A stretch of DNA of 64,000 nucleotides, taken from the sequence record EU863408; one strand, 5' to 3'. Numbering within the stretch: the first letter of the stretch is position 1; the number at the start of each line of letters is the position of its first letter. The stretch is from Escherichia phage JSE. Shown here piece by piece: positions 1 to 64,000 of the stretch. Made by a program: the position numbers and the translations under genes. The notes beneath the pieces are model-generated. The model saw only the letters and a list, made by a program, of their open reading frames with translations, did not search any database and had not been told where the DNA came from.

Positions 1-19
1 GCCGGAAGCACAGGAAAAA

Positions 20-364
20 TTGGACATGTTGGCTATGTTTGAGTCAGAAGAACTATTGAAAATCGTTGAAGGTATCTCCGAGGATGAGCCGGAACTGGCG
101 GTAGCAATGCTGTCTATCATCGACGGAATTACTGTAAATGAAGCAATGGTTAAACATGTAAACGCACGCGGGGAAGTTGAACGTAAGAAAGATCGCAAAA
201 CCCGTGAGCGTAATGCTTACATGACTACTGGCCTAAGCAAAGCTAAACGCCGTCAAATTGCCCGTCGTGCTGCAAAAACCAAACGTGCAAATCCATCTAT
301 CGAACGTCATGCGGAACGTAAGCGCAAAAAAGCAATGCGTAAACGTAAGGCGTTAGGATTATAA
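20..364 (+). CDS. 68: prohead core protein (T4 gp68-like); may be 5'-truncated by the window edge
   Basis: Sits directly upstream of the gp21 homolog as in T4 order 67-68-21-22-23; frame is open back to position 2; very basic C-terminus. Confidence 0.5.
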
Positions 365-375
365 CAGGAAACAAC

Positions 376-1071
376 ATGGAAAAGAACGAATTACTGATCG
401 AACAATGGGGCGTTCCTTGTGCTCGCGGTAGTTCGTCATTGCTTGAATCATTTGATGATAAGGCTACAGGAAATCTCTATATTCAAGGGATTTTCCTGCA
501 AGCCGAAACGGTAAACCGTAATAAACGCTGGTATCCTCGCAGTGTTCTAGAAAATGCGGTTACTAAATACATACATGAACAAGTTGAGACACATCAAGCT
601 CTAGGCGAACTTAATCACCCAGCAAGAGCAATGCCAGATCCATCTAATGCTTGCATCATAATTGAAAAATTGTGGTGGGAAGGTAATAACGTGATGGGTA
701 AAGCCCGTGTTATTGAAGGGGATAAAGGCGCAGGTGATAAACTTGCTGCACTGATTCGCGCTGGCTGGATTCCTGGCGTTTCCTCCCGTGGATTGGGTCG
801 GTTGAAAGACTCTGGTCGCGGATACAATATTGTACAGGAAGGTTTTGTGTTGACGGTTGGTGTTGATGTTGTTTGGGGTCCGAGCGCACCGGATGCGTGG
901 GTAACTCCTGTGGTTGAGTCAACGGATAGCGATTCTAGCGCGTCAGACGCACCAGAAAGCGATAAAACCGAAAAAGTGACTAACCCTACAGCCTCACAAC
1001 AAAACATCGTAGAATCGAATAATAGCGCGTTTATGGCGCTCGCAGAAGCGTTATCTAAACGCTATAAATAA
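376..1071 (+). CDS. 21: prohead core scaffold protein and protease gp21
   Basis: 231 aa; N-terminal LLIEQWG and QAE.VNRNKR.YP segments match my recollection of T4 gp21; synteny before 22-23. Confidence 0.9.
   Translation: MEKNELLIEQWGVPCARGSSSLLESFDDKATGNLYIQGIFLQAETVNRNKRWYPRSVLENAVTKYIHEQVETHQALGELNHPARAMPDPSNACIIIEKLWWEGNNVMGKARVIEGDKGAGDKLAALIRAGWIPGVSSRGLGRLKDSGRGYNIVQEGFVLTVGVDVVWGPSAPDAWVTPVVESTDSDSSASDAPESDKTEKVTNPTASQQNIVESNNSAFMALAEALSKRYK
1063..1070 (+). promoter_or_regulatory. T4-type late promoter TATAAATA upstream of gene 22
   Basis: Exact TATAAATA about 33 nt before the gene 22 ATG. Confidence 0.5.
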
Positions 1072-1102
1072 TAACGTCGTTATCAACAAGAAGGTTATAA
1101 CC

Positions 1103-1897
1103 ATGCTTAAAGAAATGCTGCTCGAAGAAGCAAAACAGATCACCGTAGACGTTGCTCTCGATGACCTGTTTGAATCCGTCGAACTGTCGCCGGAAGTAAA
1201 AGAAAATTTTGGTACTATCTACGCTCAGGCGGTAAAAGCTAATGCTGTTGCTCTGGCAGAAAGCCACATTGAAAAAATCGCCGCTAAAGCCGATGAACTG
1301 GTAGAATCAAAGGTCGAAGAAGCACGCACCGAGATTGAAACCAAACTGTACGAAGATGCAGATAAATTCCTGAATCACTTAGGCGCTAAATGGCTGGCAG
1401 AAAATAAAGAAGCCGTTACCCGTAATATTAAAGCGGATCTGTGCGAATCCCTGATTGGTTCTCTGAAAGATGTTTTCGTTACTCACAATGTTGTAGTGCC
1501 GGAAGAATCTGTAGACGTTGTTGCTGAACTTGACGAAGCACTCAAAGAAGAAAAAGAAAAAACCTCCGAACTCTTTGATGCCAAACTGCAACTTGAAAGC
1601 GAAATTCGTGGTATGAAGCGCGAACAAGCGATCAATGAAAGCACTCGTGATCTTTCCGATACTCAGAAAGAAAAAGTAACCGCGCTGATTGAAGGTCTGG
1701 AATATAGCGAAACTTTCGATAAGAAATTAACTGCAATTGTCGAAATGGTGGCTAAGAAAGAAGACAAACCAGCGAAGATTGAAGAATCACTAAATACTGA
1801 TGCCGACAAGCTGAATGTTATTGCAGAAGCTGTCGAAGAATCAGAGAAAAAAGCAACTGTAGATTCCGGCGTATCTCGCTACCTGAATTTCATCTAA
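1103..1897 (+). CDS. 22: prohead scaffold protein gp22
   Basis: 264 aa acidic, alanine/glutamate-rich helical protein; position between 21 and 23. Confidence 0.85.
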   Translation: MLKEMLLEEAKQITVDVALDDLFESVELSPEVKENFGTIYAQAVKANAVALAESHIEKIAAKADELVESKVEEARTEIETKLYEDADKFLNHLGAKWLAENKEAVTRNIKADLCESLIGSLKDVFVTHNVVVPEESVDVVAELDEALKEEKEKTSELFDAKLQLESEIRGMKREQAINESTRDLSDTQKEKVTALIEGLEYSETFDKKLTAIVEMVAKKEDKPAKIEESLNTDADKLNVIAEAVEESEKKATVDSGVSRYLNFI

Positions 1898-1955
1898 TGC
1901 AATTCAAATCTACTAATAAATACTTTAGGTTAACAACAAACAAGGTTTAAAGAAC

Positions 1956-3542
1956 ATGAAAACTACCAAAGAACTGATGGAAAAATGGTCCCCGCTGCTG
2001 GAGAACGAAAAACTGCCGGAAATCGCAACTGCGTCTAAGCAGAAACTGGTTGCTAAAATTCTGGAATCTCAGGAAGCGGACTTTGCTGTAGATCCGATCT
2101 ATAAGGATGAAAAAGTTGTTGAAGCATTCGGTGGCTTTATCGCAGAAGCCGAAGTTGCTGGCGACCACGGTTATAACGCATCTAATATCGCGTCTGGTCA
2201 GACTACTGGTGCAATCACCAACGTAGGTCCGGCTGTTATCGGTATGGTTCGCCGTGCTATTCCTAACCTGATCGCATTTGATATTTGTGGTGTTCAGCCG
2301 ATGAGCACTCCGACTAGCCAGATCTTTGCAATCCGTTCTGTATACGGTGGCGACCCGCTGGCTGAACACGCTAAAGAAGCATTCCATCCGATGTACTCTC
2401 CGAATGCGTTCCATAGCTCTCTGGCTGCTAAAGATGCAACGACTGTTTCTCCTACTGGCACTGCGTTCCAGAAACTAACTCTCAGTACTCCGATTGCCGC
2501 AGGTGATATTGTACACCACACCTTCGCAGAAACTGGCATCGCATATCTGCAAAACGTTACCGCAGAACAAGTAACCCCGACCAAAGCTGACAGCGAGTCA
2601 GATGATGAAGTTGTCATGAAGCTGATGGAAGAAGGTAAACTGGCTGAAATCGCTTTCGGTATGGCTACTTCCATCGCTGAATTGCAGCAAGGGTTTAATG
2701 GTTCTCAGAATAACCCGTGGAACGAAATGTCAATGCGTATTGACAAACAGGTTGTTGAAGCGAAATCTCGCCAACTGAAAGCCCGTTATTCTATCGAAGT
2801 TGCGCAGGATCTGCGTGCTGTTCACGGTATGGATGCTGATGCTGAACTGAATGCTATCCTGGCTAACGAAGTTCTGCTGGAAATCAACCGTGAAATCGTT
2901 GACGTGATCAACTTTACCGCTCAGGTTGGTAAAACTGGTATGACTCAGACCGTTGGTTCTAAAGCTGGTGTATTTGACCTGCAAGACCCGATTGATACTC
3001 GCGGTGCTCGTTGGGCTGGTGAATCCTTCAAGTCTCTGATCTACCAGATCGACAAAGAAGCTGCTGAAATCGCTCGTCAGACTGGTCGCGGTGCTGGTAA
3101 CTTTGTTATCGCTTCCCGTAACGTTGTAAACATTCTGGCTTCTGCTGATCAGGGTATCAGTCTTGCTATGCAGGGTGCTGCACAGGGTCTGAATACCGAC
3201 ACCACTAAAGCTGTTTTCGCTGGTGTTCTGGCTGGTAAGTACAAAGTATTCATCGACCAGTATGCTCGTCAGGACTACTTCACCGTAGGTTACAAAGGCG
3301 ATAACGAAATGGATGCTGGTATCTACTATGCTCCGTATGTTGCTCTGACTCCGCTGCGTGCAACTGATCCGCAGTCTTTCCACCCGGTTCTGGGCTTCAA
3401 GACTCGCTACGGCATCGGCATCAACCCGTTTGCTGACAGCAAATCCCAGGCGCCGTCCGCTCGCATCACCTCCGGTATGTTGAGCAAAGACAGCGTAGGT
3501 AAAAACGCATACTTCCGTCGTGTATGGGTTAAAGGTTGCTAA
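1956..3542 (+). CDS. 23: major capsid protein gp23
   Basis: 528 aa; long stretches match my recollection of T4 gp23 (VRRAIPNLIAFDICGVQPM, GIYYAPYVALTPLR, NAYFRRV). Confidence 0.97.
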   Translation: MKTTKELMEKWSPLLENEKLPEIATASKQKLVAKILESQEADFAVDPIYKDEKVVEAFGGFIAEAEVAGDHGYNASNIASGQTTGAITNVGPAVIGMVRRAIPNLIAFDICGVQPMSTPTSQIFAIRSVYGGDPLAEHAKEAFHPMYSPNAFHSSLAAKDATTVSPTGTAFQKLTLSTPIAAGDIVHHTFAETGIAYLQNVTAEQVTPTKADSESDDEVVMKLMEEGKLAEIAFGMATSIAELQQGFNGSQNNPWNEMSMRIDKQVVEAKSRQLKARYSIEVAQDLRAVHGMDADAELNAILANEVLLEINREIVDVINFTAQVGKTGMTQTVGSKAGVFDLQDPIDTRGARWAGESFKSLIYQIDKEAAEIARQTGRGAGNFVIASRNVVNILASADQGISLAMQGAAQGLNTDTTKAVFAGVLAGKYKVFIDQYARQDYFTVGYKGDNEMDAGIYYAPYVALTPLRATDPQSFHPVLGFKTRYGIGINPFADSKSQAPSARITSGMLSKDSVGKNAYFRRVWVKGC

Positions 3543-3626
3543 TATAAGCCATTCCTGAAAACTCCGGTCGGGTGCAATACCCGACTTATCATAAACCTTA
3601 TGACAGTGTAAAGTGTTAATTCCAAA

Positions 3627-3655
3627 GGGAAGACTCGAAAGGGTCTTCCCTTTTT
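3627..3655 (+). terminator. rho-independent terminator after gene 23
   Basis: GGGAAGAC-loop-GTCTTCCC followed by TTTTT. Confidence 0.7.
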
Positions 3656-3758
3656 GCGTATTATAACCCGTCATAAATAAGGTTGCAAGCCTATACTCTA
3701 TTGGGAGCTAAAATAGATATACACAACAAACAATTCCACCAATTTTCGTAGTAACTGC

Positions 3759-3932
3759 ATGGCAAAGGGACCAATGAATGAAATGAGCGTTCATGTTGAT
3801 ATTGGGTCGGATAGATTTGGTAGATATACAGATCTGGTGTATGCCGACCTTGTTATGACATTCCAGCGTGACGCTAGCGGTAATTTTGGTTTTGGTACGC
3901 TGTTCCCTGAATTAACCCCAAATTCTCCATAA
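3759..3932 (+). CDS. hypothetical small protein (57 aa)
   Basis: Short ORF between 23 and 24 where T4 carries segD; weak ribosome-binding site. Confidence 0.2.
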   Translation: MAKGPMNEMSVHVDIGSDRFGRYTDLVYADLVMTFQRDASGNFGFGTLFPELTPNSP

Positions 3933-3943
3933 GGAGGAAATGC

Positions 3944-4096
3944 ATGAGTAAGAAAGAAAACAGCTATGTTATGACTCGTAAGGAATACAACGAATTGATG
4001 TTAGCATTAGCTTATGCAATTATTCGTTCTGATCATGCAATTAATCTGGTAAACAAAGTTAACCGTAGCGTTGATAATGTTTCTAGGAAGAAGTAA
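3944..4096 (+). CDS. hypothetical small protein (50 aa)
   Basis: ATG 6 nt downstream of a GGAGG Shine-Dalgarno at 3933-3937; followed by hairpin plus T-run at 4106-4133; not in ORF track (under 60 aa). Confidence 0.4.
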   Translation: MSKKENSYVMTRKEYNELMLALAYAIIRSDHAINLVNKVNRSVDNVSRKK

Positions 4097-4105
4097 GTTT
4101 ATTTT

Positions 4106-4133
4106 GGAATCCTTCGGATTCCTTTTTCTTTTT
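4106..4133 (+). terminator. hairpin terminator before gene 24
   Basis: GGAATCC-TTC-GGATTCC followed by T-run. Confidence 0.5.
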
Positions 4134-4134
4134 G

Positions 4135-4142
4135 TATAAATA
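4135..4142 (+). promoter_or_regulatory. T4-type late promoter TATAAATA upstream of gene 24
   Basis: Exact TATAAATA 38 nt before ATG 4180. Confidence 0.55.
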
Positions 4143-4179
4143 TGATATATCCATTAAGGCAAATACAGGATTCATAAAC

Positions 4180-5421
4180 ATGACTCATATTTTTACTGAA
4201 CTGTTGCGGGAATCTACTTCCTCAGTAGCTAACCAGACAGCGCGACCGCAACTATTATCATTAACTCGCGCGGTAAACAACCTGATTTTCTCTGATCTGG
4301 TAGCAATCCAGCCAACGGATCAACCAGTATCTGCATTGTACGGCCTACGTTATCTTAATCGTGATGGTCAGATGACTTTCCGAACTGCTACAACCTACGG
4401 TGGCGCGGCTGGTGATCGCACAGAGATTGAAGAGTTTTCAAAAGAAAAATCTTATGACGAAGGCGCACTGTTCAAATCAGACAATGTTGTATACGAAGTT
4501 GTGACCGCTGGTACAGTCGGTGCAGATGCCGAAACTCCAGAAGCTGCAATCTTTAAAGGCATAATGACAAACAAAATTCGTTTCTATAGCGATTGTGCAT
4601 CGGTAGAATACTTTGAAGATAAAAACACCGAAATTTCGTCTACCTCTATGCAGTTTGATAAATGGCAGGTTAATGTAGGTTCTCGTAAACTGAAAACCTC
4701 ATTCACGACCGAATTGATGCAGGATCTTGAGGCAAGCCAAATCAACTCTGAAAACTCTGTAATTGATCTTCTGGCTACGATCGCTTCAGAAGAGATCAAC
4801 AAAGATATTATTCAGAAGTTGATCACTGTATCATCTCGCTATAAAATTAAAGGGATCACCCCTGACGGCGTACTTTCTCTCGTTAGCGTTCAGGATGCAC
4901 CAGCACAAGCGCGTGAACTTTACCGCTATGCTTGCGAAATGAGCAATCAAATGTTGCGGACTTCCTCCTTTTCTGGTACATACGTTTTGGCGTCTTCTCG
5001 CGTGGTTGGCCTCCTACAATCTACCGGATGGATGGAAGAAACCGACAATGCTCTAAGCGAAGGTCGTCTACGTTGCGGTCTGGAAGTGTACGCAGACACG
5101 ACAGCACCTTTCGATTATATGCTCGTTGGTTGTAAGCACATGATCGGTGATATGGAGAGTGTAGGTTCTCTGTTCTACTCCCCATATACAGAAGCCGACG
5201 GCGCTGGCGCGTATAAGAGTGTAATTGACCCTAATAGCTTCCAGCATCATGTAGCTATTATGAATCGTTATTCACTCTCTGTCAACCCATATACATCAAA
5301 AGTTGATCAGGAAGAACACCAGGTCATCAAGGGTGACGATTGGGGTAAAATGGCTGGACGTTCAGAAATGTCCTACATTTTAGGAATCGAACTGCCACCG
5401 CTTGAGATTGACAACGCTTAA
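4180..5421 (+). CDS. 24: head vertex protein gp24
   Basis: ELLRESTSS start and overall similarity to T4 gp24 and to gp23; TATAAATA at 4135-4142 lies inside the longer track ORF, so start placed at ATG 4180. Confidence 0.9.
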   Translation: MTHIFTELLRESTSSVANQTARPQLLSLTRAVNNLIFSDLVAIQPTDQPVSALYGLRYLNRDGQMTFRTATTYGGAAGDRTEIEEFSKEKSYDEGALFKSDNVVYEVVTAGTVGADAETPEAAIFKGIMTNKIRFYSDCASVEYFEDKNTEISSTSMQFDKWQVNVGSRKLKTSFTTELMQDLEASQINSENSVIDLLATIASEEINKDIIQKLITVSSRYKIKGITPDGVLSLVSVQDAPAQARELYRYACEMSNQMLRTSSFSGTYVLASSRVVGLLQSTGWMEETDNALSEGRLRCGLEVYADTTAPFDYMLVGCKHMIGDMESVGSLFYSPYTEADGAGAYKSVIDPNSFQHHVAIMNRYSLSVNPYTSKVDQEEHQVIKGDDWGKMAGRSEMSYILGIELPPLEIDNA

Positions 5422-6009
5422 CTAAATATCTAACCAAGACAAGTCAGATCCGCCCAAGATTTTTTCGACGGCGGATCTATTTTCTTGATGATATAAGTTA
5501 AAACATGGTATCCCATGTCTACGGGCAACATAAACAGCAATTCTAGTTCCTCCCGAAACGATTCCATTAACTTCTTTCGCCCAGAATATCACACAATCTA
5601 CAGGATCATCAAGTGTCTCACCTAAGACTTGAGCAACATTTCTAGAAAACAGATTTTGCATGTATAACGGTATAGAACGAGGATTATCATAAACGTGTTC
5701 TAATTCATCCATCGCCAGATTTTTTTGTTCTAAGGTTTGCCATGCAATAACATCATGACCGTTATGCTTGTGGTCATAAAACTTCCAATTTGGAATGAAA
5801 ATTTTTCTATAATCTGGATCGTAATACTTCATGAAAGCATTGTCCATACCGTAAGCCCCTCCAGAATGCGCTACAACGCGATTTTCTGACAATACCCTCC
5901 CAATGGTACTAGCCATTATCAAAATGTCGCTAGGCGCTTTTCTAGAGCCTATTAAAGCACATCTACGAAGTGGTTTTACTCCAAATAGATCTTGTAACTG
6001 GTCAAACAT
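5422..6009 (-). CDS. SLOG-fold (DprA/Smf-like Rossmann) domain protein
   Basis: 195 aa; LIGSRKAPSD and VVAHSGGAYGMDNAF resemble the DprA/SLOG nucleotide-binding core; occupies the variable slot after gene 24 where T4 has rnlB. Confidence 0.45.
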   Translation of the reverse strand: MFDQLQDLFGVKPLRRCALIGSRKAPSDILIMASTIGRVLSENRVVAHSGGAYGMDNAFMKYYDPDYRKIFIPNWKFYDHKHNGHDVIAWQTLEQKNLAMDELEHVYDNPRSIPLYMQNLFSRNVAQVLGETLDDPVDCVIFWAKEVNGIVSGGTRIAVYVARRHGIPCFNLYHQENRSAVEKILGGSDLSWLDI

Positions 6010-6161
6010 AATATTTCCTCCATAGAAAGCAATATCATACTACAAGTTAATAACAAATACAAGTATCCGCGTAGCGGAAGCGAGCACAGCGAGCAATAAA
6101 ACACTTCCAGTAATTGATTAATAAATGTTCGAAACAAATTTTTATTATTCTATAAGATAAG

Positions 6162-6340
6162 TCTTCGTTTTGATCATAATTTAATCACACATGTAAAAAC
6201 TACACAAAAGGATATCGCTTCGCGAACTCCTACGGAGTATAACATTTGTGTTACAATATGTAGTGATTAATAATTAACCAAAGATACATTTTCTATGTTC
6301 TAAAGATCTTTCTTCGTTTTGATCATAATTTAATCAAACA
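6162..6340. repeat. direct repeat of a 26 bp unit TCTTCGTTTTGATCATAATTTAATCA (6162-6187 and 6312-6337)
   Basis: Two exact copies about 150 bp apart in a roughly 400 bp AT-rich non-coding region; related sequence in inverted orientation at 56395-56500. Confidence 0.6.
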
Positions 6341-6390
6341 GTATTAATATTGTGCACATGTAAACTAAAATTATGTTAATAACAGATAAC

Positions 6391-6418
6391 AAAAAACGCC
6401 GACCCGAAGGACGGCTAA
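6391..6418 (-). terminator. rho-independent terminator
   Basis: GCCGTCC-TTCG-GGTCGGC hairpin then T-run on minus strand. Confidence 0.55.
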
Positions 6419-6424
6419 TGTTAA

Positions 6425-6862
6425 TTATTTGTTGATAACGATCTGATTTCGGCGAATGGTAACATTACTCTTAGAGATGATCAGATCATCCGGCACTACG
6501 TTAGTTTTGTATGGCTGGAAGCGAACAAGCATCTGATTGCGTTTAGACCCTTCCTTAATCTTGATTTCCATCTGGATATTGTTGCCTACGTGAGCAACCG
6601 CAATTTCACCTTTATTCTCATAGACCCACTTGCTGGTAACGTCTCCTGCAAAAGCCTTAATAACTTGCAATGCTTCGTCGTATGCGGTAGAGCTGTGAAC
6701 TTTCAGAAGGCCAGCCGTAGCAAGACGGGAGCAGGTGATCGCCGGAGATTGCCAAACATCAACATTAATTTGCTCAATCAGAGTAACACCGCCCTGATCA
6801 ACTGCTTTGAATGCTTCGAACATTGCCTTTTTCATTGCTACGTGGTTTTTACGGAATTTCAT
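6425..6862 (-). CDS. hypothetical protein
   Basis: 145 aa ORF followed by hairpin terminator at 6391-6418. Confidence 0.6.
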   Translation of the reverse strand: MKFRKNHVAMKKAMFEAFKAVDQGGVTLIEQINVDVWQSPAITCSRLATAGLLKVHSSTAYDEALQVIKAFAGDVTSKWVYENKGEIAVAHVGNNIQMEIKIKEGSKRNQMLVRFQPYKTNVVPDDLIISKSNVTIRRNQIVINK

Positions 6863-6908
6863 AATTAGTCACCTCTATTGATTAGTTATTCAGAATATTA
6901 ATTACAAA

Positions 6909-7184
6909 TCAGGACATTGCCCGTTTGAATGCGTCCATTATAACAGTGTTATTTGGCTTGTCAACACGTTTTTGAACTTTATTTTTAAATTTTTTGTTGA
7001 TGTGGTGTTTACGATAAACAACCTTTTCACGGCTGGCGTAAGCCTCGCGTGCATCTTTTACCATCAACCATGCCTTAGCCGCATCTTGTCCGCTGATCCC
7101 GCCAATCTTCTTAGCAATATCAACAAAATTAAGACCGTGGTCTTCGCGTAGCATGTAAACCATTAACGCTGTTTTCTTGTCCAT
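6909..7184 (-). CDS. hypothetical protein, possible helix-turn-helix
   Basis: Start placed at internal ATG that overlaps the upstream stop (ATGA coupling at 7182-7186); track ORF extends to 7292. Confidence 0.45.
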   Translation of the reverse strand: MDKKTALMVYMLREDHGLNFVDIAKKIGGISGQDAAKAWLMVKDAREAYASREKVVYRKHHINKKFKNKVQKRVDKPNNTVIMDAFKRAMS

Positions 7185-7381
7185 CACTTCGCCCCATTGA
7201 CGATTAACAGGATAGTGATCAGTACCGGAAACTGGATCATGACAGTACCAATAAACCGGATAAACGCATTTTCTGACTTCCACACATGACATGCGACTAG
7301 CTGATAGACCATTGTTGCAACCAAAGCCAGAAAATACATCTCGATTGGTGCTTCTTTGATCAATCGTACAATCTCATTCAT
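7184..7381 (-). CDS. small hydrophobic membrane protein
   Basis: 65 aa with predicted transmembrane segments; sigma70-like promoter at 7509-7536 upstream. Confidence 0.45.
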   Translation of the reverse strand: MNEIVRLIKEAPIEMYFLALVATMVYQLVACHVWKSENAFIRFIGTVMIQFPVLITILLIVNGAK

Positions 7382-7508
7382 ACTTCACCTCATACATTCA
7401 TAAACACAACAACGAATAATACAGTAACAGTTATCAACGCCATTTTCAACCCCATATTCATAATATTTTCTTCGCCTCACTATGGACAGTAGCATGTCGA
7501 TGCGTGCC

Positions 7509-7536
7509 ATTATAGGCATCTAAATCGCTCTGTCAA
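7509..7536 (-). promoter_or_regulatory. sigma70-like early promoter (TTGACA-N16-TATAAT)
   Basis: Minus strand reads TTGACA, 16 nt, TATAAT upstream of the 7184..7381 gene block. Confidence 0.5.
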
Positions 7537-7540
7537 GCAC

Positions 7541-7571
7541 AAAAACAAAAAAGCCACCCCGAAGGATGGCT
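7541..7571 (-). terminator. rho-independent terminator after hoc
   Basis: AGCCATCC-TTCG-GGGTGGCT hairpin then T-run on minus strand. Confidence 0.6.
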
Positions 7572-7582
7572 GATAGATTTCA

Positions 7583-8797
7583 TTAAGCAGGATGCGTTTC
7601 ACGAATGCGTAGAACTCGCTCTAACGTATCTCGGTCCAGTTTATGTAAATCTTTGGAATGATACATGAAACCATTGCGAGATTCCATGCAAGTGCAATCA
7701 CTATATTGTTCTTCCGCTGCCGCGATTGTCTCCAGATCTTTGGCGTACTTGCTGGTTGAATAAACTTCTCGATCACGCCACTCTAACCCAGCCTCATTGA
7801 ATTTAACAATCTCGTCAAATACCCACCATCCAATGTAGATAAATGAAGTTTTGCGCCACGGGATCGGGTGTACGTAACGAAACATTTTAACAACTTCCAT
7901 TGAACATTTTCGGCTTGTACTTGCTGCAACTTCTACTGTTTCATCTTCGATCTGTTGATATAGTTTAGCAACACACCAGAATTTGGCTGTGTCATCGTAA
8001 GTAGCACTCTCTTTGAACAGATGACCGTCTGGCATGATAGAAAATCCTTCCAGTGCTTCGCCGTCCTCACTACCGATTAGAGTCGGTGACAGTTGCCCTT
8101 CGCGCTGCAAATACCAGTTATGTTTGATCGTCAATTCAGGCATACCGCTAGAATCGCCTACAATGTCCTCTGACACAACATAATTAAGTAAGATCTCATT
8201 ACCTAGTGCCACGGTCTTTGATTCCACCACATCCTGTTCTACGTTCATTGTTGCCAGCATGATTTTAGTCGATGCGCTATCGGCTGAATTTTCCGACTCA
8301 CCCCACACTTTTACAGTATACACGCCGTTTTTATCTGCTGTAAATTTTTTGATTGTAGTATTCTGTTTTGTGTCTATAACTTCTTCGCCCTTACTCCAAC
8401 TATAATGTAGTTCATAGTTGTCTGCTGGAGTCTTCCCACCCGAAAAATTTACTGTTGCATGTAATTCTACGTCTTTTTGTGATGATACGTAGAAATGCGG
8501 CGGTTCGGTGATATTTACGATTAATTCCGCTTCTTCCATGAGGAAAACTTCAGATTCTACTGATTCCATCGTATCAGTATCTTGTACCTTGACTTTATAG
8601 CTACCCGCATTTTCACTTGTTGCGCCTTCTACAGTTAGCGTAGCTGTGTTATTTTCATGCTGTTGGTCGTCTTTTGTCCATGTATATGTCAAATTGCTTG
8701 GTAATGGTTCGTCACCCGCTAAAGTCGCCGTTAAGGTGAAACCATCTCCAGCAAGAAAACATCTTTTGTTAGATTGTATTGATACTGTGAAAGCCAT
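7583..8797 (-). CDS. hoc: outer capsid decoration protein Hoc (Ig-like domains)
   Basis: 404 aa; repeated Ig-like segments; C-terminal YVHPIPWRK...GWWVFDEI...ESRNG matches the T4 Hoc capsid-binding domain as I recall it. Confidence 0.85.
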   Translation of the reverse strand: MAFTVSIQSNKRCFLAGDGFTLTATLAGDEPLPSNLTYTWTKDDQQHENNTATLTVEGATSENAGSYKVKVQDTDTMESVESEVFLMEEAELIVNITEPPHFYVSSQKDVELHATVNFSGGKTPADNYELHYSWSKGEEVIDTKQNTTIKKFTADKNGVYTVKVWGESENSADSASTKIMLATMNVEQDVVESKTVALGNEILLNYVVSEDIVGDSSGMPELTIKHNWYLQREGQLSPTLIGSEDGEALEGFSIMPDGHLFKESATYDDTAKFWCVAKLYQQIEDETVEVAASTSRKCSMEVVKMFRYVHPIPWRKTSFIYIGWWVFDEIVKFNEAGLEWRDREVYSTSKYAKDLETIAAAEEQYSDCTCMESRNGFMYHSKDLHKLDRDTLERVLRIRETHPA

Positions 8798-8966
8798 ATA
8801 AAGCCACTCCCATAGAAAATCCGAATTTAATTAATTGAAATAGTTGATTGCCATCAACCAGATAACCATTGCGATATTCCAATACATGAGTATTAGAATA
8901 GTGATGCAACGAGGCCGAAATAGTCTCGATCTCGTCTGGGTATTTGTTCTGTTTGATGTAATACAT
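8769..8966 (-). CDS. hypothetical small protein
   Basis: 65 aa ORF overlapping the hoc start by 29 nt. Confidence 0.3.
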   Translation of the reverse strand: MYYIKQNKYPDEIETISASLHHYSNTHVLEYRNGYLVDGNQLFQLIKFGFSMGVALYGFHSINTI

Positions 8967-9062
8967 TGATTTTGTTAGGCATGTAGTATCCTCTTTTTAA
9001 TTGCATAACGGAACTACAATTAAAATTATAACAAATATTTCACAACTTTTATCACCCAAAAA

Positions 9063-9788
9063 TTACTTGAGTGTGTGGAATTGGCTATGTTTAGTCTCTC
9101 GCACCTTGACAGACCCATCGCGTTTGATATAATAGATCAGTGACTTGAGGGTGTCGTGTACATACGCGTGCGGGAAACGTTCTGGATACTTCTTCCAATC
9201 TGGAGTATTAACGATCCAGTCGAAAATCCACCACGGGCAGGAGTAGTAACCACGACCGCCACCGATCAAGCAAATGGTCGGACGGAAGCCAGTAAGATCG
9301 CAAAATGAATCAGTGTCATGTGCTAGGGAACGATGCTCTGCTTCGTCAGAGAAAATGTTTGCTACCGGAGATTTCACTTTAACTTCCGGTGCTTCTTCAA
9401 CATCTGACTTAACTTCTTCGACCACTGGTTCAACTGCTGGAGATTCTTCTTTTGTTTCTTCAATGACGATCTCAGGTTCTTTCATTGCTTCAACCAGAGA
9501 CGGATCAACTTCGTCGAATACTATTTTATCATCTGCGGTGTCTGCTGCCAGAATAAGATCGTTAATACTGGTTCCTTCTGCCGGAGTTTCTTCTTCCATT
9601 TCGGAAGCCAGTTTAGTTAATTCGGTTTCTACGAACTCGATCATGTTCTCTAGTGATAAAGTCTTTTTGACCTTAATATCAAATTGTTTTGCGTAGTCAG
9701 CTAATTCTGTTTTAGCTGTTTTCTGTGCTTCTTTGTCGTCGGACGCCGCAATAGCGCGGAGTTCTTCGAAATATTCTTTATCAAACAT
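9063..9788 (-). CDS. inh: Inh-like capsid-associated protein
   Basis: 241 aa at the T4 inh position between hoc and uvsW; acidic low-complexity N-terminal half; C-terminal WWIFDWIV segment resembles the Hoc capsid-binding domain. Confidence 0.45.
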   Translation of the reverse strand: MFDKEYFEELRAIAASDDKEAQKTAKTELADYAKQFDIKVKKTLSLENMIEFVETELTKLASEMEEETPAEGTSINDLILAADTADDKIVFDEVDPSLVEAMKEPEIVIEETKEESPAVEPVVEEVKSDVEEAPEVKVKSPVANIFSDEAEHRSLAHDTDSFCDLTGFRPTICLIGGGRGYYSCPWWIFDWIVNTPDWKKYPERFPHAYVHDTLKSLIYYIKRDGSVKVRETKHSQFHTLK

Positions 9789-9814
9789 GTTATTCTCCTG
9801 ATTGGGGGTGTTTG

Positions 9815-9822
9815 TATAAATA
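9815..9822 (+). promoter_or_regulatory. T4-type late promoter TATAAATA upstream of uvsW
   Basis: Exact TATAAATA 37 nt before ATG 9859. Confidence 0.45.
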
Positions 9823-9858
9823 TTTGTATACTGTATTTATTGAGTGAGGCTATTCGCT

Positions 9859-11361
9859 ATGCAAGATATTAAAATTCACTTTCTGAACTATTCCCATGTT
9901 CAAATTGAATGTAGCGATTCAATTTTATTAGAAATGCGAGATTATTTTAGTTTTGAAGTCGAGGGAGCGCGGTTTCAAAAACGAGTAAAATACGGAGGCT
10001 GGGATGGGCGTATTCGTCTTTTAGATTACAACGGAAAGCTGCCAATCGGCCTAACTAAAACCGTGGGAATCTTCGCTAAAAATATGGGCTATAGTGTATG
10101 GGTAGATCCTCGCTTATTCGAAAAAGAACAAGTTACAGAAGAAGAAATTACAAAATGGTGTAATGCCTTAGAATTATATTCCGGTGCTAACAGGATCACC
10201 CCGCATTGGTATCAATCAAAGGCTGTCTTTGAAGGTATCCATCATAAACGCCGTATGTTAGTTTTGCCTACGTCCGCTGGTAAATCTGCGATTGCTTGTA
10301 TGTTGTCTCGCTGGTACTTAGAGAACTACGAAGGGAAAGTGCTGATCATCGTTCCTACCACGTCGCTAGTGCTGCAAATGCGTGATGACTTTGTTGATTA
10401 TCGCCAGTTTCCTTATGAAGCAATTCATACTATCATGAGCGGTACTAGTAAACACGTAGGTGATCGCCTGATCGTTGTTAGTACGTGGCAATCTGCATGT
10501 AAACAACCTCGTGAGTGGTTCCAGCAATTTGGGATGGTTATTGTTGACGAATGTCACAAAGCCACTGCTAAAAACCTGCTAAACATCGTTACTGATATGG
10601 ATCATTGCCAGTTTAAGATCGGCATGACTGGTTCCCCTCGTGACGGGAAAGCTAACATGATGCAGTATGTCGGGCTTTTCGGTGATATTTCTAAGATCGT
10701 GAGTATTGACCGCCTGATGGAAGAAGGGCAGGTGACAAAACTGAAAATTAACTGTCTTTTCCTTCGTTATACCGATGAGGAATGTAGCGCGGTTAAGGGG
10801 CGAGAATATGCGGAAGAGATCAAGTATATTACATCTAACCCACGACGAAATAAGTTTGCTTGTAATTTGGCGCTAAAACTCGCTAAGAAGGGCGAAAACG
10901 TATTCCTGATGTTCCGCAACACTAAGCACGGAAAACTTATGTATGACGCGTTACAGAAGGTACACGACAAGGTTTATTATATTGACGGTGGAGTTAAGAC
11001 AGAAGAACGAGACGAGTTCAAAAAATTAGCGGAAGGGGAAACAGGGATCATTTGTGTTGCGTCTTATGGTGTATTCTCTACTGGTGTTTCAATTAAGAAT
11101 TTGCATCATGTTATTTTCGGTCATCCAGTGAAGGAATCAACTATCGTTCGTCAGAGTATCGGTCGTGCATTGCGTAAACATGGTTCTAAGGATATTGCAA
11201 CGGTCTGGGATCTTATCGATCATTTGGCGGTTAAGACAAAGAGCAAGAATGCTAAGAAACAGTTTAGCCACCTTAATTATGCTCTTAAACATGCGCTTGA
11301 AAGAATAAAAATTTACAACACCGATCGATTCGAATATGTCACGAAAACAATCGAGATCTAA
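9859..11361 (+). CDS. uvsW: UvsW DNA/RNA helicase (SF2)
   Basis: Near-colinear match to T4 UvsW (LPTSAGKS Walker A, DECH box); start placed at ATG 9859 (MQDIKIHF); TATAAATA at 9815-9822. Confidence 0.95.
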   Translation: MQDIKIHFLNYSHVQIECSDSILLEMRDYFSFEVEGARFQKRVKYGGWDGRIRLLDYNGKLPIGLTKTVGIFAKNMGYSVWVDPRLFEKEQVTEEEITKWCNALELYSGANRITPHWYQSKAVFEGIHHKRRMLVLPTSAGKSAIACMLSRWYLENYEGKVLIIVPTTSLVLQMRDDFVDYRQFPYEAIHTIMSGTSKHVGDRLIVVSTWQSACKQPREWFQQFGMVIVDECHKATAKNLLNIVTDMDHCQFKIGMTGSPRDGKANMMQYVGLFGDISKIVSIDRLMEEGQVTKLKINCLFLRYTDEECSAVKGREYAEEIKYITSNPRRNKFACNLALKLAKKGENVFLMFRNTKHGKLMYDALQKVHDKVYYIDGGVKTEERDEFKKLAEGETGIICVASYGVFSTGVSIKNLHHVIFGHPVKESTIVRQSIGRALRKHGSKDIATVWDLIDHLAVKTKSKNAKKQFSHLNYALKHALERIKIYNTDRFEYVTKTIEI

Positions 11362-11404
11362 TAAATAGGGGCTTTAATGCCCCTTTATTCTACGGAGATT
11401 AAAA

Positions 11405-11641
11405 ATGATTAGCTTTAAACGTTTTTTGGTTGAGGCCGCTATTGACGGTTTCATGAGTAAGATTTATTCTTGTAATACTATCGAGGGATTAAATGAACTT
11501 GAGGCATATTATGAGAAGCGCAAGAAAGAAACAGAATTGAAACCTGCTGATGACATTTCGATCCGTGATGCTATCGCTGGACGCCGTAAGCAACTGGAAG
11601 CGGACAACGAGCCAGAAGAGGAGCCGGAAGAGGATTTTTAA
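11405..11641 (+). CDS. uvsW.1: UvsW.1 small acidic protein
   Basis: 78 aa ORF immediately after uvsW, as in T4. Confidence 0.65.
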   Translation: MISFKRFLVEAAIDGFMSKIYSCNTIEGLNELEAYYEKRKKETELKPADDISIRDAIAGRRKQLEADNEPEEEPEEDF

Positions 11642-11644
11642 GAT

Positions 11645-11680
11645 ATAAAAAAGCCCCATCAATGATGGGGCAAAATAAAC
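11645..11680 (-). terminator. terminator hairpin between uvsW.1 and the uvsY block
   Basis: GCCCCATC-AATG-ATGGGGC flanked by A/T runs. Confidence 0.5.
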
Positions 11681-11704
11681 CAATTAAAATCGGTTATCAA
11701 CAAA

Positions 11705-11881
11705 TTACATTAACAGCATTGTTTGCTCTACGAGTTGTTCTTGTTCTTCGCCGTTCGCATCTTCACTAATCGAACGTTCTGTTACTAGCTGTAAGCAGTA
11801 GCCAGTGTGAACAACGCCGTTTTCTGTCTGGACTGATAACGCATCCTCGACAGGTTGTTTACAACAAATACAGATTTTCAT
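11705..11881 (-). CDS. hypothetical Cys-rich small protein (58 aa)
   Basis: Starts MKICICCKQP; AGGAGG Shine-Dalgarno 6 nt upstream; sits in the uvsY.-1/-2 slot. Confidence 0.45.
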   Translation of the reverse strand: MKICICCKQPVEDALSVQTENGVVHTGYCLQLVTERSISEDANGEEQEQLVEQTMLLM

Positions 11882-11902
11882 AAAAATTCCTCCTGCATGT
11901 AT

Positions 11903-12310
11903 TTAGCGACCAGATTCCAGCATACGCAATTCTATAGCATTCTTGATCGCAAATCCACGAGATTTAACGATATCAAGTGCGCGACCAGCAAAATCCATTA
12001 CCATCTGGTAATATGCAATTTTCGTATCAAGCGGTAAGATCTCGTCGTCTGCTGCCATGACAACTTTCAATTCTGATTTCTCATATTCAGCACGACACCA
12101 GTCATCACTACGGTTAGTGTAAAAGTCAAGACGATTTTTCATAGCCTTTTTCTTTTTAGCCTCAAGAGCAATCGTCTCTCTTTTCGCCTCGCTGTAAATC
12201 CTTAACCACTTTGAGTATACTACCGGATTATTCAGCGCCTCCCATTGCAACTTAGTCGCATCGATCTTCATGTCAGCTTCTAATTGTTCTTTCAAATCGT
12301 TTAGGTCCAT
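11903..12310 (-). CDS. uvsY: UvsY recombination mediator
   Basis: 135 aa; colinear with T4 UvsY (KSRGFAIK segment conserved). Confidence 0.9.
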   Translation of the reverse strand: MDLNDLKEQLEADMKIDATKLQWEALNNPVVYSKWLRIYSEAKRETIALEAKKKKAMKNRLDFYTNRSDDWCRAEYEKSELKVVMAADDEILPLDTKIAYYQMVMDFAGRALDIVKSRGFAIKNAIELRMLESGR

Positions 12311-12357
12311 AATATCCCCTTATTCACACTAAGACCTATATCATATCACACACAAAA

Positions 12358-12744
12358 TCACTTTGCAAGTCTTATGCGTAGTTGTTCAAGATCATCTGGG
12401 TTATCTATTACTGAAAAGTAGATTGATACTATGATTGAGTTATCGTCGTACTGCGGAGTTACTTCTACTGTCAGGTTTCGGACCCGTGGTTCATAGTTTC
12501 GGATCGCCTCATTGATGTTTTTTGATAAGGTATCCACTGTCAGTGGGTTCATGTTCTCAAACAGTGATTTATTGAGATCGCATCCAAACAGTGGATCAAA
12601 TGGACGAGATCCCTTGCGAGTAGTCACGATCAGTAGAATAGAATCTTTAACCGCTTTAATCCCTATGTTCTTTTTAACGTCGTTATTCCACGATCTGGAT
12701 ATATTGAGATCCAAATCAGTATACATCTGATTAATAGTTGCCAT
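12358..12744 (-). CDS. 25: baseplate wedge protein gp25
   Basis: TTRKGSRPFDP.FGCDL and RNYEPR match T4 gp25; start placed at ATG 12744 with GAGG site. Confidence 0.9.
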   Translation of the reverse strand: MATINQMYTDLDLNISRSWNNDVKKNIGIKAVKDSILLIVTTRKGSRPFDPLFGCDLNKSLFENMNPLTVDTLSKNINEAIRNYEPRVRNLTVEVTPQYDDNSIIVSIYFSVIDNPDDLEQLRIRLAK

Positions 12745-12752
12745 GTTATACC

Positions 12753-13382
12753 TCAAAGAATTTTAAGGAAACTGGATAGACCTGATAATGAATATACACC
12801 AGATTCCCCGCATTCGCACTTGATCGGTACTGCCAGCGTGATTTGATTTCTTGTTAGCTCGTCGATCACTTCTTCCACTTTATCCGTGGTAAGCATATCC
12901 AGCACGCGGTCAAAGTCCTGTGCGTTCAGGTCGTCTATATTGAATTGCTGATCGCCGATCACGATATATTCGATACATGCAATTACCATCTGCATAATAT
13001 CAACATCTTCTGTAAACTTAGGTTGACGAAACTTGATTTTTACTTGTCCTAAGTCCAGAATATACGGTTCAACTTCTGGTATCTGTGTGCGTGAAACATC
13101 AAGAGAGTATACTTTCTCTTTATTGCATACACCACACACCCAAGTAGCATCAATTTTCATCTTATTGAGGCTGTGACACCATAAGAGAAGAAAAATATAT
13201 TCTGCTTCGCATTTCTCTAGCTCTAATGCATTGATCCCCGTACATTCATGTATGATCTCTATAACAACCTCTGACAGCTTGCCAGTCTCTTTTGCTGCTA
13301 CCAGTTTTTGAAATTCGCCGAAGGTGAAAGCACGGGCGTGTATCAACTTTTCGCCTAATTGGATCTTGAAAAAGTATTGCAT
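12753..13382 (-). CDS. 26: baseplate hub subunit gp26
   Basis: 209 aa, T4 gp26 size and position, divergent from gp51. Confidence 0.85.
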   Translation of the reverse strand: MQYFFKIQLGEKLIHARAFTFGEFQKLVAAKETGKLSEVVIEIIHECTGINALELEKCEAEYIFLLLWCHSLNKMKIDATWVCGVCNKEKVYSLDVSRTQIPEVEPYILDLGQVKIKFRQPKFTEDVDIMQMVIACIEYIVIGDQQFNIDDLNAQDFDRVLDMLTTDKVEEVIDELTRNQITLAVPIKCECGESGVYSLSGLSSFLKIL

Positions 13383-13424
13383 AATAAAACACCCTTTATA
13401 AACACATAGAATTATTTAGTATTT

Positions 13425-13432
13425 TATAAATA
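13425..13432 (+). promoter_or_regulatory. T4-type late promoter TATAAATA upstream of gene 51
   Basis: Exact TATAAATA about 20 nt before ATG 13453, in the divergent 26/51 intergenic region. Confidence 0.55.
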
Positions 13433-13452
13433 CCCGAAAGGGGGATTATACC

Positions 13453-14223
13453 ATGAATATTATCCGAATAAAACTGCCGGAAGGTGTGCAGAGATTTAAA
13501 CCATTCACGGTAAAAGATTATAGAGATTTCCTTCTGGTGTCAACTGAAATTAAGATGAATCCAGAAGAAGAACAAACGATTCTGGATGAGCTATTAGAAG
13601 AAATATATCCAGAAGTAGATCCGGCATTTCGTGAATATATTTTCCTGAATGTCTTTACTAGCTCAATTGGTAAAACAAAGATACCGCTTTGTTTTACTTG
13701 CCCGACTTGCAACAAAGAAAGAAAAATGTTGCTTAACTTACAGGTTGAAGCACTAAAACCAATCGTTCTAGAGGCCGCAGGGCTTAAAATAACTTTCCGG
13801 TATGTTAAACCATCAACCGACTATGCAAAAACGTTTCTGGATGCGATAGAGCGTGTATCTGATGGTATTAATGATTATCTATGGACTGAATTACCGGAAG
13901 AAGTTAGAGAACAGGTTATCGATTCAATCTCATTTGCTGAATTTGAAGAAGTTGTTAAGCAGATGCACACAATCAAGATCGAACAAAAGATATCTTGTTG
14001 TGAAAGTCATGACCTGAAATACATAGGTCTTCTTCCATTATTCAAATTGTTGTTGAATCCAGATGAGTTATTCATCTTTTATCGAATAAACCATCTATTG
14101 GCAAAATCAAATTATTCTATCAGTGATCTTATGGATATGTTACCGATTGAGAGAAACATTGCACTGACACTGGTCGAGAAAGACGTAAAAGAGGCAAATA
14201 ATGCAAAGAACGGGGTTTCCTAA
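13453..14223 (+). CDS. 51: baseplate hub assembly catalyst gp51
   Basis: 256 aa, T4 order 26-51-27; TATAAATA late promoter at 13425-13432. Confidence 0.85.
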   Translation: MNIIRIKLPEGVQRFKPFTVKDYRDFLLVSTEIKMNPEEEQTILDELLEEIYPEVDPAFREYIFLNVFTSSIGKTKIPLCFTCPTCNKERKMLLNLQVEALKPIVLEAAGLKITFRYVKPSTDYAKTFLDAIERVSDGINDYLWTELPEEVREQVIDSISFAEFEEVVKQMHTIKIEQKISCCESHDLKYIGLLPLFKLLLNPDELFIFYRINHLLAKSNYSISDLMDMLPIERNIALTLVEKDVKEANNAKNGVS

Positions 14224-15311
14224 TGTCTCAATAAAACTTTATCAGGATTATGAGGCATTTCTAAATCATCGCTTTATAGAGTTGGGTGCTACCTTTGTTA
14301 CAATGACTCTGCGTGATTCGATTCGTGGGGTGAATGAAGGATTGTTGCAATTCTATGATAATAAGGCGATGCATACAAAATTAAACGGGAGAGAGATCAT
14401 TCAGATTTCGCTATCCACTGCTAATACAGATGAAGTGTTTAACCGAATCTATGGGATCTCTCATAGTAATGTAACAATTGACCAAAAATCCGACAACATT
14501 TTAACATTCCAGTTAAAGAGCTATCACGAAACACTAAACCTTAAATTTTCTCGCTCATTGACAAATAACGCGGTTAATAACGTAACTAGCATGATTGATG
14601 CCATCTATAAGGAAGTTCCTTTATGGAAACCTACTATAAAGGGTGATAACGTTGTTATTCCTCGTTGTCCGTGGGTTAGTACCATAAATGACTATATGGA
14701 TTTTGTTAGGGCATACGGGCAAAGCGTAGAAACCGAGTCTTTCGTGTATTGCTGGGAAGATTTTGATGGTATAACGATTGCTGGATACGATACAATATTA
14801 AAAAATGAGCCAATACCAGCTATAATCTGTGAGCCTAGACTCATGGGGCAATTTATTGATATGTCGCCTAATCTGATGGTTTTTAATTTTGAGTGGCAGA
14901 CTAAGAGCAATGCTAAAGTTAAAAAATTCATTTAGCAATGTGACATACACCACTATTGATTTTGTTACTAAGCAGTATAATAAAATTATTGTTGGTAATG
15001 GGGATAATATTGCACACTTTGCTCATGGTGGCGCTTATGGCGATTTAACTTATAAGAATGCGTTTTTGGAAGGTTCTAAACTTGCCACAATAGAACAATA
15101 TGATTCATATGCTACCGCCGTGTGTCACGGTAATTTTTCGTTGCGCCCCGGTATGGTTATTCGATTCTTTGATGAGAAGCAACAAGCACGCAATGATTTT
15201 ATTGTTGACGAAGTGGTGCATGAAATTAGCCGAGAGCAATCATTAACTCACCTGTATATGATCGGTAACAGCGAAGAATTACAGGAAGTCAAATTTGAAG
15301 GTAAGATATAA
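14201..15311 (+). CDS. 27: baseplate hub subunit gp27, split by a frameshift at an A6 tract (14921-14926)
   Basis: Track ORFs 14201..14935 and 14889..15311 are the N- and C-terminal parts of T4 gp27; removing one A makes a single reading frame. Confidence 0.8.
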
Positions 15312-15829
15312 TGACAGAAACTAAACCTATGTTAAAATTTGTTGTTCCTGTAAAAAAATTAGAGATAAACGGGAAACATATTAAGATCCCAAAAATGGGG
15401 ATTAAGCAACATCGATTATTAAAAGATGTTCGTAGCTGTGATGAAACATTAAAGATTCTTCTTGATTCAATCTGTCCTGGGTTAAACGCAGCCGAGTCTG
15501 AGTTGGTTATGCTTAACCTTTGTGCGTTTAATGGTAAGTGTCTGGAAGAAAAAGATGGTCTTAAGTTGTCTGATGTATATATTTGTACAGAGACTGAATT
15601 TACTTTAAATGGTAAAGTCTTTAAATTTAAAAATCCAATGTATACTTCTGACCCCATTATCGATGACGCTGATTTCTTGAGTCATCATTATCACGATCCT
15701 AGCGTAGACTTCCATGATTTCCCAGCTTTTATTATGGATTGGGCTACAGGATTAAGAAAAACTATTGCACTGGATACACCGGAAGGTACTATCTATGGTG
15801 GAATTAACATATTGGATCGCCTATCATGA
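15311..15829 (+). CDS. 28: baseplate hub distal subunit gp28
   Basis: 172 aa, synteny 27-28-29. Confidence 0.85.
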   Translation: MTETKPMLKFVVPVKKLEINGKHIKIPKMGIKQHRLLKDVRSCDETLKILLDSICPGLNAAESELVMLNLCAFNGKCLEEKDGLKLSDVYICTETEFTLNGKVFKFKNPMYTSDPIIDDADFLSHHYHDPSVDFHDFPAFIMDWATGLRKTIALDTPEGTIYGGINILDRLS

Positions 15830-17559
15830 ATGACGCATTAACATCATTTCGCGGGATGCGCAAGGAAGCGGAAGAAAACCCGATTGATAAACTTAACAAA
15901 TTAGATAAACTTAATTCTATTGATAATTTGCAAGCCGCTACCGAATTGGTGGCAGAGACAGTAGAGCAAAAATCTAATGAAGTTGTTGGTGCGGTCGAGG
16001 ATAACACCGCAGCCAATGAATTGACGGCAGAAAATACACAATCTACCGCTGGCAATACCCAAAAAACTTATGAAGAATTGCAAAAACTCAATAATTTCTC
16101 TTCTCAGATGAATGAGAAATTACGTGGTTTTGGTGTTATGATGGAACGTAGATTTGGTGTTGTCAGTAAAATGGCTAGCGGTATTGGTGCGATTGAAGAA
16201 GCATTGAAAAAACCGGAACAACCGCAAACAATGCCATCACCTCAGCCAGTTTTGCCTACTGTACCGGAACAGCCTAACAATGACAACTATCAAGGTCTTC
16301 CAAAGAAAAAACCAGATGCTGATGACCGAAAGAAAAAGAACGCCACAGATAAGCGTAATGCTGATTCTATGGAAAATCTTCTTAAAGTTGTTCGTGGAGG
16401 ATTTAAAGAAACCATAGGTATCTCTAATAAGGTCTTAGGGATGTTATTTAAGATCACTTTGACCGCTATGGCAGAAGCCGCAAAATGGGGTGCTATTTTG
16501 ATGGGTATTGTTTTTGTCATTGATACCCTGATGGTTCATTTCAGATATTGGAGTGATTTATTCGAAACAAAATTCAATGAATTTATGGATAAGGCCGGAG
16601 GATGGGCTGGTCCTATTAGCGATATTTTAACTACTGTTCGTCAGGTTCGAGATTATTGGTCTAAAGGCGAATATGGAGAGTTAATTAAATCTCTTGTTAT
16701 GGGTATTGGTGATGCATTCTATAAAACCTTTATCCAACTTGATCGAATTATCACTACGGGTATTGCTAAAATTCTTCGTATGATCCCTGGCATGGGTGAT
16801 TATGCCGATAAGTTAGAATATGGTGCTTTAAAATCTGCTGTCGCTCAAGGCTATACGCCAAATGAAAGAGAACTCGAATTAATGGATAAGGTCGAGTCTG
16901 AACACGAAGAAGACAAATATGGAGAGCGCACAGGGTGGACCGGAAAAGCCCGTGATATTGGCGAGGCCATAGGCGAATCTATTAAGGATAAAGTTAACGA
17001 AGGTCTTGTTAGTCTGGGCTGGAGAGATCAAAAGGATGTTGACGCAGAGAAACGACAAGAAGAATTAAAACGCGGAGAATATAAGTCTGTTTCTGCTGAA
17101 CAACGATCTGCTAGTCGTAAACTTAGAATTAAAAGCGAGGGCGCGATCAATAATATTAATGAAGTTATGGAGAATTTGAGCGGTGACTATGACAAAGAAA
17201 GAATGGGAGAGTTGAAAAAGGATATTGATGTTTACCGTGAGCAAGTTCAAGATCCTACATTAGTTGAAAGTGATCGTTCTCAGTTAGAGCGTCTTATTGA
17301 AAAATTTGATGAGATGTATGCTGATAAAACTAAGGGTGTGGTTCCAACTAAATCTGTTCCGGCAACTGAAACGGAAACAGCAAAACAAGCGGAACGTACT
17401 GAACAAATGCAGAAACAAGCTGCAATCCAGCAACAAACGACAAATCAGACCTCAAACGTAAATAATACACAAATTGTAACAAACAATAGAACTATTAAAC
17501 AGGGTGCACCAACAACTAGAATTGATGCCCCAGGTACAATTAATATGGGGAACTTTTAA
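15826..17559 (+). CDS. 29: baseplate hub subunit / tail length determinator gp29
   Basis: 577 aa, size and position as T4 gp29. Confidence 0.85.
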   Translation: MNDALTSFRGMRKEAEENPIDKLNKLDKLNSIDNLQAATELVAETVEQKSNEVVGAVEDNTAANELTAENTQSTAGNTQKTYEELQKLNNFSSQMNEKLRGFGVMMERRFGVVSKMASGIGAIEEALKKPEQPQTMPSPQPVLPTVPEQPNNDNYQGLPKKKPDADDRKKKNATDKRNADSMENLLKVVRGGFKETIGISNKVLGMLFKITLTAMAEAAKWGAILMGIVFVIDTLMVHFRYWSDLFETKFNEFMDKAGGWAGPISDILTTVRQVRDYWSKGEYGELIKSLVMGIGDAFYKTFIQLDRIITTGIAKILRMIPGMGDYADKLEYGALKSAVAQGYTPNERELELMDKVESEHEEDKYGERTGWTGKARDIGEAIGESIKDKVNEGLVSLGWRDQKDVDAEKRQEELKRGEYKSVSAEQRSASRKLRIKSEGAINNINEVMENLSGDYDKERMGELKKDIDVYREQVQDPTLVESDRSQLERLIEKFDEMYADKTKGVVPTKSVPATETETAKQAERTEQMQKQAAIQQQTTNQTSNVNNTQIVTNNRTIKQGAPTTRIDAPGTINMGNF

Positions 17560-18617
17560 TGAAAATTAGTGTTATCAATGATGCCGTTGATAGCTTTAAA
17601 GCGGGGGTTAAAACCTCCGCTGGTTTTACCTCAAAAAATAAAGGGAAAACATTAACCGCTCAATTCCCCGCTGAACGTGCTAGCGGTAATGATGCTAGCG
17701 GTTATTATATCAACGACTTATATAATAATGGTCTGTTATTCACTGCATACGATTACACATCCCGTACTACTGGATCGTTGCGTGATTTCAGGAAAAAGAA
17801 AAATGTTGCTAGCGGTTTTGGCGGTAGCGTTAATATCGCTGGTTTTGATTTAAATTTGGGTGGGAGAAATGCTGCATTTGACCGAGAGGCAATTGCTAAT
17901 ATTCTTCTTCCTCGTAGTCAATCTGACGTTGACGCTGCCAGCCATAAGTTTAATGATGTTGGTGAATCTGTTATTTCTCGCGGCGGTGGTACTTTAGGCG
18001 GTGCTCTTTCTAATATGGCATCTACTGCCGTTTTTGGTGGTATCGAAAGTATTACTGGTGGATACCTTGCCGATCACGGTGAACAGATTTATAATACTGC
18101 GCGAAGCATGTATGCGGGTGCTGACGCACGAACGAAAAACTACGTATGGCATCTAACCCCACGTAGTATTGAAGACCTTCGCAATATTCTGATCATATAC
18201 GAAACGTTTTTAGAGTTGTCTTATGGTTCTAGTGGTATTTCCAGCACCGCAAAAGAATTAAAAGCGGAAGTTGATGCGTGGTATAAAAATACACTATTGA
18301 GCAAATCCACTCCAGCCGAGGCAAAGAGAAATGATACGCTGTTTGAAGGGATCACCGATTTTCTATCCAACGTAATTACTGTATCTAACCCGACAATATG
18401 GATGATCTCTAACTTCGGCAAGCGTACATCGTTTGAAGGGCGTAGCGATGCATTTGGTCCCGCTCAGATCTCAAGTGTACGTCTGGACAAGTCGCCTGAT
18501 GGTAAGTTTAATGGCCTTGCTATTTCTCCTAACTTGCCGAGTACCTTTGTTCTGGAAGTATCATTTAGAGAGATCTTGACACTTTCCCGTGGTACTATAT
18601 TTGGGAGTGCGGCATAA
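17559..18617 (+). CDS. 48: baseplate tail tube cap gp48
   Basis: 352 aa, synteny 29-48-54. Confidence 0.85.
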   Translation: MKISVINDAVDSFKAGVKTSAGFTSKNKGKTLTAQFPAERASGNDASGYYINDLYNNGLLFTAYDYTSRTTGSLRDFRKKKNVASGFGGSVNIAGFDLNLGGRNAAFDREAIANILLPRSQSDVDAASHKFNDVGESVISRGGGTLGGALSNMASTAVFGGIESITGGYLADHGEQIYNTARSMYAGADARTKNYVWHLTPRSIEDLRNILIIYETFLELSYGSSGISSTAKELKAEVDAWYKNTLLSKSTPAEAKRNDTLFEGITDFLSNVITVSNPTIWMISNFGKRTSFEGRSDAFGPAQISSVRLDKSPDGKFNGLAISPNLPSTFVLEVSFREILTLSRGTIFGSAA

Positions 18618-19549
18618 TGTTTGATTTAAATGACTTTAACGAACAAGCCGCTAACCTTGACTTTCAGCGATCTAACTTATTCAGCGTGGCATTTGCCACC
18701 ACTCCAAGTAATAAGACACAAGCGATCCTAGAAAGTATGGGTGGTGCGGTATATGATATTATACCAAATGCATTAAATGACTATTTCGGGATTACTCGTG
18801 GTGATTATACTGACGCATTAACAAATCTTGCTGTACAGGGTGTTAGGCGTGCTGTTGATTCATCTGGTGTCAAAAAGTATCTTTTAGGTGCAATGTCATC
18901 CCGCGTAGTTCAATCTCTTCTGGGGCAATTTGATGTTGGTACATATGCGCTTGACTGGTTCAATATGGCATATAAGACAAGCGGTCTTCTGGTGTATGCT
19001 GTTAAGGTTCCAGAAAACAGATTGAATTATGAAATGGACCGTAACCACAATGCGCCAAACATTCGAATTACCGGACGTGATTTTGATCCGCTTGTATTGA
19101 GCTTTAGAATGGACTCTAGCGCATCAAACTATAGAGCAATGCAGGATTGGGTTAACTCAGTAGAAGACCCCGTTACAGGGCTTCGTGCGCTTCCTGTTGA
19201 CGTTGAAGCAGATATTCAGGTCAACTTACATAACCGAATGGGAGTTCCTCACACGATCATGATGTTTAATGGTTGTGTTCCTGTTGGTGTGAGTGCACCG
19301 GAATTAAACTATGAAAACAACAACGAAATCACAACATTCGATGTTACTTTCGCATATCGTTCTATGCAAACTGGTGCTGTAGGAGAGCAAGCCGCGCGAG
19401 AATGGATTGAGGATAAGGCAATAAACGCAATAACAAACACTTTCGGTAATAATTTACTTGATAGTGGGTTATCTGCTGCTGGTAATGCTTTATCGCGTCT
19501 AAATGGCGTTGGTGGGCGTGTGGTGAATACTGTCACTAACTGGTTCTGA
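18617..19549 (+). CDS. 54: baseplate tail tube initiator gp54
   Basis: 310 aa, synteny; followed by terminator hairpin at 19559-19585. Confidence 0.85.
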   Translation: MFDLNDFNEQAANLDFQRSNLFSVAFATTPSNKTQAILESMGGAVYDIIPNALNDYFGITRGDYTDALTNLAVQGVRRAVDSSGVKKYLLGAMSSRVVQSLLGQFDVGTYALDWFNMAYKTSGLLVYAVKVPENRLNYEMDRNHNAPNIRITGRDFDPLVLSFRMDSSASNYRAMQDWVNSVEDPVTGLRALPVDVEADIQVNLHNRMGVPHTIMMFNGCVPVGVSAPELNYENNNEITTFDVTFAYRSMQTGAVGEQAAREWIEDKAINAITNTFGNNLLDSGLSAAGNALSRLNGVGGRVVNTVTNWF

Positions 19550-19558
19550 TAATCGAAA

Positions 19559-19590
19559 GGCGGGGATAATCCCCGCCTTTTTATTTTGCT
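19559..19590 (+). terminator. rho-independent terminator after gene 54
   Basis: GGCGGGG-ATAAT-CCCCGCC then TTTTTATTTT. Confidence 0.7.
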
Positions 19591-20066
19591 AAATCATTGC
19601 AATATTTTAGTGCCTTAGTTTGAAATTCTGCGCTGTTAAGTTCTTCATAACGGTCATAATCACCGTTTAATGCTGCCTTTCTTGCTTCTTGCTCTATCTG
19701 CATGTCAGACATGATAATACAGCGATCCCGTGCTTTCATCTTCTCAAGTTGTATAGACTCTTCTTTCTGTTTGCGCAATTCTTCTTGACGCTTCTTTTCT
19801 TCTCGTGCTTTCTCTTCCCGCGCTTCTTTGATTGCATCCTTGAACATCTGCGTTTGTGGTGCTAAACCAACTTTAACGCGATCCACGTCTCGACGTTCCA
19901 TTTTAGAAATAAAGCATGATTCGATCTGATCATCACTTGCATATGCTGCTTTACATTCACGAAGCAAGAAAACCGGATCTGATTTAGCATTCATCATAGC
20001 TTCCATGTTAGCACAACCAGTAAGAATGAATGCAGCCGCAAGACCAATCAGTTTAATCATTTTCAT
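19581..20066 (-). CDS. putative lipoprotein
   Basis: Signal peptide ending in lipobox LTGC; charged coiled-coil middle region. Confidence 0.5.
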   Translation of the reverse strand: MKMIKLIGLAAAFILTGCANMEAMMNAKSDPVFLLRECKAAYASDDQIESCFISKMERRDVDRVKVGLAPQTQMFKDAIKEAREEKAREEKKRQEELRKQKEESIQLEKMKARDRCIIMSDMQIEQEARKAALNGDYDRYEELNSAEFQTKALKYCNDLAK

Positions 20067-20887
20067 TTAGTCACCTCACCGAAAATTGTAAATTGTCTAC
20101 GATTCTCATCGCCGAAAGATTCTACTACGTCGTTTACCTTGACGCAAGTCCCGCGCGGTAAAATTACTTCACATTCGCAAGGGTTCCATGCAATGGACCC
20201 AACAACAAAACCTTTATGATCTTTTACATCAATCACCCATGATACATTACAAGAATGTTGCATCTTTCCGGTCATTGATTCATATCGATTCTCACAATAA
20301 AGGCTAGTGCTGTTTGATAGCCATCCTCCAAAGATGATCGGTGTCATGCTGGTCGATACAAAGTTTTTAAAGGTAAACTCCTTATCTTCAATGATGCGCT
20401 CTATTGTCTGAATGTCAAGATGTTGACCGCGATAAAGAGTACCGTTTAACTTTTCGGTTTTATCCATGACGCAATCCATCAAATCAACAATCTCTGATAT
20501 CTCATCGGTCATGTCTTCTTCGCCTAAGAGAGCACCATTTACCCATTCGTATTGTTCAGACACATAATCACAGATTGCAGTATATTCTTCTGGGGTTATG
20601 TTGTTATGTTTGTAATGTTTGAATACATTATCTCCAAAGTCTTCGGAGTGTACTTCATACATCACATTAATGATTTTCTTGACAAATCCATAATCTTGTG
20701 TCTCACGCTCAAGGAAGCGGATAACCTTCACATAATCATCAAAGTTAATCTGATCGCTGATCATCTCAGTGATCATGTAACCATTAATCCCCTCAATGTC
20801 ATATGTTTCGATGTAATTATCCATACGTTCCATCATTGATTCGCGTGATTCTTCCGAAAGACGAAAATCCTGTAATTGTTTGAACAT
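20063..20887 (-). CDS. Alt-like ADP-ribosyltransferase (short paralog)
   Basis: R-S-ExE catalytic triad signature (LYRGQ, STS, CECE) parallel to the C-terminus of the adjacent alt gene. Confidence 0.6.
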   Translation of the reverse strand: MFKQLQDFRLSEESRESMMERMDNYIETYDIEGINGYMITEMISDQINFDDYVKVIRFLERETQDYGFVKKIINVMYEVHSEDFGDNVFKHYKHNNITPEEYTAICDYVSEQYEWVNGALLGEEDMTDEISEIVDLMDCVMDKTEKLNGTLYRGQHLDIQTIERIIEDKEFTFKNFVSTSMTPIIFGGWLSNSTSLYCENRYESMTGKMQHSCNVSWVIDVKDHKGFVVGSIAWNPCECEVILPRGTCVKVNDVVESFGDENRRQFTIFGEVTK

Positions 20888-20904
20888 TTTAAACCTCCCA
20901 TATA

Positions 20905-20937
20905 ACAGAAAACGGGGCTAGTATAAAACTAGTCCCC
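20905..20937 (-). terminator. terminator after alt
   Basis: GGGGACTAGT-loop-ACTAGCCCC then T-rich tract on minus strand. Confidence 0.55.
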
Positions 20938-20965
20938 GTTTGAGTCAACCATTATTTCTTAAAAA

Positions 20966-23017
20966 TTACATTTTAAATTTATCTGGCATTGCGTCTACAG
21001 ATACCAGATCAGCGATAAGCTGACGTAGAGTTGCCTTATCTGCTTTCTTACGTTCGGTTTTAGCTTCGCTAATGAAGCTGGAGAAAGACAGGTCAGAAGC
21101 AGGTTTAACAACACCTTCACGGATGAATGCATCACCGTCTGCGATCATCTCGCCAGATTCTTGTAATGCTGCCAGTTCATTTTTGTTCATAATATGTGCC
21201 TCAATGTAATAAGTTTCTTGTGAATCCGTCGATGCCGTAGCACGAGTTACCGTATCAAAGGATAACACAACACCGCGAGGAAGTAAAATCTCGCATTCTT
21301 TGTAAGCAAATGCTTTGTTACCTACTGGCAATACAGGGATGTTTTCCGCGCCAGCAATGGAGAAAGCAACATTAGCGCCACCTTCACCGCGAGAGCCAGC
21401 CATAGAATCAACACCAGCAACGGCACTAGCCACGTTTGCATTCCAGCCGCCAAAAATGTTAGGTGCAAGGGAAGTGCTCACATAGTTTTTAAAGTAAAAC
21501 GCTTTTTGCTTACGTGCAGTTTCCCACATTTGCGACCGGAAGTCCATACCACGATACAGAATAGTACCCGGATCAAGTTTAACGCCATAGTTGGAGAAGG
21601 CATTATCCAGTGCATCGCACATCTTGACCAATTCTTCTGGATCTGAGATTCCTTCAAACTCTTCCAGCTTACGGTCGGTTAGGAAGTTGTTCATATTGAT
21701 GTATGCTGCATCGGCATATTCGCTCAACACAAAACCTTCCGCGCCTGGCAGATCAAGATCAATATTTGCCATCATTTCACCCATGTTGCTAGCAATTGCT
21801 TCAAACATACCGGAAGCAACATTACGTAGGGCATCGGTTTTAATCTGGGTGATATTACTACGCAGCATTTCAGCTTTTACATCTGCTGGCATAGACTGGT
21901 CTACTCGATCCATTGCCAGTGCGGTGATCTTGTTTTCGAATACTTCCTCGCTCATGATTTCTTTTAAGCGTTTGATTGATGCTGCGATAACTTCCGCAGA
22001 CAACGGATCATATTGATCCTGAACTTTTACCAGTTCGCTTACTGCGTATTTTGCATCGGCTTCGCTTTCAAAAATAGTACGCATGAAACCATAGCGAGTG
22101 ATAATATCACTTGTCCAGTCATTCAGAGAACGGGCGGTTGAACGTTCTAAGGCTTGACGATCAATCAGAGTATTAAACTGTTTCTTAGGTTCTGCTTCGG
22201 TGATATCTTCTTCCGGTTTAAGATTAATTTTTTCTGGATGATTCACATAGTCGCTGTTATAGGTCGCTTGAGTTTTCAGCATTTCTTCTTTAGTCAAACG
22301 AGATTTAGCCGCTACGCGTTGTTCCGCTTCCGCGTTTCGTTCTTCTTCTGACACAAGACTAGCCGCATACGCTTCATCTTTAGTCAGAGATTCACCAGTA
22401 GCCTTAGATACCCAGCGATCACCTAAATCACTTTCTACTTTAGTGAACAAGGAATCATCAAGTTTAATCCCTTTAATCTTATCAATCGCCATACCGCGAC
22501 GCTTGACAACAACTAAAGCGATCTTTTTGCTGGTCATTACTTCCTGCTGGAATACTTCAAACTTCGGTGTACGACGCACCAAACGCTCTATAACGCGCTT
22601 AACCAGTTCGGTCTTACCTTTCATGCGGGATACGTTAAAACGGAACATAACAGCGTCTAGTTGCGCTTTACGGGCTGTTTCCATAACCACATCAAAAGCA
22701 CTTGACATAACTGCAATCGGGTTATCGCCTAGACCATTTTTAAGCTGTACAATACGACCGCTTTTGTTCATTTCGCACAGTACAACATGTGCGGTCTTGT
22801 CACCCATACGAATGATTTTAGGTGTTTTGTTGGTGAAGTTACAAAGACGGACAATCACATCTTTATCGCGTGTCTGTACTGCAAAAAGCTGTTTAGGATT
22901 CTGCTTAGGCTTTAAGCACTGTACCGGGGCAATACTACCAAAGTTTTCTTCCTCTTCCGTCAACAGCCATTTCTCGAAAGATTCAATCATTAGATCGTCG
23001 ATTTCTAAGTTAAACAT
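20966..23017 (-). CDS. alt: Alt ADP-ribosyltransferase (packaged)
   Basis: 683 aa (T4 Alt is 682 aa); C-terminal YRG...STS...ECE motifs; position after gene 54. Confidence 0.85.
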   Translation of the reverse strand: MFNLEIDDLMIESFEKWLLTEEEENFGSIAPVQCLKPKQNPKQLFAVQTRDKDVIVRLCNFTNKTPKIIRMGDKTAHVVLCEMNKSGRIVQLKNGLGDNPIAVMSSAFDVVMETARKAQLDAVMFRFNVSRMKGKTELVKRVIERLVRRTPKFEVFQQEVMTSKKIALVVVKRRGMAIDKIKGIKLDDSLFTKVESDLGDRWVSKATGESLTKDEAYAASLVSEEERNAEAEQRVAAKSRLTKEEMLKTQATYNSDYVNHPEKINLKPEEDITEAEPKKQFNTLIDRQALERSTARSLNDWTSDIITRYGFMRTIFESEADAKYAVSELVKVQDQYDPLSAEVIAASIKRLKEIMSEEVFENKITALAMDRVDQSMPADVKAEMLRSNITQIKTDALRNVASGMFEAIASNMGEMMANIDLDLPGAEGFVLSEYADAAYINMNNFLTDRKLEEFEGISDPEELVKMCDALDNAFSNYGVKLDPGTILYRGMDFRSQMWETARKQKAFYFKNYVSTSLAPNIFGGWNANVASAVAGVDSMAGSRGEGGANVAFSIAGAENIPVLPVGNKAFAYKECEILLPRGVVLSFDTVTRATASTDSQETYYIEAHIMNKNELAALQESGEMIADGDAFIREGVVKPASDLSFSSFISEAKTERKKADKATLRQLIADLVSVDAMPDKFKM

Positions 23018-23055
23018 TTTATATCCTCTAGTTGATAACCTATAAACCTATATTT

Positions 23056-23084
23056 ATGAAAACGGGGCTTAACGCCCCTTTTTA
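23056..23084 (-). terminator. hairpin terminator, possibly bidirectional
   Basis: GGGGC-TTAAC-GCCCC with T-runs on both strands. Confidence 0.5.
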
Positions 23085-23297
23085 TTATAATGCACCATCG
23101 AGCAATTGCTCTAAGGTGTATCCTGAATAGTCTTTTTCAATCAGGATATATTTTCCTACTCGTTTAATACAACCGCGCATTTCAACGTATTCTGCGTAGT
23201 TGATGGTACGAGTTGTTCCATCTTCCAGTAATGCAGTACCGATTTCGTTAATGCGGTCATAAGTTACGTCGGTAATGATGATTTCGATGTTAGCCAT
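23085..23297 (-). CDS. hypothetical protein
   Basis: 70 aa ORF with own promoter cassette. Confidence 0.45.
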   Translation of the reverse strand: MANIEIIITDVTYDRINEIGTALLEDGTTRTINYAEYVEMRGCIKRVGKYILIEKDYSGYTLEQLLDGAL

Positions 23298-23333
23298 TTG
23301 ATACTCCTTAGTAGTTCGTTTCTGTATGGGTGT

Positions 23334-23362
23334 ATTATGATATACACCCTCTGTTATGTCAA
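23334..23362 (-). promoter_or_regulatory. early promoter cassette (TTGACA-N17-CATAAT)
   Basis: Precedes ORF 23085..23297; -10 overlaps a GGGTGTAT/ATACACCC palindrome. Confidence 0.5.
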
Positions 23363-23368
23363 CAACTT

Positions 23369-23548
23369 TTAGAACATTTTTGAAATTAATTCTGCTTTGA
23401 TTTCGCAGAGAACATCTAAAGATTTCTCGTCACCCGCTTTTGCTGCTTCTGCTTGCATTTTTGAAATGGCTTCAATCTCAGTGCAATTATAAGCCGCTTG
23501 AACTTTAGCGATTGCGATGATTGCCGATTCGATGGTTAAGTGTTTCAT
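23369..23548 (-). CDS. hypothetical small protein (59 aa)
   Basis: AAGGAG site 8 nt upstream; preceded by promoter cassette at 23581-23609; not in track. Confidence 0.4.
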   Translation of the reverse strand: MKHLTIESAIIAIAKVQAAYNCTEIEAISKMQAEAAKAGDEKSLDVLCEIKAELISKMF

Positions 23549-23580
23549 GTTTGATTCTCCTTTCGTTTCGGTATGTGTGT

Positions 23581-23609
23581 ATTATAGGGGATCGATGATC
23601 CCCTGTCAA
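23581..23609 (-). promoter_or_regulatory. early promoter with stem-loop spacer (PeSL-like)
   Basis: TTGACA, palindromic spacer GGGGATCATCGATCCCC, TATAAT, then AAGGAG site. Confidence 0.6.
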
Positions 23610-23617
23610 CAACTTTT

Positions 23618-24136
23618 TTAGTTATTTTTTAATTGCTCATCTTGCAATAGGGCAATCACATGCTGGCGATGTTCTTCCGATTGAGGCACACCGAAAAAGT
23701 TTGTTTTGTAGAAATACTCTAATCGGTCTTCTCGTGTGCTCTCTTCCATCATGATCGCGGGTAGTCCGAGATTTCGGAAACGTCGCTTTTCTGCTGGCGT
23801 AAAATCACTGTAATACAACATAGAATCATCATTACCAGCAATGCTAAACTCATCCTTCATAAAGGAGAATATTGCGTTTAAACGCTGTTTACCGTCCACG
23901 ATTTCGATCTCATAGCGAGAGCCATCATCAATCTTAGCCATTGCGATAGCACCAACCGGAAAATCATTAATCAGGTTTTCGATAAACATACGTTTGTTTT
24001 CTGTGTCCCATACTAAAGGACGCTGATAATCTGGGTTCATGTTGATATAGCCATCTTCTAACCATGCATCATAAACAGAGATGACAAAGTTTTTAGTATT
24101 GGTATAGTAACGGCGTTTAGGCGTTAAACGGTTCAT
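23618..24136 (-). CDS. DUF262 / ParB-like nuclease-fold domain protein
   Basis: DYQRPLVW and IVDGKQRLNAI motifs typical of DUF262; start placed at ATG 24136 with AGGAG site. Confidence 0.5.
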   Translation of the reverse strand: MNRLTPKRRYYTNTKNFVISVYDAWLEDGYINMNPDYQRPLVWDTENKRMFIENLINDFPVGAIAMAKIDDGSRYEIEIVDGKQRLNAIFSFMKDEFSIAGNDDSMLYYSDFTPAEKRRFRNLGLPAIMMEESTREDRLEYFYKTNFFGVPQSEEHRQHVIALLQDEQLKNN

Positions 24137-24137
24137 G

Positions 24138-24467
24138 TTATAGTCTCCTGAATGGATCATCACGTAAATCAATATCTTTTAAGAACTCATCCCATGAATG
24201 CCGGATATTGTTCTTAATTCTCCAGATAAGCGCAGGGATTGAACGCTCTCCCATCTGGAAGTAAGGATCATATGATCCGTATGCCCAATATGCTACTACA
24301 ATTCCACAATCAGCGCAATAGTATTCTATTTCACTTGCTGGCGACCAAAGTCCATCAATATGATCGGTGATCTTGCTTTCGATGTTATGGCTATGACAAT
24401 CAGGGCAACGGATGCAATGACCTTGTTTATCGTAATTTGACGTTAGCGAATACTTAAACAATCTCAT
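24138..24467 (-). CDS. zinc-ribbon protein
   Basis: Two CxxC pairs (CIRCPDC and CADC). Confidence 0.5.
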   Translation of the reverse strand: MRLFKYSLTSNYDKQGHCIRCPDCHSHNIESKITDHIDGLWSPASEIEYYCADCGIVVAYWAYGSYDPYFQMGERSIPALIWRIKNNIRHSWDEFLKDIDLRDDPFRRL

Positions 24468-25183
24468 TATAGATCCTTATTTGCTTCAAATACTGCCTTT
24501 GCGAATCCTCGCGGGGTAAGTGACCTTATAGTCTTTGTTTTCGTTCCTTTCCCGCCTAGCTTAGAATGCTGTTTACTGTACCCTTTATTAATCTGCAACG
24601 GTTTCTTTTCTGGCATTATAAAGCCTTGTCCGGACCATAAGCAAGTCTTTTTCGGGTACATATCACGGGCGGCAATATACTCAGGAAACGTAGGATGCTT
24701 ATCATCTTCCGGCAAATAACCGCCATATTCCCACGGATGGAACATATAATCAGGCTTACGCCACATGCTAGAGATAACGCTTACAGGATTCTCTATCATG
24801 TAGGGAACTCCTAGCCATTCACCCAAATAAGCGGTTATTTTAGCTGCCCTTACATCATGAACTTGAATCAATGGTCCTTGCTCTCGTTTCTTTCGTTCAA
24901 AGTGTGCAGCGCCACTAACAGCTAAATTGGTGCACGGTGGGAATGCAAAGATAATATCCGGTTTCCCCCATTCAAGGTCCATTGCTCTTTCCAGCCAGTT
25001 CAAATCAATCCAGGTGTTTACATAGGTAATGTTTGGATGTTCAAATCTGGTATTATACTTTTTGTATGTACCGTGGTCGGCGTCATCCGCATTAAAGCAG
25101 ACTACCTTATGACCTGCTTTAGCCCATTCTAGCCCCATTATCCCCGATCCGTCAAAGTTGCAGAATATTAATTTTTGTTTCAC
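24467..25183 (-). CDS. SAM-dependent methyltransferase-like protein (cytosine-5 MTase-like motifs)
   Basis: FxGxG motif I (FDGSGIMG), PC motif IV (FPPCTNLAVSG), ENP in place of ENV; lacks an obvious target-recognition domain. Confidence 0.4.
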   Translation of the reverse strand: MKQKLIFCNFDGSGIMGLEWAKAGHKVVCFNADDADHGTYKKYNTRFEHPNITYVNTWIDLNWLERAMDLEWGKPDIIFAFPPCTNLAVSGAAHFERKKREQGPLIQVHDVRAAKITAYLGEWLGVPYMIENPVSVISSMWRKPDYMFHPWEYGGYLPEDDKHPTFPEYIAARDMYPKKTCLWSGQGFIMPEKKPLQINKGYSKQHSKLGGKGTKTKTIRSLTPRGFAKAVFEANKDL

Positions 25184-25431
25184 GCTGCCCCCATTGGTTT
25201 GATAGTAACAGAATCTAAAAGACCTTTGTTAGCCAGTTCGCGGCAAGTTTTCAGATCCGCAACTTCCCAGCCAGCCGCAATCAGGTTATCAATGAGGCTG
25301 TTAGCAACTTCTTCGCTCATGAAAGAGCACTGTTTGCCGATGGTGTAGCGTACACGCTGTAATTTCAGTTTACGGAAGCCTTTAACGTTCAGGTCTTTAG
25401 CGATTTTCTTTGCGGTTTCGATGTTAGCCAT
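25180..25431 (-). CDS. hypothetical protein, first gene of a four-gene operon
   Basis: 83 aa; overlaps the next start; promoter cassette at 25472-25500. Confidence 0.5.
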   Translation of the reverse strand: MANIETAKKIAKDLNVKGFRKLKLQRVRYTIGKQCSFMSEEVANSLIDNLIAAGWEVADLKTCRELANKGLLDSVTIKPMGAA

Positions 25432-25471
25432 TGTTTGATTCTCCTAAGTGGTATCTCGTCTTGATGGTTGT

Positions 25472-25500
25472 ATTGTAGGGGAGTTATCCTCCCCTGTCAA
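25472..25500 (-). promoter_or_regulatory. early promoter with stem-loop spacer (PeSL-like)
   Basis: TTGACA, spacer GGGGAGGATAACTCCCC, TACAAT; drives the four-gene operon 25431 to 23618. Confidence 0.55.
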
Positions 25501-25514
25501 CACTTTTTATAAAA

Positions 25515-25682
25515 TTATTTGTTAATTTCTGGTGCGTTGCTAGGATAGTAACCTTCTTTAACTCCGAGATATTTCGCAACCATCCCTACAATCTTCTGTG
25601 CTACTACAATGTCAAATTTCAGATAATCTTCGCCGTGGGTTTCAATGATATATGCTTCACATGCTGCTTTAGTCTCGAACAT
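25515..25682 (-). CDS. hypothetical small protein (55 aa), copy A of a duplicated gene
   Basis: About 85 percent nucleotide identity to 28994..29161 by eye; own promoter cassette. Confidence 0.45.
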   Translation of the reverse strand: MFETKAACEAYIIETHGEDYLKFDIVVAQKIVGMVAKYLGVKEGYYPSNAPEINK

Positions 25683-25715
25683 TTTGATTCTCCTATTTCG
25701 TTTCGGTATGTGTGT

Positions 25716-25744
25716 ATTATAGGGGATCGGTGATCCCCTGTCAA
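25716..25744 (-). promoter_or_regulatory. early promoter with stem-loop spacer (PeSL-like)
   Basis: TTGACA, GGGGATCACCGATCCCC, TATAAT. Confidence 0.6.
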
Positions 25745-25750
25745 CAACTT

Positions 25751-26062
25751 TTAGCGACGGCGACGATGTTTTTTGCGAGTTGCCTTTTTGTATGCTTTAT
25801 ATGCCTTTTTACCGTTTTTATATGCTTTTTTGGTATATGATTGATTTTTCTTATTGTTTTTGTATGTTTCCCGGTCAGTATTAATTTCGTTACATTCCAC
25901 GAAACGGTGTCGATGTTCTTGTGGTATGATCAAACATTTATCATAATTAACCATTTCGTTTTTCGTTGTTTGTGGTTTCTTTGGTGTGTTGTTTGCACTA
26001 ACAGACCCAGCAAAGAGAATGAGTATAGCGGTCATTAACGCAAACATTGTTTTCTTAATCAT
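25751..26062 (-). CDS. secreted small basic protein
   Basis: N-terminal signal peptide; lysine/arginine-rich C-terminus. Confidence 0.5.
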   Translation of the reverse strand: MIKKTMFALMTAILILFAGSVSANNTPKKPQTTKNEMVNYDKCLIIPQEHRHRFVECNEINTDRETYKNNKKNQSYTKKAYKNGKKAYKAYKKATRKKHRRRR

Positions 26063-26120
26063 AATATTCTCCTTTAGTTTCTGCGGGAGTGTGAATATAA
26101 CACTCCCTTAATATTTTGTA

Positions 26121-26402
26121 TTATTCGTGATTAGTTTCGATGTTGTGCATTTTGCACCAGTTCAGCCAATCGCCCAGATCTTGATAGTTAATGCTTTTAT
26201 CTGCTGCCATCGTTTTTGTCTTGATACCCATATGTGCGTTATGAGTAAGCATTTTTACAGTGAACTCGATTTTATCGCCTTTAGCTTTAACATCAACCAG
26301 TTTGGTCCACTGGCTACCAGCACCGCGAATGTTCATACCAACGATGTTTCCGATGTATGCTTCTTTGTTTTTCAGGATTTCGGTTGCTTTGATGAATTTC
26401 AT
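26121..26402 (-). CDS. hypothetical protein
   Basis: 93 aa ORF with promoter cassette at 26436-26464. Confidence 0.5.
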   Translation of the reverse strand: MKFIKATEILKNKEAYIGNIVGMNIRGAGSQWTKLVDVKAKGDKIEFTVKMLTHNAHMGIKTKTMAADKSINYQDLGDWLNWCKMHNIETNHE

Positions 26403-26435
26403 TTTTGATTCTCCAGTTCGTTTCGGTATGGGTGT

Positions 26436-26464
26436 ATTATGCTATGTTCTTACTTTGGTGTCAA
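26436..26464 (-). promoter_or_regulatory. early promoter (TTGACA-N17-CATAAT)
   Basis: Cassette without palindromic spacer. Confidence 0.5.
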
Positions 26465-26473
26465 CAACTTTTT

Positions 26474-26743
26474 TTAGATATTTTCAGAAATAAATTTTAA
26501 AACTTGACGTAAATGTTTCTCATCTTTGATGGTAGCCGGAAGTTCTTCTTTTACTTCCTGTGCAAGATAGATATTTCCGTTCCAAGTGAAAGATCCGTCT
26601 TCGTTTACTCGATAGCTGAACATCCACTCGCAATCATTTTCGATTTCATATACACACAGAAGGGTGTAATCGTTAAAGCTATTGATTTCAAGGTCGAAGC
26701 CGTGACGTTTTGCAAAGTTGGTAGTGGTTTTAGTCAGTACCAT
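26474..26743 (-). CDS. hypothetical protein
   Basis: 89 aa ORF with promoter cassette at 26784-26812. Confidence 0.5.
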   Translation of the reverse strand: MVLTKTTTNFAKRHGFDLEINSFNDYTLLCVYEIENDCEWMFSYRVNEDGSFTWNGNIYLAQEVKEELPATIKDEKHLRQVLKFISENI

Positions 26744-26783
26744 TGTTTGATTCTCCTAAGTGGTATCTCGTCTTGATGGGTGT

Positions 26784-26812
26784 ATTATGCTATACACAGG
26801 ATCTGGTGTCAA
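26784..26812 (-). promoter_or_regulatory. early promoter (TTGACA-N17-CATAAT)
   Basis: Same cassette family. Confidence 0.5.
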
Positions 26813-26835
26813 TGCCTTTTTTAAAATTTTATGCA

Positions 26836-26862
26836 ATAAAAAAGCCGACGCTAAGGTCGGCT
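26836..26862 (-). terminator. rho-independent terminator
   Basis: AGCCGACC-TTAG-CGTCGGCT then T7 on minus strand. Confidence 0.6.
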
Positions 26863-26869
26863 AATAAAA

Positions 26870-27177
26870 TCATTTAGACAAATAATCATTCAGTGCAATC
26901 CGGTCGGCGTATGCTGGTGTTACGTCAATCGCAATCACTTTAACGCGTGCTTTCTTGCGACCTGGGTTTTCTCGTAACCAGTGCTCATGACCGTGAACAT
27001 TTTATACTGCGATGCTTCTTCGAAAGTACGGATCGGACAAGGGTAATCAGCGTAAAGGATCTCTAGGTCTTCGGTGATGTAAAAATATACATCATAATTA
27101 CTGTTCTCTAGTTTAAGCAGAGACTTTCGGAACATTGGGAGATTTTCGCGGGTAAATTCAAAGATATTATCTTTCAT
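26870..27177 (-). pseudogene. HxHW-family small protein, frameshifted at an A4/T4 tract (26997-27000)
   Basis: Track ORF 26935..27177 carries the family N-terminus (YFYITEDLEI); the C-terminal HGHEHW...VIAIDVTPAYAD lies in another frame. Confidence 0.4.
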
Positions 27178-27227
27178 AGTATTATCCTCAATAGTTGGAT
27201 GAAAAGGGGGGCTTAATGCCCCGTATA

Positions 27228-27515
27228 TTAAAACAGTCCTTCCTGTACACCGTAGTAGAGTTCATCGCTGATAATTTCATTAATGCGACGGTGTGCATAT
27301 TCCTGATTTGCGAAGTTGTCAGCAAGTTCTACTTTAGTTTCGCCATCATGAGTCCATTTAGTGATAACTTTACCATCGGCAAATTTGAAGTTGAACTCTT
27401 TAGCTACCGCATCGCGTACCAGACGTGCAAACTTATTGTTGCGGATTGCATTGTCGGTTTCGTGTGCAGCGTGAGCGAATTTGTTAACTTTCAGAGTGAT
27501 AGTAATGTATGCCAT
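27228..27515 (-). CDS. hypothetical protein
   Basis: 95 aa; possible paralog of 30649..30960 (shared AKEFN segment). Confidence 0.5.
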   Translation of the reverse strand: MAYITITLKVNKFAHAAHETDNAIRNNKFARLVRDAVAKEFNFKFADGKVITKWTHDGETKVELADNFANQEYAHRRINEIISDELYYGVQEGLF

Positions 27516-27561
27516 AATTTGATTCTCCTAGTTAGAAAGTGTATCTCGTTTCGACGGGTGT

Positions 27562-27590
27562 ATTATGCTATACACCCGATCCATTGTCAA
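27562..27590 (-). promoter_or_regulatory. early promoter (TTGACA-N17-CATAAT)
   Basis: GGGTGTAT/ATACACCC palindrome around the -10. Confidence 0.5.
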
Positions 27591-27922
27591 CGCCTTTTTA
27601 TAAAATAATTTTCGATATCTTTATGATGTTTTTCTCGTGCTTGGTCTGCCTCGGCTGGCGATACGTTGGAAGCGATAATCTTCACTACTGTTGCACCTTT
27701 TTCGGTGTCCGACACCCAATGATTATGGAAACCGCTATTATTAAACACTTGATAAGAAAATGATTTAATGTTAGGGAAATTATAAGTGTAATAACGTACC
27801 CTTAATTCTGAATCTACGTATAGATAGATCACCGCACCTAGATAGACCGTCTCACTCGTTCCGTCAACTAACAGTAGAGTATTTCGCAATTCTTCTAAAT
27901 TGTCTTTTGTAAGAAAAATCAT
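27587..27922 (-). CDS. HxHW-family small protein
   Basis: YLYVDSEL ... HNHW ... IASNVSPAEAD. Confidence 0.55.
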   Translation of the reverse strand: MIFLTKDNLEELRNTLLLVDGTSETVYLGAVIYLYVDSELRVRYYTYNFPNIKSFSYQVFNNSGFHNHWVSDTEKGATVVKIIASNVSPAEADQAREKHHKDIENYFIKRR

Positions 27923-27936
27923 AGTATAATCCTCAA

Positions 27937-28272
27937 TTAAACCAAATTAACTTTGGTGTTGTGGTGGTTTTCTCGTGCGTCGTCCGCTTCTTCCGGTGTC
28001 ACGTTACGAGCGACGACAATAACACTTGCTGCCTCTCCGTGATGATAGATCTCTACCCAATGGTTATGATTTGCGAATCCGTGTTTTATTGCGTAAGCGA
28101 ACGGCTTAGACGTCCAGTAGTAACTATAATATCGTACATTTAGATCGCTATCAATGTACAAATATGTGCTGTCGTTTACATTGCCACTAACAACAAAAAC
28201 AAGACAATTGCGAAGATCTGACAATATTTTGTCTGTCAATTTTATAATGTGACTGTTCATAATTAACACCAC
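27937..28272 (-). CDS. HxHW-family small protein
   Basis: YLYIDSDL ... HNHW ... VARNVTPEEAD; tandem with 27587..27922. Confidence 0.55.
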   Translation of the reverse strand: MVLIMNSHIIKLTDKILSDLRNCLVFVVSGNVNDSTYLYIDSDLNVRYYSYYWTSKPFAYAIKHGFANHNHWVEIYHHGEAASVIVVARNVTPEEADDARENHHNTKVNLV

Positions 28273-28478
28273 TCAAGAGTTTTTGAAAACACATCTATCC
28301 ATTGTTGAGTATATGCGGTTTCTTTCCATGACACAATACCAGTCGAATAATGGTTTTTGTTTCCAGAAAAGGACGGGCATTTTGATGCATCTTCCATCAT
28401 CTTTTCGGCGAACTCTGGTTCGTATACCCGCAGAATCTGTTGATATGCTTTGTATTCTTTAAATTTGCTCATAATCAT
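28263..28478 (-). CDS. hypothetical protein
   Basis: 71 aa ORF. Confidence 0.4.
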   Translation of the reverse strand: MIMSKFKEYKAYQQILRVYEPEFAEKMMEDASKCPSFSGNKNHYSTGIVSWKETAYTQQWIDVFSKTLEWC

Positions 28479-28737
28479 TCACTACCTTATCAGCTTCTTT
28501 TGTTGTTTTTACATCAACTGCGATAACCCGTAAAGGTTCGTCATGGTTCCACCAATGATCGTGAATATCGGCTTGTGATTTATCACCAAAGGAATCACGA
28601 ATATCATTTTTACATTTATAGCTAATGTGACCGTCATAGTCAACATAAAGGTAATTATCGAAAATCGGCGTTTTTAAGATCATACCGAAAAATCTTTCTT
28701 TGTGTGTCTTATCCAGTGTTGCAGTAATTCGCATCAT
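28459..28737 (-). CDS. HxHW-family small protein
   Basis: YLYVDYDG ... HDHWW ... VIAVDVKTTKEAD. Confidence 0.5.
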   Translation of the reverse strand: MMRITATLDKTHKERFFGMILKTPIFDNYLYVDYDGHISYKCKNDIRDSFGDKSQADIHDHWWNHDEPLRVIAVDVKTTKEADKVVNDYEQI

Positions 28738-28749
28738 AATATATTCCTC

Positions 28750-28929
28750 TTAGAAAGGGATGGTCATTTCTTGAGCTTGTACATTCTCGTTAGGATTAAA
28801 CTTCATCCAACCGATATTGTCTACCAGCATATGCACATTTTTATCATATCCTACGTGGGTAGTCAATACTGTATGTGCTTTACCTTCAACGATGATTTCC
28901 ATGTACTTCTGAACTTCGATAGCTTTCAT
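28750..28929 (-). CDS. hypothetical small protein (59 aa)
   Basis: GGAGAATCAAA-ATG start context; promoter cassette at 28962-28990; not in track. Confidence 0.4.
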   Translation of the reverse strand: MKAIEVQKYMEIIVEGKAHTVLTTHVGYDKNVHMLVDNIGWMKFNPNENVQAQEMTIPF

Positions 28930-28961
28930 TTTGATTCTCCGTTTGTTGTCTTGATGGGAGT

Positions 28962-28990
28962 ATCTTACTACTCCCTTTAATCATTGTCAA
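28962..28990 (-). promoter_or_regulatory. early promoter cassette, weak -10 (TAAGAT)
   Basis: TTGACA plus GGGAGTA/TACTCCC palindrome. Confidence 0.4.
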
Positions 28991-28993
28991 CTA

Positions 28994-29161
28994 TTATTTG
29001 TTAATTTCCGGTGCGTTGCTTGGATAGTAGCCTTCTTTAACACCCAGATATTTTGCAACCATTCCGGTGATCTTCTGTGCTACTACGATATCGAATTTCA
29101 GGTAGTCTTCACCGTGGTTTGCTACAATGTATGCTTCGCATTCTGCTTTAGTCTGGAACAT
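28994..29161 (-). CDS. hypothetical small protein (55 aa), copy B of a duplicated gene
   Basis: Paralog of 25515..25682; start placed at ATG 29161 because the longer track ORF would include the promoter. Confidence 0.45.
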   Translation of the reverse strand: MFQTKAECEAYIVANHGEDYLKFDIVVAQKITGMVAKYLGVKEGYYPSNAPEINK

Positions 29162-29195
29162 TTTTGATTCTCCTATATCTCGTTGGTATGTGTGC

Positions 29196-29224
29196 ATTAT
29201 AGGGGATCACCGATCCCCTGTCAA
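29196..29224 (-). promoter_or_regulatory. early promoter with stem-loop spacer (PeSL-like)
   Basis: TTGACA, GGGGATCGGTGATCCCC, TATAAT. Confidence 0.6.
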
Positions 29225-29229
29225 CAACT

Positions 29230-29524
29230 TTATAATGCTTTATATGCGTATTTCATAAATTTGTCTGCCACTTCATTGGCATGTTCAGATTCTACGCCTG
29301 ATTCGAGAACAATAGCTAGGTCGGTTTCGTCATTCCCGCCGTACCAATGATTTGATGTTCGATTTTTTTCAATTGGAAATTGGTCACTTTTATCTGTGCG
29401 ACAAAATACATCTAAATGCTCATCGATGTAAAAGATCCAATCTTCATAAAGAATAACGGGTATTAGCAAGATTTTTATTGCCTTCAACGAAAGGTTCGGC
29501 TACAAACAAATTAGTATGTTCCAT
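29230..29524 (-). pseudogene. HxHW-family small protein, frameshifted at an A5/T5 tract (29472-29476)
   Basis: ATG at 29524 with TATAAT and GAGG upstream reads 26 codons then stops; the family body (IFYIDEHL ... SNHW ...) continues in the +1 frame. Confidence 0.4.
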
Positions 29525-29540
29525 AGTAATTTCCTCAAAA

Positions 29541-29732
29541 TTATACAGCTTCGTAAACTTCCCAATGTCCAACACCAGCACGCTTAACGAAAAGGTTTTC
29601 TTTGATGTTATTCATAAACGTCTGGATGGATTTAATGCGGTTTGAAGGTTTCCATTCTTCGTTGGAATTGCGGCGATACATAATAACATTACCAGTTCGC
29701 TTATATTCAGCAACCATTTTAAGACAACACAT
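29541..29732 (-). CDS. hypothetical protein
   Basis: 63 aa ORF. Confidence 0.35.
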   Translation of the reverse strand: MCCLKMVAEYKRTGNVIMYRRNSNEEWKPSNRIKSIQTFMNNIKENLFVKRAGVGHWEVYEAV

Positions 29733-29788
29733 AATATTATCCTCAATTTGTGGGAGAGTATTACCCCTCCCGATGTTGTTATATTACA

Positions 29789-30109
29789 TTACACAAAATG
29801 GCGTGTCAATGCTTCTTTTGCGGTTCCGCTAAGACTTTCGATCTCGCCTGGCATAACATCAACCGCCAGAACTTCTACAACATCCTCGGACCCTAACCAG
29901 TGAGTATGGCCTTTGTAGAACTTGATAACCAGACTACCTTCCTCGTCCCATTTAACGCTATCGCTAGCCCACCACACATCACCGTCGATAAAGTTGATGT
30001 AAAGCACACTACGCCACATTGAATTAATTACTTTCAATACTGCGCCTTTCATCTCTTCCACGGTATGGTCTTCCATTTTGAAGACCTCACCTACCTGAAC
30101 TTTTGCCAT
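29789..30109 (-). CDS. HxHW-family small protein
   Basis: GHTHW ... VLAVDVMPGE; start placed at ATG 30109 right after the stop of the upstream ORF. Confidence 0.5.
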   Translation of the reverse strand: MAKVQVGEVFKMEDHTVEEMKGAVLKVINSMWRSVLYINFIDGDVWWASDSVKWDEEGSLVIKFYKGHTHWLGSEDVVEVLAVDVMPGEIESLSGTAKEALTRHFV

Positions 30110-30110
30110 G

Positions 30111-30377
30111 TTACATGCTCCGAATATGTTTAGCTGCATCTTCCAGTTCGTCGATAGTGACACTGTGTGCCAGTAAGTGTACTGGTTGTGGTTCTTCACC
30201 TTCCATAGTATTGATCAGATGACCGTTTCCTGGGTGGAATGTATCGTTGCCGTTCCAAATAGCATACACATCATCTTCTGTTACGTAGATAATAAGTCCA
30301 ATCGGTGATTCTGGTAATTGAAAAATTTTACCCACTGCATCTTTGCGATTGTTTACGATATCTTTTACTGTCTTCAT
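30111..30377 (-). CDS. hypothetical protein, divergent relative of the HxHW family
   Basis: IYVTEDDVY and LLAHSVTIDELEDA resemble family blocks. Confidence 0.4.
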   Translation of the reverse strand: MKTVKDIVNNRKDAVGKIFQLPESPIGLIIYVTEDDVYAIWNGNDTFHPGNGHLINTMEGEEPQPVHLLAHSVTIDELEDAAKHIRSM

Positions 30378-30396
30378 TTAGTTACCTCTCGTTAAA

Positions 30397-30576
30397 TTAC
30401 ATCACAATCACGCCAGCCGTTGAAAGTTGATGTTTCAACTGAGCATTTTCTGCTACTGTCAAATCAATGATTTCTTGTGACGCTGCAATCATATAGCCAT
30501 TGGTGATATTGTTTTGCATCAGTTCAATGGTTTCTTCGTTGTAGCGGATTTTAGCGATGATTTCGTTGAAGTTCAT
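30397..30576 (-). CDS. hypothetical small protein (59 aa)
   Basis: Promoter cassette at 30611-30640 and GGAGAATCAAAC-ATG start context; not in track. Confidence 0.4.
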   Translation of the reverse strand: MNFNEIIAKIRYNEETIELMQNNITNGYMIAASQEIIDLTVAENAQLKHQLSTAGVIVM

Positions 30577-30610
30577 GTTTGATTCTCCTAGTTCGTTTCG
30601 GTATGTGTGT

Positions 30611-30640
30611 ATTATAGGGGAGTTTAACCTCCCCTGTCAA
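30611..30640 (-). promoter_or_regulatory. early promoter with stem-loop spacer (PeSL-like)
   Basis: TTGACA, GGGGAGGTTAAACTCCCC, TATAAT. Confidence 0.55.
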
Positions 30641-30648
30641 CAACTTTT

Positions 30649-30960
30649 TTAAAGTTTTTCCATGATAACGGTCATAATTACATCTTCTGCGCGAGCGGTC
30701 AGATTATCAGCGTCAGCATGTGGGCGGTTGGTTGTTACAGAGATAACACCGTTGCGCACTGGTTTGATATTGATATCAAGATGATCCGCGAAACGTTCGC
30801 CAGTTACAGAATGAATTTTGGTGTTAAATTCTTTTGCCAGTGCCTTGCGAACTTCACGAATCAGGATAGCGTTTTTCAGTTGGTTCTCCGCGCTCATGGT
30901 CTTCTGGGTGTTCATGGTTCCGTCGAAGTCAATCATTGGCAGCGTTACGATGTATTTCAT
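30649..30960 (-). CDS. hypothetical protein
   Basis: 103 aa ORF with promoter cassette at 31006-31034. Confidence 0.5.
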   Translation of the reverse strand: MKYIVTLPMIDFDGTMNTQKTMSAENQLKNAILIREVRKALAKEFNTKIHSVTGERFADHLDINIKPVRNGVISVTTNRPHADADNLTARAEDVIMTVIMEKL

Positions 30961-31005
30961 TTTTGATTCTCCGTTTAAGAAAGTGTGTTTCGTTTTGATG
31001 TGTGT

Positions 31006-31034
31006 AGTATAGGGGATACGTGATCCCCTGTCAA
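31006..31034 (-). promoter_or_regulatory. early promoter with stem-loop spacer (PeSL-like)
   Basis: TTGACA, GGGGATCACGTATCCCC, TATACT. Confidence 0.5.
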
Positions 31035-31047
31035 CAACTTTTTTGAA

Positions 31048-31392
31048 TTATTTTTTCATGAGCTTAATGGCTTCTTCCATAGCCAGCACATTTCGATAGT
31101 TAGGGTATCGTGTTAGATCGTCATACATTCGCTTAAGGGTGGAAACTTCCTCAAACTCTGGGTTTTCTAGATACAGTTGAACAAATTGTTTCTCTACCAT
31201 CTCGGCTTTTAGCTTGTCTGCTTGTTCCTGTTCATATGATTTCGTTGGACCCAACACCAACAAAATGATAAAGGTGATCAACGGGCTAATGATCAATGAT
31301 AGGATAACATAACCGATAACGCTACGGTTTAAACGGCTTGCGTACATGCCTACCAGGAAAACAAAAAGGATATAGATAAACAGAAAGAACAT
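31048..31392 (-). CDS. small membrane protein
   Basis: Two hydrophobic helices at the N-terminus. Confidence 0.5.
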   Translation of the reverse strand: MFFLFIYILFVFLVGMYASRLNRSVIGYVILSLIISPLITFIILLVLGPTKSYEQEQADKLKAEMVEKQFVQLYLENPEFEEVSTLKRMYDDLTRYPNYRNVLAMEEAIKLMKK

Positions 31393-31399
31393 ATAATAG

Positions 31400-31873
31400 T
31401 TACTCCTTATTTTCGCGCTCGTACTTTTCGAAATAAAATTCTACTGGCTGGTCATGAATTGACAGCAAGCCAAAGCGTTTAGCCGCTCGCAATCCCATAT
31501 TGCGCTGAATATACTTCTGGAAGTTCTCGCGTATACACTTACGCCAGTATTCTAAGCCCATACAGCTTTTATAAAGATTGCATTGTACACACGCCGGATT
31601 CATGTTATCAAGTATATCATGTTCCGGTTTATGCATTCCTACGACCTTATACTTCCACGATCCATCATCATTACGGGCAATTCGTCCATTTTCATCATAG
31701 ACTACCTTTGAGCGTCGCAATACTGGTTTGATGTGGTCTGCGTGCCAGCGATCCCCTAGTTCCTCGCCACAATAGGCACAACGTCCACCATATTTCATTT
31801 TCAGGATCTGGCGTTGCTCTTTCTTTGACAATTTTTTAGGTTTAGGGGCTTTCGCCCCTTCATTATCACACAT
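31400..31873 (-). CDS. HNH endonuclease
   Basis: CAYCGEEL ... WHADHIKP ... CVQCN HNH zinc-finger motif; overlaps the ligase 3' end. Confidence 0.65.
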   Translation of the reverse strand: MCDNEGAKAPKPKKLSKKEQRQILKMKYGGRCAYCGEELGDRWHADHIKPVLRRSKVVYDENGRIARNDDGSWKYKVVGMHKPEHDILDNMNPACVQCNLYKSCMGLEYWRKCIRENFQKYIQRNMGLRAAKRFGLLSIHDQPVEFYFEKYERENKE

Positions 31874-33368
31874 CGAATACCTCTTTTACTGTATTTGCAG
31901 TGGTCTTGTCGTAGCGAATACGTTTGATGATTGGGAGAAATAAAGAGAACTCCGGTTCATCTTCTTTACGTGATTTGCTGCGGATATACCCGTTGCATGT
32001 CATCTCAATGACTTTTCCAATCAGGTTATGACGGTCAGCCCATAACATTTCTCGGTCGAGTTCATTTCGACGATCGAACGGAATTACACGTTCAGTACCA
32101 TCATCACCTTTTTCGGTTGTAGTGTCGGTTAATCCCGATCCGGTGTTAGTCATCATTCGTCCGCACGCACTACGGACAGTAAAACCGCCTACCTTATTGG
32201 GGTCTTTACTATGCGGATATACATCAACAATTTCCGCGTCGAAGTCAATCACTTCTTTAAATTTAACCTGATCTTTACTACGGCGATCTTCAAATACACC
32301 ATGTAAATTTTTAAGGATAATACCTTCTAAGCCCATGTTTACATAGCGATGATATACTTCGCGAGCTTCATCTATATTGTTAACTACAGTGTTTTCGATT
32401 ATCTGAACACGAGGATCGTTAAGTTCTTCAACAATCTGTTTTAGTTCTTCGAATCGATCTTTATATTGCTTCGTTGCTTTCTCGTTTCCGTAATACACAT
32501 CACGGTCGATAACATCCCAGACAGTGTAAACAATACATTGGGCTTCTTCTTTTGGAATAGTTCCTTTCAGTGATTTGTTGAGGATACCATTTACGGTCTG
32601 ACGATCTGCAACAACGGATTCTTTTACTGCTTCCGCTACTGGCGTTAATGGCATTTCCTCTTCTTCAAATATCCATGACAGAGTACCATCATAAACGCTT
32701 TCAACGAAGTTCTGCGCTGGTGTTTGCGAAAGGGTAGGCATATATACCAATTCCCCATCTAGAACAATTCCACGGCCTCGTAGACGCTCTAAAACAGCAA
32801 ACAAATCATCCAGCCCCTGATAGGTATTACCTGAACGGGTATAGATTGCTAATGTTTCCCCGTCAATATCAGCCATCCCACGAGCGCCATCGCTTTTAAG
32901 TTGTGCATACGCCGGATACTTGATATTAGCAATAGTCTTATCAGAACATGACGATGCAAGGTGACACGGTTGCTGGGGGATCAGTTTCTTCCATACCTTG
33001 TTTGCAGTGGTAGCTGAACAGCCGCATTCCAGATCACGATTCAGGACCATCATTGCAACTTTAGCATCATCCTCTGACAAGCAAGTCAGAGTATCGGTAA
33101 CTAGCTGTAATGCTGCATTACCAGTTACTTGACGCGTGGCAAGTTTATTTTTAAAGACCTGTAATGCACCGGATAAAGACAATACAGACGAATAACGCGA
33201 TGGTTTATCGTATTTCTTTACGCCAAACGTAACCTGTTTGCAATATGCCAGATAAAAACATTCTTTCAGTGTTTCATTGCTTGCAGATTCTTTCAGGATC
33301 TTTTCTTTCAGCGATGTTTTGTCTGTTGCTGCAAGCTGGTTAATGATATTAAGAATTGACATTTTCAC
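31866..33368 (-). CDS. 30: ATP-dependent DNA ligase gp30
   Basis: 500 aa; colinear with T4 DNA ligase, including a lysine-containing YAQLKSDGAR segment and GIILKN. Confidence 0.95.
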   Translation of the reverse strand: MKMSILNIINQLAATDKTSLKEKILKESASNETLKECFYLAYCKQVTFGVKKYDKPSRYSSVLSLSGALQVFKNKLATRQVTGNAALQLVTDTLTCLSEDDAKVAMMVLNRDLECGCSATTANKVWKKLIPQQPCHLASSCSDKTIANIKYPAYAQLKSDGARGMADIDGETLAIYTRSGNTYQGLDDLFAVLERLRGRGIVLDGELVYMPTLSQTPAQNFVESVYDGTLSWIFEEEEMPLTPVAEAVKESVVADRQTVNGILNKSLKGTIPKEEAQCIVYTVWDVIDRDVYYGNEKATKQYKDRFEELKQIVEELNDPRVQIIENTVVNNIDEAREVYHRYVNMGLEGIILKNLHGVFEDRRSKDQVKFKEVIDFDAEIVDVYPHSKDPNKVGGFTVRSACGRMMTNTGSGLTDTTTEKGDDGTERVIPFDRRNELDREMLWADRHNLIGKVIEMTCNGYIRSKSRKEDEPEFSLFLPIIKRIRYDKTTANTVKEVFDV

Positions 33369-33828
33369 CTCGTTTTGTTAAACGTTCACGAATATCATTG
33401 AGGATACTACAAAATTCCGATTCAGTCAATATAGTCTTTAACGGATCAGTTCCACCTATGCTATGACGTAATTTCTTATTTCCTGTAGCGAGTAATGCTT
33501 TACAAAATTCTGGGTTATTCCGTGCCATCGTAACAAATGCCAGATGTACCAGTCTGTAATAATGCTCACTCATTCGATGAATCGGGCGACCCTGAAAATA
33601 TAACATGTGATTCTCAATCTTTTCAGTTCTTCCGGTTCTTTTTGCTTTGCCACCGTGCATCAAAAAGATTTCTCTTTGTCTCTGAGGGTTCTTAAATCTT
33701 AGCCCCTGTAAAAATCCTTCTGTGCTGTTAATATCGCAACCAAATAGACGGAATGGTCTTTTATTGAAATTACTCAATTCACCCGATGGATAAGGTCCAC
33801 CCGCATAGATATCAATTTCAGAAGTCAT
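33349..33828 (-). CDS. NADAR (YbiA-like) domain protein
   Basis: GELSNF...STEGFLQGLRF and ALLATG..KL.H resemble the E. coli YbiA/NADAR family. Confidence 0.5.
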   Translation of the reverse strand: MTSEIDIYAGGPYPSGELSNFNKRPFRLFGCDINSTEGFLQGLRFKNPQRQREIFLMHGGKAKRTGRTEKIENHMLYFQGRPIHRMSEHYYRLVHLAFVTMARNNPEFCKALLATGNKKLRHSIGGTDPLKTILTESEFCSILNDIRERLTKRGENVNS

Positions 33829-33982
33829 TGAAACTAATCTCGCTAATCAGAGAGAACGGATCATAATCGTCATTAGGAATATCGATAGTAATCGAATGAG
33901 GATTTACCCATACACCAAACTGGTCTTCTTCGGTGAATACTTCGGTATGGATTTCGTGGATGTTTACATTCATAGTTTTCAT
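33818..33982 (-). CDS. hypothetical small protein (54 aa)
   Basis: Short ORF overlapping the start of the downstream gene; not in track. Confidence 0.3.
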   Translation of the reverse strand: MKTMNVNIHEIHTEVFTEEDQFGVWVNPHSITIDIPNDDYDPFSLISEISFNDF

Positions 33983-34025
33983 AATAAAATTCCTTAATAA
34001 TCAATAACTTACAAAATCATATAGC

Positions 34026-34054
34026 CAAAATATAGGCGGGATTATTTCCCGCCG
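34026..34054 (-). terminator. terminator after gene 31
   Basis: GGCGGGA-AATAA-TCCCGCC hairpin. Confidence 0.5.
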
Positions 34055-34064
34055 TTTAAAATCA

Positions 34065-34388
34065 TTAACCGTAAACTACCACAATATTCTGTTTGTGTGT
34101 TACAGTCCATTTCAGGTCGATCTCTTCTTCCTTCTTAACGCCGTTAATAACGTCTGGGTGAGGAACTTTATTCATCTTGCCATGTGGCAGTAGAACAGTT
34201 TTACCCAGCAATTCTTTATCTACAGTCTCGCCAATATCAATAATCTTACCTACCAGCGGAATCTCGCCCATAGTGCGCTTTTGCTCAATAATGATCCCCA
34301 TAGAGCTTTTTACTTCGGTCCCTGCGCTTTCTGCTTTAGCTTCGATAATTACATAATCACCAAGTGCTTTAGGAGTTTTAACGGTCAT
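34065..34388 (-). CDS. 31: co-chaperonin gp31 (GroES-like)
   Basis: 107 aa; GDYVIIEAK N-terminus, GroES-like; T4 position after gene 30 region. Confidence 0.8.
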   Translation of the reverse strand: MTVKTPKALGDYVIIEAKAESAGTEVKSSMGIIIEQKRTMGEIPLVGKIIDIGETVDKELLGKTVLLPHGKMNKVPHPDVINGVKKEEEIDLKWTVTHKQNIVVVYG

Positions 34389-34429
34389 AATTTTATTACC
34401 TCTTCAAATCAATACAGTTTAATGATGAA

Positions 34430-34750
34430 TTATTTATAAATTTCGACGATCTGCGCGGGAGTCAGCCCATCTACATTAATCAGACTATCAAGCCCAAAAC
34501 TACGGAAACCTTCAACTGCAATTTCATATACTGGCAAAGATGTTTCTGATTCTTTACGCGGTTTTTCAACATTCGGAACTAACCACTTTTCGTATGTTTC
34601 GAACGGCATCAGTGCCGGATCTCGCGTGGCGATCATCTCACGGACAGTACCATCTTTCTTAGTAAACTGCAAAGAGTGAGTACCGACCGAAAACATTTTC
34701 TTTAGTGCTTCACGAAGTGCGATATTATCAACTTGTTCAGTCATTATCAA
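34430..34750 (-). CDS. hypothetical protein
   Basis: 106 aa ORF between 31 and cd. Confidence 0.5.
   Translation of the reverse strand: MIMTEQVDNIALREALKKMFSVGTHSLQFTKKDGTVREMIATRDPALMPFETYEKWLVPNVEKPRKESETSLPVYEIAVEGFRSFGLDSLINVDGLTPAQIVEIYK
34431..34438 (-). promoter_or_regulatory. possible late promoter for gene 31
   Basis: Plus-strand TATTTATA (TATAAATA on minus) about 43 nt upstream of the gene 31 start. Confidence 0.35.
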
Positions 34751-35243
34751 TACCCTTCAAATCAGTCAATAATGCTTTTGGAATACGCGTGATCGTAATA
34801 TCTGCATTATTCAGAATATCAGCCCAATCACGCCCACCATTTCGATCATATGTGTCGCAATAGTATAGATGTTTAATTCCACTGTTTGCAATTGCTTTAG
34901 CGCAATCTGGACACGGTGAAGCAGTACACCACATACTAGCGCCTTCAATCGATACACCGCTACGGGCAGCAAACAAAATAGCATTTAATTCAGCGTGGAT
35001 CTCGTTTTTCTGTGACCATGCACTATGCTCTGGTCGTTTTTCTGGGATCATTTTGCCGTCATCATCCAGCCAACCGTTTTTATGTGCATGACAGCTACAA
35101 TTTACTTGCCCTGCTGGAGTTCCGTTAAATCCAGTAGAAATGATTCGCCCGTCTTTTTCGATCAGTGCGCCTACCTTCCACGAAACACATTTAGAGTTCT
35201 TTGCGATTAGATAGGCGATCTGCATGTAAGTTTGTGACAACAT
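34737..35243 (-). CDS. cd: dCMP deaminase
   Basis: Cytidine/deoxycytidylate deaminase zinc motifs HAELNAI and PCPDCAKAI. Confidence 0.9.
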   Translation of the reverse strand: MLSQTYMQIAYLIAKNSKCVSWKVGALIEKDGRIISTGFNGTPAGQVNCSCHAHKNGWLDDDGKMIPEKRPEHSAWSQKNEIHAELNAILFAARSGVSIEGASMWCTASPCPDCAKAIANSGIKHLYYCDTYDRNGGRDWADILNNADITITRIPKALLTDLKGIDND

Positions 35244-35264
35244 AATATAATCCTCACATATTAA

Positions 35265-35468
35265 TTAACCGTATACGCGAAAGTATTCTACCGATCCGTC
35301 GCTATACTGTTTTACATTGAATGTATTCACACCATGATCATTGCTCATAATGACATATACACTGCGACGCTCATCACCAAACGGGTTAACTGGTGCGGGT
35401 TCAATTTCAACATTAAAACCACGTTTAGCAAGTGCTTCGCCTAATTGCTTGAGTTTATCGGTAAACAT
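35265..35468 (-). CDS. hypothetical protein
   Basis: 67 aa ORF. Confidence 0.45.
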   Translation of the reverse strand: MFTDKLKQLGEALAKRGFNVEIEPAPVNPFGDERRSVYVIMSNDHGVNTFNVKQYSDGSVEYFRVYG

Positions 35469-36346
35469 TAAAAGTCTCCGTAGTTAACCTGAAAACATTC
35501 TACACCAATTGAGCGGTACATGTCAACCACTTGATCACGGTCATCTACTGCCAAAACAACATGATAACGCGGTGCAATTTCCGAGAAGAAGATCTCTTTC
35601 TTCACTTCATGGTCTGGACGTCGATCATTAGTTTCACGCTGGAAGTGATCGCTAGGTTCAATACCCTGTTCACGCAGCCATTGCAGAGTATCTTCTTCGC
35701 AAACATCCTCACGCCCTGAGCATGTAATGATACGATAACCATTATCACGATACAGTTTAAGCATTTCGATCACTTGCGGACGCGGTTTATCTTCTTTGAC
35801 CTTTGTCCAGTCAAACGGATGACGACCGCCCTTATCCGCTAATGTCCCATCAATATCAAAGATCACCGCTTTCGGTAGCATGGTATTCGGTTTGTATACT
35901 TCTTGACCCATATATTCCTGCATAAGATAAAATTGGTTGCGCAGATGAGAAAGTGGAATTGCTTTCTCGCCGCGATAGAAATTACGTTTCTTTAGTGTCT
36001 CAAATGATTCATTGAACACTTGTTCAGTATACACCGCGTTAAATTCTTTTGCAAGTTCTTTGTAGAATACACGATGTTTTTCTTTCAGGTTGGTATCAGA
36101 GATAATGATACTCAATCCGCGTGATAGAGTCTCGCGAGCAATCATTCTCTGAATAGACTCTACCAGCTTTTCTTTTTCCTTAGTATACTTGTATTTCAAA
36201 AGTGAGTCAACACCAAACAACATAAGACGAAGATCATCACGATTCACATTACGATAATTACTAAACCGTTTACATGTTTCCATAGCCCATGTAGTTTTAC
36301 CGGACCCAGAACAACCAACGGTTAAAATCACTTCACATTTCGGCAT
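35468..36346 (-). CDS. pseT: polynucleotide 5'-kinase / 3'-phosphatase
   Basis: P-loop GCSGSGKTTWA and HAD motif DIDGTL; start placed at MPKCEV overlapping the upstream stop. Confidence 0.9.
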   Translation of the reverse strand: MPKCEVILTVGCSGSGKTTWAMETCKRFSNYRNVNRDDLRLMLFGVDSLLKYKYTKEKEKLVESIQRMIARETLSRGLSIIISDTNLKEKHRVFYKELAKEFNAVYTEQVFNESFETLKKRNFYRGEKAIPLSHLRNQFYLMQEYMGQEVYKPNTMLPKAVIFDIDGTLADKGGRHPFDWTKVKEDKPRPQVIEMLKLYRDNGYRIITCSGREDVCEEDTLQWLREQGIEPSDHFQRETNDRRPDHEVKKEIFFSEIAPRYHVVLAVDDRDQVVDMYRSIGVECFQVNYGDF

Positions 36347-36798
36347 TATTTCTCCTTCGGTTTGCACCGTTCCTCATTAAGTTCTTTGCGATAATAACAC
36401 ATGATCAACTTACTTTCAAGTGTATATCTCTTAATATCAGCCAACCAGACTCTAAATTTTTGGGAGTCCTCCCACGACATAGAAACTCTAGGTTTACCGT
36501 CTATTGTATCCACTTTCAGGTCAATGTCAACTTTTTCTATTGGTGCTGGTAGTGGAGGATGTAATTTCGGTTCCTGTGAATAATGGTCCATTGTACACGA
36601 AGAAAGAGCAAATACAATAGGTACAGCGAAGACATGGATTATGGCGGTCTGAAAATTCTTATGTGCTTTCTTAAACAACCAGTGTATCACGAAAATTGAA
36701 AACACCATAAGGATAATAATGCTTGCACCTATCCCCAGATAATCAACCAGATTAAAATTGCTTATCTGCTCTTGCGTAGGCAATATTTCTATGCTCAT
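36346..36798 (-). CDS. membrane protein
   Basis: N-terminal transmembrane helix. Confidence 0.5.
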   Translation of the reverse strand: MSIEILPTQEQISNFNLVDYLGIGASIIILMVFSIFVIHWLFKKAHKNFQTAIIHVFAVPIVFALSSCTMDHYSQEPKLHPPLPAPIEKVDIDLKVDTIDGKPRVSMSWEDSQKFRVWLADIKRYTLESKLIMCYYRKELNEERCKPKEK

Positions 36799-37118
36799 TT
36801 AGTAGCCTCCTTTAATTCTTCGGTAAACTCCTTAAATGAATCATTAAGCTGTTTCTCTACCAACTTGGGTTTTTGTGCTACTACATAGCCTCGTGTAGCG
36901 TCTTTCATTGCTTTGTTTTGTTCTTCTGCAAACTTAGTTCTTATTCCGTACATCTCCTTTTGTAGTGAGTCTACGACCTTCATCTTTTCATCTGTCTTTT
37001 TCTTATACTCTGTAAATTCCTGATTTAATCGGTCCACCTCCTTTTTATTTTCCCACCACATATTGCCACCTACCCCCAGCAACACAGATATGATAACAAT
37101 GTATATCAGCTTTGACAT
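36795..37118 (-). CDS. membrane-anchored coiled-coil protein
   Basis: Start placed at MSKLIY; the longer track ORF would read through the rnlA terminator hairpin. Confidence 0.45.
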   Translation of the reverse strand: MSKLIYIVIISVLLGVGGNMWWENKKEVDRLNQEFTEYKKKTDEKMKVVDSLQKEMYGIRTKFAEEQNKAMKDATRGYVVAQKPKLVEKQLNDSFKEFTEELKEATK

Positions 37119-37129
37119 ATTACCCCCAA

Positions 37130-37156
37130 CGACAAAAGGCGGGGAACTAGCCCCGC
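37130..37156 (-). terminator. terminator after rnlA
   Basis: GCGGGGC-TAGTT-CCCCGC hairpin then T-run on minus strand. Confidence 0.55.
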
Positions 37157-37162
37157 TTATTA

Positions 37163-38347
37163 TTACCAATCAATCTTATCAGCCGGAATCAGTTTCTTAT
37201 AATTCCGTAGATAGTAAGTTTTCATTGAAGCCAGAATACGGTCATAATCAAGACCATCAAATGCAATCATCAGACACATGAAAATATATGATTGTGCATC
37301 ACCATGTTTACGTGATTCGATAGTCGCATTGGATGCATATGTCTTTCTGTCTTCTCCCGCGTGTGCGTTATAAAATTCTGTTGCTGTCGTAAAGGCATTG
37401 CGAAGAATGGACCTGAATGCTTCCTCGAATAGCTCAATTCGTTCCAGTGCTTCCGGTTCGCCTTCATATGCAGCACGCAAATCATCGGTTTCGCTTTCTA
37501 CGACATAGTAGATCAGGTTATTAGGAAACATCGATGTGTTTTTAATGTTATGCACACCAATATACCATTCACTCTTCACCTTGAACATTTGACCGTCTTT
37601 AGTGCGTGCAACAATTCCTTCGATACCTTCTGCGGTCCGAACTTCATCAAGAATATTGCTAAAACGCGCTGAATCAACCTGTAACGCATTTACCAGATGA
37701 GGACGTAGGATTGCGTCAGCAAATAGCATTTGATGCGGTACGTACTCTCCTGTGACGTTATGGCGTACATTCAGAAGTGTTAGCGACGGTTCAGAATATT
37801 CTACAACAATTCGGTTGCTGGGTGCTGTATATTCAAAGTTGAAAGTATAATCAGACCCAATATCGGCGATCTTAGCGCGTAGATCCGCATACTTCTCTGA
37901 ATACAGAAGACCGTTTGCTCTCTCTGCCTGGCTTGAGTACAAGGCCGCTTTAGACTTCAACTGAACATAGCCGTTATCAATGTATGTGCTTACTAGACTA
38001 CCGTCCATTTTGTCCATGACCATTTCCACATCTTCCGGCTTAAAGCGAGCGCGATCATTCTCACCCAAATTAAAAAACTTCTCCATAGGACGAGATGCAA
38101 TGCGGACAGGTCGGTCTTTATCATCGATTTCAAACATGATCCCGCGACACTCTAACGCATCTGGTTTATTCCACATTTCCGGTTTGCTCAAGTACAGATA
38201 ACTAAAAATGCGCATACGGGTTTGCATCGCCGTAATTTCATCTTTGTAATAGAACGTATCAGATCCGTCACATAGTGCCATCAGATTTTTGAACAATGCT
38301 AAAACTTTTTTTGTTGTTTTCTTTTGTTGACATAATTTGTGTTCCAT
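37163..38347 (-). CDS. rnlA: RNA ligase 1
   Basis: Colinear with T4 Rnl1 (PDALECRGIMFE, RIASRPMEKFFNL). Confidence 0.9.
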   Translation of the reverse strand: MEHKLCQQKKTTKKVLALFKNLMALCDGSDTFYYKDEITAMQTRMRIFSYLYLSKPEMWNKPDALECRGIMFEIDDKDRPVRIASRPMEKFFNLGENDRARFKPEDVEMVMDKMDGSLVSTYIDNGYVQLKSKAALYSSQAERANGLLYSEKYADLRAKIADIGSDYTFNFEYTAPSNRIVVEYSEPSLTLLNVRHNVTGEYVPHQMLFADAILRPHLVNALQVDSARFSNILDEVRTAEGIEGIVARTKDGQMFKVKSEWYIGVHNIKNTSMFPNNLIYYVVESETDDLRAAYEGEPEALERIELFEEAFRSILRNAFTTATEFYNAHAGEDRKTYASNATIESRKHGDAQSYIFMCLMIAFDGLDYDRILASMKTYYLRNYKKLIPADKIDW

Positions 38348-38730
38348 TCTGGTTTAAATTTGGTGATCAAAACAGGTTCTTCGATATCGGCAGTGCTTAT
38401 AATATCTTTACCCGTTGGATTCTCGATGTACAACTCAAAGCATTGGCGGTAATAGAATGTTACTGTCTTACCTTCCTCTAGCGCCTTATGAATATTCTTA
38501 CTCTTGCGAGTATCCGCTGTTGGTGTTTGTCTGTTAATGCTCGTCCGGTAATAATTGATCCGCTTTCTGAGATTAACAGTCTGACCAATGTATACCAGTT
38601 CATCATCAACCACAATAGCGTAAAGAACATTTAAACGGTTTTTCTGAGGCGGTAGAATCACATCACCATCTTTACACTCTAAACATGAATATTTAACGAA
38701 TCCATAGTTTTCTATTAGCTCATTAATCAT
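38299..38730 (-). CDS. GIY-YIG nuclease domain protein
   Basis: VLYAIVVDDELVYIGQTVNLRKRINYY matches the GIY-YIG core; only 143 aa. Confidence 0.55.
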   Translation of the reverse strand: MINELIENYGFVKYSCLECKDGDVILPPQKNRLNVLYAIVVDDELVYIGQTVNLRKRINYYRTSINRQTPTADTRKSKNIHKALEEGKTVTFYYRQCFELYIENPTGKDIISTADIEEPVLITKFKPEWNTNYVNKRKQQKKF

Positions 38731-38749
38731 TATCCTTTCCTCACGTCAC

Positions 38750-38773
38750 AACAAAGGCGGGATTTCTCCCGCC
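38750..38773 (-). terminator. rho-independent terminator
   Basis: GGCGGGA-GAAA-TCCCGCC hairpin then T-run on minus strand. Confidence 0.55.
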
Positions 38774-38780
38774 CACCTTA

Positions 38781-39179
38781 TTAACTTTCCAGAATATCGC
38801 GAGCTTCGTTACGCTCCTTGATGATTTTCAGGACAAATTCCAGTTTTTCTTTGTTCAGTGTTCCGTTTTCCATTGCTTCTTTGACGGTAAACACTCCGCC
38901 ACCTTGCCCGTATACAGTGACAGTGATTTCACCTAACATCGTGGTATGAAAACCGCCAATTTTCGGTGATTCGAAAGAAACAATCACCTCACGGATAGTA
39001 TTGCCATCGTTGATTTCTTCCAGCGTAATATCGCTTTTGTAAGCGGTTGCTTTAACCATACGGATCAGCATAGTCTGATCTGGGGAGATGGTCATTTTGT
39101 CCATTGCATGTTGCAATGCAGCGTAACCGAAAACTTTAACGAAGTCCAGAACGTCTTTGCGAGTTTGAAATTTAATCAT
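38781..39179 (-). CDS. hypothetical protein
   Basis: 132 aa ORF with promoter cassette at 39220-39249. Confidence 0.5.
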   Translation of the reverse strand: MIKFQTRKDVLDFVKVFGYAALQHAMDKMTISPDQTMLIRMVKATAYKSDITLEEINDGNTIREVIVSFESPKIGGFHTTMLGEITVTVYGQGGGVFTVKEAMENGTLNKEKLEFVLKIIKERNEARDILES

Positions 39180-39219
39180 CTTGATACTCCTTAGTAAGTT
39201 AGTTTCGTTTCGATGGGGT

Positions 39220-39249
39220 ATCTTACTACCCCCGTTTCAGGCTGTCAAC
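39220..39249 (-). promoter_or_regulatory. early promoter cassette, weak -10
   Basis: TTGACA plus GGGGGTAGTAAGATACCCC palindrome. Confidence 0.4.
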
Positions 39250-39467
39250 TACTTTTTAATGACAAGTTCGAATTTTGCTACCTTACGTCCTCGTTTATTG
39301 AAAGCAACCCACGGACGGTTTTCAATGTAGAACAATTCTTCGCCAATAATGAATACTGGCTGATTGTAAAGGCGACCCATCAGGTCACGCTGGCGAATGG
39401 TAGTAGATTCGTATACTTCGCCTACTACAAAGTGTTTGCTGATAGAGTCGGTGCAAGTAAATTTCAT
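39249..39467 (-). CDS. hypothetical protein
   Basis: 72 aa ORF with promoter cassette at 39501-39530. Confidence 0.45.
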   Translation of the reverse strand: MKFTCTDSISKHFVVGEVYESTTIRQRDLMGRLYNQPVFIIGEELFYIENRPWVAFNKRGRKVAKFELVIKK

Positions 39468-39500
39468 TTTGATTCTCCTGTGTTTCGTTTCGATGGGGGT

Positions 39501-39530
39501 ATCTTACTACCCCCCGCTATTCAGTGTCAA
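39501..39530 (-). promoter_or_regulatory. early promoter cassette, weak -10
   Basis: TTGACA plus GGGGGGTAGTAAGATACCCCC palindrome. Confidence 0.4.
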
Positions 39531-39537
39531 CTACTTT

Positions 39538-39756
39538 TTACTTGTTGTATTCATTCCACCATTGAGTGAGCTTATCAATTATTTTTGTGTTTCTATCCAA
39601 CTTATCCCACCGTTTTCGAGGGTTTATCAACCGGAATAGGTAAGGTGTACTTGTTAAGTGAACTCGGTCACTGTAGTGATTGATGTACTGCTTTTCAATT
39701 CTAAGTTTCATCTTTTTACGATGAAAATATGCAATGACTTGTTCTTCTGTTTCCAT
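39538..39756 (-). CDS. hypothetical protein
   Basis: 72 aa ORF with promoter cassette at 39781-39809. Confidence 0.45.
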   Translation of the reverse strand: METEEQVIAYFHRKKMKLRIEKQYINHYSDRVHLTSTPYLFRLINPRKRWDKLDRNTKIIDKLTQWWNEYNK

Positions 39757-39780
39757 ATGTTCCTCCGTTTCGATGTGCGT

Positions 39781-39809
39781 ATTATGCTATGGTAAGATCC
39801 GATTGTCAA
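39781..39809 (-). promoter_or_regulatory. early promoter (TTGACA-N17-CATAAT)
   Basis: Precedes ORF 39538..39756. Confidence 0.5.
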
Positions 39810-39857
39810 CACCCAATAACAAAAAAAGTCGCCACTATGGGCGACTTTGAACAAACA

Positions 39858-40334
39858 TTAATCATGACCGTGATTTGCAATATCCGCTCGTGTCGTGTCT
39901 TTGTGATTACCTACGTCAAAGACACGATAACCATTTTCACGAAGAACTTTAATCACTTCTGGGTTATCCTCAAAGACTCCGACAACTTCATCTTTATCAA
40001 AGGATTTAATTACCTCTAATTTGATGTGATAGTCTTTACGGGAATCATTGCGACCTCTCATAAAGATTTTATCGAAACACACATCATTAGCGATCAACCA
40101 TTCCACCGTTTCCATGTAAGCATGTGAACTTCGTCCGGTGAGGATGTAAATCAAATGCCCGTTGTCGGAAAGAGCATTGATAACACGGATTACATCGTAA
40201 ATGGGGGAATCTCCCCCACATGCCTTGTTATATTCGATCCATGACTCGACTTTATCAAGATTTTCGGTTGGCATCTTTGCTAGTCGATGTGTTGGATCTG
40301 TGATCGTAAAATCTAAATCGACAAAATATATCAT
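39858..40334 (-). CDS. HAD-like hydrolase/phosphatase
   Basis: N-terminal VDLDFT resembles HAD motif I; overlaps nrdB 3' end. Confidence 0.4.
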   Translation of the reverse strand: MIYFVDLDFTITDPTHRLAKMPTENLDKVESWIEYNKACGGDSPIYDVIRVINALSDNGHLIYILTGRSSHAYMETVEWLIANDVCFDKIFMRGRNDSRKDYHIKLEVIKSFDKDEVVGVFEDNPEVIKVLRENGYRVFDVGNHKDTTRADIANHGHD

Positions 40335-41497
40335 AGATATTTCCCGAATCGGTTGTAGTCATCGTCTGTTAAATCGGTATTAACCTGAGACACCAGATAC
40401 ATAATCTCTACTTCCTGCGCTGCATTCTGCACTTCGTCAGAGTTTAACCACTTACGCATCCACGGTAAAGGATGACGACGAACACTAAACGGGCTTTTCA
40501 GTCCGGCAGCACGCATACGGGAATCTGCCAGGTATTCTACATAGGTTTTCAGAATTTCCGGTGACAGGTTAGGAATTGCCCCCATTGCGAATAGGTGGTC
40601 TACCCATTCTTTTTCTTGCTCGACAACATCCAGAAAGATTTTCGTTGCTTCGCCTTCAAGTTCTTCCGCAATCTGTTTCCACTCATCACCATCAACCCCC
40701 GTTTGCCATTGACGAATAATGTATTGTGTGCCTTTTAAGTGAAGTTGTTCATCACGCGCAATAAATTTCATGATCTTCGCGTTACCTTCCAGTAAACCAC
40801 GTTCGGCAAAGCTGAAAGTACATGCAAAGGACACATAAAAACGAATTGCTTCCAGTGCGTTGACGCAGTGTGCACACAGATAAATCGAAGCCATCAGATC
40901 TCGTTTTGTATCTTCAAAAAATCTTCTTGCATCATCTAATGCTGTCTGGTCGTCTCGTTCTTCCCAATAGCGGAGATCTTCTTTTGCATTCTCATACTTA
41001 CGAATCCAATAAAGAACATCATCATAATATTTCCCGATAGATTCCGCTCGCTTCATGATAGCAGGGTTATCGATGATCTGGTCGAACTCACTAGCCGGAT
41101 CAATGAAACAGTTACGCATAATGTGTGTATAGCTTCGGCTATGAATCGTTTCGCTGAATGTCCATGTTTGCAACCATGTATCGAGAGTTGGATCAGATAC
41201 AATTGGACCAAATGCTGCGGACGGTGCGCGACCTTGAATAGAATCAAGTAATGTCTGATACTTCAAGTTTTCAGTAAAGAAACGCTTTTCAACGTCACCC
41301 ATATTAAGATATTGAATGCGGTCGGTTGCAAGTGAAATTTCTTCTGGACGCCAGAAAAATGACAGAGATTTTTCAATTAATTCTTCAAATACTTGATGAC
41401 GCTGAATGTCATAACGAGCGATACCTAAACCGCTACCCAGAAACATCGGTTCATTCATAATATCAACGTGTTCACGATTAAATACCGTATTTCCCAT
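40331..41497 (-). CDS. nrdB: ribonucleotide reductase beta subunit
   Basis: 388 aa as T4 NrdB; uninterrupted, so no intron. Confidence 0.9.
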   Translation of the reverse strand: MGNTVFNREHVDIMNEPMFLGSGLGIARYDIQRHQVFEELIEKSLSFFWRPEEISLATDRIQYLNMGDVEKRFFTENLKYQTLLDSIQGRAPSAAFGPIVSDPTLDTWLQTWTFSETIHSRSYTHIMRNCFIDPASEFDQIIDNPAIMKRAESIGKYYDDVLYWIRKYENAKEDLRYWEERDDQTALDDARRFFEDTKRDLMASIYLCAHCVNALEAIRFYVSFACTFSFAERGLLEGNAKIMKFIARDEQLHLKGTQYIIRQWQTGVDGDEWKQIAEELEGEATKIFLDVVEQEKEWVDHLFAMGAIPNLSPEILKTYVEYLADSRMRAAGLKSPFSVRRHPLPWMRKWLNSDEVQNAAQEVEIMYLVSQVNTDLTDDDYNRFGKYL

Positions 41498-42145
41498 TCA
41501 CATATTCCTCATTTTACAGTTATCAAAGTGCCATCGTAGAGCATTGCCTTTATTGGTAATTTTACCGCAATGCGGACAAGGATCTGCCATTGTTGCTTCC
41601 TTTGTCCGTTGTGAAATCAGCTTTCTCATTTCCTCGCTATGTGGTATTCCTTTAGTTGGCGATGGTTTCCCAAACATAGGATTTTTACTTCCCATTCTAG
41701 CTTTTGAAATGTTTAACGCGTGCTCCTTTGTTTTTGGCTTACGCATTTTAGCTTTTGTCTCTTCTGATTTCAATACACCTTTCGAAGATTCGCTAATCTT
41801 TCTTCGCGTTTCTTCTTTCATCGGCTTGCCCTTTCTTTGTTCAGAGATAAGTACCCTAGCTTGTTCATATACCCTAGACGAAACAATATAATCTCTTTTA
41901 TTGGTCTTCGCATTTTTTGCTAAACACATCATACCAAATGCTTGTGCCATAGGTCCACCATGAATTTTGGCCAGCAGATGATGAATCACGAAATGTTCTT
42001 TTGCTGTCAACTCAATCAGGTTATCAACTTCATCACCGCCACCCATAGATCGCGGTAAAATATGATGTGTTTCCTTATATCCTTCAACGGTTCCTCTGAT
42101 CTTTGCTTTTTCTATGATTGCGTCATGTAGTTTTTGTAAGTTCAT
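41498..42145 (-). CDS. mobE: HNH homing endonuclease (MobE-like) with NUMOD3-type repeats
   Basis: HHILPRSMGGGDEVDNLIELTAKEHFVIHH HNH motif; repeated K.S.E..KG tracts; lies between nrdA and nrdB as T4 mobE. Confidence 0.65.
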   Translation of the reverse strand: MNLQKLHDAIIEKAKIRGTVEGYKETHHILPRSMGGGDEVDNLIELTAKEHFVIHHLLAKIHGGPMAQAFGMMCLAKNAKTNKRDYIVSSRVYEQARVLISEQRKGKPMKEETRRKISESSKGVLKSEETKAKMRKPKTKEHALNISKARMGSKNPMFGKPSPTKGIPHSEEMRKLISQRTKEATMADPCPHCGKITNKGNALRWHFDNCKMRNM

Positions 42146-42214
42146 GAATTAATCCTCTTTTCTGTATACCATTATTTATCAGGTATCCAGAAGAAGGATT
42201 AATTCACCTCACTA

Positions 42215-42382
42215 TTATCCGACAACCTCAAAACATTTATCATCAGGAAGAATAGCCCATTCTACGCCGTATTCATCCTCAACGTAGTAGCAAGTCCCAT
42301 CATGTCGAGCATCATATTCATCACCGACAACAAAGCTATCAGCTAGCTCAAAATCTACAGCAACACATTTTAATTTGGTCAT
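42215..42382 (-). CDS. hypothetical small protein (55 aa)
   Basis: Start placed at internal ATG 42382 with GAGG site; promoter cassette at 42414-42442. Confidence 0.4.
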   Translation of the reverse strand: MTKLKCVAVDFELADSFVVGDEYDARHDGTCYYVEDEYGVEWAILPDDKCFEVVG

Positions 42383-42413
42383 AATAAAATCCTCACTTGT
42401 TTTTGATGGTTGT

Positions 42414-42442
42414 ATTATAGCGGGGATTTCTCCCCGCGTCAA
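42414..42442 (-). promoter_or_regulatory. early promoter with stem-loop spacer (TTGACG-N17-TATAAT)
   Basis: Spacer GCGGGGAGAAATCCCCGC. Confidence 0.5.
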
Positions 42443-42450
42443 CACTTATT

Positions 42451-44694
42451 TTACAGCTTGCAAGATGAGCACTCGCTAGCGTCTTCCGTACCATCTGCAC
42501 CGTCGCGAACGTTCGCATAATACAGGGTTTTCAGACCGTAATATTGAGCAAACAACATATCATCTAACACATCAGCAATATCGACTTTACCAGTCTTATA
42601 AGTGCTTGGATCGTATGATGTATTGGAACTAATCGCCTGATCCACAAACTTCTGCATGATCGCTGCCAGTGTGAGATAAGGCTTGTTACCTTTCTTGATC
42701 AGTGTCCAAAGCAGGTCAATAACATCAGCATTATTCTCTACGTTCGGAATAACCTGATTAAATTGCCCTTCTTTCGATCCTTTAACCGATACAATCCCGC
42801 GAGGCGGTTCAATACCGTTTGTGCTGTTAGATACCTGAGAAGACGACTCACAAGGCATCAGCGCCGACAGTGTACTGTTACGAATGCCATATTTTTTCAG
42901 GTCTTCGCGCAGTTCTTCCCAATCCATCTCATACACCGGATCAACCAGTTCATCTACTGTCTTTTTGTACCAGTCGATAGGAAGTTCACCGCGACCATAG
43001 CGTGTTTCGTGCATCAGTTCGCAAGCACCCTTCTCTTTAGCCAGTCGCACACTAGCCTTAATCAGAGCATATTGCAAGCGTTCAAACGTTTTATGCGTAA
43101 ACTCGTTAGCGTCTTCATATGTGAAGAAATTATCTGCTAGATATGATGCAAAGTTAGTCACACCAACACCCAGAGAGCGACGTTTTTTGGCTGTCAGAGC
43201 TTGTTCTACAGGATAATCCTGATAATCTAACAGGTTGTCAAGTGCACGCACCATAACCATAGCAATGCGTTCTACTTCTTCCATATTTTCGATATCGAAA
43301 TTACCTAAAACATATGCTGCCAAAGTACATAGGCTAATTTCTGAATCATCACGACCCATCGGTTTTGTAGGCAGAGCAATTTCACAACACAGGTTAGATT
43401 GTTTAATCGGTGCTACATTACGAATAAACGCCCCGTGATTGTTCATGTTGTCTGTGAACGTTGGGTAGATTCGACCAGTGTTAAAACGTTCAATTGCCAC
43501 CGCTAAAAACAGGTCTTCGGCTTTAACACGAGTTTTACGAACACTCGGATCTTTTTCCAGTTTTTCGTAAAGCTGGCGGAAACCTTCCTCGTCTCGGAAG
43601 TACAGATCCCACAACAAGCCACCCGCAACATCTGGACTAAACAGAGTAATGTAATCCCGTTTAAGGAATCGCTCTACCATCAGGTTATTAATCTGTACGC
43701 CGTAATCAAGATGACGAATGCGGTTATCTTCCACCCCCTTATTGTTCTTTAACACAATCAGACTTTCAAACTCTAAATGCCATATTGGGTAATAGAGAGT
43801 CGCCGCCCCGCCACGAATGCCGCCTTGTGAGCATGACTTAACGGCCGTCTGAAAATGTTTCCAGAATGGGATAACGCCAGTATGACGAACTTCACCATGC
43901 CCGATCTTAGATCCTTCCGCGCGAATCATGCCAGCGTTGATACCGATACCAGCACGCTTGCTAATATACTTGATGATTGCATTTGCTGTTTCGTTGATGC
44001 CCTGCAATGAGTCATCACTTTCGATCACCACACACGAACTAAATTGGCGTGTTGGGGTACGCACACCTGCCATAATCGGAGTAGGTAGAGAGATTTGCTT
44101 ATTCGCAACAGCATTATAAAAATCAATCACATGTTCAAGTCGATTTTCTGTCTCTTCTTGATGCAAGCACATACCGATCAGCATATACGCAAATTGTGGT
44201 GTTTCGATGATTTTCTTAGTGCTGCGATCCTGAACAAGATATTTCTCTTTTAACTGCATCGCACCAGCATAGGTCATTTTAAAATCAAGTTTATGGTCGA
44301 TGAATTTCTCCAGATATTCCACTTCTTCATGGGAATACTTTTGCAGAATTTCGCGATCATATTTTCCGGTTGCAATATTACGCTCAATATGGCTGTAAAA
44401 ATCAATCGGTTGGAATTGACCGTATACTGATTTGCGAAGCGCGAACATTGCAAGGTTACTTGCTACATATTGATAATCGGGTGTTTCTACAGTAATGTTA
44501 TCTGCTGCGACCTTAATCAATACTTTCTGGATATCGTTGGTAGACATACCTTCTGTCAGAAGTGGTTCAACCATATCAAACAATTCATATGGATCAACGT
44601 TATGACCTTCGGCTGCCGCTTCCAGAATTTTCATTACTTTTTCTTTTTCAAACGGAACAGTCAGACCGGAAGACTTAACAACATTTTTAATCAT
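42451..44694 (-). CDS. nrdA: ribonucleotide reductase alpha subunit
   Basis: 747 aa; ATP-cone N-terminus; class I RNR large-subunit size, adjacent to nrdB. Confidence 0.95.
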   Translation of the reverse strand: MIKNVVKSSGLTVPFEKEKVMKILEAAAEGHNVDPYELFDMVEPLLTEGMSTNDIQKVLIKVAADNITVETPDYQYVASNLAMFALRKSVYGQFQPIDFYSHIERNIATGKYDREILQKYSHEEVEYLEKFIDHKLDFKMTYAGAMQLKEKYLVQDRSTKKIIETPQFAYMLIGMCLHQEETENRLEHVIDFYNAVANKQISLPTPIMAGVRTPTRQFSSCVVIESDDSLQGINETANAIIKYISKRAGIGINAGMIRAEGSKIGHGEVRHTGVIPFWKHFQTAVKSCSQGGIRGGAATLYYPIWHLEFESLIVLKNNKGVEDNRIRHLDYGVQINNLMVERFLKRDYITLFSPDVAGGLLWDLYFRDEEGFRQLYEKLEKDPSVRKTRVKAEDLFLAVAIERFNTGRIYPTFTDNMNNHGAFIRNVAPIKQSNLCCEIALPTKPMGRDDSEISLCTLAAYVLGNFDIENMEEVERIAMVMVRALDNLLDYQDYPVEQALTAKKRRSLGVGVTNFASYLADNFFTYEDANEFTHKTFERLQYALIKASVRLAKEKGACELMHETRYGRGELPIDWYKKTVDELVDPVYEMDWEELREDLKKYGIRNSTLSALMPCESSSQVSNSTNGIEPPRGIVSVKGSKEGQFNQVIPNVENNADVIDLLWTLIKKGNKPYLTLAAIMQKFVDQAISSNTSYDPSTYKTGKVDIADVLDDMLFAQYYGLKTLYYANVRDGADGTEDASECSSCKL

Positions 44695-44761
44695 ATTACC
44701 TCACTTCATATTTTAGCAGGAACAAGTTTATCCTCCATATTGGGGGCTTTCGCCCCCTTTG

Positions 44762-45985
44762 TTATACTGCCATTTGAGCGGTGATCGCTGGATGGCTTTG
44801 ATAGTTGTGAATTTTAAAATCTTTCGGAGTCTTTGTCAATACCTCATCTAAAGATTTAAATTCCGGCAACTCAATTATTGGTTTATCAAACGGAACACGG
44901 CTTAACTGTTCCATAACTTGATCAAAATGGTTTTTGTAAATGTGGCAATCCCCACACTGATAAACCAGTTCGCCAACTTCTAATCCGCAAATCTTCGCGA
45001 TGATATGCGTTAACAGTGCATAGCTCGCTACGTTGAACGGATTCCCTAAAAAGAGATCATTCGAACGCATGAAAAATAAACAACTCAATTTGTTGTCGTT
45101 GGAAACATAAAACTGTACCATCGGATGACATACACCTAACACAGCATTATGCGTTTCCTGTACGTTCCATGAATCAATGATAATACGACGACTATATGGA
45201 TCATTCTTGATCATGTCAATAACTTTTTGTAACTGGTCTTCCCAAATCTTCGGGCGATAGACATATTCTTCATCGTCTTTAGTGCTTGATGTGTCTACGT
45301 CCATACTAACAAACATCGTGGTATCCGGTGCTATAATATCCCCACCCAGATAATCACTATCAAGCAGATAACCGAAATAACCATCATCTACCCATTCCTG
45401 GAATCCCCACAAGCAATATGCATCATTAACAAAATTAGATTGAGTCTTCCAGTGGTCTGCTACCAGAATATAATCAAACTCTTCATAACGCATACCACGC
45501 CAGATAGCACATAAACGGTCTTCTGTTTCATTGGTTGGTGTAAAGTCTTCTACCCACGGGTGCTTAAATGTATGTGTATATTTGCTCTTAACGCGCTTAA
45601 TTTTGATTTCACCGTGTGGATGAATCGGTTTTCGTCGCCATGCCATACCATACATATTACCGACATTATAACCATTGAATCGCAAGGGATTCTTTTCTTT
45701 CATATCAAGACAGTTGCCGCGCCAAATATCAAAGGCTTCCTCGTCAAACTTGCCGCGTGTAATTTCCTGTAAGCGACGGCGGTCAAGTGATCCCTCCATA
45801 AACCATAGCAATTCGCCAATTACAGAGGCTGTAGCCATCTTTTTAGTGGTCAGTAAGGGGAAACCCTTGCTTAAATCAATTCGCATTTCTGCACCGAATT
45901 TAGAGAGCGTACCTACCCCAGTTCGGTCTTCACGAGGCCAGCCATTATCAAGAACATCACGCAATAGTTTCAAATATTCTTTCAT
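44762..45985 (-). CDS. td: thymidylate synthase with roughly 120 aa internal insertion
   Basis: ThyA motifs (RTGVGT, VCHPMVQFYV, DPYSRRIII); 407 aa versus about 264-290 aa for typical ThyA/Td. Confidence 0.85.
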   Translation of the reverse strand: MKEYLKLLRDVLDNGWPREDRTGVGTLSKFGAEMRIDLSKGFPLLTTKKMATASVIGELLWFMEGSLDRRRLQEITRGKFDEEAFDIWRGNCLDMKEKNPLRFNGYNVGNMYGMAWRRKPIHPHGEIKIKRVKSKYTHTFKHPWVEDFTPTNETEDRLCAIWRGMRYEEFDYILVADHWKTQSNFVNDAYCLWGFQEWVDDGYFGYLLDSDYLGGDIIAPDTTMFVSMDVDTSSTKDDEEYVYRPKIWEDQLQKVIDMIKNDPYSRRIIIDSWNVQETHNAVLGVCHPMVQFYVSNDNKLSCLFFMRSNDLFLGNPFNVASYALLTHIIAKICGLEVGELVYQCGDCHIYKNHFDQVMEQLSRVPFDKPIIELPEFKSLDEVLTKTPKDFKIHNYQSHPAITAQMAV

Positions 45986-46226
45986 CCCACACCACCTTTT
46001 TCTTATTGATTGCTTTCTTACGCAGTTTTGCTACTGTCTCGTCAATGTCTATAAAGATAACACCACGGTCGAATACAGTTGCAGGTCTTGAGATATCGCT
46101 ATTTTCTTGCACAGGAAGCCATGATGCGCTCGCTTCATCATAGAGATATTGTAAACCGTAATAATCTACGGCTACTGCGTAGTTTTCACTGGTAGCCGTC
46201 CATAATTGAATAATACCGACTTTCAT
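45957..46226 (-). CDS. hypothetical protein
   Basis: Start placed at MKVGIIQLW, overlapping the stop of the upstream small ORF (TAATG). Confidence 0.4.
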   Translation of the reverse strand: MKVGIIQLWTATSENYAVAVDYYGLQYLYDEASASWLPVQENSDISRPATVFDRGVIFIDIDETVAKLRKKAINKKKVVWDERIFETIA

Positions 46227-46318
46227 TATTGTTCCCGTCCACAATGTAAACACCGACTACCAGCAAACATCAAAGATTCACCACAATGTTTGCACTCATA
46301 ATCTGTCAGAATTTTCAT
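46226..46318 (-). CDS. hypothetical zinc-ribbon mini-protein (30 aa)
   Basis: MKILTDYECKHCGESLMFAGSRCLHCGREQ; packed between frd stop and next start; not in track. Confidence 0.3.
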   Translation of the reverse strand: MKILTDYECKHCGESLMFAGSRCLHCGREQ

Positions 46319-46319
46319 G

Positions 46320-46901
46320 TTACGCCTTCTTACGTTCTAAAATTTGTTCGCTGATCAGGTAATCATCAAGGAAGTAATTATGTTCTTCTTTTGTTGCAAA
46401 ATCAAAATATAATTCCTGAATCATTTCCTTAGAGATACCAACATCATATTCGAACGGATCATTAATTCCTGCTCGTTGAACATATGTTAACACAATACGG
46501 TCCGCAAAGTCAACCGCTTTTTCAATCAGGGAAGGTCCACCAATAACGCTTACCAAACCTTGCAATTTCTCTATGACTTCTAATAATTCCTTCAATCCAC
46601 CATCATTAGTAATCGCGGTATACACATCTGGTTGGTCGCCGTTTTTTGCTTTCGGTGCTGGCTTACTGGTATCGGTGCTAACAACCACATTCACACGACC
46701 TTCCAGTGCTTTAGGAAGACTTTCAAAGGTATTACGTCCCATTACCACCGCCGCAAGATCAACATCTCCCATAGTGCGCATTTTAAAGTTTTCCATGTCC
46801 TTTTTGATTGGACGACCCCACGGTAAACCGCCTTTAAAACCAAAAGCCCAATTTTCATCCGACATTTTAGTGTCACCAATCGCAAATACACATTGAATCA
46901 T
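46320..46901 (-). CDS. frd: dihydrofolate reductase
   Basis: 193 aa as T4 Frd; DHFR motifs (GLPW, VVMGR.TFESL). Confidence 0.9.
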   Translation of the reverse strand: MIQCVFAIGDTKMSDENWAFGFKGGLPWGRPIKKDMENFKMRTMGDVDLAAVVMGRNTFESLPKALEGRVNVVVSTDTSKPAPKAKNGDQPDVYTAITNDGGLKELLEVIEKLQGLVSVIGGPSLIEKAVDFADRIVLTYVQRAGINDPFEYDVGISKEMIQELYFDFATKEEHNYFLDDYLISEQILERKKA

Positions 46902-46916
46902 AATATAAATCTCCTA

Positions 46917-47246
46917 TCAAACCAGCTTGAGATAGTTTTCGTTAACGTTTTCTTCTGTGATCTCGGTTTTAAACTCATTACCAACATCAGGAGAAACATA
47001 ATAGCGTTCGGAATAATCACGCCACATTTTCAGTAGGCTGACACCAACATTAACACCATTTTCCCAGAAACGGAAGATAATTTTATTTGCGGTGTAGCGG
47101 TAATCGCTTTGAATCAAGCTGCCATCACCGCGACGTGATTCATAAACCGTAATACATTCACGGTTAGCGGCTTTAAGACATTCTTCAATAGTGCCGCATG
47201 AGATAATTTCGGTTGAGTCGTTTACGATTTGTTCTACAGTCCACAT
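46917..47246 (-). CDS. hypothetical protein
   Basis: 109 aa ORF with promoter cassette at 47278-47305. Confidence 0.5.
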   Translation of the reverse strand: MWTVEQIVNDSTEIISCGTIEECLKAANRECITVYESRRGDGSLIQSDYRYTANKIIFRFWENGVNVGVSLLKMWRDYSERYYVSPDVGNEFKTEITEENVNENYLKLV

Positions 47247-47277
47247 AATATAATCCTCTCTTTGTTTCGATGTGTGT

Positions 47278-47305
47278 ATTATACATTACCACATAAGCAT
47301 GTCAA
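47278..47305 (-). promoter_or_regulatory. early promoter (TTGACA-N16-TATAAT)
   Basis: Precedes ORF 46917..47246. Confidence 0.5.
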
Positions 47306-47332
47306 CACCTTTTTCATAAATTTTTAGGCAAT

Positions 47333-47360
47333 AAAAAAGCCTCCCCGAAGGAAGGCTTTA
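47333..47360 (-). terminator. terminator after gene 32
   Basis: AGCCTTCC-TTCG-GGGAGGCT hairpin then T-run on minus strand. Confidence 0.6.
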
Positions 47361-47367
47361 AAATTCA

Positions 47368-48342
47368 TTACATCCCTAACAGAGCGTCAAGATCATCCAG
47401 ATCAGAAGCGGAGGAAGTACCGCCACCCAGATCCAGCGATGCCATCAGGTCATCAGCGGAAGAATCTAACGCCGTGCTAGCTGCGTTAATACCAACTACA
47501 GTGCTAGCTGCGTTAATACCAGCATCGAATGCATTCATCTGTGCGTCAAAATCGTCAAGCTGGCTGTTAATCGCTGCCGCAGCACTGGAAGCCGCAGCAC
47601 CAGCTACCATAGAAACGCCCATAGTTTTCTTAAATTTGGTTTCCAGTTCATCGAACGGTTTAAACTGGCTAGGCGCTACAATCTCACTCAGGTCAACCAT
47701 GTTTTCCATCAGATATTTCTGATATGCTTCGTCTTCAATTTTCGGAAGCTGTGATTGCTGCATGAAACGAGAATCATCATAGTTCTGGTGTTTATCAACC
47801 TTCTTAGCTTTCAGGAGGAAGTTAGCACCGGAGAACACACAAGTTACATCTACCGGAACTTCGCCCATATCGGTATTCACGTTCACCATTGCAACGATCT
47901 TATCATAAATTTTCTGACCGAAGCGGAATTTGAATACCTTACCTTCATTTTCTGGTGCTTGAGGATCTTTCAGTACCAGAATATTTGCGTAGTAAGAGGC
48001 TTTACGCTTAATCAGTTGCCATTCGGTTTTATCGGTATTGTACAGATCTTTTTCGTTAATATATTTGCACACAGGGCAAGAATCAAAATCACCGTGGGTG
48101 CTGGAGCAGTTTTCCCAATACCATTTGCCATTAACTTTGAAGGAATGGTTTACCAGTTTCACAATCGGCAGACCGTCTTCTGTCTTAGACGGCAGGAAGC
48201 GAATCAGGGCTTCACCGTTACCTGCTGCATCAGTCTTAATCTTCCACTCTTTCGGATCTTCTTTGGAGAAACCGTTGCCACCTTTCAGTGCGGCCAGTTG
48301 AGCTTGCAGTTTGGAAGAATCTTGGCGTTTAAACATATTCAC
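47368..48342 (-). CDS. 32: single-stranded DNA-binding protein gp32
   Basis: Colinear with T4 gp32 (AVIRFLPSK, NEGKVFK.RFG.KI.DKI); Ser/Asp-rich acidic tail. Confidence 0.95.
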
Positions 48343-48372
48343 TATTCCTTCTTTTGATTAATTTACTAGACT

Positions 48373-48400
48373 ATTATACAGATTTAAATTTACTTGTCAA
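48373..48400 (-). promoter_or_regulatory. sigma70-like promoter for gene 32 (TTGACA-N16-TATAAT)
   Basis: Canonical hexamers about 30 nt upstream of the gene 32 start. Confidence 0.55.
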
Positions 48401-49077
48401 CTATTTGTTTCTGTTTTTAATTGAGATATTTCTTTACACTCTTTAACTACTTTAACAAATAATGCTCTTGCTTTTGCGGCGTCAATAACAAGTAGTTTCT
48501 TGTACGCCTTCATTTTAACACTATAAGTTTGCCAAATCAAGTCTTTGGCTACCTTGTCGTGTTCGTCGATTATATTTAGAAAGCTATCTAACAACATAAA
48601 CGACTCAAACGATATAATCCGATTTTGCAGTAGTTTAAAGATACCGCTAGTTTCGGTTGCGGGATTGTATGTAATTAGCTCTTTAAGAGTAACCCCGCGT
48701 TTCTCGGAGAAGTATACCAGACTTTTAATGTCATCGTCAAATCGTGTTGCTGCATCGGTTATCTTTCCTATGTATTCCATATAAAAGCCGTATGCGTCAA
48801 CATCAGTGATTTCACCTACCCATGCATCGGTATTAGCTACCAGATTGCTTAGGAATAGGAAGTATAATTCTCTTAGATTGTACTTTTCCGCTAATTTTGC
48901 GAAATAATACTTATCTCTGCGTTTATTGAATGCGGCATCAGACAACCGCATCCTCCAATTGTATTTTACGCAATCATAACGCCCGTTCATGTGAGCTTTC
49001 ATCATGCAATATAACATATACACAGATTTAGCATTAATTCGCATATCTGGATCTGGAGGAAGACGGTTTCTGATCAT
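48397..49077 (-). CDS. 59: helicase loader gp59
   Basis: Colinear with T4 gp59 (NGKYD.IKYNW.MR.SDAA..KRRDKY, IFKLLQ..IISFE.F.LLDSFLNIID). Confidence 0.9.
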   Translation of the reverse strand: MIRNRLPPDPDMRINAKSVYMLYCMMKAHMNGRYDCVKYNWRMRLSDAAFNKRRDKYYFAKLAEKYNLRELYFLFLSNLVANTDAWVGEITDVDAYGFYMEYIGKITDAATRFDDDIKSLVYFSEKRGVTLKELITYNPATETSGIFKLLQNRIISFESFMLLDSFLNIIDEHDKVAKDLIWQTYSVKMKAYKKLLVIDAAKARALFVKVVKECKEISQLKTETNS

Positions 49078-49086
49078 ACATACCCC

Positions 49087-49356
49087 TTAAATATCGAGAG
49101 TGTTGGTCGGTTCGTCGATCACTCCCTTCCTGAGCGTTCTATTTACTATACATTCTTGTGTGATCTTGTCAATAATGGACACCGGAATATACTTCTGATA
49201 GTGACCATATTCGATAGAGTTTTCCTCTACAAACTGCGTTGTCGCTTCAAGATAAGTCAATCCCTCTTCAACAACCAGTTTTTCGATTGCAAGACCGTTT
49301 GCTGTTTTGTTCGCGGCTTTTACCGCATGTTCATTAAGCATTGAACACCCGATCAT
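49087..49356 (-). CDS. 33: late transcription accessory protein gp33
   Basis: Y/SYLEATT.F.EENSI segment as in T4 gp33; start uncertain. Confidence 0.75.
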   Translation of the reverse strand: MIGCSMLNEHAVKAANKTANGLAIEKLVVEEGLTYLEATTQFVEENSIEYGHYQKYIPVSIIDKITQECIVNRTLRKGVIDEPTNTLDI

Positions 49357-49609
49357 AGAGTTCTACCGCTTCGTCGCGTTCTGCTTCGAAGGTTTCGCGC
49401 TGTTGCTGGTGATACAGTTTAAACAGAATGCCCCACATTTTACCATCGACGCCTAATTCTTCTTTAGCACGCTGTTTGATCTCTTTGATCTTATCGCCGT
49501 ATGCTTCTTGAATGGTTTTCTGATCGCTGGCTTCTTTAATCAGTTGTGCCAGGGTATTTCCGTGCACTGCTTCGTCAAATACTACTTTTTCTTTTTTCTG
49601 TTCAGTCAT
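49334..49609 (-). CDS. dsbA: double-stranded DNA-binding protein DsbA
   Basis: 91 aa; FDEA.HG...A..IKEASD and ELGVDGKM segments as in T4 DsbA. Confidence 0.7.
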   Translation of the reverse strand: MTEQKKEKVVFDEAVHGNTLAQLIKEASDQKTIQEAYGDKIKEIKQRAKEELGVDGKMWGILFKLYHQQQRETFEAERDEAVELYDRVFNA

Positions 49610-49613
49610 AATA

Positions 49614-50210
49614 TTAACCCTCTTTCGTCATTAATTGAAAACCACGTTCAGCTTTTGAAATTTCGCTAGGACTTAAATCGTCACCAACATATTCTAGCAT
49701 CATTTCTCGGATAATGTCAAGTGCTTTTTCATCACCTGATTTTAACTCGAACTCAAGTTCATAGTGAGCCTCTCCCATTCTTTCGCCGACTTTGCAATAA
49801 TAGAAAGTGTCTTTGCACATTTCCACTATAGCACCCTCAAGGTCAAGTGTCAATGACTTGCGGTATGTCATTACTTGCAATAAAGGAACGATAAGGTCGG
49901 AGTTTACGCCTAGACTATCAACATAATGATAGAAATCATCCATTGTTGAAAAAGTGATTTCTTCTCGGTTGAATAGTCCAGATTCACTATCACCTATTTT
50001 GACCATAATCAATGATCTATTAACGTCAAGTCGAGCATAAATTCCTTTTCGACGCATTGCATGATCTTCGGTATCATAATAAAATTCGTGTTTTAGAGTG
50101 TTAGCACGATCTACTAGATTGTACCCGTCATACATTGCTACCCACAAATCACAGATTGTTTCGACGCCAATTTGTGAGTGTGCATAGTATTTTAATTCAA
50201 GTTCTTTCAT
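49614..50210 (-). CDS. CYTH-domain (triphosphate tunnel metalloenzyme) protein
   Basis: N-terminal ExExK (KELELK), central RRKG, C-terminal YELEFELK; lies between dsbA and rnh where T4 has no gene. Confidence 0.5.
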   Translation of the reverse strand: MKELELKYYAHSQIGVETICDLWVAMYDGYNLVDRANTLKHEFYYDTEDHAMRRKGIYARLDVNRSLIMVKIGDSESGLFNREEITFSTMDDFYHYVDSLGVNSDLIVPLLQVMTYRKSLTLDLEGAIVEMCKDTFYYCKVGERMGEAHYELEFELKSGDEKALDIIREMMLEYVGDDLSPSEISKAERGFQLMTKEG

Positions 50211-50220
50211 ATGTCAACCC

Positions 50221-51168
50221 TTAGAACTCACCAATTTTCTGCAACATTTTAACTAACGCATTGGTTACAAAATAGTTATAAATTTTACCGCGTGGTGCTG
50301 GTTTAGATTTCTCCCATGCTAACAAAATTTCATATTCGATGTTATCAGGAATAAATTCAAAATCAATAAGTTCGCGGTTTTCGTCAAAGCGTAGTGCTTC
50401 TTCCTCTGTCATCAAAGACTTTGGATCTTCGGCATCGAAAATTTGCTCTAACCATTTGGTTGCAATTGGTTTAGCTCGTTCCCCTTCCAGTCGTGAGATA
50501 ATGAAATCACTACGGCACTTGATAGAAGCTACACCGTCTTTTGCGTCACCCTTAACACATTTTACCATAAGGTCTTTGTAAGGGCTACCATATTTGCATT
50601 TCTTCCATGCTTTCTGTACTGGCGCCCACTGTTTCACGTTTTTGTATTTGTGCAACTGTGTGTAGTCACCATCGCCGGAGTTGATTAGCACCTGGCGACC
50701 TTCTACAGAAAACTTTTTAGTTAACACAGCGATTATATCATCTGCTTCAACTTTGTCAACCTTAATAACGTGATAAGGCATGTTCTCTTTAAACTCTTCG
50801 GTGATCTTATTGATCGCAGCAAAGATCATCTCCCAATCACGCGGATCTGCGTCTCGTTTTTCCTTACGGTTGCGTTTATAGTAAGGGGCGATATCACGTC
50901 GCCAGTAACCTTTACTTGAATCAAAGGCAAGTACCGTAATTGGGTATTGCTCTTTGAATTTTGTCATATTATAACGCATGGTGTCAAGGATAAGATGACG
51001 AATCATGCCTTCATTAATAGGATCTTCCGGTTTAAAGGTATGCGAGATAGTAGCAATCATAAGCTGCGACATATCAATCAAATGCACACCTTCCGGCAGT
51101 TTATCTTCTGGATCATCGAAGAAATCATTAAGTGTAGCGGTAGTTTTTGTAAACGGGTTATACGTCAT
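50221..51168 (-). CDS. rnh: RNase H / FEN-type 5'-3' exonuclease
   Basis: Colinear with T4 RNase H (GYWRRD, MPY.V...DK.EADD.IAVL, GDGD.TQLHKY.NVKQW). Confidence 0.9.
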   Translation of the reverse strand: MTYNPFTKTTATLNDFFDDPEDKLPEGVHLIDMSQLMIATISHTFKPEDPINEGMIRHLILDTMRYNMTKFKEQYPITVLAFDSSKGYWRRDIAPYYKRNRKEKRDADPRDWEMIFAAINKITEEFKENMPYHVIKVDKVEADDIIAVLTKKFSVEGRQVLINSGDGDYTQLHKYKNVKQWAPVQKAWKKCKYGSPYKDLMVKCVKGDAKDGVASIKCRSDFIISRLEGERAKPIATKWLEQIFDAEDPKSLMTEEEALRFDENRELIDFEFIPDNIEYEILLAWEKSKPAPRGKIYNYFVTNALVKMLQKIGEF

Positions 51169-51170
51169 AA

Positions 51171-51356
51171 TTAAGTTCTCTCCACTCTCACAACAACATA
51201 TTCGCCAAACGAGTTAGATACTTCACGATCATACCCGTATTTCTCCATAACTCGCAGAATTGCATTGTTTAATTCGGCACGGAAATAATTATAATCCTTA
51301 TCAGGGATTCTGTCAACTACCCATTTTGCACCTTCTGACAAATCAACTTTAACCAT
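51171..51356 (-). CDS. hypothetical small protein
   Basis: 61 aa ORF between rnh and gene 34. Confidence 0.4.
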   Translation of the reverse strand: MVKVDLSEGAKWVVDRIPDKDYNYFRAELNNAILRVMEKYGYDREVSNSFGEYVVVRVERT

Positions 51357-51394
51357 AATATATCATCCTCTTTTGTTTCTATCAAGCCTCATTT

Positions 51395-51402
51395 TATAAA
51401 TA
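51395..51402 (+). promoter_or_regulatory. T4-type late promoter TATAAATA upstream of gene 34
   Basis: Exact TATAAATA about 29 nt before ATG 51431. Confidence 0.55.
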
Positions 51403-51430
51403 TGAACATACTATAAAAGGAGACCCAATA

Positions 51431-54400
51431 ATGGCAGATTTTTCTCAACATTTCAAGGCCACATTTGGCTTTGACGCTGGTAATGAAAAGGTCGTCAATG
51501 TAGCATACGCAGATAAAAACACATCAACGGATGCGGTCAACGTTGAATTTTTCAATTACCATAATGGTATTACTCAGTATGACACAACTCGCGGTTATGA
51601 TCAATACGGAACTACAATCTATCAAAACCGTCCGTATTATGCAAAAGAAGATATCACAAAGCCAGCAGGTGATTTTGACCCGACTAAATGGCAAGCACTG
51701 CGCACGGACCCACGTTGGGATTATATTGCAGCAACTTCCAGTGATACTCCTTTAAAGTCTGGTGATTATATCGCAGCAGATGGTCAATTTGCAAACTTGA
51801 CTTTCTCTATGCCAACTAAACCAGCAGAGGGAGACACTATAACAGTAAAAGATATCGGTGGCAAGTGTGGTGTTAACGAATTATCGTTCTTGAGTTCAGG
51901 ACATGAGTTTTACCATAACGGTAATGTGTATAACCGAAAATGGTATTGCACTACCCCGTATGCAATGAACTATTTCATCTTTGTTCGGAATCGTTGGCAT
52001 GTTTATCAGACGGGAACAGAGCCGCGCGGTGTATACGCACAGCCAGCGATTGATGCTATTCAAATGCAGAATGGTGATCAGGTATTTCGTCGTAGTTCGT
52101 TGGGTAATATTACCTTAGTGCTTCCTAAGTTTGCCAACAATGGCGACATGATCCAGACTACAGACCTTGACGGATTAACCGCAACCAACCACGTTACGGT
52201 TAAAGTTCATGAGCACGCAGAAGAACAATCAATTGGCACGTCCGGTCTAAAAGAGATTATCGGTAAGCGTAGCGGTCATGGTGTATTCATCTTTGACAAG
52301 ACGGAAAACTTATGGCGTTTGTGGGATGGTGATCAGTCTGTTCGTCTTAAACCGATCATCGATGACACTCGCTTGCAACCTAATAGCTATGTTGCTGTAT
52401 TTGGTGGTCGTGATGTTACTCTGACGCTGCCGACCAATGTCGAGCCGGGTGATCGTATTCAAGTTTCTATGCAGTATATGCAAGGAAACCAGAATTGCCG
52501 TATTATCACCGCCACAGAGGATACAAAAATCCTTATGCAGAAAAACATGGTTCAGTTTCCTAAGCGTAGCGAGTACCCATTCAATGGGACTGATACATGG
52601 ACTGGAGTGTCTGAATTGTCTTTCAACGCTGCAAATGATTATGTACCTTATCTGGAGTTCTCTTATTCAGAAGGTGATGATGGTAAGAAATACTGGTTGG
52701 TGGCACATGCTCACCCGATTGTAGAACGAGTAGATCCGACTCGTAAAGATCGTGTTGGTGTAATTGCACTGGCTACCCAAACTGAAACGAATAAAAACCA
52801 TGAAGAGAATCCTAGCGACGAAGTTGCAGTAACACCAAAAATGCTGGCTAATAAAACCGCCAACGAAACTCGACGCGGTATTGCTCGCATTGCGACTCAA
52901 GCGGAAACGCATCAAGATACTGGTTCCAACTTCCTGGATGATGTTATCGTTACGCCTAAAAAGTTAAATGACTGTGTTGCTACCGAAGCCCGTCGTGGTG
53001 TGATGGAAATTGCAACCCAGCACGAAACCAATGAAGGTTTAGACGATACCCGCGCTATTACTCCTAAGAAATTAGAAGAACGTCGCGCTTCCGAAGATCT
53101 CGCTGGTATTGCTGAAATTGTTCAGGCTGGCGGCAGTGCTGCCGCTCGACGTGGCGAAGCTGGTACAGGGATCTATAACATCAATGACCATGCTAAAATT
53201 GTTACGCCAAAAAACATCAACGAAGTCAAGGCGACCGAAACTTCCCGTGGTGTTGGCTATCTGGCAACTGACGCGGAAGTGCAAGGGGCTACAGAATCAA
53301 CCCCGCAAGATGCTTTACTCATCACGACTCGCACGCTAACGAAACGTACTGCTACCGAATCGCGCACTGGTATCGCTGAAATTGCAACTCAGGAAGAAAC
53401 AAACTTAGGTCAAAGTGATAACCATATCATCACGCCTAAAAAGTTGCATACTCGCCGCGCAACGGAAACTTTACACGGTTTAGCAGAAATTGCAACTCAG
53501 CCGGAATTTGACGCAGGTCTTGACGATGCTCGCATTTCTACCCCATTGAAGATTAAAACCTTCTTTGAGAATGCACAGCGTTTGAAAGTCGATCCGACTC
53601 AGGGGCTTAACCTTACTGGTGATTTGTGGCAAGGTATCACGATTCGCGGTTTGGATGCAACCGAAGATACAAAAGGTGTCGCTAAAGTTGCTACTACTCA
53701 GCTTACGGATGCTGGTCAAGATGATACTACAATCATCACGCCTAAAAAGCTGCAAGGCAAAAAGGCCACCGAAGGTAAAGAAGGTATTATCCGAGTTGGT
53801 ACTCAAGCCGAAACCGTGGCTGGTGCACTGGCTAATGTAGCAATTTCTCCGAAGAACTTCAAATATGTTGTTCAGACAGAGGATACATGGAAAGCAACCG
53901 AAGCGCGTCGTGGTTTCTTGAAAGTTGCTACTCAGGAAAACTGTTTTGTTGGTGATAATCTGCAAGGTTCTACTCAAGAACTAGGAAACTACCAGCATGA
54001 CGGAATTGCTGTTACCCCTAAAGGATTAAACTACGCACTTGCTAATTTCTTACCTAAGATGGCAACCGCTCAGAATAGTTTGAAATTGGGTAACGTAGAG
54101 GCCGCTAAATGGGCGCGTAGAGACATTGACCAGACCATAGAGAGCAATTACACGTTTAATAAAAACGTTAACGTGAAGGGCGATTTAGAGTGCTTAAAAT
54201 CAGGTTCCTTTGAAACTCTGTCTGTGACTAAGAACTCAACCGACGATCCGAGTAATGGTCATCTGGTGTTGGGTGAGCGTGGAGTTGACGGTCACACCGG
54301 AATTACTCTGCATGGCACAACCGCATCGGAAGGCATGAAAAACTCGTGGTCTATTATCGTTGGTGGTACTGGAACAGCGCAAGTTGTTGATAGTGATGCT

Positions 54401-55171
54401 ATCGCTTTCGGTAAAATCAATGATGGTGGAGTCGTCGAGCATTACGCCTTTGCTATGGAACACAATGGCGACGCGACAGCATATAGAGACTTTATTGCAG
54501 GTCGTAACCTGTATGCGAAACAAGGCGGTTTATACATTGTTGACCAGTCTAATCCGGCAATGACTCGTTCCCCAGATGGTATGCTGAATATCGGTCACGG
54601 TGGAAGTGTTAACATCAAGGCAGGTCATCAAACGTTAACTACAGAGATCGCCGGACAGAAATATCAGATCGTACACGCAGGAAACGCTGATGAAGTTCTT
54701 AACCGTCAGTTTGTTAAGAATGCTGGCGATACAATGGTCGGTAAGCTGACTATGGATAATGCGCCTATTGTTTCTGTTAAGCATGAAGCTAGCGCGGCAA
54801 CCGCTCCGGCAATCAGCAACATCGGTTTCTGGAATATGCGCGTTACTACCCAGAACATCAAAGAAACTTATCCAGAGAAGAAAAACGGTACTCTGATGCA
54901 ATGGGGTACTGACGCGGACGGGCTTACCCAGCTTTGGTCCCCAGATGGTACTCATAAACATTATATCCGTTCCGGTACTGGTGGTCAATGGACCGCATGG
55001 GGTGAAATTTACACCAAACAGAATAAGCCTACCGCTCAGGAAATCGGGGCAGTAGTTGCAGAAGGTGGTTTAATGAACTCTATGACGGTGCGTGACTGGA
55101 TCAAAGTTGGTAATGTTAAAATCATCGCCAATAATCTGACTCGTACCGTAGACTTTATCTGGGAAGACTAA
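51431..55171 (+). CDS. 34: long tail fibre proximal subunit gp34
   Basis: 1246 aa; repeated ATE.R.G.AEIATQ-type motifs; TATAAATA at 51395-51402. Confidence 0.9.
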   Translation: MADFSQHFKATFGFDAGNEKVVNVAYADKNTSTDAVNVEFFNYHNGITQYDTTRGYDQYGTTIYQNRPYYAKEDITKPAGDFDPTKWQALRTDPRWDYIAATSSDTPLKSGDYIAADGQFANLTFSMPTKPAEGDTITVKDIGGKCGVNELSFLSSGHEFYHNGNVYNRKWYCTTPYAMNYFIFVRNRWHVYQTGTEPRGVYAQPAIDAIQMQNGDQVFRRSSLGNITLVLPKFANNGDMIQTTDLDGLTATNHVTVKVHEHAEEQSIGTSGLKEIIGKRSGHGVFIFDKTENLWRLWDGDQSVRLKPIIDDTRLQPNSYVAVFGGRDVTLTLPTNVEPGDRIQVSMQYMQGNQNCRIITATEDTKILMQKNMVQFPKRSEYPFNGTDTWTGVSELSFNAANDYVPYLEFSYSEGDDGKKYWLVAHAHPIVERVDPTRKDRVGVIALATQTETNKNHEENPSDEVAVTPKMLANKTANETRRGIARIATQAETHQDTGSNFLDDVIVTPKKLNDCVATEARRGVMEIATQHETNEGLDDTRAITPKKLEERRASEDLAGIAEIVQAGGSAAARRGEAGTGIYNINDHAKIVTPKNINEVKATETSRGVGYLATDAEVQGATESTPQDALLITTRTLTKRTATESRTGIAEIATQEETNLGQSDNHIITPKKLHTRRATETLHGLAEIATQPEFDAGLDDARISTPLKIKTFFENAQRLKVDPTQGLNLTGDLWQGITIRGLDATEDTKGVAKVATTQLTDAGQDDTTIITPKKLQGKKATEGKEGIIRVGTQAETVAGALANVAISPKNFKYVVQTEDTWKATEARRGFLKVATQENCFVGDNLQGSTQELGNYQHDGIAVTPKGLNYALANFLPKMATAQNSLKLGNVEAAKWARRDIDQTIESNYTFNKNVNVKGDLECLKSGSFETLSVTKNSTDDPSNGHLVLGERGVDGHTGITLHGTTASEGMKNSWSIIVGGTGTAQVVDSDAIAFGKINDGGVVEHYAFAMEHNGDATAYRDFIAGRNLYAKQGGLYIVDQSNPAMTRSPDGMLNIGHGGSVNIKAGHQTLTTEIAGQKYQIVHAGNADEVLNRQFVKNAGDTMVGKLTMDNAPIVSVKHEASAATAPAISNIGFWNMRVTTQNIKETYPEKKNGTLMQWGTDADGLTQLWSPDGTHKHYIRSGTGGQWTAWGEIYTKQNKPTAQEIGAVVAEGGLMNSMTVRDWIKVGNVKIIANNLTRTVDFIWED

Positions 55172-55178
55172 TTAAAGG

Positions 55179-55194
55179 GGGCGAAAGCCCCCTA
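55179..55194 (+). other. GNRA-tetraloop RNA hairpin GGGGGC-GAAA-GCCCCC between genes 34 and 35
   Basis: Perfect 6 bp GC stem with GAAA loop, no T-run; same hairpin recurs on the minus strand at 44748-44763 upstream of nrdA. Confidence 0.45.
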
Positions 55195-55204
55195 TGGGGT
55201 TATT

Positions 55205-56344
55205 ATGACACAAGATATAGAATTACGCAACACTGGAATTAGGTTTGCGCATTTCGACGAAGACTCTGCGACATTTACCAGCATTTCAGAAAATAACTCT
55301 GTGATGTATAAGCTGGAAGTGCGCGGATCTAATGCGGATTCGACCAAACCAGCAAGGATTAGATTTAATGGAGTGGAGATCGTTGGCACTGGCTATGAAA
55401 ATGGCCTAAATTTTAAAGTTCTTACTCCAACTGGACAACTACACGAAGAAAAGGTATTCTATGGTCGCGGTGCTGTTTTGGCAATGCGTGATTATCTTTA
55501 TTTGCTGAAAGGTGACTATATCATTGCGATGGCAACACATGGAGAATTGTTTGCAGATCCGATAAGTGATGATATATTTTCTAAGCTGGGATCTGTATCA
55601 TTCCCGAATCACATTTTGTTACAGCAAATGCCTCGTGTATCCTATGCAGCAATTTATTCTACTAAAATGGGTAAAATTGTGTGCGAAGGGATGCAAGCAA
55701 CGCACGGAGAAGGTCAAGATTCGTCTATACAAATTGAGAAAGTTTATGATACTATAGACGATCTTGCAATAACAGGAACACCACAACGATTTTTAGATTA
55801 TCCGGTTGAATATGTTAGCGAAGATGCCGAACATTTCGAGCTAATACAATGGCCTCATGATGAGATCAGCGCACCACTTGAATATTTTAACATAAAGGCA
55901 GGTGACAAACTATCAATATCCTTTGAATTGTTCCGTGATAGTGCCGCAGCCGCAGCCAACGTAACAGCGCGTTTCTATCACAACTACTTCACTGATGGAC
56001 AATATCAAACTGGCGTTCGTTATAATACCAGCCAGAAGGATCAATGGGAAAAGTTTGAAGCCGTCTATACCGTACCGGAAGGAGTTGATAGTGTTACCAC
56101 TGGTTGTATCAGATATCCAACCAACTCAAATGAAGGTATTGTTAAAATTAGAAACATACTAATAACGCCGATCAGCGGAGTCGTCAAAACTACTGGTCCG
56201 ACTTCATTTGGTGTTAATGGTGTTAGAACAACTCATATTCAGGATAACGGTGATTTTACTAACCCTGTAATGAGTCTTCTTAAACTGCCTAGAGATAATA
56301 AACACATCACATCCAACAACTTTAAAGAGTTCGATGTTGATTAA
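55205..56344 (+). CDS. 35: long tail fibre hinge connector gp35
   Basis: 379 aa, position between 34 and 36. Confidence 0.85.
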   Translation: MTQDIELRNTGIRFAHFDEDSATFTSISENNSVMYKLEVRGSNADSTKPARIRFNGVEIVGTGYENGLNFKVLTPTGQLHEEKVFYGRGAVLAMRDYLYLLKGDYIIAMATHGELFADPISDDIFSKLGSVSFPNHILLQQMPRVSYAAIYSTKMGKIVCEGMQATHGEGQDSSIQIEKVYDTIDDLAITGTPQRFLDYPVEYVSEDAEHFELIQWPHDEISAPLEYFNIKAGDKLSISFELFRDSAAAAANVTARFYHNYFTDGQYQTGVRYNTSQKDQWEKFEAVYTVPEGVDSVTTGCIRYPTNSNEGIVKIRNILITPISGVVKTTGPTSFGVNGVRTTHIQDNGDFTNPVMSLLKLPRDNKHITSNNFKEFDVD

Positions 56345-56356
56345 CATTTTTAACAA

Positions 56357-56386
56357 GCCGATCCTCGTGGTCGGCTTTATTTTTAT
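56357..56386 (+). terminator. terminator after gene 35
   Basis: AGCCGATC-CTCGTG-GTCGGCT then TTATTTTT. Confidence 0.6.
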
Positions 56387-56505
56387 ACAGTTGGTTAAAA
56401 CATAACCGAAACGAAGAAAGATCTTTAGAATAATAGAAAATTTGTTTCGGTTAAAAAATAGTCAGTGCCTACGGCACGTCGCGAAGCGATATTTTGTTAA
56501 CATTC

Positions 56506-56513
56506 TATAAATA
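56506..56513 (+). promoter_or_regulatory. T4-type late promoter TATAAATA upstream of gene 36
   Basis: Exact TATAAATA about 34 nt before ATG 56547. Confidence 0.55.
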
Positions 56514-56546
56514 CTCGGAACTATAACTAATTTTTGAGGTTACTTT

Positions 56547-58037
56547 ATGGCAGATTTGAAACATGGATCTACTGTAGGCGGATCTCCCATTTGGACGCAA
56601 GGAAACTTGACGATCCAGCCAGCGGGGGATCAGCTTTTCTACAAAGGTCATAAAATCTATACCGCTTTTGATAAACCTTCGGCTGCCGATTTTGATGCTG
56701 TTAGTGCTAAAGACGGTGGCACATTTCAAAAGCAGGTCCATTTTGAGGAAGGTTTAAGCGTAGGTAGCGCATCGGCTGGAGAAACCAAAAAGAACGGGAT
56801 CTTTAAAGGAAATAGTGATGCGGCTAACTTTGATGGTGTAAGTTGGGGTTTGCATTCGTGGAAATCTATTGGTTTTGTTAATGCCCGTGATGGCGTTATC
56901 ATGGCTTATATTGACACTACCACAGGTGATTTTAAAACTAAAGGGACTATCGAAGGGACAACCATTAAAGACACAGGTCAACGCGTCTATAGCCCTGTTA
57001 ATAAACCAACGAATAATGATTTAGATTTGGTGTCTCGTCGCGGTGATACCCTCACAGGAACATATAATTTAAACACTGTCACTGTTAAACTATCGGTTGA
57101 TTCGAAATTAATTGCAAGGGAACGTGATTTAATTAATTTTGATGCGACTAAGATCTATTATGGTAACGTTCTTGATACGTTGGTCTTCCGAAGTAAAGAT
57201 GAGCCTACCATTTTTGTTAATGGCAGAGAAGGTCGTTTTTATCACACCAACAATAAACCAACTAAAGCCGATGTTGGGCTAGGCAATGTCACCAATGATG
57301 CACAGGTTAAACGTGCTGGTGATATTATGGAAGGTAACTTGCAAGCGCCTAGAATGTTGGCGACAAACGATCCGGCTGGTCCTAATGAATTGGTTCGTTT
57401 GAGCTACTTTGAGAGAAAATCAATGGTAGCAAATCCAACCATCATTGGAAACGTTGATTGGAACACTCTTATTAATCGCGGTATCTATCGTGTGGAAAAT
57501 GCTGGGTCAGGTACTAATAAACCGTCTGATAGCTATTATAACGGCGTTTTGATGGTATATCGCCCAGAAGATGCGGTCGGTACTCGTCGAATTGTTCAGG
57601 TGTATTATCCTGAATCTATTGACCATCCGATGTGCTGGCGTTCGTGTTCTAATGAATCATGGACTGCATGGAACTATGTAGATCACCGTAAATTAGCCGA
57701 TATTCGCTATGTTAACGTAACTGGCGATACCATGACAGGACCGTTAACTGTTCCGGCTGCAAACGGTGTTAGAACAGCTAGAGGTGCATATAATGGTGAT
57801 AACTACTATGCTGGGTTAAATAGTGCCGATGGCACGGCTATGATTCACCGTATCAGCGATATTAAAGCCACTGAAAAATTGGGTATTACACATGATTCGA
57901 AAGCTGTTTTCGTTAAATCGCGTGGAAATACTCAAGCCACAGACCGCTATGAACTTTACCACGAAGGGCATAAACCTACCCCTGCCGAAGTTGGCGCGGT
58001 TCCACTTAATGCGGTGATTGATTTTGGTACTTTCTAA
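56547..58037 (+). CDS. 36: long tail fibre distal-half proximal subunit gp36 (enlarged)
   Basis: N-terminus MADLKHGSTVGGSPIWTQGN ... PAGD..FYK matches T4 gp36; 496 aa versus 221 aa in T4; TATAAATA at 56506-56513. Confidence 0.8.
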   Translation: MADLKHGSTVGGSPIWTQGNLTIQPAGDQLFYKGHKIYTAFDKPSAADFDAVSAKDGGTFQKQVHFEEGLSVGSASAGETKKNGIFKGNSDAANFDGVSWGLHSWKSIGFVNARDGVIMAYIDTTTGDFKTKGTIEGTTIKDTGQRVYSPVNKPTNNDLDLVSRRGDTLTGTYNLNTVTVKLSVDSKLIARERDLINFDATKIYYGNVLDTLVFRSKDEPTIFVNGREGRFYHTNNKPTKADVGLGNVTNDAQVKRAGDIMEGNLQAPRMLATNDPAGPNELVRLSYFERKSMVANPTIIGNVDWNTLINRGIYRVENAGSGTNKPSDSYYNGVLMVYRPEDAVGTRRIVQVYYPESIDHPMCWRSCSNESWTAWNYVDHRKLADIRYVNVTGDTMTGPLTVPAANGVRTARGAYNGDNYYAGLNSADGTAMIHRISDIKATEKLGITHDSKAVFVKSRGNTQATDRYELYHEGHKPTPAEVGAVPLNAVIDFGTF

Positions 58038-58041
58038 TTTT

Positions 58042-58066
58042 AGCGGGGATTATCTCCCCGCTTTTC
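58042..58066 (+). terminator. terminator after gene 36
   Basis: AGCGGGGA-TTAT-CTCCCCGCT then TTTT. Confidence 0.6.
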
Positions 58067-58107
58067 TAAATAATATTATTCTAATAACCGTTTAAGGATT
58101 TTATAAA

Positions 58108-61017
58108 ATGGCAGATTTAAACAGAATCCAATTTAAACGTACTAGCACGAAAGGTCGTAAACCTGATGCTACTACAATGACGCAAGGTGAACTTGCTATC
58201 AACCTGCATGATTATTATTTGTTTACAAAAAATGACTCTGGTTCTATTATTAACTTAAGCTGTCCTCCGATCTATGACCGCGATGTTATCATGGCTGGTA
58301 AAGTAAAGGGAGATTATTACATTTTAGGTAAAACCGCCAATTATCTTGAAGATCAGACAGCGAGAGACCTTAACCGTTTTGGAGCATTCCGTACCAACGG
58401 TCTAGATGGATTTTTAGATTTGACCTTGCATGTTCCTCATTCTGCTGGCGTTCAACATGGTCGAGGATTTACTTTCCGTTATGCGACTGGCGGATCTCGT
58501 GTTGAAACATATGGGTATAATGCACAGGGACAAAAAGCATTTAGCTATAAAATGTATCATGAAGGTGATAAACCAACTCCAGGAGAACTGAACGTTTATA
58601 GCAAACAAGAAGTAGATAGAATGTTTGTTAAAAACGTTAAACTTTCTACAGGTTCTGGTGATATCGTTGACGGTTATTTTAAATTAGCGACTGCGATGAT
58701 TCCACAAGACGGTCGTAGTGTATTTTTCCGTATTCATGGTGGTAACGGATATAACATTACTGCATACGATCAAGTTGATATTGTAGAAATTGTTATTCGC
58801 AGTGGAAATAATCGTCCTAAAGGTGTTAACGTTATTGCATACCGCCGAAATACAAACAAAGCATTTGATGTTTTGGCTGTTAATACTTCTGGTGATAACT
58901 ATGATATCTACGTGAAATATCAGCGTTACACTGATAACGTTATTGTTGAATTTGGTAAAAGTGTTGATGTTAATCTGGTAGTCCATGACGTTCCAGACTT
59001 TGTTGTTGATCGTCCTGTTGGCGATAATGTTATTGGCGGTCGCGCGGTAACTCTTTTCAACACCGAAAACAAACGAGGTGTGTTGAGTTTTGACGACAAT
59101 ACACAAAACAGCTATGATATTGTTCACATGAGTAATGATAAAGGTACTGGACGAAAATATATTCGTAAATTCCGTAGTAACTATAATGAAATGATCTGGC
59201 ATGAGACGGTTCAAGGTAACGTATATCGTTTAGCTACTGGAACTACCGACGCAAACGAAGTTCTCAAAATTACCGACCGCACGTTGCAAACTGGCAATGC
59301 TGTTTTTGACGGTGGTAATAATAATGTTCGTTTACATCGTAAAACCGGAAAAAGTAACTATCTGGAATATTATGATGCCCGTGACGGAGCAAATAAACGT
59401 CAGGGATATATTGGGTATGGCGATGCCACAACTAACCAGTTGTCAATTATTAACGAACTCTCCGAAGGTAATAACTCGATTTTCTTTAACGAGACAGGTC
59501 AAATTTCACTTAACGTAGGAAAGACAAAAATTGTTCATAGCAACGGACAATATATTTCTACCAACGCCGATAACTATCGTATAATTTATGGTAATTATGG
59601 AACATTCTGGCGAAATGATAGCGTTAAACTTTATCTCATGTCCACTGCCGAAAATGATAAATGGGGTACTTGGAATAGCTATCGACCATTCATTTACAAC
59701 CTAACCAGCGGCGATGTTCAATTGGGTGGTGATGGTAACGAATCGGCATTAACGTTAGAATGTGCTTCTCGTGCCGCTCGCTTTAGTAATGACGTTTACA
59801 TTAAGAAAGGGCTTTTGACTTTCGACGCTGGGCGATTAGGATCTCGCGATTATATTAGATTTAATCATTGGGGCGATAGCAATAACGGTCGCGATAACAT
59901 CCTACAGATTGAAGACAGTCAGGGCGCACATTTTACCACTGAACGTGCTATGGGTACTGGTAACATAACAGCACGTTTTAAAGGCTTTGTTCGTGTTGAG
60001 TCTGGTGAGATTGCATTTGATGCTAATCGGGGGTCGCAGTCTCAATTTACCTTACACACATGGGGTAACGAGCAACGCAAACAGGTTTTTGAATGTAAGG
60101 ATGCTACAAGTTATCACTGGTATACTGAACGTACTCAGGGTGGCACTGGACCTATTCTGTTCGTTATGGCGGGTAGTCTAAACGTTGGTAGCAATATCAC
60201 AACAACTGGTCCGGATATTACGTTTAAACGCGCTGGCAATAAGCACATCTGGTTTAGAGATCCAAACGGCTTAGAGTTAGGCTTGATGTACTGCGATGAT
60301 GCTGGTGCTATTCGCTTCCGTGGTCAGAAACAAGCCCAGGCGTGGAAATTTGCAGATAAAATGATCCAGTTGGAATCTGGCACTGTATCCGGTGGCGGTA
60401 ATGGCCTGATTCGTGGTGAAGTTGCTGGCGGTAGTTGGGCTAGCTGGCGTGACCGTGCTGCTGGCCTTATGGTTGGGTGTCCTCAATCAACCAATTCCGC
60501 TCATAACATCTGGAAAGCTACTCATTGGGGTCAATATCACATTGCAGCAATGGGTGTACATGTTCCTAACGGTACTATCGGTGATGCTATAGCTCGCCTA
60601 AACGTTCATGACGCCAACTTTGACTTTAGCGCCTCCGGTGACATGTCGGCAGGGCGTAACGGTTCGTTTAACGATGTTTATATTCGTTCTGATGCTCGCC
60701 TTAAAATCAATAAGGAAGAGTATAAGGAGAATGCCACTGATAAAGTTAATCGCTTGACTGTGTACACCTACGATAAGGTTAAATCTTTAACTGACCGTAG
60801 TGTTATCGCCCATGAAGTTGGTATTATTGCTCAGGATCTTGAGAAAGAATTGCCGGAAGCAGTAACAACTTCTAAGGTCGGCGACCCAGATAAACCAGAA
60901 GAGATCTTAACAATTTCTAACTCTGCTGTCAACGCTCTTTTAATTAAGGCGTTTCAGGAAATGAGCGAAGAATTGAAAGCCGTTAAAGCTGAACTAGCGG
61001 AACTTAAAAAGAATTAA
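58108..61017 (+). CDS. 37: long tail fibre distal subunit gp37 with C-terminal intramolecular chaperone (peptidase S74-like) domain
   Basis: N-terminus MADLNRIQFKRTS ... GELAINL matches T4 gp37; C-terminus SDARLK...GIIAQDLEKELPEAV...coiled coil matches the endosialidase-type chaperone domain. Confidence 0.85.
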   Translation: MADLNRIQFKRTSTKGRKPDATTMTQGELAINLHDYYLFTKNDSGSIINLSCPPIYDRDVIMAGKVKGDYYILGKTANYLEDQTARDLNRFGAFRTNGLDGFLDLTLHVPHSAGVQHGRGFTFRYATGGSRVETYGYNAQGQKAFSYKMYHEGDKPTPGELNVYSKQEVDRMFVKNVKLSTGSGDIVDGYFKLATAMIPQDGRSVFFRIHGGNGYNITAYDQVDIVEIVIRSGNNRPKGVNVIAYRRNTNKAFDVLAVNTSGDNYDIYVKYQRYTDNVIVEFGKSVDVNLVVHDVPDFVVDRPVGDNVIGGRAVTLFNTENKRGVLSFDDNTQNSYDIVHMSNDKGTGRKYIRKFRSNYNEMIWHETVQGNVYRLATGTTDANEVLKITDRTLQTGNAVFDGGNNNVRLHRKTGKSNYLEYYDARDGANKRQGYIGYGDATTNQLSIINELSEGNNSIFFNETGQISLNVGKTKIVHSNGQYISTNADNYRIIYGNYGTFWRNDSVKLYLMSTAENDKWGTWNSYRPFIYNLTSGDVQLGGDGNESALTLECASRAARFSNDVYIKKGLLTFDAGRLGSRDYIRFNHWGDSNNGRDNILQIEDSQGAHFTTERAMGTGNITARFKGFVRVESGEIAFDANRGSQSQFTLHTWGNEQRKQVFECKDATSYHWYTERTQGGTGPILFVMAGSLNVGSNITTTGPDITFKRAGNKHIWFRDPNGLELGLMYCDDAGAIRFRGQKQAQAWKFADKMIQLESGTVSGGGNGLIRGEVAGGSWASWRDRAAGLMVGCPQSTNSAHNIWKATHWGQYHIAAMGVHVPNGTIGDAIARLNVHDANFDFSASGDMSAGRNGSFNDVYIRSDARLKINKEEYKENATDKVNRLTVYTYDKVKSLTDRSVIAHEVGIIAQDLEKELPEAVTTSKVGDPDKPEEILTISNSAVNALLIKAFQEMSEELKAVKAELAELKKN

Positions 61018-61057
61018 GGAAACTCCCAGGGAAGGGAACTACTAAGGAGAAACGGCT

Positions 61058-61297
61058 ATGGTCTATAATATCGTCATTGGTGCTTTGTCTAATTTCGGAA
61101 TGAAATTATTGTCAAAGTTAATTAGTGAAAAGATGCTCACTAAAATTTTCTTCTATTGCGCTCGTCGTCTTGCGGCTTATACCAATACGCCAATTGATGA
61201 TCGTTTTGTGGAAGAACTTTATAAGGAGTTTAATAAAGATCAGTCAGAAGATAGTAACGAGCAAGATAAACCTAGTGATAGTCAACTACCTAAATAA
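61058..61297 (+). CDS. hypothetical small protein in the gp38 slot
   Basis: 79 aa; strong AAGGAGA site; amphipathic N-terminus, acidic tail; no similarity to gp38 recognised. Confidence 0.4.
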   Translation: MVYNIVIGALSNFGMKLLSKLISEKMLTKIFFYCARRLAAYTNTPIDDRFVEELYKEFNKDQSEDSNEQDKPSDSQLPK

Positions 61298-61330
61298 GAG
61301 TACACTGTCATAGTTATCTTAGGGCATTAT

Positions 61331-61987
61331 ATGCAAGTTTCTGAAAAAGGGAAAGACTTTGCTATCTCAAATGTCCTGCGCGCTATTTTCACAACTAAAA
61401 GCACGGAGTTGCTCGTACTTCGTGTTTTTGCTGCCGTCGTGTTGTCCATATTGGCATTTGTCGTTTATAGTAAAAACGAGTTATTTGCGCTTTATAAAGA
61501 GACTCGTTATGAGACTTATGCTCACATTCTCCAGGTAGAGAAAGACCGCAATTTTGATAATGCAGCACAGGAGCAGTTACAGATAGTTCATGTATCGGCT
61601 GATGCCGATTTTTCTGCTGTTTTTAGTTTTCGTCCGAAAAACCTAAACTATTTTGTTGATTTGGTGGCATATGAAGGAAAGCTACCGCATACAATCGATG
61701 AAAAGAATTTAGGCGGATTCCCTATCAATAAAACGAGTGAAGAATATCGTAGGCATCTTTTAGGTAAATCATATTTTACCGATAAAGATTTCCAGTATAT
61801 TCCATCAAGAGAAAAGAAATTAGAGAGTATCGATATAGGGGTTATGTATTCTTGTCCTATATTCAATCTCGACAATGTCTATTCTGGTAGTATCTCCATT
61901 GCATGGAAGAATAAACCGGATATTGACATTGAGAATTTAGATACTCTTTGCAATCAATCTGCCAGAATCCTCGGAAGGATTAGATAA
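61331..61987 (+). CDS. t: holin
   Basis: 218 aa; colinear with T4 holin T (LEQLQIVH.S.EADFSAV.SFRPKNLNYFVD..AYEGKLP, ARILGR). Confidence 0.9.
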   Translation: MQVSEKGKDFAISNVLRAIFTTKSTELLVLRVFAAVVLSILAFVVYSKNELFALYKETRYETYAHILQVEKDRNFDNAAQEQLQIVHVSADADFSAVFSFRPKNLNYFVDLVAYEGKLPHTIDEKNLGGFPINKTSEEYRRHLLGKSYFTDKDFQYIPSREKKLESIDIGVMYSCPIFNLDNVYSGSISIAWKNKPDIDIENLDTLCNQSARILGRIR

Positions 61988-61993
61988 CTTAAA

Positions 61994-62024
61994 GGGGAAG
62001 CCTTTAGGCCTCCCCTTCTTTTTA
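61994..62024 (+). terminator. terminator after holin t, possibly bidirectional
   Basis: GGGGAAGCC-TTTA-GGCCTCCCC then TTCTTTTTAT. Confidence 0.6.
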
Positions 62025-62270
62025 TTGGCGCATAGAAGCCCCTGAATCACATTTTGACGCTGTATGATGAAAACAGGTAGCGTACCAGTCATCGGCTTGT
62101 TTGTCTTCGTCAGAAAACGCGTAATTGCGTTGTATACCGTTTTCTACTTTGACCAGTGCAATAGCTGTTTCTGGAAGATCAATCAATCGGACAAAATCAC
62201 CATCTTCCCACTCTACACGAGCAATATCATAGCCCATCTCAAAGTATACAATCGCTTGTTCTAATTTCAT
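62022..62270 (-). CDS. hypothetical protein
   Basis: 82 aa ORF; no similarity to T4 AsiA recognised. Confidence 0.4.
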   Translation of the reverse strand: MKLEQAIVYFEMGYDIARVEWEDGDFVRLIDLPETAIALVKVENGIQRNYAFSDEDKQADDWYATCFHHTASKCDSGASMRQ

Positions 62271-62596
62271 TCTGGAAACTTCCCGTAAACATTCTCTGCC
62301 AACTTACGTGCATCTTTTACAATATCTTTCATGTAATGACTATAATTTTTAGCTAGATCAATGATGCAATCAACAAAGAAGTAATAGCGTCGCAGTGCTA
62401 CCAGCTCAACATCTTCAAGATGACCATTTTCTCCAATCGCTGAAATGTGTTTAAATTCCTTTCGGATCGCGTCCATCGCTACATTAACTTCTTTTATAAT
62501 ATCTTTCGTATTATATGCACCTCGACTAATCAAAATTTTGGTTAGGTCTTCTGCTTTTTCTTGAAAGTTGTCAATTTCAAACTCGATCATAATCAC
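62267..62596 (-). CDS. hypothetical protein (paralog of 62705..63037)
   Basis: Shared C-terminal ...AENVYGKF / ...TENIFGKF. Confidence 0.45.
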   Translation of the reverse strand: MIMIEFEIDNFQEKAEDLTKILISRGAYNTKDIIKEVNVAMDAIRKEFKHISAIGENGHLEDVELVALRRYYFFVDCIIDLAKNYSHYMKDIVKDARKLAENVYGKFPE

Positions 62597-62704
62597 CTCT
62601 CATAATTTCACGCTGTTGTTTCAACATTTTTTCGTGGTTTGCTAATTCTATACCTTGTAATAGCATAACCAGTGCAATTTTCAATGATTCATCATCTTTC
62701 ATAA

Positions 62705-63037
62705 TCAAAATTTACCGAAAATATTCTCTGTCATAATTCTTGCTTCGTCGATTATTTTCGTCATGTTCATGGTGTAGTTATGATCATTTAGTGCTTTAAT
62801 AACAACGAGCAAGGAATCTAAAAACACTCGATACCGGGTATATTCTACGCTATTTGTGAATACCGATGTTTTCTCGACTTTATCGATCAGATAGCCTAAA
62901 ACCGATAGCGCCTCGTTTACTTCCCTTGTTACTTTATCGGCGCTAAACAACACCGGATAAAGACGCGGTGTGATTAACCGCGCTGCCTCTTTCAATTCGG
63001 TCGCTTTCCATGATTCATATTTGTCATAGTTAAACAT
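62705..63037 (-). CDS. hypothetical protein (paralog of 62267..62596)
   Basis: 110 aa. Confidence 0.45.
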   Translation of the reverse strand: MFNYDKYESWKATELKEAARLITPRLYPVLFSADKVTREVNEALSVLGYLIDKVEKTSVFTNSVEYTRYRVFLDSLLVVIKALNDHNYTMNMTKIIDEARIMTENIFGKF

Positions 63038-63049
63038 TATATAATCCTC

Positions 63050-63382
63050 TTACAGATGAAAACCTGTTACGATCACCGCATCGATCATACCGCTAGGAAT
63101 AAACGGTTCGCCCTCTTTTATTTCAACTTTGAATTGATGCCATTTCGCTAATACTTCTTCCGGTACACCCAGCGATTCGGCGTCTGCTTTAGTTTCATCC
63201 ATAATCCAACTAGGCTGCATGAGCGCATAGTTTACATAGTCCATTTCTGGGGTCATGTCATCAATGTTAATATATTTGCAGTTGACGCGTTTCAGAATTT
63301 CAAATTCTTTATTATCAACCTGTACCATGTATAATTCAGTAGTTTCTGGGATCAGTTCCCACACAATCAGTACATTTTTCAT
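63050..63382 (-). CDS. hypothetical protein
   Basis: 110 aa ORF. Confidence 0.45.
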   Translation of the reverse strand: MKNVLIVWELIPETTELYMVQVDNKEFEILKRVNCKYINIDDMTPEMDYVNYALMQPSWIMDETKADAESLGVPEEVLAKWHQFKVEIKEGEPFIPSGMIDAVIVTGFHL

Positions 63383-63390
63383 AGTTCACC

Positions 63391-63759
63391 TCACTTAACA
63401 AAGATTTTCTTTAATGCTTTCAGGATCGTTGCTTCCGGCGCTTCTTCCGGTGGAGGAAGCAATTCTACCACTTCCTCTTCCAACTCGATATAGTCTACCA
63501 GATATTCTACATAGAATGCAAGTGCTTCCATGAAATTAGATGCTACATCCGATTCACCACAAGCGCCTACATGCATTGTATAAACATCACTGCGATCAAG
63601 TTTGTGGATGCTTCCCAGATAGTTTCGGTTATACCAGACTTCCCACACTTTCAGCTTTCCGGTTTTGGTTGCTGTTTTATAATCGGTTTCGTAATGATGC
63701 AATTGACGTTGCAAATCATTGATAATAACACATTTTTCGTAATTGTTTTGAATTTCCAT
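63391..63759 (-). CDS. hypothetical protein
   Basis: 122 aa ORF. Confidence 0.45.
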   Translation of the reverse strand: MEIQNNYEKCVIINDLQRQLHHYETDYKTATKTGKLKVWEVWYNRNYLGSIHKLDRSDVYTMHVGACGESDVASNFMEALAFYVEYLVDYIELEEEVVELLPPPEEAPEATILKALKKIFVK

Positions 63760-63769
63760 GATGTAATCC

Positions 63770-63961
63770 TCACTTATCGTTAAGAAGTTCTAAAACTTTC
63801 TGTCGTACTTTGTCAATATTAGTTGATTCAAAAACTGTACGGTATCCCCAGCTTTGACCGTATGATCGCGAGCAATCCCCATATCCCCATTGTTCAACCT
63901 GATAGTATTCAAGGAATGGGTGCTGCCGAACTATGATACCATCGCGATTAAAAATTACCAT
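63770..63961 (-). CDS. hypothetical protein
   Basis: 63 aa ORF. Confidence 0.35.
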   Translation of the reverse strand: MVIFNRDGIIVRQHPFLEYYQVEQWGYGDCSRSYGQSWGYRTVFESTNIDKVRQKVLELLNDK

Positions 63962-64000
63962 AATATAATCCTCACGTCAACAACTTATTTTCGGTTGTAC

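What the first reader, a model, noticed from the sequence alone, without database searches (positions are those of the whole stretch)
45250..45655. Thymidylate synthase with a roughly 120 aa in-frame insertion
The td ORF is 407 aa. The ThyA core motifs are present, but between the GxxYGxxWR region and the DQLQKVIDxIKNDPYSRR helix there is an extra segment (IKIKRVKSKYTHTFKHPWVEDF ... DEEYVYRPKIWE) with no counterpart in E. coli ThyA. It does not look like an intein (no Cys/Ser ... His-Asn boundaries) or an intron, since the frame is open throughout. It could be a novel inserted domain or a remnant of an invaded mobile element.
Basis: partly seen in the sequence, partly recalled or inferred. Interest (0 to 1): 0.55.

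Follow-up and report, generated by a model that had tools for sequence, protein, structure and literature searches.

The report
Decayed homing-endonuclease domain inside thymidylate synthase
The extra ~120 amino acids in this phage's thymidylate synthase are real and are the shrunken, inactive remnant of an I-HmuI-like HNH homing-endonuclease module that inserted in frame into a surface hairpin of the enzyme and, as far as can be told here, is never spliced out.

Summary
Confirmed. The window is an RB49-like coliphage (Krischvirus). Its td ORF (44762..45985, minus strand, 407 aa) is a bona fide ThyA interrupted between WR117 and D250 (= E. coli D110). The strict insert is E126-Y243 (nt 45257..45610).

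It is not an intron: no Rfam hit, the frame is open, and conservation is at the protein level. It is not an intein: no Hint domain and no junction residues.

The window copy keeps only the helical core, a beta hairpin and a two-strand stalk (pLDDT 92.6). It has lost the conserved LDKD motif, the third helix and both DNA-binding modules, and it is acidic (pI 4.85, against 7.7-9.5 for long inserts). It is still under purifying selection (dN/dS 0.25, against 0.04-0.07 in the flanking core segments).

Inserts are scattered and incongruent with the ThyA tree, which points to past mobility.

Best reading: a fixed, defunct relic of a splice-independent in-frame homing element. No description was found in the searchable literature.

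The parts
44762..45985 (-). td gene: thymidylate synthase (ThyA), 407 aa, carrying the insert
   Evidence: ORF. PF00303 E=1.1e-82 in two stretches. TIGR03284 275 bits against a cut-off of 108. 98.9% nt identity to phage ELT3 td and 91% to RB49 td.
45611..45985 (-). ThyA N-terminal core, aa 1-125, up to the conserved 'YGMAWRRKPIHPHG' (equivalent to E. coli YGKQWRAWPTPDG)
   Evidence: Alignment with insert-free and canonical insert-bearing ThyAs. PDB ThyA chains align to aa 1-86. dN/dS 0.044.
45257..45610 (-). Strict in-frame insert, aa 126-243 (118 aa): relic of an I-HmuI-like HNH homing-endonuclease module
   Evidence: 132 residues between R117 and D250, against 5-36 in insert-free ThyA. tblastn E=8e-12 to the larger insert of Klebsiella phage KP13-7 ThyA. 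AF2 pLDDT 92.6, pTM 0.85. dN/dS 0.25. pI 4.85.
45596..45610 (-). N-terminal stalk strand of the insert (aa 126-130, EIKIK)
   Evidence: Predicted strand E9-13 of the insert model. The 'I+R+' motif is conserved across the family.
45386..45529 (-). Helical core of the relic (aa 153-200: 'ETEDRLCAIWRGMRYEEFD...DHWKTQSNFVNDA...FQEWVD'), homologous to the 'LYxxWxxMxxRCY...VCxRWxxFxNFxxD' part of the family
   Evidence: Helices H36-54, H60-72 and H78-83. Invariant W45, W62 and F68 across 19 inserts. Foldseek hits to phage homing-endonuclease-type proteins.
45305..45370 (-). Degenerate beta hairpin (aa 206-227, 'YLLDSDYLGGDIIAPDTTMFVS'), the counterpart of the two strands of the beta-beta-alpha motif; LDKD has become LDSD and the following helix is absent
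   Evidence: Strands E89-92 and E107-110 with no helix after them. In the full insert of P0134 the same strands are followed by helix 126-135. LDKD is at least 90% conserved in long inserts and free-standing relatives and is lost in all inserts of 192 aa or fewer, apart from the truncated fragment P0128.
45251..45265 (-). C-terminal stalk strand (aa 241-245, YVYRP) leading back into ThyA
   Evidence: Strand E124-128. 'YV.RP.I..DQ' is conserved in nearly all insert-bearing ThyAs.
44765..45256 (-). ThyA C-terminal core, aa 244-407, with the SRR phosphate-binding arginines, active-site Cys ('VLGVCHP'), 'RSNDLFLGNPFN' and the C-terminal 'AQMAV'
   Evidence: Profile positions 110-266 of PF00303. 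Aligns to E. coli ThyA 110-264.

Best explanation
The insert is a fixed, catalytically dead relic of an I-HmuI-like HNH homing-endonuclease module. That module once inserted in frame into the surface beta hairpin of ThyA that follows the YGxQWR motif (E. coli residues ~101-109). This loop is naturally variable in length. The module folds on its own and leaves and re-enters the enzyme through a two-strand stalk, so no RNA or protein splicing is needed, and the whole 407-aa polypeptide is the working thymidylate synthase.

In the ancestral, full-length state (about 245-275 aa) the insert has three parts: a beta-rich DNA-binding domain, a helical plus beta-beta-alpha nuclease-like domain, and a NUMOD-type helix-turn-helix. 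I infer that this chimeric protein recognised insert-less thyA alleles of co-infecting phages and promoted copying of the insert into them (homing).

In the Krischvirus lineage the element became fixed and then eroded by in-frame deletions. What remains is the smallest self-folding core. It is probably retained because only a near-precise deletion would restore a functional hairpin, and because occupying the site removes the target for active relatives.

Shown here: the position of the insert, its homology to the long inserts and to free-standing endonuclease-type proteins, its independent fold, the loss of motifs and modules, purifying selection, and the scattered, incongruent distribution. 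Inferred: past homing, nuclease activity of the long forms, and the reason for retention.
For: Position and reality of the insert.

Same-site larger inserts sharing both junction motifs occur in Klebsiella jumbo phage KP13-7 and Vibrio phage D181 and in more than 40 metagenomic ThyA clusters of 401-613 aa.

Homology of the long inserts:
- They hit PHROG HNH endonuclease families phrog_2081 (1.8e-33), phrog_953 and phrog_374.
- One carries PF22083 I-HmuI_NUMOD-like (1.2e-7).
- A profile of the inserts finds free-standing proteins with the same module plus AP2 or I-HmuI NUMOD-like domains.

The window insert:
- It models as a compact domain (pLDDT 92.6).
- Its Foldseek BFVD hits are insert-bearing ThyAs and phage homing-endonuclease-type proteins.

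Decay: LDKD is lost, there is no third helix, and modules 2 and 4 are absent. It is acidic, pI 4.85, against 7.7-9.5 for long inserts. dN/dS is 0.25, against 0.044 and 0.067 in the flanking core segments.

Past mobility: insert-bearing ThyAs are scattered among insert-free ones, with nearest relatives at 66-73% core identity. Insert and core identities are incongruent, for example P0007/P0017 core 69% but insert 34%, and P0007/P0008 core 54% but insert 59%.

All genomic contexts examined are phage-like.
Against: No member of the family, long or short, has the canonical general-base His of HNH enzymes (LDKD, ERID or DRRD instead). No Pfam HNH model matches the module. Nuclease activity is therefore unproven even for the long forms.

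dN/dS of 0.25 and a very confident fold are also what an exapted, functional domain would show.

The tree is a midpoint-rooted NJ tree without support values, built from a biased sample of hits.

Within Krischvirus there is no presence/absence polymorphism, so nothing shows recent mobility in this lineage.
Confidence: 0.72

Rival explanations
1. Exapted accessory domain. Whatever its origin, the Krischvirus insert now has a function of its own. Candidates are an acidic protein-protein interaction surface that docks Td into the phage dNTP-synthesising complex or onto another phage or host protein, or a regulator of Td activity.
For: There is purifying selection on the insert (dN/dS 0.25). The fold is very confident and compact (pLDDT 92.6). 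The insert is retained in all 57 Krischvirus genomes and in 51-61% identical relatives P0003-P0006. Its charge has shifted markedly, to net -10 overall and -13 in the core.
Against: Selection is 4-6 times more relaxed than in the flanking N-terminal core (aa 1-117) and C-terminal core tail (aa 351-407). There is a 4-aa indel polymorphism inside the insert among close relatives. The family shows a graded series of independent truncations from 274 to 127 aa, as expected for erosion rather than design. No partner or activity can be proposed from sequence. Constraint could equally be explained by the need not to misfold an essential enzyme.
Confidence: 0.2
2. Still-active mobile element. The window insert itself encodes a working site-specific endonuclease domain that homes into empty td alleles.
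For: The fold is related to HNH-type nucleases. A divergent recombination patch begins exactly at the 3' junction of the insert, which superficially resembles a co-conversion tract.
Against: The family-conserved LDKD is LDSD here. The helix of the beta-beta-alpha unit is missing. Both DNA-binding modules are deleted. The domain is strongly acidic. The insert is fixed in every Krischvirus genome, so no target is left in the genus. There is no hidden alternative-frame ORF longer than 41 aa within the insert and none longer than 70 aa overlapping it.
Confidence: 0.03
3. Self-splicing element (group I intron read through by chance, or a non-canonical intein) that is removed, so the mature enzyme is a normal ~290-aa ThyA.
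For: T4 td famously carries a group I intron. Phage nucleotide-metabolism genes are common intron and intein hosts (PMC2988022).
Against: No Rfam family matches 44000-47000 even at E<=1. There is an open frame of 118+ codons, with amino-acid conservation down to ~30% identity in that same frame across distant phages. dN/dS is well below 1. There is no Hint domain, no conserved nucleophile at either junction and no His-Asn. The site differs from the T4 td intron site; that location is from my own knowledge of T4.
Confidence: 0.03

Closest known systems
I-HmuI-type HNH homing endonucleases of phages (SPO1/SP82 intron-encoded; PDB 1u3e) and free-standing AP2-HNH/NUMOD endonucleases
   Different: Here the module is not a separate gene, not in an intron and not in an intein. 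It is an internal domain of the host enzyme. The canonical catalytic His is replaced (LDKD) throughout the family. The window copy has lost the helix, the motif and the DNA-binding modules.
ShiLan domain: non-spliced homing insertion in a mycobacteriophage DNA methylase (PMC11855218, PMC9957025)
   Same: It is an insertion in a phage enzyme gene that is open in the host frame and shows no intron or intein features. It is predicted to stay in the protein as a protruding structure, and it has a disjoint distribution suggestive of homing.
   Different: In ShiLan the HNH endonuclease is encoded in a different reading frame from the host gene. Here the endonuclease-like domain is in the ThyA frame, and no alternative-frame ORF longer than 41 aa lies within the insert, with none longer than 70 aa overlapping it. 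The host gene here is an essential-pathway enzyme, and the window copy is a decayed relic.
Inteins carrying homing-endonuclease domains
   Same: Both are in-frame insertions of a homing-endonuclease module at a conserved site of a nucleotide-metabolism enzyme, and both decay to 'mini' forms after fixation.
   Different: There is no Hint splicing domain and there are no junction nucleophiles. The insert is predicted to remain in the mature protein.
T4 td group I intron with I-TevI
   Same: The host gene (td) and the phage superfamily are the same. Both are mobile-element invasions of a conserved td coding segment.
   Different: The site is different (after WR rather than in the RSxDxFLGLPFN region). 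The T4 element works at the RNA level and splices, with a GIY-YIG enzyme expressed separately. No ribozyme is detectable here.
Lineage-specific loop insertions of thymidylate synthases (eukaryotic insert 1; the L. casei small-domain insert; from my own knowledge)
   Same: The loop after YGxQWR tolerates length variation, 5-36 residues among insert-free homologues. Eukaryotic TS has a short insert at this place.
   Different: Those inserts are short (8-50 aa), are not independent domains and have no homology to mobile-element proteins.

Membership tests
Thymidylate synthase ThyA (PF00303 / TIGR03284) | Profile score above the curated cut-off over both halves of the fold | tested here: met
   PF00303 277.6 bits (cut-off 24.3). 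TIGR03284 275.1 bits (cut-off 108.35). Both match in two stretches flanking the insert.
Thymidylate synthase ThyA (PF00303 / TIGR03284) | Catalytic and substrate-binding residues: DRTG Arg, Tyr of YGxxWR, SRR, active-site Cys-His, RSxD, the Asn of PFN (dUMP specificity), and the C-terminal carboxylate segment | tested here: met
   All are present in the translated ORF and align to solved ThyA chains: DRTG, NMYGMAWR, YSRR, GVCHP, MRSND, NPFNVASY, GDCHIY, AQMAV. Enzyme activity itself was not tested.
HNH (beta-beta-alpha-metal) endonuclease | Beta-beta-alpha-metal fold | tested here: not met
HNH (beta-beta-alpha-metal) endonuclease | General-base His at the end of strand 1 and a metal-ligand Asn/His on the helix | tested here: not met
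   The window has LDSD and no helix. The family consensus is LDKD (no His), with an Asn further on. No Pfam HNH model matches any member.
HNH (beta-beta-alpha-metal) endonuclease | Sequence homology to annotated HNH homing-endonuclease families | tested here: inconclusive
   The window insert alone gives phrog_2081 E=0.067. The link is transitive: the window insert matches the KP13-7 insert at E=8e-12, and that insert matches phrog_2081 at 1.8e-33. PHROG names are annotations, not tested functions.
Intein | Hint domain; N-terminal Cys/Ser/Thr; C-terminal His-Asn followed by Cys/Ser/Thr | tested here: not met
   There is no Hint or intein Pfam hit. The junctions are ...HPHG|EIKIK and ...YVY|RPKIWEDQ, with no conserved nucleophile or His-Asn in 19 aligned inserts.
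Group I / II intron | Ribozyme secondary structure; an insert not constrained as protein in the host frame | tested here: not met
   No Rfam match at E<=1 in 44000-47000. The frame is open. dN/dS is 0.25 in the host frame. Splicing was not tested experimentally.
Homing (mobile) genetic element | Sporadic distribution at one conserved site, incongruent with the host-gene phylogeny | tested here: met
   This holds at the family level. Insert-bearing ThyAs are scattered among insert-free ones at 66-73% core identity. Insert and core identities are incongruent. The caveat is an NJ tree without support values.
Homing (mobile) genetic element | Presence/absence polymorphism among close relatives and an active endonuclease | tested here: not met
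   All 57 Krischvirus td genes carry the insert. The window copy lacks the conserved motifs. Endonuclease activity of the long forms cannot be tested with these tools.
ShiLan-type insertion with hidden out-of-frame HNH | An HNH ORF in an alternative reading frame of the insert | tested here: not met
   The only other ORFs overlapping 45257..45610 are 20-70 aa, and the longest lying within the insert is 41 aa. Homology to endonuclease families is in the ThyA frame.

The most novel reading that the evidence does not exclude
The long (about 245-275 aa) ThyA inserts, of which the window copy is a fossil, are a previously undescribed class of homing element. In this class an I-HmuI-like endonuclease is expressed not from its own gene, intron or intein but as an internal, permanently retained domain of the enzyme it invades. 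The ThyA-endonuclease chimera itself attacks insert-less thyA alleles of competing phages. The family's graded truncation series (274 to 127 aa) would then display the full invasion, fixation and decay cycle without any splicing machinery.
Probability: 0.4. Interest if true: 0.75.

Novelty: new variant of a known kind. Interest (0 to 1): 0.58.

Why it matters
Homing endonuclease genes are thought to survive inside essential genes only by hiding in self-splicing introns or inteins, or by sitting between genes. This family would show a third route: insertion as an independently folding domain in a permissive surface hairpin, with no splicing at all.

The range of forms, from 274-aa inserts to the 118-132-aa Krischvirus relic, makes the invasion, fixation and decay cycle directly readable in one protein.

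There are also practical consequences:
- It explains why RB49-like Td proteins are ~120 aa too long, and why some insert-bearing ThyAs are annotated as 'HNH endonuclease' or 'hypothetical protein'.
- It identifies a domain-insertion-tolerant site in ThyA.
- It points to candidate site-specific nucleases that target a highly conserved thyA sequence.

Tried and rejected
- Word-indexed protein search with the insert alone found nothing, which is a limitation of the index. Exhaustive phmmer with the insert found only 11 hits, of which the 10 full-length ones are of insert-bearing ThyA length (406-525 aa) and one, P0128, is a 288-aa fragment.
- Pfam on the insert and on long inserts gave no HNH model, only I-HmuI_NUMOD-like and HTH_psq in single members.
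- Profile searches of PDB sequences with both insert alignments gave only chance-level hits. The I-HmuI link is structural only.
- Intron: rejected.
- Intein: rejected.
- Hidden out-of-frame ORF as in ShiLan: rejected.
- Copies of the module elsewhere in the window: tblastn of 26 family members found only the td insert, plus a weak hit (E=0.006) to the small ORF 45957..46253. That ORF belongs to an unrelated PHROG of unknown function, so I treated the hit as chance.
- Literature: five full-text searches, plus reading of the T4 mobile-element review, the five-T4-like-genomes paper and the jumbo-phage survey, found no description of a td/ThyA endonuclease insert. Subscription-journal papers are not covered.
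The position of the domain relative to the active site and the dimer interface is therefore inferred from ThyA knowledge, not modelled.

Full report
**Identity of the window and the gene.** The ORF at 44762..45985 on the minus strand encodes 407 aa. It lies in the order gene 32, two small ORFs and frd upstream, then td, then nrdA, which is typical of T4-type phages. Its DNA is 98.9% identical to Escherichia phage ELT3 and 91% identical to RB49. All 57 matching records are RB49-like phages of the genus Krischvirus, and each covers at least 80% of the gene. The protein is a thymidylate synthase by Pfam (PF00303, 1.1e-82) and by the NCBIfam equivalog TIGR03284 (275 bits, cut-off 108), in both cases as two separated stretches. 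Solved ThyA chains align to aa 1-86 and 250-407, with D250 equivalent to E. coli D110. The catalytic and substrate-binding motifs are all present: DRTG, YGxxWR, SRR, the Cys-His active site, RSxD, the PFN asparagine and the C-terminal tail.

Between R117 and D250 the window has 132 residues, whereas insert-free homologues have 5-36. Insert-bearing ThyAs of the canonical type keep 'WRKWxTPDG' before the insert and 'RxxIxDQ' after it (P0022 and P0092). The insertion point is therefore inside the hairpin that in E. coli reads WPTPDG|RHIDQ. In the window the strict insert is E126-Y243, nt 45257..45610. It is a single block, not a sum of small indels.

**It is neither an intron nor an intein.**
- No Rfam family matches 44000-47000, even at E<=1.
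- The frame is open, and the insert is conserved as protein in the ThyA frame down to ~30% identity in unrelated phages.
- dN/dS in that frame is 0.25.
- There is no Hint-domain hit.
- The junctions carry no conserved nucleophile or His-Asn in 19 aligned inserts.
- Unlike the ShiLan insertion of mycobacteriophage methylases, no alternative-frame ORF longer than 41 aa lies within the insert, and none longer than 70 aa overlaps it (PMC11855218).

**What it is related to.**
- tblastn with the insert finds larger inserts at the same ThyA site, besides the Krischvirus copies. These are in Klebsiella jumbo phages KP13-7 and phiKp_21 (517 aa, E=8e-12) and in Vibrio phages D181 and D148 (477 aa, annotated 'HNH endonuclease').
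- A search of the large protein collection with the whole Td finds more than 40 clusters of ThyA of 401-613 aa. Each has an insert of 127-274 aa at this site. All contexts examined are phage-like: a 169-kb T4-like contig with frd-td-nrdA, a 25-kb contig, and a 308-kb jumbo contig with DHFR and dCMP deaminase.
- The long inserts share five segments: (1) an N-terminal stalk strand; (2) a beta-rich module ending in 'GVGYLG'; (3) the module 'LYxxWxxMxxRCY...VCxRWxxFxNFxxD...LDKDYxGxxxYSPxTCxF...N'; (4) a helix-turn-helix segment; and (5) a C-terminal stalk strand 'YVxRPxIxIDQ'.
- The long inserts match PHROG families annotated as HNH endonuclease: phrog_2081 at 1.8e-33, phrog_953 at 1.5e-25 and phrog_374 at 1.8e-20. 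One carries Pfam I-HmuI_NUMOD-like (1.2e-7).
- A profile of the inserts retrieves free-standing proteins without ThyA that have segments 2 and 3 followed by an AP2 domain or an I-HmuI NUMOD-like domain.
- The family insert is therefore an I-HmuI-like homing-endonuclease module.
- One caveat applies to the whole family, free-standing members included. It has LDKD (or ERID, DRRD) where canonical HNH enzymes have the general-base His, and no Pfam HNH model matches. Nuclease activity of the long forms is an inference.

**State of the window copy.** It keeps segments 1 and 5 and a reduced segment 3, and has lost segments 2 and 4.
- Modelled with the family alignment, it is a compact domain (pLDDT 92.6, pTM 0.85). 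It has terminal strands at both ends, three helices and a beta hairpin, but no helix after the hairpin.
- LDKD has become LDSD, and the Asn-bearing helix is replaced by 'MDVDTSSTKDDEE'.
- In BFVD its best matches are insert-bearing ThyAs and ~200-250-aa phage proteins. These include ones named homing endonuclease and I-HmuI-like NUMOD-like domain protein.
- Across 41 insert-bearing ThyAs there is a clean split. Inserts of at least 194 aa nearly all keep [LIV]DKD[YFI] and are basic (pI 7.7-9.5). Inserts of 192 aa or fewer lack the motif, the one exception being P0128, a truncated 288-aa fragment, and nearly all are acidic to neutral.
- The window insert has pI 4.85, and its core has net charge -13. 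It is therefore very unlikely to bind or cut DNA.

**Selection.** Among nine Krischvirus td genes, dN/dS is 0.044 in the N-terminal core, 0.067 in the last 57 codons and 0.25 in the insert. The insert is constrained, but 4-6 times less than those two flanking core segments. It also carries a 4-aa indel polymorphism (SEYN) in the stretch that corresponds to the eroded 'RCYNP...' loop.

**Evidence for past mobility.**
- In a rough NJ tree of ThyA cores, one large clade, which includes Krischvirus and the KP13-7 group, is entirely insert-bearing.
- Other insert-bearing ThyAs (P0022, P0035, P0040, P0042, P0085, P0134) sit among insert-free ones.
- Four of these (P0022, P0035, P0042, P0085) have nearest relatives that are insert-free at 66-73% core identity. 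That is closer than any other insert-bearing ThyA.
- Insert and core similarities disagree. P0007 and P0017 share 69% of the core but 34% of the insert. P0007 and P0008 share 54% of the core but 59% of the insert. P0035 and P0134 share 48% and 51%.
- This pattern is expected if inserts moved between thyA genes independently of the cores.
- Within Krischvirus the insert is fixed.

**Mechanism proposed.**
- Shown: an endonuclease-type module sits in frame in a length-variable surface hairpin of ThyA, folds independently, and in this lineage has lost its conserved motif, one secondary-structure element and its DNA-binding modules.
- Inferred: the full-length chimera once recognised the uninterrupted, highly conserved thyA sequence and promoted copying of the insert.
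- Inferred: after fixation the element decayed by in-frame deletions to a minimal self-folding core.
- Inferred: that core persists because further imprecise deletion would damage an important enzyme, and because occupation of the site removes the target.
- The main rival is that the relic has been exapted, for example as an acidic interaction surface. Purifying selection and the confident fold allow this, but nothing specific supports it.

**Comparison with known systems.**
- The closest structural and architectural relatives are I-HmuI-type HNH homing endonucleases and free-standing AP2/NUMOD endonucleases.
- The closest conceptual precedent is the ShiLan domain, a non-spliced homing insertion in a phage methylase. 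There the HNH lies in another frame (PMC11855218).
- Inteins share the in-frame position and decay to mini forms, but they splice.
- The T4 td intron shares the host gene, but it lies at another site and acts at the RNA level.
- I found no paper describing this ThyA insert, within the limits of the searchable library.

**Verdict.** The window feature itself is a fossil of modest functional consequence. The family it reveals is a new variant of homing-endonuclease biology and deserves experimental follow-up on the long-insert members.

Noticed in passing
window 44918..45232 (-), td aa 252-356: The segment immediately downstream of the insert exists as two very divergent alleles within Krischvirus. 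It covers the SRR motif, the active-site Cys loop and RSxDxFLGxPFN. The window and phage Skers share one allele. RB49, Phi1, JK32, E26 and others have another, at only 47-84% nt identity (dS saturated), while the rest of td is 93-100% identical. GoldenSnicker is a hybrid with a breakpoint near aa 282. The patch starts exactly at the 3' junction of the insert. This looks like gene conversion from a divergent td. The region corresponds to where T4 td carries its intron and I-TevI site (from my own knowledge), so escape from homing endonucleases, or a co-conversion footprint, is possible.
   Followed up: partly
window ~45467..45475 (-), td aa ~171-172: There is a 4-aa indel polymorphism inside the insert. 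RB49 and Skers have 'EEFDSEYNLFLVADHW' where the window and most others have 'EEFD----YILVADHW'. It lies in the stretch corresponding to the eroded 'RCYNPxxxxxSY' loop of long inserts.
   Followed up: partly
td aa 270-285, window ~45131..45178 (-), and family-wide: ThyAs of the large all-insert clade have an unusual active-site loop, 'NAVLG(V/I/M)CHP', instead of the canonical 'MALPPCH'. They also have 'RFNGYNxGNMY' instead of 'GDLGPVYG' before the WR motif. It is unclear whether this co-varies functionally with the insert.
   Followed up: no
window 47247..47367 compared with L004 (RB49) 247-1704: RB49 carries an extra 485-aa ORF (RB49ORF239c, reported with a weak DUF723 match in PMC1524935) between gene 32 and the ORF238c/frd block. 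The window lacks it. Phage E26 has an extra small ORF between td and nrdA. These are presence/absence indels of possible mobile genes around the nucleotide-metabolism cluster.
   Followed up: no
window 45957..46253 (-): A 98-aa ORF of unknown function (phrog_16012, 1.3e-59) overlaps the start of td by 29 nt and is annotated in all Krischvirus relatives examined. It gave a weak tblastn hit (E=0.006) to one long ThyA insert, judged to be chance.
   Followed up: partly
window 45191..45219 (-): An 11/12 match to a sigma-70 promoter consensus (TTGACA-17-TATAGT) lies inside td, just downstream of the insert junction. The number of such sites in the region is no higher than in shuffles (6 against 5.3), so it is probably chance.
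   Followed up: no
L002:2141-3574 (Vibrio phage D181) and L003:1955-3508 (Klebsiella phage phiKp_21): Insert-bearing thymidylate synthases are mis-annotated in public records as 'HNH endonuclease' (D181) or 'hypothetical protein' (phiKp_21; also phages Whisky, Cognac and Brandy) because of the insert.
   Followed up: yes

What the first reader, a model, noticed from the sequence alone, without database searches (positions are those of the whole stretch)
49614..50210. CYTH-domain protein inserted between dsbA and rnh
The 198 aa protein starts with the ExExK signature (MKELELK), has a central RRKG and a C-terminal YELEFELK, the hallmark acidic and basic residues of CYTH triphosphate-tunnel enzymes (class IV adenylate cyclase and triphosphatase fold). 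T4 has no gene at this position. A phage CYTH enzyme could make or destroy a nucleotide second messenger, hydrolyse triphosphates, or process RNA 5' ends.
Basis: inference. Interest (0 to 1): 0.6.

Follow-up and report, generated by a model that had tools for sequence, protein, structure and literature searches.

The report
Phage YgiF-like triphosphate tunnel enzyme
The gene between rnh and dsbA of this RB49-like coliphage does encode a CYTH (triphosphate tunnel) enzyme, most like the E. coli triphosphatase YgiF and not an adenylate cyclase; this was already noted for RB49, and its role in infection has not been tested.

Summary
The ORF is real: window 49614-50210, minus strand, 198 aa. The window is a Krischvirus (RB49-like) genome and the gene is RB49ORF244c. 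Its GenBank record already notes "similar to ygiF", and a 2006 paper lists a CYTH hit.

The catalytic set is invariant across the family: E3/E5/K7, R60, K71, R82/E84, R117, D134, E151/E153/E155, K186/R189. I therefore read it as an active two-metal triphosphohydrolase.

All three sequence markers of class IV adenylate cyclases fail, so cAMP synthesis is not supported.

It differs from YgiF in four ways: no CHAD domain, Asp62 in place of the second Arg of RxR, an added Lys40, and Tyr58 at the position of the aromatic residue that stacks on thiamine in thiamine triphosphatase. The substrate is therefore open.

Two observations are, as far as I found, new. Codons 11-149 form a recombining cassette with at least four ancient alleles inside a 93-100% identical backbone, and only tunnel-facing residues stay fixed. 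The gene also keeps its place upstream of dsbA in distant T4-like contigs.

Interest is modest.

The parts
49614..50210 (-). CYTH / triphosphate tunnel metalloenzyme gene, 198 aa, orthologue of RB49ORF244c
50190..50204 (-). Codons E3-L-E5-L-K7: the ExExK motif (metal site 2 and phosphate binding)
   Evidence: Invariant in the family. Aligns with YgiF E4/E6/K8. Role taken from PMC4641920.
50025..50039 (-). Codons Y58-A-R60-L-D62 on strand 3. R60 is the catalytic Arg (YgiF R56). D62 replaces the second Arg (YgiF R58). Y58 sits where thiamine triphosphatase has W53.
   Evidence: MAFFT alignment of 171 sequences: R60 column is R in 147/148 distant relatives and the D62 column is R in 141/148. hhalign gives the same register. 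All three residues are invariant in the family.
50091..50093 (-). Codon K40: a lysine specific to the phage clade, on strand 2 and in register with the tunnel-facing Y44 and D46. It may compensate for the R-to-D change at position 62.
   Evidence: K in 22/22 family members and in P0044 and P0045. Distant relatives have L/Q/M/I here. The compensation idea is inference.
49998..50000 (-). Codon K71 (YgiF K69)
   Evidence: Invariant. Role from PMC4641920.
49959..49967 (-). Codons R82-E-E84 (YgiF R81 and E83)
   Evidence: Invariant.
49860..49862 (-). Codon R117 (YgiF R126)
   Evidence: R in 148/148 distant relatives and invariant in the family.
49740..49760 (-). Codons E151-L-E153-F-E155-L-K157. 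E153 is the metal 1 ligand (YgiF E160) and E155 the metal 2 ligand (YgiF E162).
   Evidence: Roles from PMC4641920. E155 is Glu, not the Ala of class IV cyclases.
49644..49658 (-). Codons S185-K186-A-E-R189: start of the C-terminal plug helix (YgiF S190, K191, R194)
49763..50180 (-). Variable cassette (codons 11-149). It occurs as at least four ancient alleles in otherwise 93-100% identical Krischvirus backbones.
   Evidence: Sliding nucleotide identity to Skers and to the P0042 contig falls to 0.44-0.69 here, against 0.93-1.00 in most flanking windows. The breakpoints are visible in the alignment. Synonymous sites are saturated, pS about 0.8.
50218..50222 (-). AAGGG Shine-Dalgarno-like sequence, overlapping the rnh stop codon (50221-50223)
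   Evidence: Read directly from the sequence.
50732..50759 (-). Perfect sigma-70 consensus (TTGACA-16-TATAAT, TG-extended) inside rnh. It is the nearest upstream promoter-like site that could transcribe the whole CYTH gene.
   Evidence: RB49-type early promoters match the sigma-70 consensus (PMC2839356). Use of this site is inferred.
50189..50217 (-). Promoter-like site whose -35 hexamer is the 6 nt just before the ATG and whose -10 lies in codons 6-8. A transcript from it could not encode the full protein.
   Evidence: The -35 hexamer is also conserved in the distant contigs L003 and L011. Function is unknown.
49691..49720 (-). Promoter-like site (TTGACA-18-TAGAAT, TG-extended) in the 3' part of the gene, with its -10 hexamer ending about 80 nt upstream of the dsbA start. 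Possible early promoter for dsbA-33-59.
   Evidence: Inference only.
50221..51168 (-). rnh (T4-type RNase H / 5'-3' exonuclease), upstream neighbour
49334..49609 (-). dsbA (dsDNA-binding late transcription factor), downstream neighbour. Its Shine-Dalgarno sequence lies in the last codons of the CYTH gene.

Best explanation
The gene encodes a single-domain triphosphate tunnel metalloenzyme of the CYTH superfamily, closest to the catalytic domain of the E. coli inorganic triphosphatase YgiF.

Proposed mechanism, by analogy with YgiF and AtTTM3. A triphosphate group with one Mg2+/Mn2+ binds in the centre of an eight-stranded tunnel. It is held by K7, R60, K71, R82, R117, K186 and R189, and by E153 (metal 1). 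E3, E5 and E155 hold a second metal that activates water to attack the terminal phosphate, while R60 helps the leaving group. The product is orthophosphate plus the diphosphate form of the substrate.

The enzyme is not a cyclase.

It is probably made early, co-transcribed with rnh, dsbA, 33 and 59 from sigma-70-type promoters, as a conserved accessory gene of Krischvirus and related T4-like phages.

The physiological substrate is not established. Inorganic triphosphate is the default by homology. However, the clade-specific Tyr58, Asp62 and Lys40 inside the tunnel leave room for an organic triphosphate such as a nucleotide, thiamine triphosphate or a 5'-triphosphate RNA end.

Shown here: fold, conserved catalytic residues, synteny, purifying selection. 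Inferred: activity, timing of expression, substrate.
For: Family and fold:
- Pfam CYTH scores above its gathering cut-off.
- The family profile finds YgiF as the only PDB sequence hit.
- hhalign against a YgiF-anchored alignment of 147 sequences gives probability 99.9%, E 3.6e-36, over 185 columns.
- The AF2 model has pLDDT 92 and pTM 0.86, with eight long strands and a C-terminal helix.

Catalytic residues:
- E3, E5, K7, R60, K71, R82, E84, R117, D134, E151, E153, E155, K186 and R189 are invariant in 22 family members spanning 48-96% identity. They align with the YgiF residues shown by mutation and crystallography to bind metals and substrate.
- Within the variable core, strand residues in register with the catalytic ones are invariant at 19 of 30 positions. 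The alternating, outward-facing positions are invariant at 0 of 32 (Fisher p about 1e-8).

Gene status and context:
- dN/dS is about 0.3.
- The gene is present in all 57 matching phage records. It sits in the same position in distant contigs L003 and L011.
- Consensus sigma-70 promoters lie upstream on the same strand, and RB49 early promoters are of this type.

Biochemistry of the closest enzyme: YgiF is a Mg-dependent, specific PPPase (PMC3440374).
Against: - No biochemical or genetic data exist for this protein or any close relative; five full-text searches aimed at this question found none.
- The single-sequence Pfam score is only 1.7 bits above the cut-off.
- The second Arg of the RxR strand, conserved in 141/148 distant relatives, is Asp here. 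There is no CHAD domain. PPPi specificity therefore cannot simply be transferred from YgiF.
- YgiF's own physiological role is doubtful.
- Residue orientation was inferred from strand parity and alignment.
- T4 does without this gene, so it is not needed for core replication.
Confidence: 0.7

Rival explanations
1. It is a class IV (CyaB-type) adenylate or nucleotidyl cyclase that makes cAMP or another cyclic nucleotide during infection, as three GenBank records annotate it.
Against: All three discriminating markers from PMC8233210 fail:
- There is no HF motif. The protein has only two residues before ExExK, and the ORF cannot be extended.
- The last strand has E153-x-E155, not ExA.
- The first Arg of RxR, the 'gatekeeper' against the cyclase orientation, is kept as R60.

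In addition, YgiF, the closest enzyme, has no detectable cyclase activity. The cyclase matches are much weaker than the YgiF match.
Confidence: 0.04
2. It removes the gamma-phosphate from 5'-triphosphate RNA ends. The targets could be the pppAC... primers that its neighbour RNase H must remove, or host mRNAs, to speed their decay.
For: - The gene is wedged into a replication and transcription operon, directly after rnh, in three divergent lineages.
- Tyr58, at the position of thiamine triphosphatase W53 (which stacks on the thiazole ring there), could stack on a base. This last point is inference.
Against: - There is no Pfam mRNA_triPase hit.
- Similarity to RNA triphosphatases is far below that to YgiF.
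- Gene adjacency in T4-like phages is weak evidence of shared function, and T4 processes primers without such an enzyme.
- No RNA-binding surface was identified.
Confidence: 0.1
3. It is a counter-defence or host-manipulation enzyme that destroys a small organic triphosphate. Candidates are a toxic nucleotide analogue such as the ddhNTPs made by prokaryotic viperins, an alarmone such as pppGpp or thiamine triphosphate, or a triphosphate-bearing immune signal.
For: - It is an accessory gene that is absent from T4.
- It diverges much more than its neighbours: 36-44% against about 75-80% identity across lineages, and 57-58% against 93-99% within Krischvirus.
- Several ancient alleles are exchanged between near-identical backbones while the tunnel interior stays fixed. 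Genes at the phage-host interface often show this pattern.
- The tunnel carries clade-specific residues: Y58 (at the thiamine triphosphatase aromatic position), D62 and K40.
Against: - There is no match to any PADLOC defence model.
- No paper links CYTH to anti-defence.
- The allele pattern is equally explained by neutral surface drift plus recombination at the two conserved motif-coding stretches.
- dN/dS of about 0.3 gives no sign of positive selection.
Confidence: 0.12
4. It is a catalytically dead CYTH fold used only as a binding protein or sponge, or as a structural partner like the Mediator Med18/Med20 TTM-like folds.
For: TTM-like folds without catalysis exist; Mediator subunits appear among the fold hits. 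One canonical Arg is lost (D62).
Against: Every metal ligand and the catalytic Arg are invariant across alleles that are only about 40% identical in the core. That is not expected for a non-enzyme.
Confidence: 0.03

Closest known systems
E. coli YgiF, N-terminal TTM domain (PDB 5A60/5A61), a specific inorganic triphosphatase
   Different: - There is no CHAD domain. The phage protein ends after the plug helix at 198 aa, against 433 aa for YgiF.
- YgiF R58 is Asp62 here, YgiF L36 is Lys40, and YgiF G54 is Tyr58.
- At 23% identity it is not a recent capture of the host gene.
- Its activity has not been tested.
Single-domain bacterial and archaeal TTM triphosphatases (NeuTTM, CthTTM, SaTTM, BH2851)
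   Different: Sequence relationship is weaker than to YgiF-type proteins. These enzymes keep RxR and have a small residue at the Tyr58 position.
Class IV adenylate cyclase (Aeromonas CyaB, Yersinia YpAC-IV)
   Same: Same superfamily and fold. This is the origin of the 'adenylate cyclase' label in some phage records.
Mammalian thiamine triphosphatase (ThTPase)
   Different: The motif is YxRxD, not W/YxRxR. The Tyr is not kept in the more distant phage relatives P0044 (Val) and P0045 (Ile). I did not test any other part of the ThTPase thiamine pocket.
Cet1-type RNA triphosphatases of fungi and large DNA viruses
   Same: Same tunnel fold and the same chemistry of gamma-phosphate removal. They appear among the viral fold hits.

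Membership tests
CYTH / triphosphate tunnel metalloenzyme superfamily (Pfam PF01928) | Match to the family profile above the curated cut-off | tested here: met
   24.9 bits against gathering score 23.2, E 2e-5. Most family members carry precomputed PF01928. hhalign 99.9% to a YgiF-anchored alignment.
CYTH / triphosphate tunnel metalloenzyme superfamily (Pfam PF01928) | Eight-stranded beta tunnel closed by a C-terminal plug helix | tested here: met
CYTH / triphosphate tunnel metalloenzyme superfamily (Pfam PF01928) | N-terminal ExExK motif | tested here: met
   E3-L-E5-L-K7, invariant.
CYTH / triphosphate tunnel metalloenzyme superfamily (Pfam PF01928) | ExE on the last strand (metal 1 and metal 2 ligands) | tested here: met
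   E153 and E155 align with YgiF E160 and E162.
CYTH / triphosphate tunnel metalloenzyme superfamily (Pfam PF01928) | Basic tunnel residues, including the invariant catalytic Arg of the RxR strand | tested here: met
   R60 = YgiF R56, K71 = K69, R82 = R81, R117 = R126. The second Arg of RxR is Asp62, a departure from the norm; the equivalent AtTTM3 R54A mutation did not abolish activity.
CYTH / triphosphate tunnel metalloenzyme superfamily (Pfam PF01928) | Divalent-metal-dependent hydrolysis of a triphosphate | not testable with these tools
   Needs purified protein.
YgiF-type CYTH-CHAD inorganic triphosphatases (cluster 1 of PMC8233210) | C-terminal CHAD (polyphosphate-binding) domain | tested here: not met
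   The protein is 198 aa and ends after the plug helix. No CHAD hit in Pfam.
YgiF-type CYTH-CHAD inorganic triphosphatases (cluster 1 of PMC8233210) | The tunnel domain is closest to YgiF among characterised enzymes | tested here: met
YgiF-type CYTH-CHAD inorganic triphosphatases (cluster 1 of PMC8233210) | Specificity for inorganic triphosphate | not testable with these tools
   The tunnel differs at D62, K40 and Y58, so specificity cannot be inferred.
Class IV adenylate cyclase (CyaB-like) | HF motif four residues before ExExK (HFxxxxExExK) | tested here: not met
   Only M1-K2 precede ExExK, and no in-frame upstream start exists. Criterion.
Class IV adenylate cyclase (CyaB-like) | Second Glu of the last-strand ExE replaced by Ala | tested here: not met
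   E155 is Glu in 22/22 family members.
Class IV adenylate cyclase (CyaB-like) | First Arg of RxR replaced by a small residue | tested here: not met
   R60 is kept. The register was confirmed by MAFFT and hhalign. An earlier pairwise HMMER register that put Tyr58 at this position was a low-confidence stretch and is rejected.
Class IV adenylate cyclase (CyaB-like) | Formation of 3',5'-cAMP from ATP | not testable with these tools
   Needs an enzyme assay.
Thiamine triphosphatase (cluster 8 of PMC8233210) | W/YxRxR motif (aromatic residue stacking on the thiazole ring, plus two Arg) | tested here: inconclusive
   Y58-A-R60-L-D62: the aromatic residue and the first Arg are present, but the second Arg is Asp. 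Tyr is replaced by Val or Ile in P0044 and P0045.
Cet1-like RNA triphosphatase (Pfam PF02940) | Match to the mRNA_triPase profile | tested here: not met
   No hit at E <= 1. Only distant fold similarity.

The most novel reading that the evidence does not exclude
The enzyme is a phage counter-measure that hydrolyses a specific organic triphosphate made or used by the host during infection, for example a chain-terminating nucleotide analogue, an alarmone or a 5'-ppp RNA end. Under this reading, the exchange of ancient surface-divergent alleles between near-identical genomes reflects selection to escape host recognition of the enzyme.
Probability: 0.12. Interest if true: 0.7.

Novelty: already known. 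Interest (0 to 1): 0.28.

Why it matters
As a fold assignment, this adds little. The CYTH/YgiF similarity of this RB49 gene has been public since 2003-2006.

What is useful:
1. The 'adenylate cyclase' label carried by some Krischvirus records can be rejected on explicit sequence criteria.
2. The protein defines a small T4-like phage clade of YgiF-like enzymes. In the databases searched it occurs only in Krischvirus records and in metagenomic contigs with the same gene order. Its tunnel is altered (R-to-D at position 62, added K40, Y58), so its substrate may differ from PPPi.
3. The gene is a clear example of cassette-type allele exchange inside a conserved replication and late-transcription module.

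No TTM enzyme has a known role in phage infection, and even YgiF's physiological role is unclear. A simple biochemical and genetic study would therefore be informative, but nothing here points to a new kind of system.

Tried and rejected
1. Pairwise and family HMMER alignments to YgiF placed Tyr58 opposite the catalytic Arg56. That would have meant loss of the catalytic Arg. A 171-sequence MAFFT alignment and hhalign both shift this low-confidence stretch by two residues, giving R60 = R56. I adopted the latter register.

2. NCBIfam and PADLOC scans gave no hit.

3. Searches for closer relatives:
- The word-indexed search found only Krischvirus-type proteins down to 45% identity.
- The exhaustive profile search found 3 representatives at E <= 1e-30, then a gap to generic CYTH and CYTH-CHAD proteins.
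- IMG/VR scans with P0044 and P0045 found nothing.
- tblastn of P0044 against isolated phages returned only Krischvirus.

4. Positive selection as the cause of the variable core is not supported. Synonymous sites are saturated between alleles, and dN/dS is about 0.3 for the one comparable pair.

5. An idea that the extreme conservation of the C-terminal 47 codons reflects a special constraint is rejected. That segment simply belongs to the conserved backbone, and it diverges normally in the distant contig L003 (pS 0.67).

6. Five full-text literature searches for experimental work on phage CYTH enzymes or a CYTH link to anti-defence found none.

7. I could not inspect the model's coordinates. 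Side-chain orientation and the K40-D62 pairing are therefore inferred from strand register only.

Full report
**Observation.** The window holds a 198-aa ORF at 49614..50210 on the minus strand, beginning MKELELKYYA.
- It starts 10 nt after the stop codon of rnh (50221..51168), behind an AAGGG ribosome-binding sequence. It ends 4 nt before the start of dsbA (49334..49609), whose own ribosome-binding site lies in the last CYTH codons.
- Pfam and PHROG scans confirm the identity of the neighbours: RNaseH_C with 5_3_exonuc_N, and Phage_DsbA.
- The whole minus-strand block reads ORF61 - rnh - CYTH - dsbA - 33 - 59 - 32. Gene 34 diverges on the plus strand.

**Source and prior knowledge.** The region is 96-99% identical in nucleotides to RB49-like coliphages of the genus Krischvirus. 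All 57 phage records that match the region also encode the protein.
- The RB49 orthologue, RB49ORF244c, is 98% identical.
- Nolan et al. 2006 list RB49ORF244c with a CYTH-domain hit at E 0.0026 (PMC1524935).
- A few records name it 'inorganic triphosphatase' (Ec_Makalu_001 and 002) or 'adenylate cyclase' (PHB13, AV108, KMB43). Most say 'hypothetical protein'.
- The fold assignment is therefore not new. I found no paper with biochemical or genetic data on it.

**Is it really a CYTH / TTM protein?** Yes.
- Pfam CYTH scores 24.9 bits against a cut-off of 23.2.
- A profile of 22 family members finds E. coli YgiF as its only PDB sequence hit.
- hhalign of that family against an independently built alignment of YgiF plus 146 distant relatives gives probability 99.9%, E 3.6e-36, over 185 columns.
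- AlphaFold2 with the family alignment gives pLDDT 92 and pTM 0.86, with eight long strands and a C-terminal helix.
- Foldseek's top hit is YgiF 5a60 (E 6.9e-13, TM 0.76).

**Active site.** Published structures and mutants of YgiF and AtTTM3 define a two-metal mechanism (PMC4641920).
- YgiF E160 and the triphosphate hold metal 1.
- E4, E6 and E162 hold metal 2 and the attacking water.
- R56 is the invariant catalytic Arg, and K69 helps to bind substrate.

In a 171-sequence MAFFT alignment and in hhalign these residues correspond to E153, E3, E5, E155, R60 and K71 of the phage protein. These, together with K7, R82, E84, R117, D134, E151, K186 and R189, are invariant in family members that are only 48-96% identical overall.

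An earlier pairwise HMMER alignment had put Tyr58 opposite R56. That stretch had low posterior confidence, and the two profile methods overrule it.

Those residues vary within the family and sit before strand 3.

**Which kind of CYTH enzyme?** Vogt et al. 2021 give explicit markers (PMC8233210). Class IV adenylate cyclases have an HF motif four residues before ExExK, ExA instead of ExE on the last strand, and a small residue in place of the first Arg of RxR.
- The phage protein has only two residues before ExExK and cannot be extended upstream.
- It has E153-x-E155.
- It keeps R60.

All three cyclase markers fail, so the 'adenylate cyclase' annotations are not supported. YgiF itself is a specific, Mg-dependent PPPase. 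It does not hydrolyse ATP, GTP, ITP, PPi or long polyP, it hydrolyses thiamine triphosphate only slowly, and it has no detectable cyclase activity (PMC3440374).

By homology the default activity is removal of the terminal phosphate from a triphosphate. Three clade-specific, invariant, tunnel-register residues argue against simply copying YgiF's specificity:
- Asp62 replaces the second Arg of RxR, which is R in 141/148 distant relatives.
- Lys40 replaces a hydrophobic residue on the neighbouring strand. This may be a relocated positive charge.
- Tyr58 occupies the position where most CYTH enzymes have Ala, Gly or Ser, and where thiamine triphosphatase has the Trp that stacks on the thiazole ring.

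The motif is thus YxRxD, a partial match to the W/YxRxR signature. There is no CHAD domain.

**Distribution and evolution.**
- The family is very small. The word-indexed search of 5.8 billion proteins found 43 clusters, all at least 45% identical.
- The exhaustive profile search of 1.84 billion representatives found two at E <= 1e-30 and one more at 1.2e-30. After that there is a gap to generic single-domain CYTH and CYTH-CHAD proteins at E >= 1e-15.
- Every relative whose context could be read sits in the same place:
  - rnh-CYTH-dsbA-33-59 for P0042 (L004-L006);
  - rnh-CYTH-dsbA-33, on a short contig, for P0043 (L003);
  - CYTH-dsbA-33 for P0044 (L011).
- In the two distant contigs the neighbours are 74-80% identical to the window's proteins, whereas the CYTH protein is 44% and 36% identical.

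Within Krischvirus the contrast is sharper.
- Phage Skers and the P0042 contigs are 93-100% identical in nucleotides across most of rnh, dsbA, 33 and 59. Between about 50180 and 49763 (codons 11-149) identity drops to 0.44-0.69.
- The Phi1 type is an intermediate allele, with 0.73-0.98 nucleotide identity across this stretch.
- Between allele types, synonymous sites are saturated (pS about 0.8) and core amino-acid identity is about 42%. For RB49 against Phi1, dN/dS is about 0.3.
- These are therefore old alleles moved between nearly identical backbones by recombination, not products of rapid positive selection.
- The breakpoints fall in the two stretches that encode ExExK...Y and Y-ExExExK. 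These are the only segments similar enough between alleles to support homologous exchange.
- Inside the variable core, strand positions in register with catalytic residues are invariant at 19 of 30 sites. Alternating, outward-facing positions are invariant at 0 of 32. The tunnel is held fixed while the surface is free to vary.

**Expression (inferred).** The minus strand of the window carries 26 TTGACA-N16-18-TAnnnT sites against one on the plus strand. RB49-type early promoters are known to match the sigma-70 consensus (PMC2839356).
- Perfect consensus sites at 51316 and 50759, and a weaker one at 51385, lie upstream and could transcribe the gene early together with rnh.
- Three further sites lie at or within the gene, at 50217, 49853 and 49720. 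They could only serve the downstream genes dsbA, 33 and 59.
- The -35 hexamer at 50217-50212, immediately before the ATG, is conserved even in the distant contigs. Whether any of these sites is used is untested.

**Mechanism and rivals.**
- Best explanation (confidence about 0.7): an active, early-expressed, two-metal triphosphohydrolase of the YgiF type. PPPi is the default substrate, but an organic triphosphate is possible.
- Class IV cyclase, about 0.04: fails all three markers.
- RNA or primer 5'-triphosphatase, about 0.10: suggested only by fold relatives and by adjacency to rnh.
- Counter-defence or host-manipulation hydrolase of a specific small triphosphate, about 0.12: suggested by accessory status, strong divergence, allele exchange and the altered tunnel, but with no direct evidence, no PADLOC match and no literature link.
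- Non-catalytic binder, about 0.03: contradicted by the invariant catalytic set.

**Verdict.** The assignment is already in public records. The refinements made here are the explicit rejection of cyclase status, the altered RxR strand, the conserved synteny in distant T4-like phages and the cassette-like allele exchange. These are modest additions. The physiological substrate remains the open question.

Noticed in passing
window 23609, 25500, 25744, 29224, 30640, 31034 (minus strand; coordinate of the first base of the -35 hexamer): Six promoter-like sites have a G/C-stemmed palindrome (TTGACA-GGGGATC...GATCCCC-TATAAT) filling the spacer between the -35 and -10 hexamers. They look like the published PeSL (promoter-early stem-loop) cassettes of RB49 and Phi1 that mediate modular shuffling (PMC2839356).
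   Followed up: partly
window, whole minus strand against plus strand: There are 26 TTGACA-N16-18-TAnnnT sites on the minus strand and 1 on the plus strand. TTGACA alone occurs 46 and 16 times, against about 20 expected per strand. Several sites lie inside coding sequences of the replication block: 51316 in ORF61, 50759 in rnh and 49172 in gene 33.
   Followed up: partly
window 50217-50189, 49853-49825, 49720-49691 (minus strand): Three sigma-70-like sites lie at or inside the CYTH gene. The TTGACA directly before the ATG is conserved in distant contigs L003 and L011. The TTGACA encoding L120-T121 recurs in the RB49-type, P0042-type and P0043 alleles even though synonymous sites are saturated. 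This hints at selection on the DNA sequence for internal promoters that serve dsbA, 33 and 59.
   Followed up: partly
window 50322-50411 (inside rnh): A short divergent patch in rnh. At 50322-50366 nucleotide identity is about 0.60-0.64 to RB49, Skers and Phi1 but 0.96 to the P0042 contig. At 50367-50411 only Skers is reduced, to 0.80. The rest of rnh is mostly 0.9-1.0 identical. This looks like a small mosaic exchange.
   Followed up: no
window 47246-47368 (between gene 32 and the 109-aa ORF at 46917-47246): RB49 carries a 485-aa gene, RB49ORF239c, between gene 32 and ORF238c. It is absent from this window and from PHB13, so it is an insertion or deletion difference among Krischvirus genomes.
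   Followed up: no
phage records KFS-EC, ELT4, FL15, PHB13, G37-3 and FL20, equivalent to window about 51360-51430: These relatives match the query in two pieces over a stretch about 550 bp longer than the query. In ELT4, FL15 and PHB13 a homing endonuclease gene is annotated there; in PHB13 it lies between gene 34 and the 61-aa ORF. It is absent from this window. Skers has an HNH endonuclease gene between 59 and 32.
   Followed up: no
phage vB_EcoM_G2494 (MK327935.1), hits H54 and H117: The CYTH orthologue is split into two pieces and two annotated CDSs. This is a frameshift: either a pseudogene or a sequencing error.
   Followed up: no
window 51171-51356 (minus strand): A 61-aa ORF upstream of rnh (phrog_3594, unknown function; RB49ORF246c) is conserved in Krischvirus and has no T4 counterpart at this position.
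   Followed up: no
protein P0049 (462 aa, metagenomic; a cluster member is named 'AAA family ATPase [Bacilli bacterium]'): One distant relative fuses an N-terminal CYTH domain to a C-terminal P-loop kinase- or ATPase-like domain (GTPRAGKTT). This architecture differs from CYTH-CHAD.
   Followed up: no

What the first reader, a model, noticed from the sequence alone, without database searches (positions are those of the whole stretch)
60688..61297. gp37 tail fibre ends in a self-cleaving chaperone-like domain and gp38 is absent
The last roughly 110 aa of gp37 (SDARLKINKEE ... VGIIAQDLEKELPEAV ... AVKAELAELKKN) match the peptidase-S74 intramolecular chaperone domain of endosialidases and T5-type fibres. 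No gp38 adhesin/chaperone homolog follows; instead there is an unrelated 79 aa ORF (61058..61297) before holin t. This implies gp38-independent fibre trimerisation with autoproteolytic release, and puts the receptor-binding tip just upstream of about residue 860.
Basis: partly seen in the sequence, partly recalled or inferred. Interest (0 to 1): 0.5.

Follow-up and report, generated by a model that had tools for sequence, protein, structure and literature searches.

The report
RB49-type tail fibre, adhesin gene elsewhere
The tail-fibre protein of this RB49-like coliphage does end in a self-cleaving folding domain, but the "missing" gp38 adhesin is almost certainly encoded elsewhere in the genome, as published for this phage group, so the finding is ordinary.

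Summary
The window comes from a Krischvirus, an RB49/Phi1-like T4-type coliphage. gp37 (58108-61017, 969 aa) ends in a 109-aa peptidase-S74 intramolecular chaperone domain with an invariant Ser861/Lys866 and an IMC-like predicted fold. It is followed by a 79-aa ORF and holin t, and the 64-kb window contains no gp38.

The inference "gp38 is absent, so the gp37 tip binds the receptor" is not supported. Every Krischvirus genome I examined has one T2/S16-type g38. It lies either about 107 kb upstream (about 58 kb downstream) of g37, as in RB49, Phi1, TB34, SAP, Brandy and MIZ6, or directly after g37, as in phiS. The distant site lies outside this window. Both arrangements are published, and RB49 host-range mutations map to gp38. 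The segment before the cleavage site is the most conserved part of gp37, as expected for a gp38 docking platform rather than a variable receptor tip. Of 29 related loci, 26 have a Gp38_N-bearing ORF just downstream of the fibre gene.

The 79-aa ORF (RB49 "Dc5") coexists with g38 in phiS, so it does not replace g38. Its function is unknown. Verdict: already known, low interest.

The parts
56506..56513 (+). T4-type late promoter motif TATAAATA upstream of g36. It is the last such motif before the end of t, so g36-g37-ORF79-t reads as one late transcription unit.
   Evidence: The only + strand matches in this area are at 51395 (before g34) and 56506 (before g36). The motif count in the whole window is not above chance, so this is a positional argument only.
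58108..61017 (+). Gene 37, long tail fibre distal subunit precursor (969 aa).
   Evidence: phrog_1699, E 6e-189. The C-terminal 480 aa are 79% identical to RB49 gp37.
59479..59697 (+). Internal Gp34_trimer-like domain (aa 458-530) within the gp37 shaft.
   Evidence: PF21446 E 6.1e-23. PDB 4uxe (T4 gp34) E 1.1e-11 and 5yvq (Mu gpS).
60208..60687 (+). Distal end of mature gp37 (aa 701-860). Inferred to be the docking platform for the N-terminal domain of gp38, not a variable receptor tip.
   Evidence: It is 86% identical to RB49. Together with the adjoining IMC, aa 721-920 is the most conserved stretch of gp37 among 17 homologs, at 0.76-0.82 against 0.30-0.68 elsewhere. The docking role is inferred from S16 (PMC6851490; PMC7917993).
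60688..61014 (+). Intramolecular chaperone / peptidase S74 domain (aa 861-969). The predicted scissile bond is R860^S861.
   Evidence: PF13884 E 1.1e-11. PDB 6f45_A (S16 gp37) E 1.2e-4 with SDxRxK aligned. AF2 model and Foldseek: 7dc3 E 3e-5, 3gw6, 3gud.
60688..60705 (+). SDARLK motif: Ser861 (60688-60690, predicted nucleophile) and Lys866 (60703-60705, predicted general base).
   Evidence: Both residues are invariant in 31 aligned homologs. The motif DVYIR^SDARLKI matches the cleavage motif reported for S16 and fPS gp37 (PMC7917993).
60919..61011 (+). Long C-terminal helix of the IMC (aa 938-968). It is expected to form the trimeric coiled coil that nucleates trimerisation.
   Evidence: AF2 helix at model residues 159-189, pLDDT about 90. 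The coiled-coil role is inferred from the endoNF IMC structure.
61058..61297 (+). 79-aa ORF (RB49 'Dc5', phrog_402, precomputed PF26925). It is a small protein with a hydrophobic N-terminal helix, the conserved motif T-x-T-P-I-D-D-x-F and an acidic tail. Function unknown. It is not a gp38 substitute.
   Evidence: It coexists with g38 in phiS and L033.
61331..61987 (+). Holin t.
   Evidence: PF11031 E 1.6e-60. phrog_860 E 9e-88.
61994..62026 (.). GC-rich hairpin followed by a T-run between the convergent genes t and the minus-strand ORF at 62022-62270. Probable terminator of the late unit.
   Evidence: Read by eye (GGGGAAGCC-TTTA-GGCCTCCCC, then TTCTTTTTATT, one mismatch in the stem). The consensus scan did not report it.

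Best explanation
This is the ordinary distal long-tail-fibre module of an RB49-like (Krischvirus) phage. gp37 is made as a 969-aa precursor. Its last 109 aa form an S74 intramolecular chaperone that drives trimerisation of the beta-helical tip and then removes itself by Ser861/Lys866-mediated cleavage of the R860-S861 bond. The newly exposed end of mature gp37 (860 aa) is capped by one copy of a T2/S16-type gp38 adhesin, which is the actual receptor-binding protein (OmpA or O antigen in RB49-type phages). In this lineage g38 is not next to g37. It sits in a hyperplastic early-gene region about 107 kb upstream (about 58 kb downstream) of g37, outside the window. The 79-aa ORF between g37 and t is a conserved backbone gene unrelated to gp38. 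Shown here: the domain identity, the dyad, the fold, the absence of g38 from the window, and the presence of g38 in all relatives examined. Inferred: cleavage, gp38 capping, and the presence of g38 in this particular genome.
For: Identity of the window: 98% nt identity to Krischvirus genomes, and the g37-t segment is 84-93% identical to SAP, TB34, RB49, Phi1 and ECD7. IMC domain: PF13884 E 1.1e-11; S861 and K866 invariant in 31 homologs; AF2 mean pLDDT 79, with top Foldseek hits to the MyRF ICA domain 7dc3 (E 3e-5, prob 1.0), the endosialidase IMC 3gw6 and the GA-1 IMC 3gud; sequence hit to S16 gp37 6f45_A; cleavage motif identical to that described for T2-like gp37 (PMC7917993). g38 elsewhere: Phi1 gene 38 at 44989-45765, annotated as adhesin, with PF05268 E 1.8e-70 and Gp38_N E 3.9e-18. 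tblastn finds it at a distant site in SAP, TB34, RB49, ECD7, Whisky, Cognac, the Makalu phages, GEC-3S and others, and in Brandy and MIZ6. There is a reciprocal pattern: phiS has g37-g38-ORF79-t and no g38 at the displaced site. Literature: RB49 g38 is displaced and a small ORF sits in its place (PMC3157838); RB49 gp37 carries a self-cleaving chaperone, then a gp38 monomer attaches, and host-range mutations E230K/Y231S lie in gp38 (PMC9569957); both Krischvirus arrangements are noted (PMC12032242). The tip is 86% (aa 701-860) and the IMC 98% identical to RB49. aa 721-920 is the most conserved part of gp37. 26 of 29 IMG/VR loci with this tip encode a Gp38_N-bearing ORF within about 750 nt downstream.
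Against: The rest of this phage's genome is not available. Its exact gp37 is not on record and no database genome is identical, so g38 in this genome is inferred from relatives rather than seen. The mature tip (aa 661-860) has no detectable sequence match to the S16 gp37 tip or to any PDB chain, so the S16-like docking geometry rests on the shared Gp38_N partner and on published statements, not on a test made here. Autoproteolysis has not been shown for any Krischvirus gp37 in the papers I read. No canonical late promoter lies directly upstream of the displaced g38 in Phi1, so how it is expressed late is unclear.
Confidence: 0.9

Rival explanations
1. One reading: this phage has no gp38 at all. 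After IMC release, the gp37 tip just upstream of residue 860 binds the receptor directly, as in the T5 L-shaped fibre.
For: No g38 of either type is present in the 64-kb window. IMC-bearing fibres without a separate adhesin do exist (T5 pb1, endosialidases; established knowledge, and PMC11990801).
Against: Every Krischvirus genome examined has exactly one g38, at one of two sites. The window has the RB49-type arrangement, whose g38 lies about 52 kb beyond the window end. The pre-cleavage segment is the most conserved part of gp37, not a hypervariable tip, and is 86% identical to RB49, whose specificity maps to gp38. 26 of 29 related fibres have a Gp38_N partner.
Confidence: 0.03
2. The 79-aa ORF has taken over the role of gp38, as adhesin or as fibre chaperone, at the canonical position.
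For: It occupies the position of g38 between g37 and t. Homologs in Ounavirinae also follow tail-fibre genes.
Against: In phiS and L033 it coexists with g38 in the order g37-g38-ORF79-t. It is 100% identical in phiS although the phiS gp37 is only 46% identical, so it does not co-vary with the receptor-binding module. It has no Gp38_N or GP38 match and no relation to T4 gp38 (hhalign probability 0.5%). Homologs follow fibres without an IMC (Mordin, T7 gp17-type C-terminal domain) and occur away from any fibre gene in a Vibrio phage.
Confidence: 0.03
3. The S74-like domain is degenerate and is retained in the virion, acting as a non-cleaving C-terminal knob.
For: Cleavage has not been demonstrated for this protein.
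Against: Ser861 and Lys866 and the surrounding NDVYIRSDxRLK motif are invariant across 31 homologs. The motif is the one at the mapped S16 cleavage site. The domain is 98% identical to that of RB49, and the literature describes the RB49 domain as self-cleaving.
Confidence: 0.04

Closest known systems
RB49 / Phi1 (Krischvirus) long tail fibre: gp37 with C-terminal self-cleaving chaperone plus displaced g38 adhesin (Desplats 2002; Trojet 2011 PMC3157838; Efimov 2022 PMC9569957)
   Same: Same gene order g34-g35-g36-g37-small ORF-t. The IMC is 98% and the pre-cleavage tip 86% identical to RB49. The small ORF is 97.5-100% identical.
   Different: The middle of gp37 (aa 484-700) is only 64% identical to RB49, which is ordinary modular variation. 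The g38 of this particular genome was not seen.
Salmonella phage S16 / T2 / T6-type tip: (gp37)3-gp38 complex, PDB 6F45 (Dunne 2018)
   Same: A C-terminal IMC of about 110 aa with the S-D-x-R-x-K cleavage motif (PMC7917993). The partner adhesin in relatives has the same Gp38_N and GP38 Pfam domains.
   Different: In S16, T2 and T6, g38 directly follows g37. Here it does not. The mature tip upstream of the IMC shows no detectable sequence similarity to S16.
Endosialidase (K1F endoNF), T5 pb1 and GA-1 gp12 intramolecular chaperone domains (peptidase S74); eukaryotic MyRF ICA domain
   Same: The Pfam family, the Ser-Lys dyad, the position at the extreme C-terminus of a trimeric fibre, and the predicted fold.
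   Different: In those proteins the mature tip itself binds or degrades the receptor. Here, by homology, the exposed tip is capped by a separate monomeric adhesin.
T4 gp37/gp38 (lambda Tfa-type chaperone, receptor-binding needle domain)
   Same: The N-terminal 78 aa of gp37 (45% identity) and the overall locus order.
   Different: There is no T4-type gp38 in the window (best E 0.58) and no similarity to the T4 gp37 C-terminal needle.

Membership tests
Peptidase S74 / intramolecular chaperone (IMC, CIMCD) domain | Match to PF13884 above the gathering score | tested here: met
   45.2 bits against a cut-off of 22, E 1.1e-11, model positions 1-58 of 58, gp37 aa 861-920.
Peptidase S74 / intramolecular chaperone (IMC, CIMCD) domain | Ser-Lys catalytic dyad in an S-[DE]-x-x-x-K motif at the N-terminal boundary of the domain | tested here: met
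   S861 and K866 (SDARLK) are invariant in 31 homologs and align with SDRRIK of S16 gp37.
Peptidase S74 / intramolecular chaperone (IMC, CIMCD) domain | Located at the extreme C-terminus of a trimeric fibre or spike protein | tested here: met
   It forms the last 109 of the 969 aa of the long tail fibre distal subunit.
Peptidase S74 / intramolecular chaperone (IMC, CIMCD) domain | IMC fold: beta 'tentacle' region followed by a long C-terminal helix | tested here: met
   In the AF2 model the IMC part has pLDDT 82-95. Foldseek against the PDB gives 7dc3 MyRF ICA (E 3e-5, TM 0.72 on the target), 3gw6 and 3gud (prob 0.9-1.0). The model is a monomer of a domain that functions as a trimer.
Peptidase S74 / intramolecular chaperone (IMC, CIMCD) domain | Autoproteolytic release after trimerisation | not testable with these tools
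   This needs virion proteomics or expression of wild-type and S861A protein.
T2/T6/S16-type long tail fibre tip (gp37 trimer capped by gp38 adhesin) | gp37 precursor with a cleavable IMC | tested here: met
T2/T6/S16-type long tail fibre tip (gp37 trimer capped by gp38 adhesin) | A gp38 adhesin gene (PF21721 Gp38_N + PF05268 GP38) in the same genome | not testable with these tools
   Absent from the 64-kb window, and the rest of this genome is unavailable. Present in all relatives examined, either displaced or adjacent.
T2/T6/S16-type long tail fibre tip (gp37 trimer capped by gp38 adhesin) | Mature gp37 end homologous to the S16 gp38-docking (interdigitated) domain | tested here: inconclusive
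   phmmer of aa 661-860 against the PDB gives no hit at E<=10. However, the segment is 86% identical to RB49, which uses a Gp38_N adhesin, and published work notes that this segment diverges even among gp38-using phages.
T4-type fibre (gp37 needle + gp38 Tfa-like chaperone) | A T4 gp38 homolog, and T4-like C-terminal gp37 needle and head domains | tested here: not met
   tblastn of T4 gp38 gives a best E of 0.58. T4 gp37 matches only at aa 1-78.

The most novel reading that the evidence does not exclude
This particular Krischvirus has lost g38 altogether. After IMC release it uses the conserved gp37 end (aa about 700-860) as its receptor-binding tip, which would make it a gp38-less derivative of a T2-type fibre. 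The evidence does not strictly exclude this, because about 100 kb of the genome lies outside the window.
Probability: 0.03. Interest if true: 0.5.

Novelty: already known. Interest (0 to 1): 0.1.

Why it matters
The practical value is in annotation. In RB49-like phages the host-range determinant (g38) is not in the tail-fibre operon, so receptor prediction or fibre engineering based on the g34-g37 locus alone would target the wrong protein. Nothing here changes current understanding of tail-fibre assembly. The IMC-then-gp38-capping pathway and the displaced g38 of RB49 have been described since 2002-2022. The only open item is the function of the conserved 79-aa ORF next to the holin.

Tried and rejected
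1. Full-length gp37 against PDB sequences found only the internal gp34-like domain. The IMC hit to 6f45 appeared only when the last 119 aa were searched alone.
2. The mature tip (aa 661-860) against the PDB gave no hit at E<=10, so S16-like docking geometry could not be shown by sequence.
3. NCBIfam gave nothing for gp37, ORF79 or Phi1 gp38.
4. An exact-sequence look-up of gp37, made to find the source genome, found it not on record. No database genome is identical; the best is 98.3%.
5. ORF79 compared with T4 gp38: a 19-aa tblastn patch (E 1.2) was followed up with hhalign, which gave probability 0.5%. Rejected.
6. PF26925, the precomputed family of the ORF79 homologs, is not in the local Pfam copy and is not mentioned in any searchable paper.
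7. The sigma-70 promoter and terminator scans of 57900-62400 were not above the shuffled expectation.
8. The idea that ORF79 is always next to a holin was rejected as a general rule. It holds in Krischvirus and Ounavirinae but not in a Vibrio podovirus-like phage or a Grimontviridae phage. The Ounavirinae neighbour annotated as 'holin' looks more like a transmembrane plus coiled-coil, Rz-like protein.
Full report
**What is in the sequence.** The 3' end of the window carries a T4-type long-tail-fibre operon:
- g34: 51431-55171
- g35: 55205-56344
- g36: 56547-58037
- g37: 58108-61017 (969 aa)
- a 79-aa ORF: 61058-61297
- holin t: 61331-61987

These are followed by convergent minus-strand genes. 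Base 60688 starts the Ser861 codon of SDARLK, and the quoted peptides are all present. Pfam places PF13884 (Peptidase_S74, "chaperone of endosialidase") on gp37 aa 861-920 with E 1.1e-11 and 45 bits against a cut-off of 22. It places the T holin family on the last gene with E 1.6e-60.

**Origin of the window.** The window is a Krischvirus, that is, an RB49/Phi1-like phage. Its first 20 kb are 98% identical to phiS, Sf20, the MIZ phages, KFS-EC and others. The g37-t segment is 84-93% identical over most of its length to vB_Eco_SAP, TB34, RB49, ECD7 and Phi1. No database record is identical, and the exact gp37 sequence is not on record in the assembly index.

**The chaperone domain is real.**
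- The last 119 aa hit the S16 gp37 construct of PDB 6F45 (E 1.2e-4), with SDARLK aligned to SDRRIK.
- In an alignment with 30 database homologs, S861, D862, L865 and K866 are invariant, as is the preceding D-V-x-I.
- An AlphaFold2 model of aa 780-969 has mean pLDDT 79, and 82-95 over the IMC. It shows beta hairpins followed by a 31-residue C-terminal helix.
- The best PDB matches to this model are the MyRF ICA domain (7dc3, E 3e-5, probability 1.0), the endosialidase IMC (3gw6) and the GA-1 IMC (3gud).
- Salem et al. (PMC7917993) report that in S16 the last 113 residues are autocleaved at DLNVS^SDRRIKK, and that T2-like phages have DVYIR^SDGRLKI. The window has DVYIR^SDARLKI.

The predicted scissile bond is therefore R860^S861, which leaves a mature gp37 of 860 aa. 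This is an inference from homology.

**gp38 is absent from the window but not from the lineage.** tblastn with Phi1 gp38 finds nothing in the window at E<=10. T4 gp38 gives nothing better than E 0.58. Two papers address the RB49 group directly:
- Trojet et al. [quoted passage not shown]
- Efimov et al. [quoted passage not shown] They also isolated host-range mutants with E230K and Y231S in gp38.

I verified the displacement in the genomes:
- Phi1 gene 38 lies at 44989-45765 on the minus strand, about 107 kb from g37. It matches PF05268 GP38 (E 1.8e-70) and PF21721 Gp38_N (E 3.9e-18).
- tblastn finds it at a distant site in SAP, TB34, RB49, ECD7, Whisky, Cognac, the Makalu phages, GEC-3S, JK32 and others.
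- The listed relatives missing from that top-60 table were Brandy and MIZ2, MIZ3 and MIZ6. I inspected Brandy and MIZ6 directly, and both carry it at the same site, at 78% and 76% identity.
- In TB34 coordinates g38 lies about 58 kb downstream of the g37 start, which is about 52 kb beyond the right end of the window.

**A reciprocal pattern supports an obligatory g38.** phiS is the best backbone match of the window. It has the order g37-g38-ORF79-t and lacks g38 at the displaced site. The IMG/VR contig L033 has the same order. Both arrangements have been noted in print for Krischvirus isolates (PMC12032242). I saw one g38 per genome, at one of two sites, and never zero.

**Is the segment before residue 860 a receptor-binding tip?**
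- Across 17 gp37 homologs (one Krischvirus and 16 fibres on short, apparently prophage-derived contigs), aa 721-920 is the most conserved stretch. Its identity to the window is 0.76-0.82, against 0.30-0.68 for aa 1-80, 401-480 and 601-720.
- Against RB49, aa 701-860 is 86% identical and the IMC 98%, while aa 484-700 is 64%.
- Of 29 IMG/VR loci that encode this C-terminal module, 26 have an ORF beginning with a Gp38_N domain within about 750 nt downstream. These ORFs have differing C-terminal domains (phrog_1121 "tail fiber adhesin").
- The three exceptions are two Krischvirus loci of the RB49 arrangement (L006, L028) and one locus with three tandem novel small ORFs (L024).

This is the signature of a conserved docking platform with an exchangeable adhesin. 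It is not the signature of a hypervariable tip.

One caveat applies. The mature tip has no detectable sequence similarity to the S16 gp37 tip or to any PDB chain. The S16-like geometry is therefore inferred from the shared partner domain rather than shown here.

**The 79-aa ORF.**
- It is RB49 "Dc5" / RB49p252. It matches phrog_402, of unknown function (E 5e-20), and its homologs carry the precomputed family PF26925.
- It is 100% identical in phiS although the phiS gp37 is only 46% identical, and it coexists there with g38. It is therefore a backbone gene, neither a g38 replacement nor tied to the receptor-binding module.
- Homologs at 32-47% identity occur in Ounavirinae between the last tail-fibre or adhesin gene and a transmembrane plus coiled-coil protein. 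That protein is annotated as holin in Mordin and has weak Rz-like PHROG hits. Homologs also occur in other contexts in a Vibrio phage and a Grimontviridae phage.
- The family has a hydrophobic N-terminal helix (Kyte-Doolittle 1.3-2.0 over 19 aa), an invariant FF, and a T-x-T-(P)-x-D-D-x-F motif.
- No T4 late-promoter motif lies between 56506 and the end of t, so the ORF is probably co-transcribed with g36, g37 and t.
- My best guess, at low confidence (about 0.2), is a small membrane-associated protein with a lysis-related or envelope role. hhalign rejects any relation to T4 gp38.

**Verdict.** The domain assignment and the cleavage mechanism are supported and match published descriptions. The claim that gp38 is absent, and the resulting placement of the receptor-binding site on gp37, are not supported: they follow from seeing only 64 kb of a genome of about 165 kb in a lineage already known to have moved g38. 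This is already known, and interest is low.

Noticed in passing
window 61058-61297; L002 4992-5186; L004 3492-3701; L025 4858-5082; L038 3320-3559: The 79-aa ORF family (phrog_402 / PF26925, RB49 'Dc5') sits immediately upstream of a lysis-type gene at the end of the late tail-fibre operon in two unrelated myovirus lineages. In Krischvirus it precedes holin t. In Ounavirinae it precedes a transmembrane plus coiled-coil protein annotated as holin, with weak Rz-like hits. It stays 100% identical when the g37/g38 module is swapped (phiS). It may be a small membrane protein with a lysis or envelope role.
   Followed up: partly
L024 4356-5262: One prophage-like locus has a gp37-type fibre with IMC (54% identical tip) but no Gp38_N ORF. 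Instead it has three tandem paralogous ORFs of about 100 aa (M-x-x-W..., FDIPNGW, GGG, 24-38% identical to the first of them) with no Pfam or PHROG match. They could be a three-subunit alternative to the monomeric gp38 cap, one subunit per gp37 pocket. This is speculative.
   Followed up: partly
P0023 (303 aa, E. coli contig of 25.7 kb): A protein that combines Gp38_N and the first half of GP38 with a C-terminal S74 IMC domain, that is, an adhesin::IMC chimera (PF21721 E 3e-19, PF05268 E 1.6e-46, PF13884 E 7e-15). It could be a real recombinant or a gene-call or assembly artefact.
   Followed up: no
L007-L023 (IMG/VR contigs of 8-45 kb, many with isolate-genome-style UViG ids): Fibres of about 1150-1200 aa share aa 71-967 of this gp37 at 58-77% identity. 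They sit next to a major-tail-protein-like ORF, a 168-aa Gp38_N adhesin and apparent tape-measure chaperone genes. Almost the whole Krischvirus distal fibre is therefore shared with what look like temperate phages of enterobacteria.
   Followed up: partly
window 59479-59697 (gp37 aa 458-530): The middle of gp37 contains a domain matching the C-terminal trimerisation domain of T4 gp34 (PF21446 E 6e-23; PDB 4uxe, 5nxf) and Mu tail fibre gpS (5yvq). This is a shaft module shared between the proximal and distal half-fibres.
   Followed up: no
window 56547-58037: gp36 is 496 aa here, against 221 aa in T4. Only aa 57-153 match the Pfam gp36 model, marginally (E 6e-6, 26.7 bits against a cut-off of 26).
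   Followed up: no
L001 44900-45900 (Phi1 displaced g38): The displaced g38 is bracketed by hairpin plus T-run elements, and the downstream one is followed by a TTGACA-17-TATAAT early promoter, which is PeSL-like. No TATAAATA late promoter lies within about 120 nt upstream of g38. How a virion protein gene inside an early-gene block on the other strand is expressed late is not obvious.
   Followed up: no
window 55205-56344: The ORF at the gp35 position (379 aa) has only a weak, sub-threshold match to the ILEI domain (E 5e-4, 20.9 bits against a cut-off of 27). No gp35 family was detected in Pfam.
   Followed up: no
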